Positions 1 to 64,000 of a stretch of 64,000 bases of DNA are shown piece by piece; positions within the stretch are counted from its first letter, which is position 1; every line of letters begins with the position of its first letter. The stretch spans positions 160,001 through 224,000 of the forward strand of contig BK006941.2 in assembly GCA_000146045.2 (NCBI GenBank), in the 5' to 3' direction. Origin of the DNA: TPA_inf: Saccharomyces (taxonomy: Eukaryota). Under the pieces are notes generated by a model. That model made no database searches and had not been told where the DNA came from. It was given only the letters and a program-made list of their open reading frames with translations. Position numbers and translations under genes: made by a program.

Positions 1-64
1 ACGAATTTGAAGCTACCCCATATTTTCAAATCTCTTTTACAACACCAGACGAGAAATTAAGAAA

Positions 65-2758
65 ATGGGAGACATTAAAAATAAAGATCACACAACCTCT
101 GTGAACCATAATCTAATGGCAAGTGCAGGAAATTACACCGCTGAGAAAGAAATCGGAAAGGGTTCGTTTGCCACTGTATATAGAGGGCATCTGACATCCG
201 ACAAATCTCAGCATGTAGCCATAAAGGAAGTATCAAGGGCGAAATTAAAAAATAAGAAATTACTAGAGAATTTGGAAATAGAAATCGCTATCTTGAAGAA
301 AATCAAGCATCCTCATATCGTCGGACTTATTGACTGTGAACGAACATCAACAGATTTTTATTTGATCATGGAGTACTGTGCTCTTGGGGACCTAACATTT
401 CTGTTGAAAAGGCGTAAAGAATTGATGGAGAATCATCCTCTACTAAGGACCGTATTTGAAAAATACCCTCCACCGAGTGAGAACCATAACGGCCTGCATA
501 GAGCGTTTGTCTTGAGTTATTTACAGCAGTTAGCGTCCGCTTTGAAATTTTTGAGGTCTAAAAACTTGGTTCATAGAGACATCAAGCCTCAAAACTTACT
601 ATTATCTACACCCCTAATTGGATATCATGATTCAAAAAGCTTCCATGAACTTGGATTTGTTGGGATCTACAACTTACCCATTTTAAAGATAGCAGATTTC
701 GGGTTTGCAAGATTTTTGCCAAACACGTCATTAGCAGAAACTCTTTGTGGCTCACCATTATATATGGCACCAGAAATTTTGAATTATCAAAAATATAACG
801 CTAAAGCAGATCTGTGGTCTGTCGGTACAGTGGTATTCGAAATGTGCTGTGGCACCCCACCGTTTAGAGCTTCCAATCATTTGGAGTTATTCAAGAAAAT
901 TAAAAGAGCAAACGATGTCATAACGTTTCCTTCATATTGCAATATTGAACCAGAGTTAAAAGAGTTGATATGTAGTTTATTGACATTTGATCCAGCCCAA
1001 AGAATAGGATTTGAGGAGTTTTTTGCTAACAAGGTAGTCAACGAAGACTTGTCTTCTTATGAATTGGAAGATGATTTACCTGAGTTAGAATCCAAATCAA
1101 AAGGTATTGTAGAAAGTAATATGTTCGTTTCTGAGTATTTATCTAAACAGCCAAAGAGTCCGAACAGTAATCTTGCAGGTCATCAATCAATGGCAGATAA
1201 TCCCGCGGAGCTCAGTGATGCCCTCAAGAACAGCAATATATTAACTGCCCCAGCCGTTAAAACAGACCATACACAAGCCGTAGATAAAAAGGCTTCAAAT
1301 AATAAATACCATAATAGCCTAGTTTCAGATAGAAGCTTTGAAAGAGAATATGTGGTGGTAGAGAAGAAATCGGTTGAAGTTAATTCATTGGCAGACGAGG
1401 TTGCTCAAGCAGGATTCAATCCAAATCCTATTAAGCACCCAACTTCAACTCAAAATCAGAACGTCTTATTGAATGAGCAATTCTCTCCAAACAATCAACA
1501 GTATTTTCAAAATCAAGGAGAAAATCCGAGGTTACTGAGGGCCACATCATCTTCCAGTGGAGGTAGTGATGGGTCTAGGCGACCATCTTTGGTGGATAGA
1601 CGCTTGTCTATATCCTCGCTGAATCCATCTAATGCATTATCAAGAGCCCTCGGTATTGCATCAACGAGATTGTTTGGTGGTGCAAATCAACAGCAGCAAC
1701 AGCAACAAATCACATCTTCCCCACCGTACAGTCAAACTTTGTTGAATTCCCAACTTTTTCATGAACTTACTGAGAATATAATATTAAGAATAGATCACCT
1801 ACAGCATCCAGAGACACTGAAATTAGATAATACTAATATCGTTAGTATTTTGGAATCTCTGGCCGCAAAGGCATTTGTTGTTTACTCTTATGCAGAAGTG
1901 AAATTTTCTCAAATTGTTCCATTATCAACAACATTAAAAGGCATGGCTAACTTTGAGAACAGGCGCAGTATGGATAGTAATGCTATTGCAGAAGAACAAG
2001 ACTCAGACGATGCAGAAGAAGAGGATGAAACGTTGAAAAAGTACAAGGAAGATTGCTTATCCACGAAAACTTTTGGAAAGGGTAGAACTTTATCTGCCAC
2101 ATCTCAGTTGAGTGCAACTTTCAATAAACTACCACGTTCGGAAATGATCCTTCTATGTAATGAGGCCATTGTCTTATATATGAAGGCATTATCCATTTTA
2201 TCAAAATCTATGCAGGTAACGTCCAACTGGTGGTATGAATCTCAAGAAAAATCATGTTCTCTAAGAGTTAACGTGTTGGTACAGTGGCTAAGGGAAAAAT
2301 TTAATGAATGTTTAGAAAAAGCTGATTTCCTGAGATTAAAAATTAACGACTTGAGATTCAAGCATGCTTCTGAGGTAGCTGAAAATCAAACTTTGGAAGA
2401 AAAAGGTAGTTCGGAAGAGCCAGTATATTTAGAAAAGCTATTATATGATCGTGCATTAGAAATATCTAAGATGGCCGCACATATGGAATTAAAAGGAGAA
2501 AATTTGTACAACTGTGAATTAGCTTATGCAACTTCACTTTGGATGTTAGAAACTTCTCTGGACGATGATGATTTTACGAATGCCTATGGTGACTACCCTT
2601 TTAAAACTAACATACATCTAAAAAGTAACGACGTTGAAGATAAAGAGAAGTATCATAGTGTGTTGGATGAAAATGACAGAATAATCATAAGAAAGTATAT
2701 TGATAGTATTGCAAACAGGTTGAAAATATTGAGGCAGAAGATGAACCACCAAAATTAA
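65..2758 (+). CDS. ATG1: Ser/Thr protein kinase Atg1 (autophagy initiation kinase), 897 aa
   Basis: Full-length ORF starting with a true ATG. N-terminal kinase domain ([30 protein letters not shown]) and the recognisable Atg1 C-terminal region. It is the first gene of the YGL180W to YGL150C series in the correct gene order. Confidence 0.95.
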
Positions 2759-3408
2759 GTGATGCATAATATGGTTTTCTTATTAAGTACAAATGACCTG
2801 CTATATTTTCAAGTATCTTCATGATTATGTTATGCTACTCTCGAAATGCTTTACGAGTTCGTCATTAAAGTATTCAAATTTTATTTTCCCTTTGTGTTTT
2901 GTTTTGTTTTTATTTCTACGTGATTTTTTTCTTGAAATCCAGCTCTTTTATACCTGGATGGGTTTTATTTTGATGTTTAAATGTTAATTAAGGAAATTAT
3001 TGAATTCCTTCGGTTTCGGTGTGTTTTTTTCTTTTTAAGTTTTTTTTTGTTGCGTTTAGTACTTGCCTTTGGCTATACATATCCTTTTAATCTAATTTTT
3101 ATTTCTTCAAAATTTGATTCTTTAACCTTTTGTTCTATATATATATATAAATGTATGTATGTATGATTTGATTGAGGAGGCTTTAACAAGTCATTAATAT
3201 CTTTATTATTTTTACTTGTTGAGTTCATTAAAATTCATTTTATAATTTGTTGTTACAAACAGTATTTTACAAGTCATAATAAACGTTCAAAAACAAACAC
3301 AATATTAAAAGAATTGGTATTAGGATCCGACATGACAATTAACTTAGATCCTTCTATCAAGTTTCTAATCATATATTACATCTATTAAAATAATTTACAT
3401 ATATCATG

Positions 3409-5091
3409 CTAAAGCTTATAAAGAGACATTCTTCTTCTCGTGCGCTGGGCGTCGCTAGCCTCAAATACAAGTGATGCGTCTGCTTCTATTCTAAGGTCAT
3501 CCTTGCTGTTAGATTTCCCTTCTACCAGGTGGGCTTTTATACGTTGAGGTACATTACCGACAGGCGTAAGAGTAGAGCTCAAACTTGCTTCCGTACTCTC
3601 AAAGGGATATTCTCCTACAGGAGACATAGTTGTATATTGTGGAAACTCACAAGAATTCACTCTTAATGAACTTCCACTCTCACCTATCAAGCATTGTTGA
3701 TCACCGATTGCTGGGGCATCCTGAATACTGATCTGAGATGCAAAAGCGGTGGATGATGTGAAAGAGGAAAAGGACGAATAGGATGACTCTCTAGAACCGA
3801 TGTTGTGATATGCTGAGGGTGATAAGGTATTTGCGTCGTATATTGATGGAGAATATGTTGAATTTCTGTCAGCACCAGTCCTAAGGTTATTGTGGTCAAA
3901 ATTTTCCATATAAACGCTATCTAAAGAGGCGAATGATGAATTCACTGGTAGGCTGACCAATTCTACCCTTTTGCATGAAGAGGGCGGTGAAACTTTCAAC
4001 TCATGAAACGTCTCCAAATTGGTCAATACGGATGCTGCATCGCTTTTACCATAATGGCACATAAACGGATGTACCTTGATGTCTGCTAGTTTTATCCGTT
4101 TGTCAGGATCTTTTTGTAACAGCTTCTTCAATAAATCTTTGGCATCAGTGTATTCTTCCATTGTGATTCCCGAAGTGGCACCATTCAACATTTCCTCATA
4201 AGATGGAAATTCTAAGGGTTTATTGATAATACTGTCGAAAAGTTCTAATCCTGAATTGGCGTTGAAAGGCAACTTTCCAAACAACAAGCAGTATATAGTG
4301 ACCCCCAATGACCAGATATCGATGGCAGATGAGCAGGAATACTCTTTTTCAGTGGAGCAAAGCTCAGGTGCAAAAAAAGCAGGGGTCCCTAAGGCTCTAG
4401 ATTTTAAAAGTTGTTCATGCGATGATTGTATATTAGTACTTCCGGTGGCAGTTGACATAGCAACGCCAAAATCGGATATTTTCACCGTTCCGTTTGATGA
4501 AATTAACAGGTTCGATGGTTTGATATCTCGATGCGTTATCCCTTGGGAATGTAAATACTCCAGACCCGATACTACATCCAACACTACCTTCCTCGACTGT
4601 TGGAAAGTGAGTATTGATGGTCCCACTGCTTTTATCTCCATTTTGTTTTCTGGACACCATTTAACGGGTCCCCTTGAGCAATATTCTAATACAAGATAAA
4701 CCTTTGTGCTCTCAGGGTCATTCAAAATTTCATACAATTCCACAACGTTTTCATGATGACATCTTTTCATTACTTCAATTTCTTGATTAACCCTTGGATT
4801 TTCTACTTTCAATTGAAGAGAATACCCGCTTCTTTTTTCGAATCTATTAAGAATTTTTATTGCAACCAACGCACCTGTCCCGAGATCTCTTGCTAATTTC
4901 ACTTTGCCGTACTGTCCATTACCCAAAGTGGCTAAAATTTCAAAGTTGTTAAGGATTTGTCTCTTAGTTAAGGGATTATATAATAGTTTGACTTTTCTTG
5001 TCTCTTTTATACGACTACTACTATTGCTCGCATTATTATATAACAGAGATGATCGAGGCAGCGGCTGAACAGGTTCTTTAAGTAGTACCAT
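3409..5091 (-). CDS. TOS3: Snf1-activating protein kinase Tos3, about 560 aa from the first ATG (MVLLKEP...)
   Basis: Kinase motifs (GNGQYGKVKLA, HRDIKPSNLL, DFG) with a Ser-rich C-terminus, in the YGL179C position. The track ORF extends to 5142, but that start is a TTG codon by my reading. The first in-frame ATG is at 5091. Confidence 0.9.
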   Translation of the reverse strand: MVLLKEPVQPLPRSSLLYNNASNSSSRIKETRKVKLLYNPLTKRQILNNFEILATLGNGQYGKVKLARDLGTGALVAIKILNRFEKRSGYSLQLKVENPRVNQEIEVMKRCHHENVVELYEILNDPESTKVYLVLEYCSRGPVKWCPENKMEIKAVGPSILTFQQSRKVVLDVVSGLEYLHSQGITHRDIKPSNLLISSNGTVKISDFGVAMSTATGSTNIQSSHEQLLKSRALGTPAFFAPELCSTEKEYSCSSAIDIWSLGVTIYCLLFGKLPFNANSGLELFDSIINKPLEFPSYEEMLNGATSGITMEEYTDAKDLLKKLLQKDPDKRIKLADIKVHPFMCHYGKSDAASVLTNLETFHELKVSPPSSCKRVELVSLPVNSSFASLDSVYMENFDHNNLRTGADRNSTYSPSIYDANTLSPSAYHNIGSRESSYSSFSSFTSSTAFASQISIQDAPAIGDQQCLIGESGSSLRVNSCEFPQYTTMSPVGEYPFESTEASLSSTLTPVGNVPQRIKAHLVEGKSNSKDDLRIEADASLVFEASDAQRTRRRMSLYKL

Positions 5092-7249
5092 ATTCTTCAA
5101 AGCTTCCTTTTTATATGCAGAATATGTGCGCAGCAATTTCAAGGCGTAGAGTACGAGTCACTAGAGGCTCGAGCATTATATACCACTTACAAGTAGTGTT
5201 TCTTATTGGGGACACCTGTCCTAACAATGTATGGCTTTATATACCGCGCGGATAAGTAAGGCACACCCGCTCTTCGTATAATACCCGCACAAAAGATTCA
5301 GGGACCGGGTATGCTCAACGAAAAAAATAGCCAAGATTGTTGCGAGTCCTCATCAATGAGGACATACAGAGAATAAAAACAGCCATATTTTGCTTGCTGA
5401 AGGACGTTGTGCAAACCGAAGATATCAGCGGTAGTCTTTATAGGACCCGTTGGTTTATTATATACAAAGGGATCTTTAAAAGGTCCGGTGCGAGGGGACG
5501 GGTGGAGATGGAAGTTATCAACCAAATGCAATTTATCCGAAGCGCAAAAAAAATAAAGGTGCTCCGATGGACCTTAGAAAGGAACTCCAAAATGCTGTGA
5601 TGGACCGGCGAGGGCGGTAAACGAAACTACCACATTGCATAAGAAACAAAATGTACGGCCCCTTCTACACAATCTATTTATGGTTTTCGTCTTGACCTCC
5701 TAATTACTTAATTAATGATTACATTTCTTAAAAGCACAAAAATAAAGTAGCTACCCTTCTTAAGCCATAGTAGTTAAAGCCTCAAGTGCATTGATAATCT
5801 CCTGACCCTAGGTCGTCTTTCGCGTGGGCTATCGCCACCTAAGGAAAGGATTAAATGGAGCAAGTATTGGAAATGTAAAGAAATTGCAGAATGTTCTGAT
5901 TACTTTTCATCACCCAAAGAGTCCATACTACCACTACCACCAACCATTGCCGGTGAGCGGTTTCTTGCTCATTAACATGACGTACAAGGGAACGGAATGT
6001 CCCTTGTACGTTGTAATGTCTTTTGCTCTCGTAAAGAAGCCTATACACGCCCCTTCCTTCCGCCCTTCGGCATCCGCTGCCAACTGGGTGGGGGCTCAAT
6101 GGATCTCTTTACTCTGGCCCTTAGAAGCCTTCTGAAATTCTCGGCTTAGGCATCGAACGATGAAGAAACTAACTAAAAATATACGCCATTTTTTTGGGGA
6201 GGGGGGGCCGCACTGAAACGCGAAATGCCAAAAAAACGCGAAACGCCGCAGTAAAAGGTCAGTACCGCGCAAAAAATACAAAAATGACAACAATATTGGC
6301 CTTTCTTTTCCTAAAGCAATTAACTGGAAAGCGAGGTTCTAAACATCTGGCCAACCCCTAAATTTTTAATAATTCCGAAGCGGGATATATTGCATCTGGC
6401 AATCTGAAAAGCAATAGAAAGAAGCGGCCTAGTACTGCATAGTGAGTGATAAAATATACATATTAAGGTTGGGGAAATGGTACGCGCTTTCAAGTAGCTA
6501 GAAAGATCTGAATGTTCTGAAGTACGGTTTGGATTTATACGCGGTTATTTCCTGGACTAGCTTAGAGCCAATTAATACTGACGATTGCCTCTTTTTCTTT
6601 ACCGTTTATGTATGCTGTATGCCCTTTTCATGTATAAAAGAAGGGTAATTTAAAAAAGTTTATAATCATCCAGATTCCTTATTTTTTTTCTTCTTTCGCC
6701 AGGTGTTTTACCCAGCTAAGACTAACCTTGTGGTTCAGATTACACTAGTATTGCCGTCCGATATTACAATTCTGAAATCAGTTTTCTTGTGATCATTCTT
6801 TTTTTCTCTCTTGCCATTCTTAAACGTGGCCTACAAGAACTCTTCTTCTTTCCTGGTTCGCATCTGTGTTAAACGTATAGATTTTCTTACATAGAGGCCT
6901 AAAAAGCATAATAGGTGGTTTCCTTTCAATATATATCTGAAACATTGAATATACTGAACACAATTCACATTTCAAAACCTTGGGTACTGTTGAGTCAACA
7001 TCAAGATCAGCCTATTTCATAATTTACTTTATCTTTTCACACAAAAAGAGAACAGGTAAAAAAGAACAGATCTGCTAGCCCCGAGAAGATCATTGACACA
7101 TCATTGATTGGCAAGTTAAGTAATAAAAGAAAGGTAATAACATCAAGAAGTCAAGCGCCTTGAAATTACTAGATTTGGACTACGGATCAGCAAAAGCCTG
7201 CTACTACAACCGCCACTTTTACTATTCCTTAAGATAAAAGCTAAAAAAC

Positions 7250-7271
7250 CAAAAAAAAAAAAAAAAAAACC
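7250..7271 (+). repeat. Poly(A) homopolymer tract (about 21-22 A) about 80 bp upstream of the MPT5 ATG
   Basis: Direct reading. A poly(dA:dT) tract is typical of a nucleosome-depleted promoter element. Confidence 0.9.
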
Positions 7272-7351
7272 TCCTCAACTCCTCTCCAACACATAGTAAA
7301 GCGAATTCTACGCAAATTTATAAATCAATTACGATTTTTCCAGTTTCTCTT

Positions 7352-10300
7352 ATGGTATGTATTATCTCTTAATTCCCAATATTTTTCTTCGCCAATGGAG
7401 CATAAGCTTTAACGGGATCTTCTAACAACAAATAGCATAATAACCAAAAACCAGCTTCAGTGGGATCAGCCTATCGACACGCCTTTTTTAGCGGTCTAAC
7501 AATCTCCGTTTATGTCGTATGGAATTTCTGATACTTGACCCTACCTTATTTCTCGAATATGCCTATAAGGATTTTCTCGAAAGAAGGGCTTCGGGAAAGA
7601 GGCGCCTCAGGCAAAAATGAGCAAAAAAAAAAAAAAAAAGAAAAGATTCGAAGATCTATGAAAAATTTATGCAGATTCGTTGAGAGTTATAAGGATTTTA
7701 CTCTTTATGGTTATAGGTTTCATTCTAAAATCAAGCATAAATTTTGTGTTTTGTCTTCCTCTTTTCCTGTCCTCTTTTTTTGCCATCCTCTGTCGCCATT
7801 GAAGTCGAACTTTATAGATAGATTTACTCTTGATTCTCACGCATCTCAGGCCACCTGGACACTGTACATGGTTGTGATTGTTCTCTTTCTCAGTTATCGA
7901 AATTGATCCTAGGCTTATACTCCAAAATCGGCTCTGCACACGCCTTATTTTTGTGGTTTCACTTTACTAACACAACATTCTTTTATTCAATCAGATCAAT
8001 AACGAACCATTTCCATCTGCCGACTCAGCATCGATTTTAACTACGTCTACATCAAATAACTCCTTAATGTCTTACAATCATCAGCCTCAACTATCTATTA
8101 ACTCCGTCCAATCACTCTTGGAGCCCGTGACCCCTCCGCCTTTGGGCCAGATGAATAACAAAAGAAACCATCAAAAGGCTCATTCGCTTGATCTCTCTGG
8201 TTTTAATCAGTTCATATCATCGACACAATCTCCCTTGGCTTTGATGAATAATACATCAACATCGAATTCTGCTAACTCTTTTTCCCCGAATCCTAATGCT
8301 GCTAGCAACTCCACTGGGCTTTCAGCCTCAATGGCAAATCCTCCAGCCATTCTACCATTAATCAATGAGTTTGATCTGGAAATGGATGGTCCCAGGAGAA
8401 AATCAAGCCACGATTTCACGGTTGTTGCTCCTTCGAACTCTGGTGTCAATACCTCCAGTTTAATTATGGAAACACCATCCTCTTCAGTGACTCCTGCTGC
8501 ATCTCTCAGAAATTTTAGCAATAGTAATAATGCTGCTTCCAAATGTGGAGTGGATAATTCGTCATTTGGTTTGAGTAGCTCAACGTCTTCATCTATGGTC
8601 GAAATCAGCGCACTACCCCTTAGAGATCTGGATTATATCAAACTTGCCACTGACCAGTTTGGCTGCCGTTTTCTTCAAAAAAAATTAGAAACCCCCAGTG
8701 AATCCAATATGGTGAGAGACTTGATGTATGAACAAATTAAGCCATTTTTCTTGGACCTTATTTTGGATCCGTTCGGTAACTATTTGGTTCAAAAACTATG
8801 CGATTATTTAACTGCCGAGCAAAAGACATTATTAATACAAACAATATATCCAAATGTTTTCCAAATATCAATCAATCAGTACGGAACTCGTTCCTTACAG
8901 AAAATTATAGACACTGTCGATAACGAAGTTCAAATCGATCTCATTATTAAGGGATTTTCCCAAGAATTTACTTCGATTGAGCAAGTGGTTACTTTGATAA
9001 ACGATCTTAATGGTAACCATGTGATTCAAAAGTGTATTTTCAAATTCTCGCCATCAAAATTTGGTTTCATCATAGATGCTATTGTAGAACAAAATAATAT
9101 CATTACCATTTCTACCCATAAACATGGTTGTTGCGTACTACAAAAATTACTAAGCGTTTGTACTCTACAACAAATTTTCAAAATTTCTGTGAAAATTGTG
9201 CAGTTCCTTCCTGGATTAATCAACGATCAGTTCGGTAATTATATCATCCAATTTCTGTTAGATATCAAAGAATTGGACTTTTACTTATTGGCTGAGTTAT
9301 TTAACCGTTTATCCAATGAATTATGTCAACTATCTTGTTTGAAGTTCTCCTCAAATGTTGTGGAAAAATTCATTAAAAAATTATTTAGAATCATTACTGG
9401 ATTTATTGTTAATAACAATGGGGGTGCCTCCCAAAGGACTGCAGTTGCTTCTGATGACGTGATTAATGCTTCTATGAACATTCTTTTGACTACCATTGAT
9501 ATATTCACAGTCAATTTAAATGTGCTAATCAGGGATAATTTTGGTAATTATGCGTTACAAACGCTATTAGACGTTAAGAATTATTCTCCTCTGCTTGCTT
9601 ACAACAAAAATAGTAACGCAATTGGGCAAAACAGCTCTAGTACATTGAATTACGGTAACTTTTGTAACGATTTTTCATTGAAAATTGGTAACTTGATTGT
9701 CCTTACAAAAGAATTACTTCCAAGTATTAAAACTACATCCTATGCAAAGAAAATTAAGTTGAAAGTTAAAGCTTATGCAGAAGCCACAGGTATACCATTC
9801 ACTGACATATCTCCTCAAGTCACTGCAATGAGTCATAACAATCTTCAAACGATTAACAACGAAAATAAGAACCCCCATAACAAAAATAGTCATAATCATA
9901 ATCATAATCATAATCATAACCATGCTCACAATAATAATAACAATAATAATCAAAAGAGTCATACCCGTCATTTTTCTTTACCAGCTAATGCTTACCATAG
10001 AAGAAGTAACAGCTCTGTAACCAATAATTTCTCAAACCAATATGCACAAGATCAGAAAATTCACTCTCCGCAACAAATTATGAACTTCAACCAAAACGCA
10101 TATCCCTCGATGGGAGCACCTTCTTTCAATTCTCAAACTAACCCACCATTGGTAAGCCATAACTCGTTACAAAACTTCGACAACCGCCAGTTTGCAAATT
10201 TAATGGCACATCCTAATTCTGCTGCACCAATCCATTCGTTCTCATCATCTAACATTACCAATGTGAATCCTAATGTTTCAAGGGGATTTAAGCAGCCTGG

Positions 10301-10571
10301 ATTTATGATGAATGAAACCGACAAAATTAATGCTAATCACTTCTCGCCATACTCTAATGCAAATAGTCAAAACTTCAATGAATCTTTTGTGCCTCGTATG
10401 CAATATCAAACGGAAGGTGCAAACTGGGATTCAAGTTTGTCAATGAAGTCGCAGCATATTGGTCAAGGCCCATATAATCAAGTTAATATGAGCCGCAACG
10501 CTAGTATTTCCAATATGCCTGCCATGAATACCGCTAGAACATCTGATGAACTTCAATTCACTTTGCCATAA
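7352..10571 (+). CDS. MPT5: Pumilio-family (PUF) RNA-binding protein Mpt5/Puf5, 859 aa. Spliced gene: exon 1 is 7352..7354 (ATG only) and exon 2 is 7995..10571.
   Basis: Eight Pumilio repeats (FGNYLVQK, GNHVIQK, FGNYIIQ, FGNYALQ). An ATG is followed immediately by GTATGT at 7355. TACTAAC branch point at about 7965-7971. The CAG 3' splice site at 7992-7994 joins in frame to ...INNEPFPSADSASILTTSTSNNSL upstream of the track ORF start at 8067. Confidence 0.93.
7355..7994 (+). other. MPT5: Spliceosomal intron of MPT5 (640 nt). GTATGT 5' splice site, TACTAAC branch point at 7965-7971, CAG 3' splice site.
   Basis: Canonical yeast splice signals. The reading frame across the junction is continuous (7995 to 8067 is 72 nt, 24 codons). 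The intron contains an A17 tract at about 7622-7638. Confidence 0.9.
9891..9950 (+). repeat. MPT5: (CATAAT)n hexanucleotide microsatellite encoding an (HN)n repeat, followed by an AAT/AAC run encoding poly-Asn, inside the MPT5 CDS
   Basis: The sequence reads cataatcataatcataatcataatcataaccat, then ...aataataataacaataataat. The protein reads HNHNHNHNHNHNHAHNNNNNNN. Confidence 0.9.
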
Positions 10572-11414
10572 TACTTTTTTTTCTTTCTTTTTCTTTCCTT
10601 CTTACTGTACAAATATTTTACGCAGAAATCAAAGACAAAAGAAAAATAAAAAATAAAAAATAAAAAATTCAACTAAGCAATGACGTCCTACTAAAGTCCC
10701 AAAATTTGAGCCGGAAAAAAATGGTAAAGCAAACTATTGCCATCTTTATATTTTGTATTCTGTTTCCGAACACGTATCCAAAATCCTCCCACTGCCTTTG
10801 CAGGGTTAGCATTGCTCCCTACCAAAATGATCTAATTTTTTTTTGAATCGTTTTTTGTCAACGATTATTTTTGTTTTAAATTCCTCATCTTCTGAACTTA
10901 CGCCCAACTATTATTTAATTCATTCATTCATTAAGCAATCCATACGTCCATTCATTCATTCAGTTTTCTTTTTGTCTATTACTGTCATTTTATTTTCAAA
11001 TCCAATTGTCCTTTAGGACACTAATGTGTTAAAATATCCATTCGCTCAAGCATTTTTAATAAATAGGAAAATACCGTTTGTTTTTCTTTGTCATTTGTAT
11101 AAATTTTTCTACTGGTTCCTGTCTTGGTTGGCTTTATTATATTTAGGTTTAACTTGTACTAACAATGATACATATTTGTATATTTTATTATAATATCATA
11201 TCTAACTATATCTAAAATCGTTGAACTATTCAGAATGGAATTGTACACCAAGAAGAATTATGCTATAACACCATAAGGTCATTACATTTGGGTTTTGACT
11301 GCTAATTAGTTCGAAGTCGGCGTTAAAATTTAAAGAATATTTATACATATGAATATGTATATGAATGCAAAGTATGCTAAAATATTTATAAAGCAAAAAT
11401 CTCGGTGGGCTAAA

Positions 11415-13079
11415 CTAGGTCAAAGCAGATGTTATGAAGATATTGGCCCCATTGTAGGGATCATCTTCTCTCCGAATTAAGATGCATATTTTTTGAGAAA
11501 GTGCTTCTTCAGGTATATCGTAAGGTGAAGTACTGCTCTCTTCACCTAGAGGTTCCACAGCATCAAACGGATTTACGTACCTTGGGGGTATGAAAGCCGA
11601 ATGTAGGTGGATAGATTCAAACTGGAAGTTTTCTAACCTACAGTAGTTCTTCATACCTCCTATTGGATAGAGGGTGATATTTCCACCTTCGGATTTTTCG
11701 TAGTCAAGATTTCCAGATAAAGTGGTACAAAATACTTCAAAATCACCCTTTCCGTCCCTAGCGCTAGTTGAACCATAAATGAAGTAGCGCCCGTCATCCG
11801 ATATCTCGAGTATTTCTGTATCCTTAGTCACGTTTAAGAACTTAGTTTTAAAAGATACAACCGGGATTTCGGTCAGAATGTCCTCCAGGAACGTATCTGC
11901 TATAACCAGTTGTTGCACATTCTCTTTGTCTGCCATTCCAGATATAAGTATTAGGCCTTTATTATTCAATGCTTTTATGGAAACAACAGATTTTAGGGAA
12001 TTTCTGATAGGTTGATTTCGACTTTCTGATGTCATACCGTTGGTCTTGGAGTACTGTAATGTCATGTTTGTAATATTAGTGAAGACTATTGCCATTGAAT
12101 CACCATTTCTGTAACCTAAATAAAACACACCGGTGTTCGTTTTTTTTAAAGGTGATAAAGCATCTTCTTGTAGACAAAATGATAGGGAAGTAATGTCACT
12201 CCTACTTTTGTGTTTTCTTGAGCTTTTGGCAGGAGAAAAGATATAGGGATTTGGAAAGGTTTCTGGAATCAAATCATAAAAATGACAACGATAATTTACG
12301 GTAATAATCAACGTGTCTCCAACAACAAGAGAATCATGGACTTGGCAATTTTCTTTGAGTTTGACCTGACGAATTTTGAGCAGTTTTAAGGAAGAAAAGT
12401 CTTGTAAAAAGATGGCAAAAGTATGCACGTTAGATCTGGTATTAACGTTGTGATAAAAATAATGGCTCGGCCCTTCCTTGATGGCAACTGTTCTCTCAAG
12501 TTTCATTGTTTTGAACACATCAGTTGGCTCGGACTTATATTTCAACATAGGATTTAATTCAGCCATGGAAAACCCCGTAAAGAAATTTTCTTCAGAAAAA
12601 TTATCCAGGGATGAAAATCCTGCGACATAGCCCTTGTTTGTTGCAAATACTAATTTACTATGAAAACATCCTTCTTGAGTTACCAATAAAATACAATTTG
12701 CTAATACTCCTATCTGTATCCTGTGTGGAAAATTGAGTGATTTTACGTTAGCAGAACTATGTGAGTGATGACCTTCAGTGAGAGAATGCGATGCATACTG
12801 CATATTTAAACCAATCATGTACTTTTCATATGATAAAGGGCGAAAAGCCCTTTCCAACGGATTCAGAAGACTAAGCTTGTACTTTTGTAATGTTTGCTGA
12901 CGTTTTTTTTTAATCATAGAAAATTTTTTATCGTAATTTTCCTCAACACATTGTCGCTTTATATTATCTTTTCTGTACTGGTTCGTCGTTCCCGTGGTAG
13001 AAATGCTTTGATTTTCAGATATGCGAAAATAACGTCGACGTTCTCTATCATAATAAAACCCTGGTAAGTTAGGTGTCAT
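11415..13079 (-). CDS. YGL176C: Uncharacterised protein, 554 aa (the YGL176C position)
   Basis: Long ORF starting with a true ATG, in the expected position between MPT5 and SAE2. I recognise no domain. Confidence 0.8.
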   Translation of the reverse strand: MTPNLPGFYYDRERRRYFRISENQSISTTGTTNQYRKDNIKRQCVEENYDKKFSMIKKKRQQTLQKYKLSLLNPLERAFRPLSYEKYMIGLNMQYASHSLTEGHHSHSSANVKSLNFPHRIQIGVLANCILLVTQEGCFHSKLVFATNKGYVAGFSSLDNFSEENFFTGFSMAELNPMLKYKSEPTDVFKTMKLERTVAIKEGPSHYFYHNVNTRSNVHTFAIFLQDFSSLKLLKIRQVKLKENCQVHDSLVVGDTLIITVNYRCHFYDLIPETFPNPYIFSPAKSSRKHKSRSDITSLSFCLQEDALSPLKKTNTGVFYLGYRNGDSMAIVFTNITNMTLQYSKTNGMTSESRNQPIRNSLKSVVSIKALNNKGLILISGMADKENVQQLVIADTFLEDILTEIPVVSFKTKFLNVTKDTEILEISDDGRYFIYGSTSARDGKGDFEVFCTTLSGNLDYEKSEGGNITLYPIGGMKNYCRLENFQFESIHLHSAFIPPRYVNPFDAVEPLGEESSTSPYDIPEEALSQKICILIRREDDPYNGANIFITSALT

Positions 13080-13284
13080 TTGTTTAACGTCCGTTAACTT
13101 CCCCTTTCTGCTTTACCAACTGCTGCTTATTTATTCGCCCTTTTTTGTTTTCCATTGTTGTTCATCTCATTGCCTTTTTTTATTTTTCAGTTTTTCCCAT
13201 ATGCCAACGAGGAAAAAAGCCCTTTCAACCATACCAAAAAAAATGTATTTGAAGTAATGAATAAAGAATGATGATCGCTGGCGT

Positions 13285-14322
13285 TTAACATCTAGCATAT
13301 ATCTGCAATAATTTATCACTCCAGAAGAAACATCCATCGTCAACAATTTGATTTAATTGTTCTCTTTTGAATACATATTCTCTCTCGTACGGTGGGATCT
13401 TGTTATTGCTTGCCATTAAAAACCTATATTTTGTCTTTCTTCTGATGATTTCCTGGGATTTCTTTTTGTCCTCGTTCCCTTCCTGAGTGGAGGGAAAATC
13501 CAGTCTTCCAAAACCTGGGGGGGATTTTGATCTATTCCTCAAGTTATCAAACGCAAATTCGTAGTCCGAATTTTGCGATTCTATAACTACTGACAATGAT
13601 CTGTGTTTAGAATCCTCTGGCTTTCCAACTTGGGCATAAAATCGCTCCAATTTTCTTCTTCCTCTCTTAACCGGGGCGATATCTTCATTTGGTCTAAAGT
13701 CTTCGAGAATCCAGGCTCGCTTTGTTAAAGGGTTCGTATTGAAGTCAAACAGGAAATTATCCTTAACATTTTTGTATAAATTTGGCGATGTAGATTCAGG
13801 GTTCTCGAGCTCTATTCCCAATAGTTTTCTTGTTTTGTTCTCTTTATCATTATCTTTTTCGTGGATTACAGTATCAGAGCAATCTTCCAAATCGCTTAAG
13901 TTGTTGAGGCCATTTAAAGGCGAACTAAACTCCGAAATTTTCCGTTTATGCCTATTAGGTGGCATAGTAACCAGCGGTAACTGCACAGTGTGTTTATTTT
14001 CATTACGATAGTGAACCTCTGCTGATTCTTTCTTTATGTCCTCATCAAACTGAGTAAGGATGAAATCTTCAGAATCTTGCTCACCTGGCCCCGCAGACGT
14101 CTGAGAGGATTGTTGAGGAGCATTTTTTTCGTGACATAGAATTTCAGCCAGTTTACTGTTAGGTTCTTCGAGAACACATTTATTCCGATTTTGCAGTGCT
14201 TGAACACGTTTCGCGATTAAGGTAGTCACGTCATACTGCACATTTAGTAGTTCATCGAGACTGAGCTCCTTGAGAATGGATAAGCTTGACTTTAGATACA
14301 CATTTTCTTCACCAGTCACCAT
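13285..14322 (-). CDS. SAE2: DNA end-resection endonuclease Sae2 (CtIP orthologue), 345 aa from the first ATG (MVTGEEN...)
   Basis: Sequence ending ...DDGCFFWSDKLLQIYARC (the CtIP/Sae2 C-terminal motif). The track's 5-residue N-terminal extension comes from a non-ATG start. Confidence 0.92.
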   Translation of the reverse strand: MVTGEENVYLKSSLSILKELSLDELLNVQYDVTTLIAKRVQALQNRNKCVLEEPNSKLAEILCHEKNAPQQSSQTSAGPGEQDSEDFILTQFDEDIKKESAEVHYRNENKHTVQLPLVTMPPNRHKRKISEFSSPLNGLNNLSDLEDCSDTVIHEKDNDKENKTRKLLGIELENPESTSPNLYKNVKDNFLFDFNTNPLTKRAWILEDFRPNEDIAPVKRGRRKLERFYAQVGKPEDSKHRSLSVVIESQNSDYEFAFDNLRNRSKSPPGFGRLDFPSTQEGNEDKKKSQEIIRRKTKYRFLMASNNKIPPYEREYVFKREQLNQIVDDGCFFWSDKLLQIYARC

Positions 14323-14544
14323 CTCACATACAAACACCTAATGGCTTACAGCATGGATGGAAATGCAGGTATGTGAACGATAACAATGTTTGCAAACGTA
14401 AACAAAAAAGGTATTAAAGCTTAAAAGCTTTTTTTTTGTAGAACGCGCTTAGAAAATGGCATAAAGAAAATGGCTATTTGACTTGATTTTGAAAGTTGTT
14501 CTCAAGACTCGAATGGTGGAAGATAACAACAGGACGTTTATTAC

Positions 14545-15345
14545 ATGGCATTGCATCAGTATTTATCAGAGACTTATGGGCCCACGAAACCCAAAAATAA
14601 GACGAAAAAGAAGAAGAAAGAGTCAAAATCAGACGCTAACTCAGACAAAACTTCTTTGATAGTAAAAGAACGGCTAAGTACACTGCAACAAGAACAGGAG
14701 AAGTCAGGAGTTGCTTCATTCAGCAAGTTTGACAAACAAAAAAGCAAGAATATATGGAAGAACCTGGAAACAAACGAGCTTTCCCATGCAATAACACATC
14801 CTTCCGCATCGTCAATTACTGGCAACGAAAGCAAGAACGATCTAAAGGAAATCAGGGCTCAAGAGCCACTTGTCACAGTAGCAGACAAATCGAAAACACG
14901 AAAAACCATATACAGAGACGCTCAAGGTCACAAGATTCAGGAAGATTCCAAGATAGACGATTCTAGTTTTAGTCGATCTAAATATGAAGATGAGAAAGCC
15001 GCGGAAAGAGAGCAATACCTGAAAAATTTGAATATGGGAGACGTGCAAAAGCTTGGAATAAATGTAGATGCACATGATAAGAAGAAAAATCAAACTGCCT
15101 CGAGTCTGACGATAGAAGACCCTGCAATAACATTTACACATGACAAAGAAAGAACTGTAAAAACATCTTTACTGGGCCGCAAGCTTTATGATAAGCCAGC
15201 ACCTGAGAACAGGTTTGCCATTATGCCTGGGTCAAGATGGGACGGTGTCCACAGATCAAATGGCTTTGAAGAAAAATGGTTTGCTAAGCAAAATGAGATC
15301 AATGAGAAGAAAGTGCAAAGCTACACCCTACAGGAGGATTATTGA
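14545..15345 (+). CDS. BUD13: RES-complex pre-mRNA retention/splicing factor Bud13, 266 aa
   Basis: Lys-rich N-terminus and a conserved C-terminal Bud13 domain (RFAIMPGSRWDGVHRSNGFEEKWF). It sits divergent to SAE2, as in S288C. Confidence 0.92.
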   Translation: MALHQYLSETYGPTKPKNKTKKKKKESKSDANSDKTSLIVKERLSTLQQEQEKSGVASFSKFDKQKSKNIWKNLETNELSHAITHPSASSITGNESKNDLKEIRAQEPLVTVADKSKTRKTIYRDAQGHKIQEDSKIDDSSFSRSKYEDEKAAEREQYLKNLNMGDVQKLGINVDAHDKKKNQTASSLTIEDPAITFTHDKERTVKTSLLGRKLYDKPAPENRFAIMPGSRWDGVHRSNGFEEKWFAKQNEINEKKVQSYTLQEDY

Positions 15346-15526
15346 AAATGAGATAATATATAACTATGCGGAAAGCTTTGTGTAAAAAATACCCTTTGAC
15401 AATCCCCATTTGTTATAAGCTTTTTCTTAACAAGATCAACGATTAAATACAAATACCCCTCTTTATATAGGTCTCAGATATACTATTAAAGTAACCTCGA
15501 ATATACTTCGTTTTTAGTCGTATGTT

Positions 15527-18500
15527 CTAAGTAGATTCGTCTTTTTTATTATCACGGTCAGCAGCATTGCTTTGTGACTTTGGCGATTGACATTCAGTAG
15601 AGTTTGTGCCAGAAGAAGGTTTAATCTCGCCTTTCCTACTGTTCTTTGTTTCTCCCCCAATAGTTGAACCATTGCTGTGCTGTTTACCATTAATGAATTT
15701 TTTCAAATCTTGGCTTTCCTTTTCATTGACAACAATACGACTTCCTTGATCTGAAACATTTGTCATAGGAGGTGGAGGTGGGAAGGAAATCGGTTGTCCA
15801 AACCCATGTGGTGCTGGTGGCGGAATAGACATTCCATTCATATTAGGGTAAGGCATCTGGTGAGGGTGTAATGGGTGAAGACCATTAGGATGCGTCATAA
15901 AACCTGGGGGAATATTGTACGGCAAACCAACATCTGCAACATCATTCGCTCCAGGAATAGGACCCCCAACCACATTCATTGGGTGAGGTGGAGTTGGGAT
16001 ATTCAAATTACTGCCTATACCATCAGAATATTGATTTGCAACGGCATTGAAAATAGATCCAGCAACAGTTGGATTATCAAGCGGTGCTTTTTCAAAATTG
16101 GCCAAATCAACTTGCACGTTTTCACTGCTTTTCTGAGCTGGTCTTTTTAACAAAACTTTCTTTGCGGGTTTGGAATCTTTTTGCGATCCCATGCTCTTGT
16201 TGTCTACACTTTCAGAATTCTTTTCATTGGTATCCTTTTTGATAAAATTCAATAAATCATGTGCCCTTTCTTTTCTCAGTTTTTCTTCAGATTGTTGCTT
16301 TGAAGGAGTCTTGTGAGCAGTTTTGGTATTATTGTTCCTATTGTTAGATTGCTTTTTCTTTTCCAAAGCCTTTTTGGAAGCCTTGGAGTGATAAATGAAC
16401 TGCCTGTTAGTAATATTCAATAAGAAAGAGGCATCAAGCCCTAAGCCTCTATTCGTGCGCAACCTGCCGCCAAAATTATTACCGGCCACGATTTCATGAT
16501 CAAATAAGACCTGAATTGATAATGATGAACTGAGAGTAGTATAGCCAACAACTGTACCCTTTGAGAAAATTGGTACCTTACCAGAATCTTGGATATAAAC
16601 AACACGGTCACCCAAATCGAACTTTTGACTACGTAAGAGTGCAAATGATGATCTTGGATTCAAAACAGCCTCACGAGGAACTTTGGCTAACTGTTTTCTT
16701 TCATGACCTTCGATGTTAGCTGCGTATTTCATGATATGATCTTCCACGGCAGCAATCGATGTCTTAGTTAAGGAGTCAGACTCCAAAGATACCGCGATAA
16801 ACTTCGATGAGACATACTTTAGCCATTGTTTGATACCATCTAATAAATTCATGGCATCCTTAGTGGAAGTATCGGGGAAAAGATCTTCCAAAACTGGGAT
16901 ATCATTACCTACCTTGGACAACCTGAAAAAAAAATCTGGGAAAGTTTGTCTATACTCTTTCAGTAAATTTAGAGTTAAATTTGAGTATTCCCAGCCCCTA
17001 GGGTTCCTCCTCGCGTAACCTAAAACCTTTTGGTGTCTAGCTTCGAACTTAACCGGGATACCAACATTGATATGCTTCCCAGTAGCGTCAGTAATCATGA
17101 ACTTGGAAGTAATCTTAGACAAAAACAAGGGGTGTAAGTGCATGTTCTTGGACACAATATAAGACGGATAATATTTAACGGCTTGATGATCCATTTGTAA
17201 CCTTTCTTTGCCGATGGTGGGCTCACTATCCAAAAACTTCTTTTCTACAGTAATTTTTAGTCTGCGGTCACTGCTGTAACCGTCAATAGTAGTTTCACCA
17301 CCATAGGCATAATCACCTAAGAAAATAACTTTTGAATTCAATGGAAATTCCTCTTCAATAGGAATGGGTCCTCTTTCTTTATATCTTTCATCCTCGTTGA
17401 CAACAGATTCAACAACCAGTTGCAATGGATAGTAATCTGGGGTAGGGCTAAAGGTCTTAATATAACCACCATCAGAGTCTCTCACCAAACCAGTCACTGG
17501 AAAGACGGTAGCAATGGCTTCCATAGGTCCTATTTTAACAGCTTTCTGTTTAGCATACATCCTTAGCATTGAATTCTTCAAACTATTGAAAAGTTTTTTG
17601 TCCTGGGTTTCCGCAGGCTTCGTTATGAATCCGAACTTTTTCTTATCATTGGACTCCTGATATTCATAGATAGTCTTACCATCCGTTAAAGAGACCAATT
17701 TGGATTCTCTTAAATATGGCCATCTTGTATAAATCACTTTGTTTAAATGCCTCTTGGAAAAGTCCTCCAAAGTAACATTATTCGTTTTGTATATGTCAGT
17801 TATTTGTAAGACCATTGATTGTTGTTTAGAAGGTTGTTGGAAAACCATTGTCTCATTGTACTCCAGTGAACTAGTAAATGGTAAAGACAATAACGTGGGG
17901 AAACCCGCCAGCATTTCGGCACCGAGTTTAGCATTAGGTAATAAACCATACCGAATCTCGGAGCTGTCCAATGGGATGGTGATGTACTCTTTTTCGACAC
18001 AATGATTGTGTTCAATATCAGAAAAAATGCCGCCCAACGGACTCTTATAAAGGTTATCAACTTGAGGATTAAAGGAATATATCAAGTCCTTGCCAAATTG
18101 ATTTCTCGTTTTTTCTTCAGGTGATAACTTGCGCAAATAAGGTTGCATAGCCTCAATCAACCTTTTTTCATCTACAAACGATATCAAAACCACAGCTTCC
18201 CAATCAGCTGTCTTGCCGTTTTTATCAAGTTGAACCTCAGCGGGATAGAAATCGTGGATTGGCGACTGTTCATCGTACATTAATGGCCTAAAGGCGGGAG
18301 GTATCAGATTTTTGGACCTTTCCGGTAAAACTGCCATTAGTTGCTGGAATGGAGTAAATGGTTTGCTCAAATCAAATTCAATGTCTTGATCTAAACCCTT
18401 GGCTAAGTCGGAGATTCTTGGTGCATAATGGTGCGGATAGTACCACGACCAAGATGGACATCCTCTATAATAATAATATAGAACCCATTGTAAACCTTCA

Positions 18501-20113
18501 ACGTAGTCTTTAGCAAGATCTCTCACTTTTTCTTCACTGTCTGTCGTAAATTTTAACTTGTCGTGATAATACTCATGCTTCCAACGTTCAAACCTTTCAT
18601 TATAAATCGTTTTTTCAGTTTCCAATTCTTCTTTGTCCTCCACGATGATAGCATTTTGATATTTTTTTATTGTTTTCCTGATAGAATTAACACGATTTTG
18701 AAATTCTTCTTCTGTTTCATCAGGATTAATAGAATCAAGATCCATTTTTAGCGAATAACTACCTTTGGATTTGGAATGCGTTATAAAAAGACCCAAATCA
18801 AAAGCGAATTCTTTTAAAAATTCTAAATGATCTTTCATGTCTAAGTCCTTAGGTAACTCTAAAGTTGGAATTTCTTCATCTGGTAAATCAGGCGATAATT
18901 TTTCCTGTAATTGCTCCATCAACCATGGTTTTATACTTCCAATTAATTTCTTCTGTTGTTTTACCAGTAATTTTTTACCAACCCTCTGTCTTTTCCTTTC
19001 ACCCTCCAAAGAAATATTCTCTAATTGCTTGTTGAACCACTCAACGTCTATATCATCCTTTTCGAAATTTAATAACTCAAATTGAGACAGATAATTTAAC
19101 CAGACACCTAATCTCTTTAAATTTATTTTACCATGTTCATTAATGTAGCCATCAGTATGTAAAAGAGCTTCTTTGAACGTTTGTAACAAAACGGGAAATG
19201 CTCCTTTGTTAAGGTGCAAATCTGGCAAATTGGGCAAGAAATCATTACCAATGACGAACATGACAAGAATAAAATCATCCAAAATACGTTCAAAATTGTA
19301 TTCAAATTGCATTTCATCGGCAATTTCTTTGAATTCCAACTCCATGTATTCTCTTAATAAAGAAAGATGTAATAAGTAGAAATTTTGATGTTCAAGCGAT
19401 TTTTTTTCACTATTTCTTCTACCAAATGTCACTTCTTCTCTCAATAACGCAAAATGTGGCCCATGAGTAGACAAACCCAGCATAATCAAATCTGCGTCAA
19501 GACCGTAAATACAATGTCTCGTATTCTGGTTGAAATCCTTTTGGGATTTTAAATGCCTTATAAAGTTCATGATCTTGTGTTCACCTTCACCTGGAACTTC
19601 ATGGCCAGAAAATATGATTTGCACTTCCCTCCATTTGGAATCGTTAGAAATCTTGTCGTGAATAAAATATTGTAAGTTTTTGGTCAATTTGGCCATAAAC
19701 TCCGTACCTGGAGTAATAGAATTCGAATCAAATGGCTCACCCTTAGGAATCTCGTCACCATTCTCAATAGCCTTCTTCAAGGCTTTTTCTGCATCCATAG
19801 CGGTTCTGAATCTACGAGCTCTTTGTTGATTCATCTTGGCACGAGGGGCCACACCATCAATAGCCATGTAGAAAATCTTCTTGGGCTTGATTGTTTGAAA
19901 AAGGTGATCGATATACGTACAGATTTTTGCAAAAACCTCTTCTTCAGTTAATCGCTTGGTTACATCATCGTCGTTACCATGCGTACAATTATGTAAAATC
20001 GAATTCATATCCAGGTATAAGTTATCAAACTCAGGAATCTGTGTTCCCTCAATAAGCTGTAAAATCATGGGCCATCTTTCTGAGATGTACCTGAAAAATT
20101 TTGGAATACCCAT
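15527..20113 (-). CDS. XRN1: 5'-3' exoribonuclease Xrn1/Kem1, 1528 aa
   Basis: N-terminus MGIPKFFRYISERWP with the XRN 5'-3' exonuclease N-terminal domain, plus a long basic, Pro-rich C-terminal tail. Confidence 0.95.
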   Translation of the reverse strand: MGIPKFFRYISERWPMILQLIEGTQIPEFDNLYLDMNSILHNCTHGNDDDVTKRLTEEEVFAKICTYIDHLFQTIKPKKIFYMAIDGVAPRAKMNQQRARRFRTAMDAEKALKKAIENGDEIPKGEPFDSNSITPGTEFMAKLTKNLQYFIHDKISNDSKWREVQIIFSGHEVPGEGEHKIMNFIRHLKSQKDFNQNTRHCIYGLDADLIMLGLSTHGPHFALLREEVTFGRRNSEKKSLEHQNFYLLHLSLLREYMELEFKEIADEMQFEYNFERILDDFILVMFVIGNDFLPNLPDLHLNKGAFPVLLQTFKEALLHTDGYINEHGKINLKRLGVWLNYLSQFELLNFEKDDIDVEWFNKQLENISLEGERKRQRVGKKLLVKQQKKLIGSIKPWLMEQLQEKLSPDLPDEEIPTLELPKDLDMKDHLEFLKEFAFDLGLFITHSKSKGSYSLKMDLDSINPDETEEEFQNRVNSIRKTIKKYQNAIIVEDKEELETEKTIYNERFERWKHEYYHDKLKFTTDSEEKVRDLAKDYVEGLQWVLYYYYRGCPSWSWYYPHHYAPRISDLAKGLDQDIEFDLSKPFTPFQQLMAVLPERSKNLIPPAFRPLMYDEQSPIHDFYPAEVQLDKNGKTADWEAVVLISFVDEKRLIEAMQPYLRKLSPEEKTRNQFGKDLIYSFNPQVDNLYKSPLGGIFSDIEHNHCVEKEYITIPLDSSEIRYGLLPNAKLGAEMLAGFPTLLSLPFTSSLEYNETMVFQQPSKQQSMVLQITDIYKTNNVTLEDFSKRHLNKVIYTRWPYLRESKLVSLTDGKTIYEYQESNDKKKFGFITKPAETQDKKLFNSLKNSMLRMYAKQKAVKIGPMEAIATVFPVTGLVRDSDGGYIKTFSPTPDYYPLQLVVESVVNEDERYKERGPIPIEEEFPLNSKVIFLGDYAYGGETTIDGYSSDRRLKITVEKKFLDSEPTIGKERLQMDHQAVKYYPSYIVSKNMHLHPLFLSKITSKFMITDATGKHINVGIPVKFEARHQKVLGYARRNPRGWEYSNLTLNLLKEYRQTFPDFFFRLSKVGNDIPVLEDLFPDTSTKDAMNLLDGIKQWLKYVSSKFIAVSLESDSLTKTSIAAVEDHIMKYAANIEGHERKQLAKVPREAVLNPRSSFALLRSQKFDLGDRVVYIQDSGKVPIFSKGTVVGYTTLSSSLSIQVLFDHEIVAGNNFGGRLRTNRGLGLDASFLLNITNRQFIYHSKASKKALEKKKQSNNRNNNTKTAHKTPSKQQSEEKLRKERAHDLLNFIKKDTNEKNSESVDNKSMGSQKDSKPAKKVLLKRPAQKSSENVQVDLANFEKAPLDNPTVAGSIFNAVANQYSDGIGSNLNIPTPPHPMNVVGGPIPGANDVADVGLPYNIPPGFMTHPNGLHPLHPHQMPYPNMNGMSIPPPAPHGFGQPISFPPPPPMTNVSDQGSRIVVNEKESQDLKKFINGKQHSNGSTIGGETKNSRKGEIKPSSGTNSTECQSPKSQSNAADRDNKKDEST

Positions 20114-20699
20114 ACCGTACTGATATATATTTGTTGCTGCTGTTGTTACAAGTGTTGATTTTTTTTCTCCTTATAGTACACGAATCGTCCTAGGATTAGT
20201 CAATTGCTTATTGTGAACCCGATTATAAGTACGGAAGAAGACAGTATCCTTTAGAAAATAAACTATTAACAGGAACGGAAATAAAAGGCAGAGAGAAAAT
20301 AATAAAAGAATCGGTTCGCTTGTGCGAACGCCAAACAGATTTTATAATAACGGAAGAGCTGCTGAAAAAAAAAGCAAGCTGCAACTGTTATATTTGCGTA
20401 GATAAACTTTACAACCGGTAATTGGAAGTCGTAAGTACTTAGTTTGACGTTTTCAGTACTCGTTAAACTACTCCTTAAATTGCTTTCTAACCTCTTCTTG
20501 TTTGTCTCTGTTGTTACTTGCTCTGCGGTGGCGAAAAGACGAGCAAAGGAGGTTGTATATATCACTCAACACGGAATGTATTACAGCTTTCTCAAATAAA
20601 TGTAGTTGAAAAAGACCATTAATCGTGAGAATAGTTACTGATCAGGTGATGAGACGATAAAAACAGTAATTGAGAGGGTTTTCACGGGTAGTGGGCACA

Positions 20700-22118
20700 A
20701 TGTTTGGATTAAATAAAGCATCTTCGACACCTGCAGGTGGGCTCTTTGGTCAGGCCAGCGGAGCTAGCACTGGAAACGCGAATACTGGGTTTTCGTTTGG
20801 TGGGACTCAAACTGGACAAAACACCGGCCCAAGTACAGGTGGACTATTTGGCGCTAAACCAGCCGGATCTACAGGAGGATTAGGTGCATCATTTGGTCAG
20901 CAGCAACAACAATCTCAGACAAATGCATTTGGAGGAAGCGCCACCACCGGAGGGGGCCTTTTCGGTAACAAACCTAACAATACGGCGAACACTGGGGGCG
21001 GGTTATTTGGCGCTAATTCGAACAGTAATTCTGGCAGTTTGTTTGGTTCCAACAATGCACAGACGAGTCGTGGTTTGTTTGGTAATAATAACACTAATAA
21101 TATCAATAATAGTAGTAGTGGCATGAATAATGCAAGCGCTGGACTATTTGGCTCTAAACCTGCAGGAGGCACTTCTTTGTTCGGTAATACAAGCACCTCT
21201 TCGGCCCCTGCGCAGAACCAGGGCATGTTTGGTGCAAAACCAGCTGGTACATCTCTATTCGGCAATAATGCAGGTAATACGACCACTGGTGGAGGGTTAT
21301 TTGGCTCCAAACCGACAGGAGCAACGTCTTTGTTTGGTTCATCAAATAACAACAACAATAACAATAATAGTAACAACATCATGAGTGCGTCAGGCGGGCT
21401 ATTTGGTAATCAGCAGCAGCAACTGCAGCAACAACCACAAATGCAGTGCGCATTGCAAAATCTATCTCAGCTCCCTATTACCCCAATGACACGGATTTCC
21501 GAATTACCACCTCAAATACGTCAAGAAATTGAACAACTAGATCAATATATTCAAAAACAAGTGCAGATCTCGCACCATTTGAAGGCCGATACAATCGATC
21601 ATGATGAATTGATAGATTCCATTCCTCGTGATGTTGCATACCTACTGAAGTCAGAATCTGCAACAAGTCAATATTTAAAGCAAGATTTGAAGAAAATATC
21701 CTCATTTAAATCGCTAATCGATGAGGACCTTCTAGACACGCAAACTTTTTCGGTGCTCTTACAGCAACTATTAACTCCGGGAAGCAAAATTTCTTCTAAT
21801 GACTTAGACAAATTCTTTCAAAAGAAAATTCATCTCTACGAGAAGAAGTTAGAGGATTACTGCCGTATTCTCTCTGATATAGAAACTGCGGTAAATGGCA
21901 TTGATACAGATTTATTTGGCGCCCCAAATAACCCTAATTCTACAGCTATCACAGCAGATCTAGGTTCATCCGAAGCAGAGAACCTACTGCAGTTGAAGAC
22001 AGGCTTAGCTGCCATAGTCTCTACTGTCATTGAGGAATTCACACTGTTTATGGATATCGCTGAGAGAATCGCCGTGTTACATCAAAAAACGAAAACACTG
22101 GCATCATTGAGCATATGA
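20700..22118 (+). CDS. NUP49: FG nucleoporin Nup49, 472 aa from the first ATG (MFGLNKASS...)
   Basis: N-terminal GLFG repeats and a C-terminal coiled-coil domain. The track start at 20670 is a TTG codon. The first ATG is at 20700. Confidence 0.93.
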   Translation: MFGLNKASSTPAGGLFGQASGASTGNANTGFSFGGTQTGQNTGPSTGGLFGAKPAGSTGGLGASFGQQQQQSQTNAFGGSATTGGGLFGNKPNNTANTGGGLFGANSNSNSGSLFGSNNAQTSRGLFGNNNTNNINNSSSGMNNASAGLFGSKPAGGTSLFGNTSTSSAPAQNQGMFGAKPAGTSLFGNNAGNTTTGGGLFGSKPTGATSLFGSSNNNNNNNNSNNIMSASGGLFGNQQQQLQQQPQMQCALQNLSQLPITPMTRISELPPQIRQEIEQLDQYIQKQVQISHHLKADTIDHDELIDSIPRDVAYLLKSESATSQYLKQDLKKISSFKSLIDEDLLDTQTFSVLLQQLLTPGSKISSNDLDKFFQKKIHLYEKKLEDYCRILSDIETAVNGIDTDLFGAPNNPNSTAITADLGSSEAENLLQLKTGLAAIVSTVIEEFTLFMDIAERIAVLHQKTKTLASLSI

Positions 22119-22271
22119 GTAAATCGCCCTGAAAGTTTATATAGTGCGTATAACAAGTACAAATGTCTTGTACAAATGTAATTTATACTAAATGCAATAG
22201 AATATAACATCAATCACAGTTTTTCAGTCACCATAATGGCGTCTTAGAGGCCGAACTAACTTTTCTTCGTG

Positions 22272-22290
22272 AAAAATTTTTTGCGATGAG
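22272..22290 (+). promoter_or_regulatory. RRPE-like (AAAAATTTT) followed immediately by a PAC element (GCGATGAG), about 100 bp upstream of ROK1
   Basis: The sequence reads tgAAAAATTTTttGCGATGAGatgg. PAC plus RRPE is the signature promoter pair of the ribosome-biogenesis regulon. ROK1 is a ribosome-biogenesis helicase. Confidence 0.6.
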
Positions 22291-22389
22291 ATGGGAAGGA
22301 AAAAAAGTAATATTGACATCTTCAATTGAGAGATATTACCTGCAAAAAGGTACATACGATAGTAGAAGTTATCGAACAGGCAAGCCACC

Positions 22390-24084
22390 ATGGATATTTT
22401 TAGAGTATTAACTAGAGGAGCTTCCGTGAAGAAAGAGTCAGGCCCAAAGGCTAAGGCAGCAGATTACAGCGTTATAAATGGAAATGATGAGAATCATAAG
22501 GAAGATAATAATGAAAGCCAGATCGTGAAAGAACTTGATTTCTTTCGAAACAAGAGAATCATTAGCAAGGTAGAGGATGATAGAGAGAAGACAACCGAAA
22601 ACGATTCTCCAAACAAAGAGGAGAAGAGCGGCAATGATGATGGTCTGATAAAACCAGTGATTACCAATACCGTTGAGGCATCCGCGTTGAGAAAATCATA
22701 TAAGGGAAACGTGTCGGGTATAGATATACCACTTCCAATAGGTTCGTTTGAAGATTTAATTTCAAGGTTTTCATTCGATAAGCGTTTACTGAATAACTTG
22801 ATTGAAAACGGGTTTACTGAGCCTACCCCAATTCAATGTGAATGTATTCCTGTTGCTTTGAATAATAGAGACGTTTTGGCATGTGGTCCCACAGGGTCTG
22901 GTAAGACGTTAGCATTCTTAATTCCGCTGGTTCAGCAGATTATTGATGACAAGCAAACTGCAGGGTTGAAAGGGTTAATCATTTCGCCTACAAAGGAATT
23001 AGCGAACCAAATTTTTATTGAATGTTTTAAGCTATCTTACAAGATATTTTTGGAGAAAAAAAGGCCTCTGCAAGTTGCACTCTTATCTAAATCTTTAGGC
23101 GCTAAATTGAAAAACAAGGTAGTTAGTGATAAGAAATATGATATAATCATTTCTACCCCATTAAGACTAATCGATGTTGTGAAAAACGAAGCTCTCGATC
23201 TCTCCAAAGTTAAGCATTTGATATTTGATGAAGCTGATAAATTGTTTGACAAAACATTCGTTGAACAGAGTGACGATATTTTGAGCGCCTGTAGAGAGCC
23301 ATCGTTGCGTAAAGCGATGTTTTCTGCGACCATTCCATCCAATGTAGAAGAGATTGCACAAAGTATAATGATGGATCCTGTTAGAGTTATTATTGGCCAC
23401 AAGGAAGCAGCAAATACAAATATTGAACAAAAATTAATATTTTGTGGTAATGAAGAGGGTAAACTAATTGCTATTAGACAACTCGTTCAAGAGGGTGAGT
23501 TCAAGCCACCGATCATAATATTTTTAGAGTCTATTACAAGAGCAAAAGCGTTATATCATGAATTGATGTACGATAGGATTAACGTAGATGTGATTCATGC
23601 AGAAAGAACAGCCTTACAAAGAGACAGGATTATTGAACGATTTAAAACTGGTGAATTATGGTGTTTGATCTGTACCGACGTTTTAGCTCGTGGTATTGAC
23701 TTCAAAGGTGTCAATCTGGTCATCAATTATGACGTTCCAGGATCGTCTCAGGCTTATGTTCACAGAATTGGTAGAACAGGTAGAGGTGGGCGGTCAGGTA
23801 AAGCTATCACATTCTATACTAAACAAGACTCAGTAGCTATTAAACCAATAATAAATGTCATGAAACAAAGTGGTTGTGAAGTATCTGAGTGGATGGATAA
23901 AATGGCTAAAATGACCAGAAAGGAGAAAGAAAGTATAAAAAACGGTAAAGCGCATAAAGAAAGAAAGCAGATTACTACTGTGCCTAAGATGGATAAGGCC
24001 AAAAGAAGACGTCAACAAGAAATGATTGCAGCATCCAAAAGAAGAAAAAATGAAGAACTTTCAAAAAAACATTTCTCGAAATAA
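22390..24084 (+). CDS. ROK1: DEAD-box ATP-dependent RNA helicase Rok1 (18S rRNA processing), 564 aa
   Basis: Helicase motifs: Q, GSGKT, PTRELA-like, DEAD (FDEADKLF), [11 protein letters not shown]. Confidence 0.93.
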
Positions 24085-24152
24085 TATAAACAAACGTGCG
24101 TATGCAAGACATGTATATATGATTAGTAGTTTTTTTTATTTACTTTCATTGA

Positions 24153-25394
24153 TCAATTACGTGACCAGCTATACATTTCTTCATTACTTCTTCTGGGCAT
24201 TCTATTTAAATCGATATTTCCAAACGACTTTGTCATTGCTGCATAACCCTTTTGATAACTATCGTTTAACCCCACACCTCTGTAAGATTTCGATTCCACT
24301 CCATTATGTATATTTCTTCCAGAGTTAAAATGCTGCTTGTAATCTGAATTTTTTCTCTGGAATAGAAGTTCATTTTGATTTTCAAATGACATAAAAGGTT
24401 TTGTTTGATGTATATTGTTAGGGTGGAAAAAATAGGGTGTTCCACCAGTTATGGAGTTTTGTAGTTCTGCTTTTTCTCCCCAAAAATTTGATGTATTGGA
24501 CGTGAAATCATAGGTTTCCTCGAAAGACTTTCCGTTTCTTTTCAATCCTAATGGGGGAGAAGGGCGGTTATCTATTGGCAAAAGTGGATTTCTAAAATCC
24601 CTAATGGAAGGTAAATTTTGACTTTCAGGTTGATTGGAGAATCTACGAACTGCTAGCTCTCTATTTAGCAAAGAGTTTTCTTGCATATGAAAGAAGTTTA
24701 AATCATTCAAAAGTTCCCCCAAAATTTTGAGCTCATATTCTTCATCCAAGTCAATATCTCTGTATTCCAAGAATTTCTTTTGCATTTGAACTGCGTCGTC
24801 AAAAAATGGAACACTTGACAAGCAAATGTCAATCTCTTTTTTAATGTATGTAAGCAAGTTGGTTTTTAGAAAACTCACCTCTAATTGTGTTTTGGTAAAC
24901 GCTGTTGTGGCAGCTGAATACTCGGTTGGAGCTGAATTTGGCCTCTGTCCCTTGTATGGTGAAGTGGAAATATTCAATTCCATGACCGGTTCCTTTATTT
25001 CTTCTAATCCGCTTGTAAAATGAAAGGGCTGCATGTGTTTAGTTTTGTAACCTTCTGTATTACACCAAAAACTTTCCCAATTTTTAAATTGACACTCTTT
25101 CAAGCTTGGACTAGAGTCCGGAGCCAGTTTTAAGCCATCATTAAAATCGTCCGTGTGTTCAGATCTTTCGTGTATATCTTTATTTTCATGGAATATGTTG
25201 CTTGCAGTCCCCATTTTAGATGACTTTTCTTCATCTTTTTGGGACTTCTGTTTTACTGGACTATTTCTTTTACTTTCCTTACTAGTATTGCCATCTTCTT
25301 GAGAATCCATGTTAGGATACGCAGGCAAATCTGAATGGATGTTATTTGGAAAGTTTTCCTTTTCTAATCCATTTAAAAGAGTGCCAGCTCCCAT
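24153..25394 (-). CDS. SPO74: Meiotic spindle-pole-body outer plaque component Spo74, 413 aa from the first ATG
   Basis: The ORF identity, its position between ROK1 and SUA5, and its length match SPO74 (YGL170C). The upstream-most M in the track is a GTG codon. Confidence 0.85.
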   Translation of the reverse strand: MGAGTLLNGLEKENFPNNIHSDLPAYPNMDSQEDGNTSKESKRNSPVKQKSQKDEEKSSKMGTASNIFHENKDIHERSEHTDDFNDGLKLAPDSSPSLKECQFKNWESFWCNTEGYKTKHMQPFHFTSGLEEIKEPVMELNISTSPYKGQRPNSAPTEYSAATTAFTKTQLEVSFLKTNLLTYIKKEIDICLSSVPFFDDAVQMQKKFLEYRDIDLDEEYELKILGELLNDLNFFHMQENSLLNRELAVRRFSNQPESQNLPSIRDFRNPLLPIDNRPSPPLGLKRNGKSFEETYDFTSNTSNFWGEKAELQNSITGGTPYFFHPNNIHQTKPFMSFENQNELLFQRKNSDYKQHFNSGRNIHNGVESKSYRGVGLNDSYQKGYAAMTKSFGNIDLNRMPRRSNEEMYSWSRN

Positions 25395-25506
25395 CACTCA
25401 ACCAATTCAGCTCTTTCCTTGCCAATACAACATAACCGGGAAGAGTTTCAAGTTTGACTTCCAACTAAATACCTAATGTTTTATTGTTGTTATTTATATT
25501 TCTTGT

Positions 25507-25515
25507 GACACAAAA
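25507..25515 (+). promoter_or_regulatory. Middle sporulation element (MSE, gNCRCAAAW) GACACAAAA, about 115 bp upstream of the SPO74 ATG
   Basis: Exact match to the Ndt80-binding MSE consensus. SPO74 is a mid-sporulation gene. Confidence 0.55.
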
Positions 25516-25713
25516 GAGAACATTGATGTCATTTGAGCCTTATCGTTGGAAAGGATAAATAAGCGGTTTAAAAGGATAAAAGAAGCGCAAGCAACAAATC
25601 TCAACACAAGTGTAAACCATATGAATGGGGTTAAATGCCTTCTTCTTTGAGATATAAAAAGGAAGTAGAATTTAATATATTAGACATTTTTTTGATTTGA
25701 GCCTAAAAAAGAT

Positions 25714-25786
25714 AGCCCTGTAGGGGGCTCGAACCCCTAACCTTATGATTAAGAGTCATACGCGCTACCGATTGCGCCAACAAGGC
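25714..25786 (-). tRNA. tK(CUU): tRNA-Lys (anticodon CUU), 73 nt, no intron
   Basis: The reverse complement reads GCCTTGTTGGCGCAATCGGTAGCGCGTATGACTCTTAATCATAAGGTTAGGGGTTCGAGCCCCCTACAGGGCT. It has an A box, a B box (GGTTCGAGCCC) and a CTT anticodon in the loop, and it is followed by a T6 Pol III terminator on the coding strand (25701-25713). Confidence 0.93.
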
Positions 25787-26058
25787 TATTTCGTTGAAAA
25801 ATTCAGGCTTCAAAATTATTATATGTATCAAAAATATTTTTTTGAGAAATTTCAAATCATTATCTACGCTAGCCTTACTATTTTTTCACCCAGAAGATAG
25901 TAACCTCATCGCACATACCTATTGAAGCTGATAATATTTGAAGCGAGAGCTTTATTCTTCTCCTCAAATTTTTTTTTTCTTCTGCGCTGTTAACTTACCA
26001 CTAAACCTGTTTCCATTTTTAATGGTAGTCCTGTTTATTATTCCATTTTTAGAATTGT

Positions 26059-27339
26059 ATGTACCTTGGACGACATTTTTTGGCAATGACATCGAAAGCA
26101 CTGTTTGATACCAAGATCTTAAAAGTTAACCCGCTATCAATCATTTTCTCCCCTGATGCGCATATAGATGGTTCCTTACCAACGATAACAGATCCTGAAA
26201 CGGAAGCAGCGCTAGTTGAAGCGGCGAGGATAATAAGAGATACAGATGAGACTGTGGCTTTTCCAACCGAAACTGTTTATGGTCTTGGAGGTTCTGCTTT
26301 AAATGATAATTCAGTGCTTAGTATATACAGGGCCAAAAATAGGCCTAGTGACAATCCTTTGATTACACATGTTTCATCCATTGATCAACTTAACAGAAAG
26401 GTCTTTAATCAACCGCATCTATCAGGTACATCCTTGTTTGATAACATACCCTCAATCTATCGCCCATTAATTTCAAGCCTTTGGCCTGGCCCATTAACAA
26501 TTCTTTTGCCAGTTCCATCTTCAGAGCATAGTGCATTATCAAAGTTAACGACCGCAGATCAGCCTACGTTTGCGGTACGCATACCCGCTAATCCAGTGGC
26601 TAGAGCACTGATTGCCCTGAGCGATACACCAATAGCTGCTCCTTCAGCGAATGCGTCTACTAGGCCATCTCCTACTTTAGCGTCTCATGTTTATCATGAT
26701 CTAAAGGATAAAATTCCCATAATTCTTGATGGCGGAGCGTGCAAGGTTGGTGTAGAAAGTACTGTTGTTGATGGGTTATGTAATCCTCCTACGCTACTGC
26801 GACCTGGCGGTTTTACATATGAAGAAATTGTTAAATTGGGTGGTGAAGCTTGGTCTCTTTGTAAAGTTGAGAATAAGAAAACAGTTGAAAAGGGCGAAAA
26901 GGTAAGAACGCCTGGTATGAAGTATAGACACTATTCCCCTTCAGCTAAAGTTGTTTTACTAGTTCCTCATTGCGAAGGCGATGGCATTCTTAAGGGCGTT
27001 GATAGGATGGAAAGATTAAAGAGGTTAATCGAAACGGAATTAAAAGCCAACAGTAATATAAAAAAAATTGCGATTTTAACTTCCCTAAAATTACGTGATT
27101 CCGACTTACAATCTAAGATCTTTAATGAACCCGATTTTTCTTCGAAAACTTTCATCATCGAAAGACTTGGCCAATCTGGTGAAGAAATACAGACTAACTT
27201 GTTTGCAGCTTTAAGAAAAGTGGATGAAAATGATAAAGTAGACCTAATATTTGTCGAAGGTATAAATGAGGAAGGAGAAGGATTAGCTGTTATGAACAGA
27301 TTGCGAAAGGCGGCTGCAAATAATTGTATACAGTTTTAA
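26059..27339 (+). CDS. SUA5: Threonylcarbamoyl-AMP synthase Sua5 (YrdC/Sua5 family, t6A biosynthesis), 426 aa
   Basis: YrdC domain ([14 protein letters not shown]) plus a Sua5 C-terminal domain. It starts with a true ATG. Confidence 0.92.
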
Positions 27340-27615
27340 ATAAAACTGTGATTAACTTTTGAAAATCATAACCACTGATTACGGAGATTTTATATCTAGT
27401 CCGGAAAAAGAAGGAAAGAATAAAATTTTATATTGCTTTGTATATACGAAAAGTCGCCCATACATGTTTATCTTAGTATCCGTTGTAAATATATGTACAT
27501 ATATACATCTACATATGTTCCCATTAATTAGTACATTTACCTCAATAGGGTTGGGCGTCCTCATGAAAGATAAAGGGAAGGAAGGAAAAACGATAAAAGC
27601 ACAAAATGTGACATA

Positions 27616-30468
27616 TCAAACATTTGAGAAATACGTTGAGTCTTCTTCATTCTTTTTCCTCGTCCACAATTTTCTCAATTCATCAACGATGAAAACGCTA
27701 CTGCTGATGAGCAATAACAATAGTATATCAGAGATACCAAGTTTCTCAGTTTTAAAGATACTTTGGAAAAATGGTATATATATAGCGCACATTTGACCTA
27801 ACAGAGACAGTCCAACGGCGTAGTTGAACATTTTGTTCGTGAAAAAGCCGATTTCGAAGATTGACTTTGTGTTATGTCTGCAGGCCAAAGCATTAAACAT
27901 ATCAAAAAAAACAAAACAAGTAAATGTCATAGTAGTATCTCTAGCAGTTACTTTACCATCTTCGGCCATCTCTTTAACAAAAATGTAAACTGTCCCAACG
28001 ATGATACAGGCCGCGGTGGTTAGTAAACGTTTCATTACATCATGGGTCAAAATTTTATCGGTACGTTTTCTTGGAGGTTTTTTCATAACTTCATGATCAA
28101 CAGGTTCCACACCTAAGGATTGAGCTGGTGGCCCATCCATTAAAATATTTATCCAAAGAATTTGCATTGCGTTCAGTGGATTGGGTAGTTTAAACGCTGT
28201 AGATAGTGCAACTAATGATAGTGCGGCAACAGAAGTAGACAATTGAAAAGTCAGGAAATTCTGAATATTATTAAAGATACCTTTACCCTCTTCAATGGCA
28301 GTTAAAATAGTACTGAAGTCATCATCAGTTAAGACCATATCTGAGGCTTCTTTGGCTACATCTGTACCAATTCTACCCATAGAAACACCAATATCTGAAA
28401 GTTTCAACGCAGGAGCGTCGTTAACACCATCACCAGTCATTGCTACCACATCACCCCTCTTTCTTAATGCACGAACAATGTTTAACTTATGCTCAGGCGT
28501 AGCACGAGCAAAAATATTAACGTGGTCGATGACATTGGCCAGTTGATCATCTGACATTTCATCTAATTTATCACCGGATAAAACGGAAAGCTTTGGATCA
28601 ATAACTGGAATACCAATTTGTTTTGCAATGTTTACTGCGGTATTCTCAGAATCACCAGTGATCATAATAATATGGACACCACCTTGTAGTAATTGTTCGA
28701 TGGCAAATTTAACGTTCGGTCTTGGTGGGTCATTCATACCGATTAAACCAGTAAAGGTTAAATCTTTGATTAGGTCTTCGGTTAGAGGAGTTGATGAATC
28801 AGACAAAGTTAGTTTAGCAAATCCAAAGACACGCAAACCTTCAGATGCCATAGAATTTGCGCACTCATTTATCGTAGCTTTTTGGGCTTCAGTCAACTTT
28901 TCAGTTTTTTTACCCTTTGATTTCAAATAACTTGTGGAGTACTCAAGAATTCTTTCAAATGCACCTTTAACATAAACTGTACACTTATTGTCGACAGGGT
29001 TGAGAATCTTGGTTGCCATTAATTTTCTTTTCGAGTTAAATGGAAGTTCCTGAACTTTTTGAACGGTGTTTCTGATATCAGGCATTTCAAAGTTTGCCAA
29101 TTGCTCTAAAAGAGCTACATCAGTAGGATTTCCCAGAAATATGGCATGTTCTTGAGAGAAAGATGCATTATTACAGAGATTACCGATAGTTAGAGTTTCC
29201 CTAACGTCTTCAGTCAAATAGTTTTTCAAATTTCCATTAGAATTTTTAGTCTTCTTATTTTTGTCTAATGAGAGGACGTTTAGCTTATTGGACATACTGT
29301 CCAAGCACCAAAGTTTAGATACGGTCATGTGGTTTGAGGTTAGTGTACCTGTTTTGTCGGAGCAGATAACGTTGACAGAGCCTAAAGTTTCGACACTTGG
29401 TAACCTTCTCACGATGGCTTTACGCTTGGCCATTCTCAGAACACCCAATGCCAAAGTAACAGTGACAATAATTGGTAACCCTTCTGGAATAGCAGCAACC
29501 GCTAAGGATACCGATATTTGGAACATTTCTAACCAAGATCTACCTTGTATGATACCAACTAAACAAATCATACCAATAACTATGAAGCTAACCAGTGACA
29601 AGTCCTTTCCCAATTTGTCCATTGTTAACTGCAATGGAGTCTTCGGTTTTTCAATATTATTCATCATTTCAAAAACGGCACCAAAGGATGTGTTTGTACC
29701 TGTTCCTACGACGATACCCTTACCATGACCTTCCTTGACTAATGTACCCATATAAGCTATACAAGATCTCTCAGAAATCGGTACAATTGAATTAGGCTGA
29801 TCGTTAAAGGAAGATTTTTCGATCGTTTGTGAGGTTTTATGTACCGGTTCATTTTCACCAGTTAAATTACTTTCATCGATGGATAAATCGATTGCTTCAA
29901 TAATTCTAATGTCTGCGGGGATTCTGTCACCTATTCTGAAGTGCACTAAATCACCAGGAACCAAGGTGGAAGCCAGTACATGACTCTCTTGACCACATCT
30001 CATTAAGTGACATTCAGCAGGAACCAATTTATTCAACGCTTCTAGAGATTTTTCAGACCTATATTCTTGGACAAAACCGACAGTGACAACTATGAAAATG
30101 GCCAGTGTGATACTAACAGCATCATCAATGTTACCCATAAAAAGAGAGACCACTGCGGATCCTATTAAAAGTAGAATCATTCGATCCTCAATGAAATTTG
30201 ACAAGAACTTCTTGAAAAGACTTTCATCATCTTCTACGGTTATTTCATTGGGGCCATAAAGTGATCTCCTATTGTTGGCCTCGTTAGATGATCGTAAACC
30301 ACCGTTTTTGTCAGTGTCCAGTTTTTCTAGAGCTTCGTCCACGGATAAAGTACAATACTCTAAAGAAGGGCTTGGTTTCGAAAGGGCCTCTGCTGTGGCA
30401 TCTAGTATTTCTCTCTCACGGTTTGAGTCCTCGTCAAGAAGACTCGCATTAAATGGATTGTCACTCAT
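27616..30468 (-). CDS. PMR1: Golgi Ca2+/Mn2+ P-type ATPase Pmr1, 950 aa
   Basis: P-type ATPase motifs: ICSDKTGTLT, TGDGVNDAPALK, MITGD, with about 10 transmembrane segments. Confidence 0.95.
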   Translation of the reverse strand: MSDNPFNASLLDEDSNREREILDATAEALSKPSPSLEYCTLSVDEALEKLDTDKNGGLRSSNEANNRRSLYGPNEITVEDDESLFKKFLSNFIEDRMILLLIGSAVVSLFMGNIDDAVSITLAIFIVVTVGFVQEYRSEKSLEALNKLVPAECHLMRCGQESHVLASTLVPGDLVHFRIGDRIPADIRIIEAIDLSIDESNLTGENEPVHKTSQTIEKSSFNDQPNSIVPISERSCIAYMGTLVKEGHGKGIVVGTGTNTSFGAVFEMMNNIEKPKTPLQLTMDKLGKDLSLVSFIVIGMICLVGIIQGRSWLEMFQISVSLAVAAIPEGLPIIVTVTLALGVLRMAKRKAIVRRLPSVETLGSVNVICSDKTGTLTSNHMTVSKLWCLDSMSNKLNVLSLDKNKKTKNSNGNLKNYLTEDVRETLTIGNLCNNASFSQEHAIFLGNPTDVALLEQLANFEMPDIRNTVQKVQELPFNSKRKLMATKILNPVDNKCTVYVKGAFERILEYSTSYLKSKGKKTEKLTEAQKATINECANSMASEGLRVFGFAKLTLSDSSTPLTEDLIKDLTFTGLIGMNDPPRPNVKFAIEQLLQGGVHIIMITGDSENTAVNIAKQIGIPVIDPKLSVLSGDKLDEMSDDQLANVIDHVNIFARATPEHKLNIVRALRKRGDVVAMTGDGVNDAPALKLSDIGVSMGRIGTDVAKEASDMVLTDDDFSTILTAIEEGKGIFNNIQNFLTFQLSTSVAALSLVALSTAFKLPNPLNAMQILWINILMDGPPAQSLGVEPVDHEVMKKPPRKRTDKILTHDVMKRLLTTAACIIVGTVYIFVKEMAEDGKVTARDTTMTFTCFVFFDMFNALACRHNTKSIFEIGFFTNKMFNYAVGLSLLGQMCAIYIPFFQSIFKTEKLGISDILLLLLISSSVFIVDELRKLWTRKKNEEDSTYFSNV

Positions 30469-31128
30469 AATTATCTTATCTTTTACTTACACTTAAGCTT
30501 ACGTCTGTGCTGGCCTTGCTTCGTCTTGTCTTGCCCAGTCGTAAGGATATTATTATAGTTACTAGTATTGTTATAAATGGGAATGGAAAGAACGGGGCGA
30601 GCAAACACTATTATGATGGTGTAGAAAAAGAGGTTTTTCTATTAAGTGCTTGAAGGAAGGGCTATAGTGTACGATGGCCTAGGGAACAAGATCTCGATAT
30701 AACGATAGGTAGGGTCCACACTGTTAACAAAAAAAGTACTTCTTTAAATAGAGAATCTTGTCTTGATGTAACAAAATGAAAAAAAAAAAAAATGCAACTA
30801 GAATGTAGAATACAAAAGTTTAACGATCGGCTTTGCTGTTAAGTGGTTATCTAGGGATGAGCTGAACGTGCAATTGATACCAACCGATCCTTGCTAGGAA
30901 CGCAACTCTTTTCACCCACCTTCCACCACTACGATCGTGAAAGAATATTTGCTAAGAAAATCGCCAAAACGAGGCGAAGTCGCCAGGGTGCGCGGGCACG
31001 CAGGGTAAGAGCCGCAAGGCCTGGTTCGGTAAGTATTAAGCTGTGGACGAAATAGCAGTAGCCATGGCGATGTAATTTATTAGACGGCGGCTTGATAAAA
31101 GAGGACTGATAATCAGTGTATTCACAGA

Positions 31129-31806
31129 ATGGTCGTAATTAACGGGGTCAAATATGCCTGTGAAACGTGTATCAGGGGTCACAGGGCGGCGCAGTGTACT
31201 CACACTGATGGTCCGCTACAGATGATCAGACGCAAGGGAAGACCATCGACCACATGTGGCCATTGTAAAGAGCTGAGAAGAACCAAGAACTTCAACCCAT
31301 CCGGTGGGTGCATGTGTGCCTCTGCACGACGGCCAGCTGTTGGCAGCAAGGAAGATGAAACACGATGTCGTTGTGATGAGGGTGAACCTTGTAAATGTCA
31401 TACCAAGAGGAAAAGCAGCCGGAAATCAAAGGGAGGGTCATGCCACAGAAGGGCAAATGATGAAGCAGCGCATGTCAATGGTCTCGGTATTGCAGATCTG
31501 GACGTTCTTTTGGGCCTAAATGGTCGCTCGTCGGATGTAGACATGACAACCACATTGCCGAGTTTGAAGCCACCTCTGCAAAACGGAGAAATTAAGGCCG
31601 ACAGCATTGACAATCTTGATTTGGCTTCCCTCGATCCGCTTGAGCAAAGCCCTAGTATATCTATGGAACCTGTTAGTATCAATGAAACAGGAAGCGCATA
31701 TACAACTACGAACACAGCACTAAACGATATTGACATTCCATTCTCCATCAATGAGTTGAACGAGCTATACAAACAAGTATCTTCGCATAACTCACATTCA
31801 CAATAA
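31129..31806 (+). CDS. CUP2: Copper-binding transcription factor Cup2/Ace1, 225 aa
   Basis: The N-terminal copper-fist domain ([30 protein letters not shown]) and a Cys-rich Cu cluster region ([28 protein letters not shown]). Confidence 0.95.
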
Positions 31807-31977
31807 TGCATCTGGACATCTATATAAATATACATATACATATATTGGCGGTTGTTTGTTCTCCCGGCAAGCTGGCAGTCGGGCCGAGATTCGGATAAAT
31901 TTTTCCATTCGTATACATATACATAGATATATACAATTATAAAATTTGTCCAAGGCTGCACAGGATACGTAACCATC

Positions 31978-33300
31978 CTAAAGTTTTAGGTTTTTTAACT
32001 TTTTTTCTGTCTCTTCAATTGTCGAATTGCTTATTCTATCCTTTCTGGAGTTCGTATTTTCATCGTTCAAATATATAGATAACCTTTCATCACTCACTTC
32101 CAATATACTTTTCTGATCGTTACTTTGTAAGGACGTCAGCCGAATGATGTACTCCAGTAGTGTGATCGACGAATCCTTGTCCTCCAATTTATTTTCTTCT
32201 TCTTCTTCTTCCTTTCGTTCTTCTCCGTCTTTTCCTTCCTCTTCGTCCTCCTCTTCATCTTCCTCTTCATCTTCCTCTATCGCTTCATATCCGCTTACCG
32301 CATACCAAGTAATGTCATCGAGTAATCCCTTGTCTCCTTCACTGCTCTCATTTTCTTTGTCATCGCTCCGGTCAATCTTCAATACCAACACTGGAGAATC
32401 CTGTTCTTCTAATCGGAGAAGCTTACCGGAAACACTGAAAAACAGCTTCTTAATATGGTTCAGATCTATGGCAAGTTCCTGTGGTGTGTCTTCTTTGTCA
32501 TCATCCTCATGATATCTACCGTCATTGAAGTCTTGTTCTATTTTCATAAAATAATCATACTTTCTGCCTGTAGAGTTCAATCTATATATCCTTGCTTTTG
32601 CACGTTTCATATCCTCTTTCCAAACAATTCCTGATTGCCCATTGTTTTCTGAAGTTAGGTTATAGAAAATAGAGAATAGTGTAACCTCAAATGTAGGCCC
32701 CACTTGAACTTTTAGAATCTCCTTGTCACCTGTTCCTTTCTCATTACTCTTCATTGCCTTTTCATACTTTCTATTGTTCTCGCTAACGAAATCGGAGGCT
32801 TTTAATAATAAACCAGGAGAAAGTTGATATGGGAGTGCGCTGTTCAAGTTGGCACCAGAAGTGGTTAAAGAAAGATTAATGAATGGAGTGATTTCTTCGA
32901 TCCTCAATAGCAAGTCCTTTATATAGTTTTCTACCGCTTTAATAGCTTCATTCTGTGTTTTTGCGCTCCTGGAACCCTCAACTTTCTGCGTCATTTCGTT
33001 GATCTTCTCATCAAACCTATCAATCTCTTCTTTTAAATCCTTGGTTAACCTCAGAGTGATTTGCAAATTCGTGTTTCCCCTCGCCGCTACCAGCTTTATT
33101 AGGTCAATTGCACTGGATACAATAGCCATGCGGCTTTCCAGTTTAAATTTCAGTTGATCTATTCTTCTAGCATCATCCTTAGGAATCTGGACGACAAAGT
33201 TCGTTATTGTCTTTAGCGCATATGTGGATGCTATCGATATTCCGGATTTTATAGCAAATGTAACGGCTTGTGAACCTGCTTTGGCAAGAATTTCATCCAT
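31978..33300 (-). CDS. YRB30: RanGTP-binding protein Yrb30, 440 aa
   Basis: ORF matching the YGL164C position and length. It has a characteristic acidic Glu/Asp stretch near the C-terminus ([28 protein letters not shown]). Confidence 0.85.
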
Positions 33301-33706
33301 TCTCTTCAGATATTGGTGTTAGGTAATAGTTAAAGTTAATCCTTCTGAGAGTGTGAAACTGTATCAGATTTTTATTTCCCTGACAGCGTGAGATTTTCTT
33401 GCCATAATCTTTTTTGGCAGTTTCGGCTGGCACTTTACCACGATAAAACTGAAGATAATGAAAAATTTAAAAGCTAGCACAAGTATAATATGACATCGCT
33501 CAACTTTTTTTACCCTTAAGTTATACGATTATACTTTTTTGATTGAAATACATAGAGATATTTACCAATTTGGCCCCAATTTTCAATTGTTTATTACGTC
33601 TAAATATATATAACCATGCCCATCATTTAAAATAAATATGTAATGACCCCCCGACGATCGAATTCTACTTTTTGTTTTTGTTTTATAAGTACATGTATGT
33701 AAGAGA

Positions 33707-36403
33707 TCAATGTGAAATATATTGAAATGCAAAACTGATATCATTGTAATGATGCTCGTTTTTTAGTAGATGATCATTTGTTTTTTCCAATGCGTCATGG
33801 TTCAAATGATTCCAAGTTGTCGCATCACCATATAACATTGCAGGGGCTCTCTTTAATTGTTTACCCTGAGCATTACAACGTTTACAATGGTATGTTTCGT
33901 GTGTTTCACATATCGTATTCTCATTTTTTTGAAACAACTGTCTTAAATTGTCAGAACTAAACAACCTTTCAACGTCTTCTTTCGCATCGACCACGCATGA
34001 ACTCAAACTCATTTTCATAGATTGTCTTTGAAAGATTTTTTCCTCTATGGTACCAGTCGATATGAATCTGTAAATGAAACAATCCTTTTTTTGACCGTCT
34101 CTCCAAACACGTGCCAAAGCTTGTTGATCAGCAGCAGGATTCCAATCCGGATCCATCAAAATTAATCGATTTGCACCAATCAAATTGATACCACACCCAC
34201 CTGCTTTAGAACTTAAGAGGAAGATGAACTCTTGGCCTTCAGGATCGTTGAACCTATCCACCAATTTTTGTCTTTTGTTAATTGACATTGTACCATCCAA
34301 CCGTACAGCACTGTAGTGCTTATATCTACACATTTTTTCAATGAGGTCCAAGGTTTGGGTATAGTTGGAGATCAAAACAATCTTATCATCGGATTCGGTC
34401 TTTATCTTATGGAGAAATCTTTCCAAAATGGAAAATTTAGCTGAATATTTTGTTTGTACGTCCCTGGCTTTTGAACCCGGCATATTATAATCGTCAGGTA
34501 GTTCCAAATCATCTTCATCGTCAAATTCATCTTCAAAATTCAAGAGATTAGGGTGATTACATAGCTTCTTTAAAATACCAATAGCCCTCAGGGGCTGAGA
34601 CCCACCAACACCTTTTACTACTTTTTTCACTTCTCTTGACTTAATTAATTTATTGTAGAGCTCGTTCTGCAACGGCTTCAAGTTTACGAAAATAACGTGC
34701 TCATACTTGCAAGGCAAATATTTGGCCAAAATATCGTTAGTACGACGGATAATAAATTTGGAGACAATGGTAGATAGCTTCTGTAATTGCGCCTCGCCCT
34801 TTGTGATTTCTTTATCAGTAGCATCAGCATCACGCCCTCGCAAAATTGGATTCTCAAAATTTTTCCTAAATTCTGCTCTGGAACCTAATAAGCCAGGATT
34901 CGAAAAACTCAGTAGAGCAAAATATTCGGAAAGATCGTTTTGAATGGGTGTACCAGATAATATAACTCTTCTAGGACAACTGATGCTATCCAAAGCTGTG
35001 AATGTTAAAGAGTCACCGTTTTTCAAACGGTGCCCTTCATCTGCCAGCATTAAACCCACATTGCAGTTTTTCAATTGATCAACATTTCGACGTAATGTTT
35101 CATACGATATGATTAAAACGGGCTTAACAATATTTCTTCCCTGTGCCTGAGCCCAGGCATGAATAGCTTGCGAAACTGTTGTATTACCACCACCCATTGA
35201 AGATTTTTTCCCATCAACCGCTAACGGAGTTAGAGTATTGGGACCCAACCATTTTATCAATTCATTAGCCCAGTTGTTGACTAAAGAAGATGGACAAACA
35301 ATGATACATTTGTCGATAAGTCTTTTACCCTGCGGGCCCTGTCTTAATAATGTCCACATAAGTGCTATACACTGCAATGTCTTACCCAGCCCCATTTCAT
35401 CGGCCATGATGCAGCCGTAGGCCCCTCTATTGTTTTGTTCAGTCTTTTGAGATTCAGTAAGTGCCTTCTCGTCGCTCTTTAAGGGATCTTCGCTTGAAGT
35501 GTTGAACGCCTCAGCTTCTAAGTAATCTTTCATGACAAGCCCTGTGACACAACGGTATAAGAATCTCACCCCTTCGACTTGATGGGGTCTTAAAATCTTG
35601 GCCAGTTTTGGATCAATAACCACAGGGACACTAGCAAATTTCTTCTTGTTTTCCGCAGAGTTTTCCGAATCACCGAGTAGCTCACGTAACGGTTTGTTTC
35701 TCACACCATTTGTCATCAAAGCTGGATGGCGTCCTATTCTTTGTGTGGGTCTTTCTTCCTGGCTATTCTTTTCCTTGTTAATATTATCCTTTTCCTGTGT
35801 GCTTTTGATCATTTTCTTTGATTCTTCTTCCTTGTTATCCATAGATGTGTCATGGACAATCATTTCACCGTCAACGGACGGGTCATAAAGCACTATGGCA
35901 AATTCGTCTGTAGGGTCATGTAGAGGTCGAGGTTCTGGAGTAATTTTTTTTTTCATTCCTAACGTTAATGGCAGACTGTGTCTTTGTACATATCCCTTGA
36001 TTGGCACAGTGAAAGATCTTCTCAAAGTGTACTGGATATGACTCAGTCTTGTCGGATCCTTGGCCAACCTTTGAGCACTAAGAGCATCCTTCCGTCGTTT
36101 AGTCAACTGAGAAAAACTTATGTCTTGGCTGTTGTACTCTGCTTCGTCCGCATTTATATCCAAGCCGGAATAACATACAGTCGCTGATCTTTTCCTCAAG
36201 CTCCTTCCTCCTACGATATTATCAGACCCGGTGGCGATTCTACCAGCAGCGGGCGGGATGTGCGTGTTCTTGTACGGGACCCTGAACGGTTTCGTTAGTC
36301 GGTTCACCGAGTCTTGTACGTTAATAGGCCTAGGTACCAGTCTCGGCCGTTCACCGGCTCCTATTCCATTTGGTGGTCTGTCTGGTAATCTGCGTCTTGC
36401 CAT
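33707..36403 (-). CDS. RAD54: Snf2/Swi2-family DNA translocase Rad54 (homologous recombination), 898 aa
   Basis: N-terminus MARRRLPDRPPNGIGAGERPRL. SNF2 ATPase motifs (ILADEMGLGKT, DEGHRLKN) and a helicase C domain. Confidence 0.95.
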   Translation of the reverse strand: MARRRLPDRPPNGIGAGERPRLVPRPINVQDSVNRLTKPFRVPYKNTHIPPAAGRIATGSDNIVGGRSLRKRSATVCYSGLDINADEAEYNSQDISFSQLTKRRKDALSAQRLAKDPTRLSHIQYTLRRSFTVPIKGYVQRHSLPLTLGMKKKITPEPRPLHDPTDEFAIVLYDPSVDGEMIVHDTSMDNKEEESKKMIKSTQEKDNINKEKNSQEERPTQRIGRHPALMTNGVRNKPLRELLGDSENSAENKKKFASVPVVIDPKLAKILRPHQVEGVRFLYRCVTGLVMKDYLEAEAFNTSSEDPLKSDEKALTESQKTEQNNRGAYGCIMADEMGLGKTLQCIALMWTLLRQGPQGKRLIDKCIIVCPSSLVNNWANELIKWLGPNTLTPLAVDGKKSSMGGGNTTVSQAIHAWAQAQGRNIVKPVLIISYETLRRNVDQLKNCNVGLMLADEGHRLKNGDSLTFTALDSISCPRRVILSGTPIQNDLSEYFALLSFSNPGLLGSRAEFRKNFENPILRGRDADATDKEITKGEAQLQKLSTIVSKFIIRRTNDILAKYLPCKYEHVIFVNLKPLQNELYNKLIKSREVKKVVKGVGGSQPLRAIGILKKLCNHPNLLNFEDEFDDEDDLELPDDYNMPGSKARDVQTKYSAKFSILERFLHKIKTESDDKIVLISNYTQTLDLIEKMCRYKHYSAVRLDGTMSINKRQKLVDRFNDPEGQEFIFLLSSKAGGCGINLIGANRLILMDPDWNPAADQQALARVWRDGQKKDCFIYRFISTGTIEEKIFQRQSMKMSLSSCVVDAKEDVERLFSSDNLRQLFQKNENTICETHETYHCKRCNAQGKQLKRAPAMLYGDATTWNHLNHDALEKTNDHLLKNEHHYNDISFAFQYISH

Positions 36404-36632
36404 CAGTTATAAGGAAATATATATGGTACCTTGAAATAGAGCTAAGTTCTGAGCGTTTGATTTTTCTATACTTTCGTAGCAGCTTTAGTGAAGAAAGAGA
36501 AAAGTTGCTGCTCTAGATTTTGTATCGGCTATTACGTCAAGTGAGAAGAGTTTTGGCCTTCGCTTCAGTTAGATCTTCTATTATTTCCTTTTTTTTCTTT
36601 TTGTTTGTAATTGTTTTTTATTTTTTTTTTTG

Positions 36633-36662
36633 CGCGAAACTTTGCTATATTGGGTAACGCGT
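36633..36662 (+). promoter_or_regulatory. MluI cell-cycle box ACGCGT (36657-36662) and a CGCGAAA element (36633-36639), 230-260 bp upstream of RAD54
   Basis: Exact ACGCGT plus a nearby MBF/SBF-like CGCGAAA. RAD54 is a G1/S and damage-regulated gene. Confidence 0.5.
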
Positions 36663-38137
36663 AAAATACTTTTTATTATTGCAGTAAGGCGGAAGGGTCT
36701 TCCCCTTTGCATGTTAAATAGCATACATGGCACCACTCAGGTCCAGAACGTGACACATCTTTGCACCACTTGTGTATTTTCAAGATGTTAAATTTTTGAT
36801 ACATAAGCTTTATCATGCAGGTGCAGTAGACGCATTTGCGTACGCGTTGAGTAGTAATGCAAGAACGCAACAATTTCACGCTTTCTACTTAAGAGGACAG
36901 ATCTTCGAGCAGAATATTTTTCTCCTAGCGCGGCTTTCAGAATCTTCTTACCATCTGCAGGACATCACATGCAAGCACATGAAGCTGGAACCACGCACCA
37001 TTAAATGTAAACCTACAGACATAGCTAGCACAGAAATGCTACTTTGGAAACCTCGGTTGCATCGGCTGACCTCGGCTGTTCAGCAACGTGAGCTGGTTGT
37101 TGTTATTGTTCATAGAATCCTGTATTTTACCAGTGTAGCTTTGTCCGCCCACCCCACGCTTTTGGCCACTAGTATGTACGTATATGCGTGGGCTCTATAT
37201 CATTGAAAACGAATTTTCCACGCAAAACCCACTTCACACCATAAAGGCCTTATGACGATGTACATTCTTCCCCTCCCCCCTCCTCCCGAAGGAACCCTTA
37301 TAGTGATCCTAATACGGTATAACGTAAACCGGAGTTGTCAGCAGAGAGAAGCGAATAATATGTTTTGCGTGGGGTTCCCACGAGCGGCAGGAACCGTAGC
37401 GCATTGAAAAATGAATCATCGATCATCTTTGGGTTTCAAGGGTTCGGACTTCGCCAAAGGTCCGAATACTTCCACCAGTATTTCTCTTTTTCCCTTTCCA
37501 GTCTCGTTCTTCGCCGAATCCCCGCTTTCCCATCATGATCGTTTCTCTGTTTCTCTCTTTCCGGAACAGGCTCTTTTCTGACCGCCAGTTCGTGCGGTTA
37601 GTTCTGTGGATCTTGCAGGCACTTGCCGGTTTAGCCACACTTCTCCGCTGTTTGTGTCGAATTTCCCTCGAGTATGAGAAAGACTGGACCACAAAAGAGG
37701 GAAAAAAAATGGGCCGATTTTAAACCATTATAGGTCACAGAAAAACTTTCTTACGACGGTGGTTTTTCAACAATACGTTTCTTGAGCAGGAGAGGAGCTT
37801 TGTTCTTTTGCCTTAGTTTTTTTTGTCTTTTTTTGTGAGCCATCCTGCTGTCGTTGCCATACATGACAGATCCACATTTGCCTTGTTGTTTTTAGTTTTT
37901 GTTCCTTGCACCATATAAAAGCGTCACTTGTATTTTCCTTACTCATCTAAACTTCAAGCTTTTTCGTCATAGTAGGTTTGTGATCTCGGCAAAGAAAAAA
38001 AATTTTTTTGCCGATCTTTCTGGTTATTGTTTCAGGTATCTTTATGAAAGTATTAGTGTACGCACTGGATTTTTGGTAGGTCTATAAAAGTGCAACACAT
38101 AATCTAAATCATTGAGGTCATCGTATGTCAAAAGAAG

Positions 38138-39037
38138 ATGTCCACAAGCATTACAGTAAGAAATAGAGATCGATCGCTACCACCGCTATTGCTCCCCAAT
38201 GTTTCCCTGCTAGAAAAAGATATACGGCGTAAAGGCACCCAAAATGTGGGCATCACCGATCCAGAACTCTTGTCGACCACTTGGACGAGGAAGCGGGCTT
38301 TTCCGACTGACGAGCTTTTAGGAGGCTATAAGAGATTAAAGCCTGCTGCCGCTGACAGTAATGAGTGCGCTATTGGTATTGCCACGGTGACGCCGCCGCC
38401 AACGCTCCCCGTAAGTGCGATTGTTCCCCCTCCACAAAATTACACTCCACCATTGTTTGAGTATCATCCTCATGCTCTTGCTTCCATGGTCAATGAAGAC
38501 GCTAATGCGTCATGCACTCAAATGTCTATAATTTCGCGCTCAACGAGCAACTCGACAACCTCCTCTGCCACATCTACTAGTTCAATTTCCAAGAGACAAA
38601 GAAGTGGCCCAAGTTGTGACAAATGTCGTTTGAAAAAAATAAAATGTAATGCGAAAATTGAGATTTTGCTTCAAGACGATACTATAATGCCAATGATCTC
38701 GAACAAGTTGCGGTACGTCTTGACTCCTGACGATATTCGGCTATATCGAGGCACGCTGTTGCGGAATATTGCCATACCGGATGATGTCATTGAGGGTACA
38801 GGCTCACGCAAGTTGATTAAGCATATTGATAAGTTGGTTTTGCTCACACCTTGTTTACCATGCATTAAGAAAAAGCATTCTTCTTCTTCCACTAATTTCC
38901 CAAAAAATGATAAATGTACTTTTTCAAAAGGCTTTACCAGAGCTGACATAAACATTTCATCCAAAATCTCCTTAAAATTTAAGGATAAAACCATTTACGA
39001 CATAACCTATGATGACTATAAAAGCATTGATTTTTAG
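38138..39037 (+). CDS. SUT1: Zn(II)2Cys6 transcription factor Sut1 (sterol uptake, hypoxic gene regulation), 299 aa
   Basis: Zinc cluster [12 protein letters not shown] with a Ser/Thr-rich region, in the YGL162W position. Confidence 0.9.
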
Positions 39038-39209
39038 ACAAAGGCATCTCTAATGAATAGCATCACAAAACTTGCATTTAGCATTAACATATATGGATAT
39101 ATATGTACACACAGAAAACGTATAAACACTCATGTATAACCCTACATAATAAGAGTATACAATGATACTAGTCATAAAAAGTATTGTGTGTATAGACGTG
39201 CGCATATTT

Positions 39210-40142
39210 TCAAAATATTATAAACCTGAACAATAGACAGAATAAAGTATGCAGCGCAACGACAACGATGATGGACAGCGAAAATTTCCCGTTCGATTGT
39301 GTCTCCGTATTATTATTACTCGATATTTGAGAATTCAAGAAATAAGACGACTGTGCCCACCCAAGAGCCACAATTGCCCATTGAATTGCTTGAACAGTCC
39401 TCAGGCGCTTGGACATATCCAATATATTCAATATAACACAAACGGGTATCCAGATCAAGTTAGCGTACCCGTAAACGGAAATCAATTCAGGAACACTTTT
39501 GAAGCTTCTATTGCGCTCCGAGTGCTCATCTCTATTCAATACTTGCATGGTAATAAATGGTACGCCGAACGTGTACCCGTAAAATAGCCAAATAGAATGC
39601 AGTAGCTTCTTAAACTGACTGGCCCTGTCGATGTCCTCACCAGTCTTGACGCCCTCAATTACGTCACTGATAATAAAATTTAACCCCCTACTCATGGTAA
39701 AATTGATCATTACCACCGTGGCAGTGATCCATACAGCACCGTATAAATCAGTGTTATCTTCGTTACTTTCGGAATTATGATCGTTTCTAAACGTCAGTAC
39801 CGCGGACAATCTCTTTTTGAACTGCGTCAAATCGATCTGGAAGTATTTAGAATAGTAGTTTATCAATCCTGGCCTCAATCCATTACGCCCAAGACCGTCG
39901 TTGTCATTCTGTCCTATCACTTGGTCGTACGCTGGTGGGTCCATTTGACCCTGTAATGGTGCGGATTCTGCCTTACTGCCCGTTGTGTTATAAAATTCGC
40001 TACCCTTTCCAGCAGTCGAGTTATTCATGTTTGGGCTATCAGGTACGGTGGCATCATCAAATGGGTTGGGCTCGTTGCCAAAATCATCTACACCCTCGAG
40101 ATCATCGTCAATATCTAAAAAACTGCTATTATTGGACGGCAT
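39210..40142 (-). CDS. YIP5: Yip1-family Golgi membrane protein Yip5, 310 aa
   Basis: Pro- and acidic-rich N-terminus followed by a multi-pass Yip1-like membrane domain. It is divergent to AIM14. Confidence 0.85.
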   Translation of the reverse strand: MPSNNSSFLDIDDDLEGVDDFGNEPNPFDDATVPDSPNMNNSTAGKGSEFYNTTGSKAESAPLQGQMDPPAYDQVIGQNDNDGLGRNGLRPGLINYYSKYFQIDLTQFKKRLSAVLTFRNDHNSESNEDNTDLYGAVWITATVVMINFTMSRGLNFIISDVIEGVKTGEDIDRASQFKKLLHSIWLFYGYTFGVPFITMQVLNRDEHSERNRSFKSVPELISVYGYANLIWIPVCVILNILDMSKRLRTVQAIQWAIVALGWAQSSYFLNSQISSNNNTETQSNGKFSLSIIVVVALHTLFCLLFRFIIF

Positions 40143-40321
40143 TTTTCTGCTTTTGTCGAGTCAATCCTATTTGCTAGTATACAATCGTGGATGAAGCGTA
40201 AAAAAGAACTACAGAACCAATGCGTTTGGATCCAATGTGGTCGCTGCCCTTGGCCCCTTTTACCTTGAGCGTAGGACGTTGATACATTTTCACTGCTTGA
40301 GAAATTAGGTATAATACACAG

Positions 40322-40329
40322 CCGGGTAA
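40322..40329 (+). promoter_or_regulatory. Reb1 site CCGGGTAA in the divergent YIP5/AIM14 promoter
   Basis: Exact reverse complement of TTACCCGG. Confidence 0.45.
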
Positions 40330-40560
40330 ATAGCGTTTAATTGATCGCTGCTCCGTAATACCGATATACTGTTACGTTATGTATTGAAAATACAGTTTAA
40401 CTATTATTTGTAGGGATACTACTATGGGGTCTCAACCGCACTTAAAGGCGCTAAAATATTTTGACTTTTCCTTCCTTATATTGTAGACGTGTTATTTAAA
40501 AACTACATTTTCCATATCTCGTCGCCAGAAACTTCTAATTTGGTAAGCCTTCCAATAAAT

Positions 40561-42273
40561 ATGAAAGAATCCCCTCTCATAACGTTGGTTAAAAGACATT
40601 CCGAGACACATTTTGCCAATATCAAGTATGGGTATTATGTGTTGATAATATCATTGGTCTATCTCATTGGATTGGCTCTTTTGAGAGCTTTCGGAAGGAG
40701 AACCCCATCCAGATCGTCGTCAGCTTTCAAAAATAAGATAATTTATCGGTTGTATGATATAGATCCTGCAATTCACTTAGGTATATTGTTTTTTGCAGTC
40801 TTGATTCCATTTTATTACCATTACTCTTTGACTACCCAATCTACGGTCTATCTCAAAAGATTAGGGAGGTTGAGTTACGCCTTGATCCCGCTGAACCTAT
40901 TCCTCACTTTAAGGCCTAATTGGTTCCTTAGGAAAAATTGCACCTACACTGATTTTATACCGTTCCATAAATGGTTTTCACGTATTATCACCGTGATTGG
41001 TTTGCTTCATGGGATTTTCTTCATCATTAAGTGGGCGATAGACGATAATGTCTCTCTAAAGCAAAAATTGATTCTGAAAACTTTCAATTTTGCGGGATTC
41101 ATAATATCAATATTGGTACTTTTTTTACTTATTTGCTCGATTGGGCCAATGAGAAGATACAACTATCGTTTGTTTTACATCGTACATAACCTGGTGAACG
41201 TGGCCTTCATCTTACTCACCCCAATACACTCTAGGCCAGGTGTTAAGTTCCCATTTCTTCTACTAAACTGTACCCTATTATTCATTCATATTATCAATAG
41301 AATAGTATTTGCGAAATCCTTGATGATTTTGAATAAGAATGCGAATTATTCAAAAACAAATTTAGTCCATGTAAGATTGCCCAGGGCTATTCTTCCAGAT
41401 TATTTTGAACCAGGGTCGCATATTAGAATAAGCCCTTACAGAAGAATTAATCCCCTCTATTGGTTGCTACCATCGCATCCATACACAATTGCGTCTTTGG
41501 CAGAAGACAATTCAATTGATCTTATTATAAAGGAAACCTCTACAGCCGAGCCAGGTAGCCAGATAGAGTCTCTTCGTAGTAATCCAAAATCCTTTCATTT
41601 AGATCAAGAAAAAACCTATACTTTGATTAATAGTTATCCTCCCTCTGTACCCGAAGAATGTTATTCTCAAGGCACGAATATAGCTATTATATGTGGTGGG
41701 TCTGGTATATCTTTTGCCCTACCACTATTTAGGCATTTTTTTAACAAGGAGAATGTAAAATACTTGAAAATGATCTGGCTGATAAAAGATTACTCTGAAT
41801 ATGAACTTGTTTTGGATTATCTCAAGACAAATGGGTTGACTTTTGAGAAAAAACTCTCGAATAATAAGAGGATTTCAGTATTTATTAGTGGAGAATACAC
41901 GGCGGAAACACGGTTAGACGAAATTACGACCAATATCGACGATGAAAACTCAGAATATGAAATGGGATCTTTCAACAATGAAGACGAAGACCTTTCGATT
42001 TCTAATTTCAATTCAGAAAATGCGGACAGCAATGACAATACGCCAGAGACAAGTCATAGCCCCACAAAAGAGAATGGAAGCATGATCGAGGTAAAATCCA
42101 AACACAGTTTTACTCTTTCCAACGAATTGAAGAGCTTCAACAATGAAAGTGCACAAGTGAACCAAAATGAAACATGGTTGTTTTCATGTGGTCCTCCCTC
42201 GTTATTACAATTGTCTAAAAAATATTGTAACGATGAAAGGATCAACTTTGTCTGTGAGACTTACGGATTATGA
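40561..42273 (+). CDS. AIM14: Ferric-reductase/NADPH-oxidase-like membrane protein Aim14, 570 aa from the first ATG (MKESPLITLVKRH...)
   Basis: FRE-type transmembrane domain with heme-ligand His pairs, plus a C-terminal FAD/NAD-binding region (HPYTIAS, GGSGISFALP). The track start at 40489 is a GTG codon. Confidence 0.88.
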   Translation: MKESPLITLVKRHSETHFANIKYGYYVLIISLVYLIGLALLRAFGRRTPSRSSSAFKNKIIYRLYDIDPAIHLGILFFAVLIPFYYHYSLTTQSTVYLKRLGRLSYALIPLNLFLTLRPNWFLRKNCTYTDFIPFHKWFSRIITVIGLLHGIFFIIKWAIDDNVSLKQKLILKTFNFAGFIISILVLFLLICSIGPMRRYNYRLFYIVHNLVNVAFILLTPIHSRPGVKFPFLLLNCTLLFIHIINRIVFAKSLMILNKNANYSKTNLVHVRLPRAILPDYFEPGSHIRISPYRRINPLYWLLPSHPYTIASLAEDNSIDLIIKETSTAEPGSQIESLRSNPKSFHLDQEKTYTLINSYPPSVPEECYSQGTNIAIICGGSGISFALPLFRHFFNKENVKYLKMIWLIKDYSEYELVLDYLKTNGLTFEKKLSNNKRISVFISGEYTAETRLDEITTNIDDENSEYEMGSFNNEDEDLSISNFNSENADSNDNTPETSHSPTKENGSMIEVKSKHSFTLSNELKSFNNESAQVNQNETWLFSCGPPSLLQLSKKYCNDERINFVCETYGL

Positions 42274-42720
42274 GGGGAAAAGAAAAGAATAATAATGTCT
42301 TACGCAATATGCTCGGAAATGATATTCCACGACATTAGATGCTAATTTATAGTATATAGAAAACAAAAAATACATATCTGTTTTTTAATGACCTTTAGTT
42401 TATATGCTTTCTTGCGCGGCTATTAGAATACACTTGACAGGTTGTACGCATTATTAATCGGTAAATGGAGATATATTAGAGATGATCGTTTTAAAATGGA
42501 GGCTGTCTGCAAAAAAATTGGGAGCTACATTAGCAAAAAGCTTCTTTTCTTGTTGTTCTCGGTTTATATTTCAAGAGGGCAGTAGGAAAAAGGATCGAAA
42601 AGCTCGGCCTGTGGCCATGTCCTCTAAAAATCAAATATAATTTACTGGCCAACGTTATCGGCTCTTTTTGATATCTATCATCTCTTTAGCTATTGTTATC
42701 TGGCAACTGATTCAACTGAT

Positions 42721-43833
42721 ATGAACAATTCCATAATTACTGATGATGAGGTTAGAGAGTTTTACTTAAACTGCTCTTCTCAAACAATTATTGAATCTCT
42801 TCTCAGCTTGCACGAGTCATTGAGATTATATTCTCAAAACCATGAGATACTGCTCAATAGGATGTTCAAAAAATTGGATGAAACCAATGCAGACTCTAAC
42901 ATATCCCATATATTCATGCCTGTTGTGAGCAAGGATTTTTCAGGAATAAAAATTCTTGTGAATAACAACAACAAAAATTTTCAAGGTGTGATAAATGTTA
43001 TTGAGCCTGAAACAGGAAAATTAATCGGATGTTTTGAGGCTAAACAAATTACCGCTATAAGAACTGCCCTTGCATCGTGTATCGGTTTATATAAGCAACT
43101 CTCATGTTCCCATGATAAGTTGTTTAGATTTGAAAATGGCACTTGCTATTTAACATGTTTTGGTACCGGTCTCCAAGCATTTTGGCACATATACATAGCT
43201 ATTAAACTAATCATGTCAGGGATTGTTGGCGAATCTTTGAAGTTAGTTGAAATAAACATACTATATCACAATAACATGATGAGTTTGGATCGTTTGAAAT
43301 CATTGAAAAACTTATTTGGAAGTAATATAAAGATAGAGCTTAATCAGTATCAAATAAACGACATCAGTTCAGAAGGTAATGGCGCTGTTTCTAACAGTGA
43401 TATTATCTTTGGTTGTCTACCTACTCTAGAGCCCAACTTGTTTTTGAGGCAGTTGCTAAACAGTAAAGCTTCTGTGGAGCAGAAACATACTTATATCTCA
43501 TTAATTGGAAGTTACAAACCAGTGATGCACGAATGCGATAAGGAGTTGATTGATAAGTTCAAATCTGATAATGAAAGCGCTTGCATTTTGGTAGATTCAA
43601 GGGAACATACTTTATTGGAATCTGGAGAATTAATCGATTCCAATATCGCTCCACATAATCTCATCGAAATTGGTGAATTAGATACTTTGAAAAACACAGT
43701 TTTGAATTTGAACGAAAAGGGCTGCAAAAGAACTATCACCTTGTGTAAAATTGTTGGTCTAGCGGTTATGGACGTGGCGCTTGCTAAGGAATTCTTAAGC
43801 TTGAGAACAAAAAACACAGAAAACAAGGAATAA
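42721..43833 (+). CDS. YGL159W: Uncharacterised protein, ornithine-cyclodeaminase/mu-crystallin-like, 370 aa (the YGL159W position)
   Basis: Full ORF starting with a true ATG. Weak Rossmann-like OCD/mu-crystallin similarity (LTCFGTGLQAFWH). Confidence 0.8.
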   Translation: MNNSIITDDEVREFYLNCSSQTIIESLLSLHESLRLYSQNHEILLNRMFKKLDETNADSNISHIFMPVVSKDFSGIKILVNNNNKNFQGVINVIEPETGKLIGCFEAKQITAIRTALASCIGLYKQLSCSHDKLFRFENGTCYLTCFGTGLQAFWHIYIAIKLIMSGIVGESLKLVEINILYHNNMMSLDRLKSLKNLFGSNIKIELNQYQINDISSEGNGAVSNSDIIFGCLPTLEPNLFLRQLLNSKASVEQKHTYISLIGSYKPVMHECDKELIDKFKSDNESACILVDSREHTLLESGELIDSNIAPHNLIEIGELDTLKNTVLNLNEKGCKRTITLCKIVGLAVMDVALAKEFLSLRTKNTENKE

Positions 43834-45520
43834 ATTGCATCTTGGCTTCTAGTTTTTTTATATTCAAAAGGGTTCTTAAGTGTTTTTAAATATGATACTT
43901 TTTTTAATATCTTACGATCCGGAAGAGATTTTTGATGTTTACATATGAGCAGTTTGATAGAAATTTTGCAATTTTTTATATTTATTAAAAGAATAAAAGT
44001 AAAGTGCAGAAAGAAAACAACATCATAAAATATGAAAGAAAAAAAAAGGCAATGTTAGTGTTATGAAGGGAGAAACAATTACCGTATACTGTTTGCAGGT
44101 GTCTATCCTCCACGGTATAGCACGTTAGGACCATTTATTCGCGCTACGGATATAGAGTTTAAAATGACTTAATTACATGAATAATACCATAATTCTTATA
44201 ACCGTCATCAATCTAACGAAAGCTAGGAGCAATTTTCAACATGTATTTCAAGAAATTAGCAATAGAAAAAGAATTGAACAGATATGAAGATTTTTGCCAT
44301 ATTTTAAAGAGAGGCTGGTGACTTTTCTCTGTCGATCTGTGCATAGCCAATATTAAAGTTATTTTTCATTAACGCGCATATGGAAAATAGACAAATGTCA
44401 TAGGGTTATAGTTCTTAGATTTACTATTCTCTATTTGATGTCGGCGAAACAATGTTCCTGTTTTTTAACCATATTTATGTTCCACCTCGATAGCCGCTGA
44501 TTATTAAAAAGATGTAGGCTTGTATGGAAATTTTCGAGACTCCATTTTTGGACGAAAGCAATGAAAATTATATACAGAATATTCCAGAAGATCACCTCAA
44601 AAATCCAAAAATATGATCAGTGATTTAACAAGAAAACCGAAGATTTCTATTGTTCCTTCGAAATTTTTTCAGTTTTATGTTCAATCTCTATGTTTTTCTT
44701 AAAATGATAAAAGGTCGTCCAGCTTGGTGAAGCTTACATTTAAATTAAATAAATTGGTGTGACTGAATAGAATAGCGTCCTTAATAACTAGAGATTACAT
44801 TGTAGATGAATAACAACTAATTAATTCAAAAAAAGTAATCGTTAACTATTTCCGGAAGAAACAAAGGCTCATTATCAAATTTGATGATCACAACCAATGT
44901 GTATTTAAATAAAGGCCAATATCTCACGGTCTGTTGAATCTAAACTAACTATTGAAATATTCATTTGTTCAGAAAAAAAGATCATTAATATTACATGTAC
45001 TGATATGCTAACAATCCAAAAATGCTTATACTACATATTGTTGTACACCATGGGTACCGTTAAATGACAGTGTAAACAATTGCAGAAGGAAATGTTACAC
45101 TAGCGGTTAAACAATACTGAATTAAAGATTTTTTAGTTGAATATGATATGACAGTTATATACGTGAGCAATATAAGTCCCCACATTGAGTGTATGATAAC
45201 TACCGGAATTACTATCATATTGTTCGTAAGCAATAATAAATCAATTAGTGTGGGTGTTTTATACCTCTCTCATATGAGTATATAAAGATCCTTATTTAAT
45301 TTTGATTATACTATCTTCTAGCCTTCAATTATCGACATCGCTCACTTGAGCAGTTCATCTAAGAAAAAAAGAACTATAGCTAAATAACCCAGTATTATTT
45401 GTTTCGCTGTAGGTTGTTGCACAAGGGTTTCTTCTGTGAACATTTTGAATTGTACGCTTAAGATGATAATACCTAACTGATTCCAACCTATATTAGTAGA
45501 ACCGAAACATACAAATAAGT

Positions 45521-45634
45521 GGTTGTTTGGCCGAGCGGTCTAAGGCGCCTGATTCAAGCAATATCTTGACCGCAGTTAACTGTGGGAATACTCAGGTATC
45601 GTAAGATGCAAGAGTTCGAATCTCTTAGCAACCA
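45521..45634 (+). tRNA. tL(CAA): tRNA-Leu (anticodon CAA), 114 nt including a 32-nt intron at 45559..45590
   Basis: GGTTGTTTGGCCGAGCGGTCTAAGGCGCCTGATTCAAG, then the intron, then CTCAGGTATCGTAAGATGCAAGAGTTCGAATCTCTTAGCAACCA. The A box is TGGCCGAGCGG and the B box is GGTTCGAATC. It has a long variable arm typical of Leu. A T6 terminator sits at 45637-45642. Confidence 0.93.
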
Positions 45635-45636
45635 TT

Positions 45637-45642
45637 ATTTTT
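45637..45642 (+). terminator. Pol III terminator (T6) for tRNA-Leu(CAA)
   Basis: A T run 2 nt after the tRNA 3' end. Confidence 0.8.
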
Positions 45643-46087
45643 TATCTTTTTGGTTCTGTGATCAAGCTACCCGCGTTTGAAGCCGACTAAAGACGAGAAA
45701 AATTAGACCTTCATTTTTGCCTGTTTGCTGCATGTAAAAGAATGTTGGTTGAACATGTCGTTTAAGAGAAGAAATCGGGTACGGCGCTCTGGCTTTTAAA
45801 ATTGAAGAAATTGGTGTTCTTCCGGTTAATACTTTGAACTCGGCTTTTCTTAACATGTAATAAAGTTTGTTACATCTCCCATAATTAAGTTTCTGGAACA
45901 CGCATTGTTCTATTTTTAGACGGGAGACCAGAACTTCCTGATATATGACCGCTTTTTAGTGACTACGTATACTTTCTTTCTGCAATTACGTGTAAGAAAA
46001 AATTGATTTTTTATTTTTAAATTCACGGAATTTCAGACTGTGAAAACTTTGTAGTTCCAACTCACTTTGCTATGCAAGAAAATAATG

Positions 46088-46469
46088 AGGGGAAACAAAA
46101 AAAAAATGAGAGCGGAGAAAAGAACAATGCAGCTCAAGTATGAAGAAGAAAGTCACAGCAACGGAAATAAAAATCAAAATTGCGAAAATTGACAATCTTG
46201 ACAATCGAAGCGGAAAAACAATGGAAGGTCCAGATACCTGTTGACCTTAAAAATGCAGAAAAATCGCCTTTATACGGCGACATTGTGAAAAATGACGTTA
46301 AAATCTTGTACATAAAAAAAGGGAATTACAAACTTGTAGTGTTTTTTTTTTTTAGGGGACTTGCATGAAAGTTAAATTTTATAGAAGTAATTAAATAGTC
46401 GATTTCCTTTCCTGTGTGTGACGAATCTAGATTTTTTTCATGTAAGAGACCCCGCCCTGCGGAGAGGGG
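46088..46469 (+). promoter_or_regulatory. Three STRE cores (AGGGG at about 46088, 46354 and 46465) in the 1-kb region upstream of RCK1
   Basis: Simple motif matches. RCK1 is a stress-responsive kinase gene. Confidence 0.3.
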
Positions 46470-47032
46470 CAAACAATTCTAGCAGAAAAAAATCAGTGGA
46501 AAAAAAAAAGAAATTCCGGATATGATAGAATATTTCTTCGAGAAACCTTTTGGATGAGGAGTGCCCTTCCATGAAGAAATTCTTCCTGCATCAGCACCTT
46601 CCCGGCAAGGCATTTCATTTTTTTTTTCCGAGAAGAAGATTTTTAAGTGGGCTACCCCACGCTTTCGGTGCCTATGGTAGCTGCATGATCACACAATGCA
46701 CTCCCATTAAGAGTTTGTGAAGTGCATGAGATTGACATCTCGGCGTCCCTTAGTTTCCTGTCGGATTTTCAGTTATATGGAGTGGGTGAAGTCATTATCC
46801 GAATATTCGCGGATCATTGACGTATAAATACTTCATACTACTTCATACCAGATATTTCCTACATGTTGAAAGTCAATTGAAAAAAATAAATCATCACTTA
46901 ACTCTTTTCCAGTGACACATCGCAAAGATTACTCAAATAATCTTCCTAAAACAATACTACCAGCATCTATTTCATGCAGCACCAAGCACAGAGGCTACAT
47001 ATCATATAAAATAAGTCATCATAGAGAAAAAA

Positions 47033-48571
47033 ATGTCAGTAAACCCAGAATTTATAGCCGATGGCATCGATTTTTATCCAACAACGCCCGATGCCGCGTA
47101 TTTCAATGCCGCTGATGGTAAAAATAAAGTTAACAGGATAAATGGTAACTCAGAAAATTTACACCACTCCTTTGCATCGGGTTGCCGTAGATCATCTCTT
47201 TCAGTCGACTTTAATGTTACCTCGTCCGATTCAGAAAAAAGTGAACAGAGCTGCTTGGAAAACAACTCTCAAGAAGACGAATATTTTTGTGACATTTTTT
47301 CCACTGAATTAAAATTAGATGAAACTTCTAACAAGTCAACCGATTATTCCAGTTCAAATCACCAGTATCCTGAACAACTGGAGTTGCACAATTATAAACT
47401 GCTCAATAAAATTGGTGAAGGGGCATTTTCCAGAGTATTTAAAGCAGTAGGCATCAACACGGATGACCAAGCTCCTGTTGCCATCAAAGCAATCATAAAG
47501 AAAGGCATTTCGAGCGATGCCATCTTAAAAGGGAATGATAGAATCCAAGGTTCCAGCAGAAAGAAAGTCTTAAACGAAGTTGCCATCCACAAACTGGTTT
47601 CGAAAAATAATCCGCATTGTACAAAATTTATCGCATTCCAGGAATCGGCGAACTACTATTACTTAGTGACGGAGTTAGTCACAGGTGGGGAAATATTTGA
47701 TAGGATCGTCCAACTAACATGCTTTAGTGAAGACTTAGCTCGTCATGTCATTACTCAGGTAGCAATTGCAATTAAACATATGCACTACATGGGTATTGTG
47801 CATCGTGATGTCAAACCAGAAAACCTACTATTTGAACCTATCCCATTTTATGGCCTTGATGGGGACATGCAAAAAGAAGACGAGTTTACATTAGGTGTCG
47901 GCGGAGGCGGTATTGGTTTAGTGAAGCTAATGGACTTCGGACTAGCCAAGAAACTTCGGAACAATACCGCAAAAACTCCCTGCGGAACGATAGAATACGT
48001 CGCATCAGAAGTATTCACCTCCAAACGATATTCCATGAAAGTTGATATGTGGAGTATTGGCTGCGTACTATTCACGTTATTGTGTGGATATCCTCCGTTT
48101 TACGAAAAGAACGAAAAAACATTATTGAAGAAAATATCGAGAGGAGATTACGAATTCTTGGCGCCATGGTGGGACAACATAAGTTCTGGCGCTAAGAACG
48201 CAGTTACCCATCTTTTGGAGGTTGACCCAAACAAGAGATACGATATCGATGACTTCCTAAATGATCCTTGGTTAAATTCGTACGATTGTTTGAAGGATTC
48301 AAACTCAAATTCTTATGCCAGCGTGCAAAGCATACTAAATGATTCATTCGATGAGAGAGCAGAGACCCTACATTGTGCATTAAGCTGCCAATCTGAAAAA
48401 CAAGATGACACCGAGTTTTCCAGAAGTGAAAGCTCGGAATACATATTTATGACGGAAGAAGACAGAAACCTACGGGGCAGTTGGATCGGTGAGCCAAAAG
48501 AGTGTTTTACCTTAGACCTTGCAACATCTTCTATATACCGAAGAAGGAAGAACAAGATATTCTTCTGGTAA
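47033..48571 (+). CDS. RCK1: CaMK-like protein kinase Rck1 (oxidative stress and meiosis), 512 aa
   Basis: Kinase motifs [24 protein letters not shown], with a GGGG insertion in the activation segment. It sits in the YGL158W position. Confidence 0.92.
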
Positions 48572-49005
48572 ACTCTTATCCAGTGGAAAACGCACCCAGC
48601 ATATTCGAAAATATATCAACTGTCTCCCCTTTTTATACTAATAATTAATAGCATTCATATTGAAATAATAAAAAAGATACGTTTAATATTTACGCCAGCT
48701 CTCTAGTTACAGTTTCCTAACGCATACGTCATCAATTTGTTAAGATCGGCTTCGCTCTATAAAAATGTCGGCCGAAATTAGCATAGGATTTTCCGCGGTT
48801 CCGACCCCTATCCTAGAAACACGGAAAAACTTGCGAATAATTCCGGAATTTATTCTATGCAACTTTATGAAGACAAATTACTATAAATGAACCGCTCATT
48901 CAGAAAAACTATGTCTCGAGCTCAATGGATCTTACTACATAGTTTATAAAAACAGTAATTGTGCATTGTACAACTGTGCTAAACAGACTTAAAAAAGTAA
49001 TAATT

Positions 49006-50049
49006 ATGACTACTGATACCACTGTTTTCGTTTCTGGCGCAACCGGTTTCATTGCTCTACACATTATGAACGATCTGTTGAAAGCTGGCTATACAGTCAT
49101 CGGCTCAGGTAGATCTCAAGAAAAAAATGATGGCTTGCTCAAAAAATTTAATAACAATCCCAAACTATCGATGGAAATTGTGGAAGATATTGCTGCTCCA
49201 AACGCCTTTGATGAAGTTTTCAAAAAACATGGTAAGGAAATTAAGATTGTGCTACACACTGCCTCCCCATTCCATTTTGAAACTACCAATTTTGAAAAGG
49301 ATTTACTAACCCCTGCAGTGAACGGTACAAAATCTATCTTGGAAGCGATTAAAAAATATGCTGCAGACACTGTTGAAAAAGTTATTGTTACTTCGTCTAC
49401 TGCTGCTCTGGTGACACCTACAGACATGAACAAAGGAGATTTGGTGATCACGGAGGAGAGTTGGAATAAGGATACATGGGACAGTTGTCAAGCCAACGCC
49501 GTTGCCGCATATTGTGGCTCGAAAAAGTTTGCTGAAAAAACTGCTTGGGAATTTCTTAAAGAAAACAAGTCTAGTGTCAAATTCACACTATCCACTATCA
49601 ATCCGGGATTCGTTTTTGGTCCTCAAATGTTTGCAGATTCGCTAAAACATGGCATAAATACCTCCTCAGGGATCGTATCTGAGTTAATTCATTCCAAGGT
49701 AGGTGGAGAATTTTATAATTACTGTGGCCCATTTATTGACGTGCGTGACGTTTCTAAAGCCCACCTAGTTGCAATTGAAAAACCAGAATGTACCGGCCAA
49801 AGATTAGTATTGAGTGAAGGTTTATTCTGCTGTCAAGAAATCGTTGACATCTTGAACGAGGAATTCCCTCAATTAAAGGGCAAGATAGCTACAGGTGAAC
49901 CTGCGACCGGTCCAAGCTTTTTAGAAAAAAACTCTTGCAAGTTTGACAATTCTAAGACAAAAAAACTACTGGGATTCCAGTTTTACAATTTAAAGGATTG
50001 CATAGTTGACACCGCGGCGCAAATGTTAGAAGTTCAAAATGAAGCCTAA
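49006..50049 (+). CDS. ARI1: NADPH-dependent aldehyde reductase Ari1 (short-chain dehydrogenase/reductase, Gre2 family), 347 aa from the first ATG (MTTDTTVF...)
   Basis: Rossmann motif [11 protein letters not shown] with a YxxxK active site ([10 protein letters not shown]). The track start at 48961 is a GTG codon. Confidence 0.9.
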
Positions 50050-50415
50050 GTATCACGCTAATTGAAGTTTTTTTTGATCACTCCAATAGGCAAATCTATA
50101 GATATATAAAAAATATAGACAAGACTTTTTTTTACATTGCCAGTTTTCTTTTTTCCTTTTTAGTATCTATTCAAATGGGCGACCCTATTGTCTAATTTCA
50201 TTAGCTTCATCACAAAAAGTGCCACGAATTCATATAGCGCGAGGGTAATCCCTACCCTAACTCGTTTAAGGGAGACATAGAATGAACTCCGCCATCATGT
50301 GCTCAAGACTAGACGAAGCTATATTAGAAGGACAGGAGGAGGTTTTATTTTAACCAGTTACTTCATTTCTAATATAGAGATTAAGGCTGCAAAAGAGTTT
50401 CAAAAATAATTAATT

Positions 50416-53400
50416 ATGTCATCTGAGGATATCATTTATGATCCTCAGTTCAAACCTGTTCAGGGAATCTACGAGAATAGATTAAGACAATTTATTGATA
50501 CTGGTGGGGATTACCATGACTTAAATTTACCCAAGTTTTATGATAAGAAGCGCATTTCATTAGATCATGATCACGTTAAGGTTTGGTGGTACCAGGTTTC
50601 TTTTGAACGTGGATCTTCCCCTGTTTCCCCTGATAAGAGGCCATCTTGGAAATCTATTATTGAACGTGACAAGAAGGGTGAATTGGAGTTTAGAGAAGCG
50701 AACATAAATCAGCCCTTTGGACCCAGTTGGTCTACCACTTGGTTCAAGGTGAAAATCTCTTTGCCTGAAGATTGGGTTAAATCAAACGAGCAACTACTTT
50801 TCCAATGGGATTGTTCTAACGAAGGAATTGTCATAGACCCAAAGACTCTAATCCCTGTGACTGCTTTTTCAGGTGGTGAAAGGACTGAATATGTTTTACC
50901 GAAAACATCGGATGGGAAACATTTCTTTTACATCGAAGCTGGTAATAATGGTATGTTTGGCTGCGGTGCAGGATCCACTATAAATCCACCAGATGATAAT
51001 AGATTTTTTCATTTGAGAAAAGCTGATATCGTTTGGCCCGATCTAGATGCTCGTGCATTGTATATCGATTTTTGGATGCTAGGGGATGCTGCAAGAGAGC
51101 TACCTGGAGACTCCTGGCAAAAACACCAGGCAAGACAACTAGGCAATGCAGTTATGAATCTTTTTGACCCGAATGATCGTTCAAGTGTTCGTAAATGTCG
51201 TGAATTACTACAAAGGGAATACTTTGACTCCTTTTTAGAAAGCAGTAAGGTTTACGAACAAGGTGAATCTCAAGTTTTAACAAATGTTTATGGTATCGGC
51301 AACTGTCATATAGATACAGCTTGGCTATGGCCATTCGCAGAAACAAGAAGGAAAATTGTGAGATCTTGGTCTTCCCAATGTACTTTAATGGATCGCTTCC
51401 CAGAGTATAAATTTGTTGCTTCACAAGCCCAACAATTTAAATGGTTATTAGAAGATCATCCCGAATTTTTCAATAAAGTGTTAATTCCAAAAATTCAGCA
51501 ATCTCAGTTTTTTGCTGTTGGTGGTACATGGGTTGAGAATGATACCAATATTCCCTCAGGGGAATCGCTGGCAAGGCAATTCTTTTTTGGTCAAAGGTTT
51601 TTCTTGAAGCATTTTGGTCTCAAGTCAAAGATATTTTGGTTACCTGACACCTTTGGTTATTCTTCGCAAATGCCACAACTTTGCCGCTTATCTGGTATTG
51701 ATAAATTTTTGACTCAAAAGCTTTCCTGGAATAACATCAACAGTTTTCCGCATAGCACGTTTAACTGGGCAGGGATTGACGGTTCTCAATTATTGACTCA
51801 CATGCCTCCTGGTAATACGTATACAGCAGATTCACACTTCGGTGATGTTTTGCGTACTGCCAAGCAGAATAAGACACCAGAATATTACGGCTCCGGTTTA
51901 ATGTTGTACGGAAAGGGTGATGGTGGTGGAGGACCAACTGAGGAAATGCTGCAAAAAATGAGGCGTATTAGATCCATGAATAACAGAAATGGTAATGTTA
52001 TTCCAAAGTTACAAGTTGGTATAACGGTTGATGAATTTTATGATGACATTTTGAAAAGGACTAACCAAGGCCATGATTTACCCACATGGAGTGGTGAATT
52101 GTATTTCGAATTTCATAGGGGGACATACACCAGTCAAGCTCAGACCAAAAAATTAATGAGGTTGTCCGAAATTAAACTACATGATTTGGAATGGATAGCT
52201 GCCAAAACATCAGTTTTATATCCCGATTCGTATAAATACCCTTCCAAACAGATTAACGAACTTTGGGAGAATGTTTTGTTATGTCAATTTCACGATGTTC
52301 TACCAGGATCATGTATTGAAATGGTATATAAGTATGAGGCTGTCCCTATGTTGCACAACGTTGTGAAAGAATGTACTTCCTTAATAGACAAAACCGTTCA
52401 ATTTCTTCAGAGTCAGAGTAAGGCAGATTTGGTTGAGATGAGAACATTAACTTGGTCAAAACCAGAAAAGGTTTCTGAGGAGTGCTCGTTGAACGGTAGT
52501 TACACGTCCTCTGTAACCGGGTACGATGACTATATAGTCCTTGCCAATGGGAAGTTGAAAGTTATCATTTGCAAAAAGACTGGGGTGATCACAAGCATTA
52601 CGGATGAAACTTTGGGGGTAGAATACCTGGACACGGAACATGGCAGAAACAAATTGGGCGCCAACCAGTTTGTTATTTATGATGATAAACCTTTGGGCTG
52701 GCAGGCTTGGGATACTGAACTTTATTCCGTCAACCAATACAAGTATGTAACAAAGCCGAAGAAAGTTCAAGTTTCCTGCAACACAAAAGAGAAATGTGCT
52801 GTTGAGGTCATTTTTCAAATTTCCGAAAAATGCAAAATCAAATCAGTGATATCACTCAATGCAACTGCGGTCACTGATGCTAAATTAAGTAAAGTAGACA
52901 TTTCTACGACGGTAGAAAACTGGGATGCTAGAAACAAATTTTTAAAAGTTGAATTTCCCGTTAATATTCGGAACGATTTTGCTTCGTATGAAACTCAATT
53001 CGGGATTACCAAAAGACCAACACATTATAATACCTCATGGGACGTCGCTAAATTTGAGGTTTGCCATCACAAATTTGCTGATTATTCTGAATACAGCAAG
53101 GGTGTTTCAATTTTGAACGATTGCAAATATGGGTTTTCCACACACGGTAACTTGATGAGATTATCATTATTAAGGTCACCAAAGGCTCCGGATGCGCATG
53201 CTGATATGGGTACTCATGAGATAAAATATGCTATCTATCCACATAGAGGAGCACTATCAAGCGACACTGTTAAGCTCGCTCACGAATTCAATTATTGCTT
53301 CAAATACAAACTCCCCAAAGATATTGGCATGAATTTTGATGACATCATAAGCATTTCCGGAGATGAGAATGTCATTTTGTCTAACATAAAAAGAGGCGAA

Positions 53401-53667
53401 GATGATAGTGCTGTCAAGTCCAACTATTCATTAAATCCAAGGGATGAACAAAGTATTGTGGTAAGGGTTTACGAATCTCTTGGCGGGGAATCTTTTGCTT
53501 CACTAAATACCACACTAAATTTGAAGCGTATTGAGAAGGTCGATAACTTGGAGATGAAAGTTTATAAGAGTTTGACAGCAACGCGAGACGAATCAAATCA
53601 TGCAATAAACAGAATTCCCATTAAATTGAGACCTTTTGAGATTGCCTCATTCAGGTTGTATTTCTGA
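50416..53667 (+). CDS. AMS1: Vacuolar alpha-mannosidase Ams1 (GH38), 1083 aa
   Basis: Glycoside hydrolase family 38 N-terminal, central and C-terminal domains, and the characteristic N-terminus MSSEDIIYDPQFKPVQGIYENRLRQF. Confidence 0.95.
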   Translation: MSSEDIIYDPQFKPVQGIYENRLRQFIDTGGDYHDLNLPKFYDKKRISLDHDHVKVWWYQVSFERGSSPVSPDKRPSWKSIIERDKKGELEFREANINQPFGPSWSTTWFKVKISLPEDWVKSNEQLLFQWDCSNEGIVIDPKTLIPVTAFSGGERTEYVLPKTSDGKHFFYIEAGNNGMFGCGAGSTINPPDDNRFFHLRKADIVWPDLDARALYIDFWMLGDAARELPGDSWQKHQARQLGNAVMNLFDPNDRSSVRKCRELLQREYFDSFLESSKVYEQGESQVLTNVYGIGNCHIDTAWLWPFAETRRKIVRSWSSQCTLMDRFPEYKFVASQAQQFKWLLEDHPEFFNKVLIPKIQQSQFFAVGGTWVENDTNIPSGESLARQFFFGQRFFLKHFGLKSKIFWLPDTFGYSSQMPQLCRLSGIDKFLTQKLSWNNINSFPHSTFNWAGIDGSQLLTHMPPGNTYTADSHFGDVLRTAKQNKTPEYYGSGLMLYGKGDGGGGPTEEMLQKMRRIRSMNNRNGNVIPKLQVGITVDEFYDDILKRTNQGHDLPTWSGELYFEFHRGTYTSQAQTKKLMRLSEIKLHDLEWIAAKTSVLYPDSYKYPSKQINELWENVLLCQFHDVLPGSCIEMVYKYEAVPMLHNVVKECTSLIDKTVQFLQSQSKADLVEMRTLTWSKPEKVSEECSLNGSYTSSVTGYDDYIVLANGKLKVIICKKTGVITSITDETLGVEYLDTEHGRNKLGANQFVIYDDKPLGWQAWDTELYSVNQYKYVTKPKKVQVSCNTKEKCAVEVIFQISEKCKIKSVISLNATAVTDAKLSKVDISTTVENWDARNKFLKVEFPVNIRNDFASYETQFGITKRPTHYNTSWDVAKFEVCHHKFADYSEYSKGVSILNDCKYGFSTHGNLMRLSLLRSPKAPDAHADMGTHEIKYAIYPHRGALSSDTVKLAHEFNYCFKYKLPKDIGMNFDDIISISGDENVILSNIKRGEDDSAVKSNYSLNPRDEQSIVVRVYESLGGESFASLNTTLNLKRIEKVDNLEMKVYKSLTATRDESNHAINRIPIKLRPFEIASFRLYF

Positions 53668-54080
53668 GTTTGTCTCCCTCACTGTTTTTTACATTCACTC
53701 ACTCCCAAACTTATGCCATTTCTATCATGATAACCAAAAATAGTCTTAACAAAATACATATAAGTAAATAATGCTAAATAAAAAAGCAAAAAAATAAAAT
53801 TTATATCACACTTGTAAAACCTTTAAATGATCTTCTTTTTTACCTGTTTTATTCACTTGTTTTTTTTTTTCTGAGTTGTTGCGCCTTGGAAGAATGGAAA
53901 AGCAATAGTTTCAGTGACTATAGTATACAATCAAAACACCCGCCAGTTCAAAACTATTACTTGGTCACTAACCCCCAAGTCATCTCTAGCAATTTAAATT
54001 TCAATTTTAAGAAAACCTTTATTTATCCAACGTGAACAAGTACTTTCAAGCACTTCTGCCCACCGCTATATCGTGGAAAA

Positions 54081-55211
54081 ATGTGTCAAGCTACCAATGG
54101 CCCGAGTAGAGTTGTGACTAAAAAGCATAGGAAATTTTTCGAAAGACATCTACAGTTGCTTCCCTCTTCACATCAGGGACATGACGTGAACAGAATGGCG
54201 ATAATATTCTACTCAATCTCAGGACTCTCTATATTTGATGTTAACGTTTCTGCGAAGTACGGCGATCATCTTGGCTGGATGCGCAAACATTATATCAAAA
54301 CAGTGCTGGATGATACAGAAAATACTGTGATATCTGGATTTGTTGGAAGCTTAGTCATGAATATCCCTCACGCAACAACGATTAATCTACCAAATACTCT
54401 CTTTGCATTGTTGTCCATGATTATGCTGAGAGATTACGAGTATTTTGAGACTATACTAGACAAAAGAAGCCTGGCGAGATTTGTTTCTAAGTGCCAACGA
54501 CCTGACCGTGGCTCGTTTGTATCTTGTTTAGACTATAAGACAAATTGTGGATCTTCGGTTGATTCAGACGATTTAAGGTTTTGCTACATCGCAGTTGCCA
54601 TTCTGTACATATGCGGATGCCGATCCAAAGAAGACTTTGATGAATACATTGATACTGAGAAGTTGCTTGGCTATATAATGTCGCAACAATGCTACAACGG
54701 AGCTTTCGGTGCCCACAATGAACCACACTCAGGGTACACATCTTGTGCGCTGTCTACCTTAGCTTTACTCTCTAGTTTGGAAAAGCTATCAGACAAGTTT
54801 AAAGAAGACACCATAACCTGGCTATTACATAGGCAAGTATCAAGCCATGGATGTATGAAATTTGAAAGCGAATTGAATGCCAGCTATGATCAATCTGATG
54901 ATGGCGGTTTCCAGGGAAGGGAGAACAAGTTCGCTGATACGTGTTACGCATTTTGGTGCTTAAATTCACTACACTTACTAACAAAGGATTGGAAAATGCT
55001 ATGCCAAACTGAACTAGTCACAAATTATTTGCTTGATCGAACGCAAAAAACATTAACTGGAGGCTTTAGTAAAAATGACGAAGAAGATGCTGATTTATAT
55101 CACAGCTGTCTAGGGAGCGCTGCGTTAGCATTAATTGAGGGGAAATTTAATGGAGAATTATGCATACCTCAAGAAATATTTAATGATTTTAGTAAAAGGT
55201 GCTGTTTTTGA
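54081..55211 (+). CDS. CDC43: Geranylgeranyltransferase type I beta subunit Cdc43, 376 aa
   Basis: Repeated prenyltransferase alpha-alpha toroid motifs (GGF.G) in the YGL155W position. Confidence 0.92.
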   Translation: MCQATNGPSRVVTKKHRKFFERHLQLLPSSHQGHDVNRMAIIFYSISGLSIFDVNVSAKYGDHLGWMRKHYIKTVLDDTENTVISGFVGSLVMNIPHATTINLPNTLFALLSMIMLRDYEYFETILDKRSLARFVSKCQRPDRGSFVSCLDYKTNCGSSVDSDDLRFCYIAVAILYICGCRSKEDFDEYIDTEKLLGYIMSQQCYNGAFGAHNEPHSGYTSCALSTLALLSSLEKLSDKFKEDTITWLLHRQVSSHGCMKFESELNASYDQSDDGGFQGRENKFADTCYAFWCLNSLHLLTKDWKMLCQTELVTNYLLDRTQKTLTGGFSKNDEEDADLYHSCLGSAALALIEGKFNGELCIPQEIFNDFSKRCCF

Positions 55212-55277
55212 AGTTCAAACAGTAATAAGAGTCTATCGATTACATAAATGTGAGCAAGCGAAAAAAAAAAATTGGCA

Positions 55278-56096
55278 TTATAAACCATCATTTTCGATGA
55301 AATAATCAATCAACGTAGATAAGCTGATATTATATAATTTTGGTCTGTTCGTGTTGATTTTATCACTGATGGACTTTGGCATACAGATAGTGACAATTTC
55401 GTTATTGAACCATTGAGAATGGAAAATCAATGGAACTTCATCCAGAGTTATGCACATAGAAGCTCCCTCAGCCGGAAAAAAGCTGATAGCGCCAAAATCT
55501 ATTAGTGACAAGTCTGTGTTAAGGCCAGTTCCAGTAAATTTTGTATACGACTCCTTCAAGGACCATAAGTAAGTAAATATTGTGCATGGATCAGACGCTT
55601 TCAGTAAACCGTTAAATTCTCTTTCACTAAAAACTTCTTTAAATAGCTCCAACTCTTCCCTCCCGCCATAATTGCACGGAGAAGCGATATCAATTCCGAC
55701 ATCCTGGTATTCATCTGTACTTACACATTTTACGAGGAACATAGCTACATATTGTTCACCGATGGTCATGCTAAATGGAAGAAAACGATTGTTGTCTAAG
55801 AATGGCTTACCGAAGCTGCCCTTGTCAAATTTCAGCTCTTGAAAATTTAAGCCCGTTACTATAGAGCAGCCAAACAACTGCAGCAGCTGGCTGCATAGAT
55901 TTGAACATCTATCGTGAAACGATTTTTTATTGAGGATTCTGGCTTGAGACGCCAATGGCAAAGTTCTCATTAATGCCTCGAACGTAAACTCATCCGCGAG
56001 TATATCCTCTTGAATTTCAACAACGAATATACCTGCCCATGGTCTTACACCTGCCACCTTTGAAACTTCGCTTACTACTTCAGTCGTTTTAACCAT
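55278..56096 (-). CDS. LYS5: 4'-phosphopantetheinyl transferase Lys5 (activates Lys2), 272 aa
   Basis: Sfp-type PPTase motifs (GIDIASP..., WSLKESYTKFTG). Confidence 0.92.
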   Translation of the reverse strand: MVKTTEVVSEVSKVAGVRPWAGIFVVEIQEDILADEFTFEALMRTLPLASQARILNKKSFHDRCSNLCSQLLQLFGCSIVTGLNFQELKFDKGSFGKPFLDNNRFLPFSMTIGEQYVAMFLVKCVSTDEYQDVGIDIASPCNYGGREELELFKEVFSEREFNGLLKASDPCTIFTYLWSLKESYTKFTGTGLNTDLSLIDFGAISFFPAEGASMCITLDEVPLIFHSQWFNNEIVTICMPKSISDKINTNRPKLYNISLSTLIDYFIENDGL

Positions 56097-56272
56097 CCAC
56101 GGTTTTTTTGCTGAGTGATTCTCTTTCTCCTCATTCTCATTTTAGTCATAGCGGTTTTAATAAGCGCCCGAAAGATAATTGTAAAACATATATTCAATGC
56201 TTAAAAATATAAGAAATTGCCCATCAATTTGAAAACTCAAGTAAAACAGAGAAGTTGTAAGGTGAATAAGGA

Positions 56273-57298
56273 ATGAGTGACGTGGTCAGTAAAGATCGTA
56301 AGGCATTGTTCGACTCAGCAGTATCCTTTTTAAAGGATGAGTCCATTAAAGATGCTCCACTTTTAAAGAAAATCGAATTTTTAAAATCCAAAGGGTTAAC
56401 AGAAAAGGAGATTGAAATAGCCATGAAAGAGCCCAAGAAAGACGGTATCGTAGGCGATGAAGTATCGAAAAAAATTGGTAGTACTGAGAATAGAGCCTCA
56501 CAGGATATGTATCTCTATGAAGCGATGCCACCAACGCTGCCCCACAGGGATTGGAAGGACTATTTTGTGATGGCTACTGCCACAGCTGGGCTGTTGTATG
56601 GTGCATATGAAGTAACTAGAAGGTATGTGATACCAAATATTTTACCAGAAGCAAAAAGCAAGTTGGAAGGGGACAAAAAAGAAATTGATGATCAGTTCTC
56701 CAAAATCGATACAGTCCTCAATGCCATCGAAGCGGAGCAAGCTGAGTTTAGGAAAAAGGAAAGCGAAACATTAAAGGAACTTAGTGACACGATTGCTGAA
56801 CTGAAACAGGCGCTTGTGCAGACAACAAGAAGCAGGGAAAAGATCGAAGACGAGTTTAGAATAGTTAAACTCGAGGTGGTCAATATGCAAAATACGATCG
56901 ACAAATTTGTTTCAGATAATGACGGCATGCAAGAGTTAAATAATATCCAAAAAGAAATGGAATCTCTGAAAAGCTTAATGAATAACCGTATGGAATCCGG
57001 TAATGCGCAGGACAACAGATTATTTTCCATATCTCCTAATGGTATACCTGGCATAGATACGATTCCATCTGCGTCTGAGATTCTTGCCAAAATGGGCATG
57101 CAAGAAGAAAGTGATAAAGAAAAGGAAAACGGCAGCGATGCTAATAAAGATGACAATGCTGTTCCAGCGTGGAAAAAAGCAAGAGAACAAACTATTGATA
57201 GCAACGCCTCCATTCCAGAATGGCAAAAAAATACCGCCGCCAATGAGATCAGTGTCCCTGACTGGCAAAATGGACAGGTCGAAGACTCCATCCCATAG
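56273..57298 (+). CDS. PEX14: Peroxisomal membrane docking protein Pex14, 341 aa
   Basis: Conserved Pex14 N-terminal Pex5-binding domain (RKALFDSAVSFLKDESIKDAPLLKKIEFLKSKGLTEKEI), a transmembrane segment and a coiled coil. Confidence 0.92.
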   Translation: MSDVVSKDRKALFDSAVSFLKDESIKDAPLLKKIEFLKSKGLTEKEIEIAMKEPKKDGIVGDEVSKKIGSTENRASQDMYLYEAMPPTLPHRDWKDYFVMATATAGLLYGAYEVTRRYVIPNILPEAKSKLEGDKKEIDDQFSKIDTVLNAIEAEQAEFRKKESETLKELSDTIAELKQALVQTTRSREKIEDEFRIVKLEVVNMQNTIDKFVSDNDGMQELNNIQKEMESLKSLMNNRMESGNAQDNRLFSISPNGIPGIDTIPSASEILAKMGMQEESDKEKENGSDANKDDNAVPAWKKAREQTIDSNASIPEWQKNTAANEISVPDWQNGQVEDSIP

Positions 57299-57381
57299 CG
57301 CAATTCTATGTAAGTAATTAGTTTTTTAACGGAAATTGTAATTGTAACTGTCCTAGATACTATGGACATTCAATCTGATTG

Positions 57382-57389
57382 TTACCCGG
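57382..57389 (+). promoter_or_regulatory. Reb1 site TTACCCGG between the PEX14 3' end and the NUT1 start
   Basis: Exact consensus, about 85 bp downstream of the PEX14 stop and about 135 bp upstream of the NUT1 ATG. Confidence 0.45.
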
Positions 57390-57523
57390 AACATTTGCTT
57401 TTGAAAGGCATTTTTAGTAGCACTAATATATTGGCAGCTAATTGAAACAGTAATCTACAAATATGAGTAAGCTAAACCACCTCAACAAAGCTATTCGTGG
57501 CTAGTATATGACCTTGAATTGCC

Positions 57524-60500
57524 ATGGAAAAAGAATCAGTATACAACTTAGCACTAAAATGTGCTGAGCGGCAATTGACCTCCATGGAATTTTCGAACCT
57601 TTACAAGGAATTCTTTAATGAAAAGTTCCCGTCTTTGATTCAAGAGGAAGAAGAAGATACAACAACAACTGCAAATATAAATGAGGTCAAGAAAGCGTCC
57701 GATTTGGTGGATACACCCAGCAACAACACGGCTGCTACTGCAGATACTACACACTTACACGAGGCTCTAGATATTGTTTGCTCCGATTTTGTTAAAATAT
57801 TAAACCTGGAGAAGCCTCTTATCTTGGCAGATTATATCGTTGAGGTATTGCTTGTGAACTACAACTCAGATATGATAAAATGCTTTCTGCCTAAATTGAA
57901 TTCCGTTAGGAACTCCTTGCTATTGGCCCATTTTTTCTCCAAATCTTGTTCATTCTTTGCCAAATTATCAGATACTTTGATAATTGATCAAGTACGCAAG
58001 GATTTGGGCAACGTCATAGTACCGAATATCTTAAGTCTAGACATGAATAGTATGAATAAAGAATTGATTGCCATAGTATCAAAGCTTTTGCAAACAACTT
58101 TAAAACTCTCTCCTTCACCAATTCTTTTAACTTCTGCCGGCTGTAAAAATGGGTCTTTTACGCTACTAAATCAGTTGTCTCAAACCAACAAGTTACTTTT
58201 TAAAAGGGTTTCTCAGACTTTTGAAGCAAAATTACATTTCAAAGATACCAAGCCATTTTTAAACAAAGATTCCACTAACGAATTCGTAGGTTCTCCTTCA
58301 TTAACCTCCCCTCAATATATCCCAAGTCCACTTTCTTCAACAAAACCTCCAGGATCAGTCAATTCTGCTGCCAAATACAAAGACATGAAGCTTCTTCGTT
58401 ACTATAAAAACATTTGGCTGAACAATAAAATTATCAATTGGGAAATATCGAACCCAGACTTCCTATCAAAATATTCTGCGATTACTTCTTCTATATTTCA
58501 AGAGAGCTTTAATTCAGTTCAAAACTTGGACCAGTTACTCACAGACTTGATTGAGACATCGTTTACTTGTTTTGCTCAATTCGTTAGCAATAAGCAATAT
58601 CATCAGGCAAATTCTAATTTGACTCTGTTAGAAAGAAAGTGGGTCATATTTATAACAAAACATCTACCATTATTAATCCTGGAAAACTCTTCAAGAAGTC
58701 CTCGTGTAGTCACGAATGCTCTGGATAATATTGACGAAAAAGTCGTTAAAGCAATCAGAATATACTTCACCGAAAAAGATGATAACAAAACCAATAATGA
58801 AGATCTATTTGATGATTATCCATCTACAAGCTTGGATATAAGACACGATTTTATCAAAGGGTTGATTATGTTAAATTTACAGCCTGCGTCCGTTATCAAC
58901 AATTACTTAAGAGAGGACCAAATGATCGACACCAGTATTTTACCTACCCGTGATGATTTGTTTGTTCGTAATTTGCAAGGCATTCAAGAAGTCGTCCATA
59001 ATACCAACAGTTTCATCATTTCATCCTTAGATACTTTAGAGTTAGAATCGATAACCGAATCGATCACACATGATTCGAGTAACGGACTATTTCAAGTATT
59101 ACACAATTTTGAATCTGTAGCTCCGACAAAACAACGTGAGATAGTAAAAGCCTTTTTATCTATATTTGAAGATGCAATAAAAGAATTGAATTATAATAGA
59201 ATAGCCAAGATATGTGCTCTTTTGTTTTTCAACTTTTCACATTCATTGACCACAATTCTATCATTTTCTTCGCCAGCAGCACTAATGAAAACATTGATAA
59301 AATTCGTTGATTTGTCTAGAAATGGCAGAAATGGCTCAAACGGTAATGATGAAAGTTCAGAATATGAAACGATAAATATATCTTTGTCATTTTCTTGGGC
59401 AATTTTACTGATAATCAACCTAACACAAACATATGGCATATCTGTGGTGGATGTGGCACTTAAGTATCCTGAATTGAGCATAAAAAATTCCTTTATAATC
59501 AATTTCATTTCAAATCTACCTAATGTCTCAGATAAGTACTATTTGGAAGAATCAAATGTGAATGATTCAGATATGCTAACAAAGTCTCATAATACCGTTC
59601 AAAGCTGGCTTTGTGATCTTTTTGTTAATGGGTCCATAACAGATCAATTGATCCAAAATATTGAAACAAGGCAATTGGCTAATCTCATACCATTTATTGT
59701 TAAACAGGTTTTGCTATCTGTTGAAATAGGCGTTTTAACGGATATTTCAAGTCTGATAGGTGGCTTCGAATATTTCTTACAACCTTTACTATTAGTTGGG
59801 CTAATCAAAACTTTTTATTGGCTAGAACAATTTCTTTCTTGCGTCAAGAACGACACAATATCTGAAGATATTTTACAAGGGATATTCAATTTATTGAATA
59901 CACTTTTCAACCCAGTAACTCTTAACGAGGATTCGAAAGCGTTCCACACGGCTGTACTGAGGTTGAATGCAATTCCACTACTCAAAGTTCTCCGCAAATT
60001 TAGAGTTCAGAGCCAGTCAAATTATGGTATCTACTCTTCTGATGCCCAAGGTGATCCTAACTTAGAACCTTTGATAGCCAAATTAGTTGCCGTTCTTAAT
60101 GTATCACCCGTTTATGACGTCGATCCAAGAATTATCAATTCAGAGAACGATTATTCTAGAAAGCAGTTGGGTTACGGTAAATTCCTAATTTTGAACGAAA
60201 ACCCGATTAACAAGATAATGACGAACCAAATTAACTCATTCTGGAGTCTCCACAGCAGCACATATTATAACTTAGATTATCTATTTGAGTTAATTGAATT
60301 GGTTACCCCAAAAAGTTTCCTTTTTGATGTTTTGAAAACATTAGAATATAAACTAGCCACTTATGGGGTCCCTGGTTCTGAAAATAAGAGGGGATCATTG
60401 GATTCAGAGCATGTTTTCGATTATTTCTTCTACTTTCTTGTACTATATGATGTGAAAACCGCGGAGGAAGCCAGTCAACTAATAGAATATATGGAGAACG

Positions 60501-60922
60501 ACGCAAAAAAAAGTAAGGGGGACGTTGATATAAAGGGAGAAGACTTACATGAGAAAAATGACTCAGCTGAGGTGAGGCAAGAAACTCAACCAAAAGCTGA
60601 AGCTACCCAAGACGATGATTTCGATATGCTTTTTGGCGAGAATGATACAAGCACTCAAGCTTACGAAGAAGAAGAAGAGAATGAGGATAACGACGGCAAT
60701 AATAGAACAAACAATGTACCAATGATAAAAGCAGAAGAAACTCCTAGTAAAACTAATAAGATATCCATTTTAAAGAGACATTCGTTTGCGGTACTTCTGC
60801 ATGAAAGAAAATTATTGAATGATTTAGCTTTGGAAAACGGCGAAATAACCAAGACAGAAAATGAGAAATTTATCAGTTATCACGATAAGTACTTGTGTAT
60901 GCTGAAAACATGCGTATTCTGA
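57524..60922 (+). CDS. NUT1: Mediator tail subunit Nut1/Med5, 1132 aa
   Basis: Large ORF with a true ATG, matching the position and length of YGL151W. Confidence 0.88.
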   Translation: MEKESVYNLALKCAERQLTSMEFSNLYKEFFNEKFPSLIQEEEEDTTTTANINEVKKASDLVDTPSNNTAATADTTHLHEALDIVCSDFVKILNLEKPLILADYIVEVLLVNYNSDMIKCFLPKLNSVRNSLLLAHFFSKSCSFFAKLSDTLIIDQVRKDLGNVIVPNILSLDMNSMNKELIAIVSKLLQTTLKLSPSPILLTSAGCKNGSFTLLNQLSQTNKLLFKRVSQTFEAKLHFKDTKPFLNKDSTNEFVGSPSLTSPQYIPSPLSSTKPPGSVNSAAKYKDMKLLRYYKNIWLNNKIINWEISNPDFLSKYSAITSSIFQESFNSVQNLDQLLTDLIETSFTCFAQFVSNKQYHQANSNLTLLERKWVIFITKHLPLLILENSSRSPRVVTNALDNIDEKVVKAIRIYFTEKDDNKTNNEDLFDDYPSTSLDIRHDFIKGLIMLNLQPASVINNYLREDQMIDTSILPTRDDLFVRNLQGIQEVVHNTNSFIISSLDTLELESITESITHDSSNGLFQVLHNFESVAPTKQREIVKAFLSIFEDAIKELNYNRIAKICALLFFNFSHSLTTILSFSSPAALMKTLIKFVDLSRNGRNGSNGNDESSEYETINISLSFSWAILLIINLTQTYGISVVDVALKYPELSIKNSFIINFISNLPNVSDKYYLEESNVNDSDMLTKSHNTVQSWLCDLFVNGSITDQLIQNIETRQLANLIPFIVKQVLLSVEIGVLTDISSLIGGFEYFLQPLLLVGLIKTFYWLEQFLSCVKNDTISEDILQGIFNLLNTLFNPVTLNEDSKAFHTAVLRLNAIPLLKVLRKFRVQSQSNYGIYSSDAQGDPNLEPLIAKLVAVLNVSPVYDVDPRIINSENDYSRKQLGYGKFLILNENPINKIMTNQINSFWSLHSSTYYNLDYLFELIELVTPKSFLFDVLKTLEYKLATYGVPGSENKRGSLDSEHVFDYFFYFLVLYDVKTAEEASQLIEYMENDAKKSKGDVDIKGEDLHEKNDSAEVRQETQPKAEATQDDDFDMLFGENDTSTQAYEEEEENEDNDGNNRTNNVPMIKAEETPSKTNKISILKRHSFAVLLHERKLLNDLALENGEITKTENEKFISYHDKYLCMLKTCVF

Positions 60923-61103
60923 GCCATCTCTCCTGATATATAAGACAGATATTAATAAAGGTGATATGATATAGATATATAAAAACACTAAAAAATTAGG
61001 CAGTATGATAACGAATATCTAATATGAAAAAAAGATGAAGATAGCAGATTAAAGATAGACATTAACTCCGCTTAATGTAAATAACACAATATGAATACCT
61101 TTT

Positions 61104-64000
61104 TCATGCCAATGCACTTGCCGCTTCCTTAATTCCATCTTGACTTATGCTTTTGCTACCTTCACGAGTGACTTCGGAATCATTTTCACCCACTTCAATG
61201 GTTTTAATGTTTTTTTCCTGAGTCTTACCTTCCATGACGACTTGTTGAACTTGCTCTTTTTGCTTTGCTCTATCCCTCATTCTTTCTTCGATGGTACCAC
61301 GAACAAGTAATCTGTACACTGTGACTTGCCTCGTTTGGCCCAACCTATGTGCCCTATCCATAGCCTGTGAATCAATAGTAGGGTTCCAATCTGAATCATA
61401 GAATATAACAGTGTCAGCTGCGGTCAGGTTGATACCTAGACCACCTGCTCTTGTACTTAGGAGGAAAACAAAGATTTCTGGATTAGTCTGCCAATCATGG
61501 ACCAAATCTCGACGGTCCTCCAACTTTGAGGAACCATCCAGTCTAATATGATTATATTGTCTATAGGTCAAGTATTCTTCCATAAGATCCATCATCTTGG
61601 TCATTTGGAAATATATCAAAACTCTGTGGCCTTCTGATTTCAACTTTACCAACAATTCATCCAATTTTCTTAATTTCGCTGATTCGGTAATGAACCTATC
61701 CATAGATGGCATTGATATGTTGGATGAAAAATTTTTATTTAGTGGTTCAGGGAATAGTCCTGTCTTTGGAAAATCTTCAACAGGTATTCCCTTTTTAACG
61801 TGCATGTTATATTGCGTTATTGCTGGAATATCGGATAATGCCTGACTTATCAACGGGTCAAACAGTTCATTATTTATGCTATTGGTAACATGACTAGAAC
61901 CAAGAACTTCAATGGTGACCGGAGGAGCTGAAACATTGGGATGATAACCACGTTGTATACAGTTCAGATACTCACGTTCATAGGCATGTTTTTCAACGTT
62001 CAATAATGAAGCCATTACGCCCTCGGAAGGTGCATTTCTAGTAACCTCGAGTAGCTCTTGAGTAATGGTTTTAAAACTTAAACTGTCAGTATTTTTTGGA
62101 CCATTTGTACGTTCTATTACTCGCTTGAGTAAGGGTGTAGTAGAAACTCTAAAAAATTCATTCAACGAGGGTTCACCTGTTAATTTAGATAAAAATAAGC
62201 ACAGTTCATAATTAGTTGATGGGTTGAAAATATTAAATTTCACGTTCTTCAGTTTATTGGCTATGTCCACGTCATTGTTGTAATTCGGTAAAATCAAATC
62301 TTCATAAATCAACCTTGGTAGGCTATATTTTATTGGATTCCTTGAAGAGTAAATCAAATCAGTGAATTTCCCATTGGAAATATTATTACTGCTCATGCTA
62401 GAGAGATTCATATTACTGTTGCTAATTACGCTGCTGTTGTTATTAGCAACAGATGCAGTTAACATCGAGGTAGTTTTACCAAAAGTAGTGAAGGAAAATG
62501 GAGAATCTACATCTGCCCTTTCAAAAAGATCCGGGTGGTTACAAACTTTCCTGAATTGCATGACTGCGTTAATCAAGTTCTGATCAGAACCAGAATTTGA
62601 AGCAGAATTGGAAGTAGAATCATTCGTAGCGGCATTCTCAATGGCATCATAGTTAGTAGAGATTTGAGATTTCAAAACCTGATATAATTTAGCCTGCCTT
62701 TGAGTTAAATCACATAAGACATCAATTTCAATCTTGTCGCCCAATTCTGATTGGACGTTCTTTTTGACACGCCTTAACATGAACGGTTTCAAAATCATAT
62801 GCAAACGACGTAATTGCTGTTGGTTTAATTTGGTATTAGCTTCTGCATGAGATTCAATATCCTTAGAGAACCATTCATTAAATTCATCGTGAGAATCAAA
62901 AAGAGAAGGCATGATAAAATGTAAAAGTGCCCATAGTTCCTGCATACTGTTTTGGATAGGAGTACCCGTTAATAGTAATCTATTACGACAATGAAAACTC
63001 AACAGGTTCTTCCATCTAGATGACTGTGAAGATTTGATAGCTTGGGCCTCATCCAGTATCATATATTGCCATTTCATTTTCTGCAAATAGTTAGCATCAG
63101 TGACAACCATTTGATAGGATGTAACCATGACATGGAATGGCGCATTCTTATTATACCTCAGATTTTTCCTGTCCCAAAATTTCCTAAGAACTTTACGGTC
63201 ATTGGCATTACCCCAGTATGGCAGAATTTTAAATTGAGGCAAAAATTTGGATATTTCATTGACCCAGTTATGCAGAGTAGAAGCGGGTGTGACCACCAAA
63301 AAGGGCCCCCAAATATTATGGTTCTCGGCTAGATGAGCCAAAACGGAAATAGATTGCACAGTTTTACCTAACCCCATTTCATCTGCTAAGATACCATTGA
63401 TACCCTGGTCGTAAAGGTTAGCTAGCCAATTCAAACCCTTGAGCTGATATTCTTTCAAAGTACATGCCAAAATCTTTGGTTGCTCGATGGTTATTTCACC
63501 TAAAGAGGTTGGGTTTTGGAAGTTCAACTCATCTTCCTCCTCTTCTTCCTCATGCGCATTGGCATGATCATCAAATTGTTTCGCTTTCGCTCTTGTTTCT
63601 GCCAGTGCATTGGAAGCATTTTCAGCAGCTCTTAGTCTCAATTGTTCGTCATTTTCGTTATCAAAGTCAATGGCGTGAAAGTCATTTTTATTTGGAGCCA
63701 AAGCTGAAATGTCAATATTCTTCTGGCTTTCAGAATCATTACTGGAAACATTGTTCCCTTCCAATTCGTTAGTTTTGATTTTCCTTCCAATGAAATGCGA
63801 ATACAATTCTGTCTGTGTTAACAAAAAGTTCAGCTTTTTAGCTTGTCTTTTGGATTCCTTCTCCTCTTCTTCCTTCTTTGCCTGTTCCATAGCCTCCTTT
63901 TCTATCTTCTTCTTTAGATCTCTTTCTTCACGCTCATTCTTCTTCCAAAAATTGGACATTTCCCTAATACCTCTTCTGGCCCTCGTTTGGAAGTCCTTTA
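61104..64000 (-). CDS. INO80: INO80 chromatin-remodelling ATPase, C-terminal part only (the gene continues beyond the window end; the full protein is about 1489 aa)
   Basis: Snf2 ATPase domain with the long INO80-type insertion between the helicase lobes (ILADEMGLGKT, DEAQAIKS, and the helicase C region LLSTRAGGLGINL). The frame is open to the window edge, so the N-terminus is truncated. Confidence 0.9.
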   Translation of the reverse strand, partial: KDFQTRARRGIREMSNFWKKNEREERDLKKKIEKEAMEQAKKEEEEKESKRQAKKLNFLLTQTELYSHFIGRKIKTNELEGNNVSSNDSESQKNIDISALAPNKNDFHAIDFDNENDEQLRLRAAENASNALAETRAKAKQFDDHANAHEEEEEEDELNFQNPTSLGEITIEQPKILACTLKEYQLKGLNWLANLYDQGINGILADEMGLGKTVQSISVLAHLAENHNIWGPFLVVTPASTLHNWVNEISKFLPQFKILPYWGNANDRKVLRKFWDRKNLRYNKNAPFHVMVTSYQMVVTDANYLQKMKWQYMILDEAQAIKSSQSSRWKNLLSFHCRNRLLLTGTPIQNSMQELWALLHFIMPSLFDSHDEFNEWFSKDIESHAEANTKLNQQQLRRLHMILKPFMLRRVKKNVQSELGDKIEIDVLCDLTQRQAKLYQVLKSQISTNYDAIENAATNDSTSNSASNSGSDQNLINAVMQFRKVCNHPDLFERADVDSPFSFTTFGKTTSMLTASVANNNSSVISNSNMNLSSMSSNNISNGKFTDLIYSSRNPIKYSLPRLIYEDLILPNYNNDVDIANKLKNVKFNIFNPSTNYELCLFLSKLTGEPSLNEFFRVSTTPLLKRVIERTNGPKNTDSLSFKTITQELLEVTRNAPSEGVMASLLNVEKHAYEREYLNCIQRGYHPNVSAPPVTIEVLGSSHVTNSINNELFDPLISQALSDIPAITQYNMHVKKGIPVEDFPKTGLFPEPLNKNFSSNISMPSMDRFITESAKLRKLDELLVKLKSEGHRVLIYFQMTKMMDLMEEYLTYRQYNHIRLDGSSKLEDRRDLVHDWQTNPEIFVFLLSTRAGGLGINLTAADTVIFYDSDWNPTIDSQAMDRAHRLGQTRQVTVYRLLVRGTIEERMRDRAKQKEQVQQVVMEGKTQEKNIKTIEVGENDSEVTREGSKSISQDGIKEAASALA

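Follow-up and report, generated by a model that had tools for sequence, protein, structure and literature searches.

The 5' end of MPT5/PUF5 (YGL178W) of Saccharomyces cerevisiae almost certainly consists of a first exon whose coding part is the initiator AUG alone, followed directly by a canonical intron of 640 nt. The window, i.e., the whole stretch of 64,000 nucleotides that was analysed, corresponds to positions 160001-224000 of chromosome VII; the sizes of the neighbouring open reading frames (ORFs) agree with the SGD map of this interval, on which MPT5 occupies chrVII 167352..167354 and 167995..170571. In the coordinates of the window, and on the plus strand unless stated otherwise, the initiator ATG lies at 7352..7354 and is followed without any gap by the 5' splice site GTATGT at 7355..7360. 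The branch-point sequence TACTAAC is found at 7965..7971, with the branch A at 7970, and the 3' splice site CAG at 7992..7994 is the first AG past the branch point, with no AG in between. The distance of 24 nt from the branch A to the 3' splice site, together with the CAG itself, fits the expectation of a YAG that is the first AG approximately 10-60 nt after the branch A. The intron, 7355..7994, has a G+C content of 36.7% and carries an A17 tract at 7623-7639. GUAUGU, UACUAAC, a YAG and a restored, conserved reading frame are thus all present, as in a canonical U2-type GU-AG intron. All of these motifs had been described in the initial annotation and were found in the sequence as described, and its central proposal, a one-codon coding exon 1 followed by a 640-nt intron, is borne out by the splice signals, the reading frame, the reference protein, the conservation and the literature. 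The placement of the splice junction and of the transcription start draws on the literature and on inference from the sequence.

Mechanical ORF calling returns only the frame 8067..10571, which encodes 834 aa, starts at an internal methionine (Met26) and runs through the PUF repeats to the stop codon at 10569-10571. The same frame is open upstream as far as 7971, past the CAG at 7992-7994 as had been proposed, and is closed by an in-frame stop at 7968-7970, which is the TAA inside TACTAAC. The segment missed by ORF calling, 7995..8066, supplies codons 2-25 and encodes the peptide INNEPFPSADSASILTTSTSNNSL. Joining 7352-7354 to 7995-10571 gives a spliced coding sequence of 2580 nt, whose product is a methionine, INNEPFPSADSASILTTSTSNNSL and the 834-aa ORF, in total 859 aa, which is the composition and length predicted by the initial annotation. 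In an exact-sequence look-up this product was identical over all residues to NP_011337.1 (UniProt MPT5_YEAST). The comparison with YGL178W of strain S288C (MPT5/PUF5/HTR1/UTH4) gave 859 of 859 identical residues; this is the same gene, and its protein, intron and 3-nt coding exon 1 all agree with the window, with no differences. The PUF repeats are matched by Pfam PF00806 (E = 1.3e-42, five stretches), and a second Pfam family, PF22493, also matches Mpt5 (E = 1.5e-13). Public models of S. cerevisiae Mpt5 have 834, 862 or 930-963 aa beside the correct 859 aa. Naive ORF calling thus cuts 25 residues from Mpt5, and the main value of the present result lies in its use as a check on annotation quality.

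Following established yeast splicing biology, U1 would pair with the GUAUGU of the MPT5 intron, UACUAAC would be recognised by BBP/Mud2 and then by U2, and the first AG downstream of UACUAAC would serve as the 3' splice site. Splicing would then join the AUG to the AUC at 7995 and yield the 859-aa RNA-binding protein of the PUF family. Read without splicing, the RNA encodes only MVCIIS before a stop codon, and nonsense-mediated decay would be expected for such transcripts. With the AUG directly against the 5' splice site, full-length Mpt5 is obtainable only from spliced mRNA. The AUG-only exon and the intron are already known from the reference annotation and from the literature. The first exon of MPT5 is given as 3 nt, 'AUG', in Table 2 of PMC3226532, and RT-PCR of the spliced MPT5 mRNA is described by Hooks et al. 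2016 (PMC4937481). RNA-seq of MPT5 showed no obvious intron retention (PMC8394074), and the MPT5 intron served as an amplicon in a study of intron circles (Ares-laboratory preprint, bioRxiv 10.1101/2024.03.26.586863).

We compared the orthologous loci of S. kudriavzevii, S. uvarum, S. eubayanus and a fourth Saccharomyces contig, which together with S. cerevisiae gave an alignment of five genomes. ATG|GTATGT, TACTAAC and CAG|ATCAATAAC are invariant in all four other Saccharomyces loci, and the orthologous introns have the same ends and measure 630-659 nt. The ATG|GT arrangement, whose conservation among sensu stricto orthologues the initial annotation had put forward as a test, was kept in every one of these loci. 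The junction is in frame in seven species, namely the five Saccharomyces, N. dairenensis and K. naganishii. Across the five Saccharomyces species, the 72-nt extension at 7995-8066 contains no indels, and its 12 variable columns are distributed 2/1/9 over the first, second and third codon positions, a periodicity that blocks of the intron lack. The encoded peptide varies only at residues 7-9 of the protein (F7Y, P8S and S9T/A), and each of the four other species carries one such substitution. The codon-position pattern, the lack of indels and the confinement of peptide changes to residues 7-9 together argue that the extension is translated.

The region upstream of the initiator provides a further sign that translation is meant to begin there. 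The stretch 6633..7351, presumed to comprise a promoter-proximal region and the 5' UTR, i.e., the non-coding part of exon 1, contains no ATG in 719 nt, against 10.7 expected from its composition; the nearest upstream ATG lies at 6630. It includes an A19 tract at 7251-7269. Equivalent ATG-free leaders of 425-739 nt precede the gene in six other species, among them N. dairenensis (425 nt) and K. naganishii (592 nt). The intron, by comparison, holds ten ATGs against 10.3 expected, so it is not depleted. At the level of sequence composition, this pattern indicates a long leader in which upstream AUGs are avoided, and after it a segment that is excised before the mRNA is translated. The 719 nt free of ATG also suggest that the 5' UTR is probably long. 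[quoted passage not shown]

Outside Saccharomyces the situation is more varied. In most public models from other genera, the protein begins with the residue that corresponds to Met26 (MSYNHQPQ...) or close beside it; the K. marxianus model has two extra residues (MM) before this point, and the L. thermotolerans model starts three residues further in, at MHQPQ. At the N. dairenensis locus (L005) we found ATG|GTATGT at 2175 and AACTAAC at 2865; after these comes a CAG, which opens into an in-frame extension rich in Ser and Asn. The locus of Kazachstania (Huiozyma) naganishii (L009) similarly has ATG|GTATGT at 2108, TACTAAC at 2880, a TAG/CAG pair and an in-frame extension. Judging from these signals, the one-codon exon is probably missing from the public models of both species. 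K. marxianus (L010) has a different arrangement, GACG|GTATGT...TACTAAC...CAG, with no ATG at the end of the exon and with in-frame stops after the 3' site, and its intron is apparently a 5'-UTR intron. V. polyspora (L011), with a GTATGT at 1931 and a TACTAAG approximately 45 nt before the methionine, may be similar to K. marxianus in this respect. The signals at the Nakaseomyces bracarensis locus are ambiguous, and we found no splice signals at the Z. rouxii, L. thermotolerans and A. aceris loci.

It is tempting to speculate on how the ATG came to adjoin the splice site. In a tentative reading, to which we give limited credence, the ATG|GT arrangement is derived: a 5'-UTR exon would have gained an ATG as its last three nucleotides in an ancestor of Saccharomyces, Naumovozyma and Kazachstania, the public models of N. 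dairenensis and K. naganishii would lack the true first exon, and S. cerevisiae may continue to make both the M1 and the M26 forms; separately, the conserved core of the intron described below may be functional. The ancestral state in this same tentative reading would be a 5'-UTR intron with translation from the methionine of MSYNHQ, a state that K. marxianus, and possibly V. polyspora, seems to have retained. If true, a former leader would have been turned into an N-terminal extension of 24-33 residues rich in Ser, Thr and Asn.

The same observations bear on an alternative in which the intron is real and in effect a 5'-UTR intron, the main start is the ancestral Met26 (8067), and the 859-aa and 834-aa forms both arise by leaky scanning. 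Models from outside Saccharomyces mostly begin at or next to this methionine, K. marxianus has an intron upstream of it with no ATG at the exon end, and the context of the ATG at 7352 is weak (C at -3, U at -1), whereas 8067 lies in a favoured AUGUCU. However, the extension between the two methionines is under purifying selection, as seen in its 2/1/9 pattern and its lack of indels, the upstream ATG is in frame in seven species and is the first AUG to follow a long leader devoid of AUGs, and several of the outgroup models appear to lack exon 1 through omission. We therefore consider Met26 unlikely as the main start, although some initiation there may occur by leaky scanning past the weak-context AUG at 7352. 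Initiation at the AUG of exon 1, with splicing required for the full-length protein, is the reading that we retain.

The intron itself contains a core that is unusually conserved, and we regard this core as a more interesting feature than the one-codon exon. In the alignment of the five Saccharomyces species, the invariant fraction of columns is 0.31 in the 5' part of the intron (7361-7534). It rises to 0.73 in the 5' block of the core (7535-7622) and to 0.85 in the 3' block (7640-7760), the latter with invariant runs of 34 and 29 nt; the corresponding value for the translated extension at 7995-8066 is 0.83. The two blocks of the core, 7535..7760, are separated by a poly-A tract of variable length, from approximately A8 to A17 across Saccharomyces, with the A17 at 7623-7639 in the present sequence. 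A second conserved block, 7850..7935, has an invariant fraction of 0.79. The segment 7636-7772 is predicted to fold with a z-score of -3.1. Automated models that translate from the ATGs at 7617 or 7658 treat the core as protein-coding; we rejected this, since the poly-A tract changes in length by steps that are not divisible by three, and since S. uvarum and S. eubayanus have lost 2 nt within the block, which disrupts the frame. Rfam covariance models run with permissive filters over 7000-8200 on both strands gave no match at E <= 1, with no sign of an intron-hosted snoRNA or of another curated RNA family. Searches for the core in six upstream regions from the outgroups, by blastn-short and relaxed blastn, returned poly-A matches only, and an inspection by eye of the conserved intron blocks for UGUA...UA, as would be expected for self-binding by Puf5, yielded nothing convincing. 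The core at 7535-7760 and the block at 7850-7935 may be an element that functions as RNA or as DNA and that is specific to Saccharomyces. The core has already been flagged in the literature: Hooks et al. 2016 (PMC4937481) include the MPT5 intron in a set of 14 for which three methods predicted an RNA structure that is conserved in Saccharomyces sensu stricto. That structure and the near-invariant core modelled here appear to agree on a conserved, stably folding intronic RNA, and the published structure presumably overlaps 7535-7760.

Conserved blocks of this kind could in principle be promoter elements, and the 834-aa form has been deposited by several automated S. cerevisiae annotations, e.g., that of CEN.PK113-7D. 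Both points would suit a model without splicing, in which the transcript begins within 7355-7994 or beyond it and the true protein is that of the 834-aa ORF. We judge this model to be highly improbable: the curated reference model includes the splice, published work describes spliced mRNA and employs primers for the intron (PMC4937481, PMC8394074, bioRxiv 10.1101/2024.03.26.586863), perfect splice signals are conserved while the adjacent intron sequence diverges, and the extension at 7995-8066 varies in a coding pattern.

We also assessed how often such a combination of motifs would arise by chance. In the window we counted three copies of ATGGTATGT, where 0.5 would be expected, and 11 of TACTAAC, where the expectation is 6.1; the bare series GTATGT...TACTAAC...AG is expected approximately 1.35 times per window. 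We defined the full pattern as ATG followed by GTATGT, a TACTAAC within 1.1 kb and a first AG that opens an ORF of at least 100 codons; its single instance in the window is that of MPT5, and 300 first-order Markov simulations of the window produced none. That the motifs co-occur by chance and have no biological meaning is of negligible probability, for although bare combinations are expected at the above rate and two are present on the minus strand, no simulation produced one with an ATG before and an ORF of at least 100 codons after, the signals are invariant across species and the product exactly matches the reference protein. The two other occurrences of ATGGTATGT, at 33887 (antisense to an 898-aa ORF) and at 50948 (out of frame inside a 1083-aa ORF), are not followed by a TACTAAC and were set aside as chance matches. 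The two minus-strand series of GTATGT...TACTAAC...AG were likewise rejected in view of the chance expectation; one has its 5' site at 16817, inside a 1528-aa ORF of the size of XRN1, and the other at 2615, antisense to an 897-aa ORF.

The two ends of the intron may be brought together by a candidate zipper stem. RNAalifold applied to the five-species alignment predicts a stem of 13 bp between a 5' arm at 7396..7408, 41 nt downstream of the 5' splice site, and a 3' arm at 7912-7924, 46 nt before the branch A and within the second conserved block. In the stem alignment 96.9% of the cells are paired and 11 of the 13 pairs never vary. The duplex between the 120-nt end regions of the intron has a predicted energy of -46.6 kcal/mol, compared with -32.5 +/- 4.1 kcal/mol in dinucleotide shuffles, of which one in 500 was as low. 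No double changes were seen in the stem across the five species; as the pairs are near-invariant, covariation neither supports nor contradicts it. Pairing between the region of the 5' splice site and the region of the branch point helps long yeast introns to splice. In the MPT5 intron, the conserved stem would be a candidate for shortening the effective distance from the 5' splice site to the branch point.

Zipper stems, e.g., that of the RP51B/RPS17B intron, were reportedly described by Goguel and Rosbash in 1993 and by Libri et al. in 1995. The 13-bp stem of MPT5 has the same layout as stems of the RP51B/RPS17B type, and is a prediction with no compensatory changes. A second comparison concerns the position of the initiator. 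In RPL30, the adjacency of the AUG and the 5' splice site is used for autoregulation by the L30 protein; MPT5 resembles RPL30 in this layout and is not known to be regulated in such a way. The initial annotation had called a single-codon exon 1 rare, which is overstated: 20 S. cerevisiae genes have exactly AUG as their coding exon 1, and about a dozen further genes have a coding exon 1 of 1, 2 or 4 nt (PMC3226532). Besides MPT5, the AUG-only genes include RPL30, RPS17A/B, RPS24A/B, RPS27A/B, RPS30A, RPL35A/B, MND1, BET4, BOS1, DCN1 and QCR9 (PMC3226532, Table 2). Most of the genes with this layout encode ribosomal proteins. MPT5 is one of a small number of exceptions, and for a gene outside the ribosomal-protein class its intron is long. 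MPT5 and these genes have in common that the initiator adjoins the binding site of U1 and that the protein can be made only from spliced mRNA; the strict dependence of full-length Mpt5 on splicing is thus an instance of an established and fairly common yeast layout.

The one-codon first exon of MPT5 (ATG 7352-7354, followed by the 640-nt intron 7355-7994) was sought at orthologous loci in other yeasts. In Naumovozyma dairenensis (L005, 2175-3001) and Kazachstania naganishii (L009, 2108-3001), the DNA 5' of the annotated start carries ATG/GTATGT, a branch-point motif and a 3' splice site that is in frame; the K. naganishii acceptor is a TAG/CAG tandem whose sites are offset by 3 nt, both of which are in frame. 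The public gene models of these two species begin at the equivalent of Met26, and the one-codon first exon is probably absent from them. At the equivalent position, K. marxianus (L010, 2261-2918) and V. polyspora (L011, 1931 to about 2975) carry an apparent 5'-UTR intron whose preceding exon ends without an ATG, and no intron signals were found at the Z. rouxii (L007), L. thermotolerans (L008) and A. aceris (L012) loci. Together, these ATG-less introns and signal-less loci hint that the start codon at the exon 1 boundary may have been gained in a Saccharomyces/Naumovozyma/Kazachstania ancestor, within the post-whole-genome-duplication yeasts.

Public S. cerevisiae models of MPT5 (7352-10571; P0001-P0015) vary in length (834, 859, 862 or 930-963 aa). 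Those at the longer end begin from an intronic ATG (7617 or 7868) and use non-canonical splice choices, e.g., an MVVI/INNEPF junction, and look like gene-predictor artefacts. Within the protein, residues 634-653 (9891-9950) form a His-Asn/poly-Asn low-complexity run, HNHNHNHNHNHAHNNNNNNN, which differs in length among Saccharomyces orthologues and is much shorter in S. kudriavzevii. Upstream of the start, the 719 nt of the plus strand at 6633-7351, which include an A19 tract (7251-7269), contain no ATG versus 10.7 expected, and six other species also have an ATG-free stretch here (425-739 nt), which suggests that the 5' leader is unusually long and maintained without upstream AUGs.

Elsewhere in the window, ATGGTATGT has two extra matches (33887-33895 and 50948-50956): one runs antisense to an 898-aa ORF, the other lies out of frame inside a 1083-aa ORF. 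No TACTAAC was found downstream of either, and both were rejected as first exons and attributed to chance. Two minus-strand GTATGT...TACTAAC...AG combinations, with 5' sites at 16817 (inside a 1528-aa ORF, 15527-20113) and 2615 (antisense to an 897-aa ORF, 65-2758), were likewise rejected as introns, their number fitting the 1.35 expected by chance.

In the MPT5 intron, a conserved candidate 13-bp long-range stem pairs 7396-7408 with 7912-7924, and would bring the branch point to within ~90 nt of the 5' splice site. The duplex energy between the intron ends is far lower than in shuffles (1 of 500 equally low); no compensatory changes were found in the stem. Alignment of five Saccharomyces species also revealed near-invariant blocks at 7535-7760 and 7850-7935, with invariant fractions of 0.73, 0.85 and 0.79 versus 0.31 in the intron's 5' part (7361-7534), a conservation equal to that of the neighbouring coding extension. 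A protein-coding role was ruled out, as indels break the frame. An Rfam search over the blocks gave zero matches, and neither block was detected beyond Saccharomyces at the outgroup loci compared. Folding of segment 7636-7772 gave z = -3.1, and the conserved blocks probably correspond to the structure that Hooks et al., 2016 (PMC4937481) had predicted.
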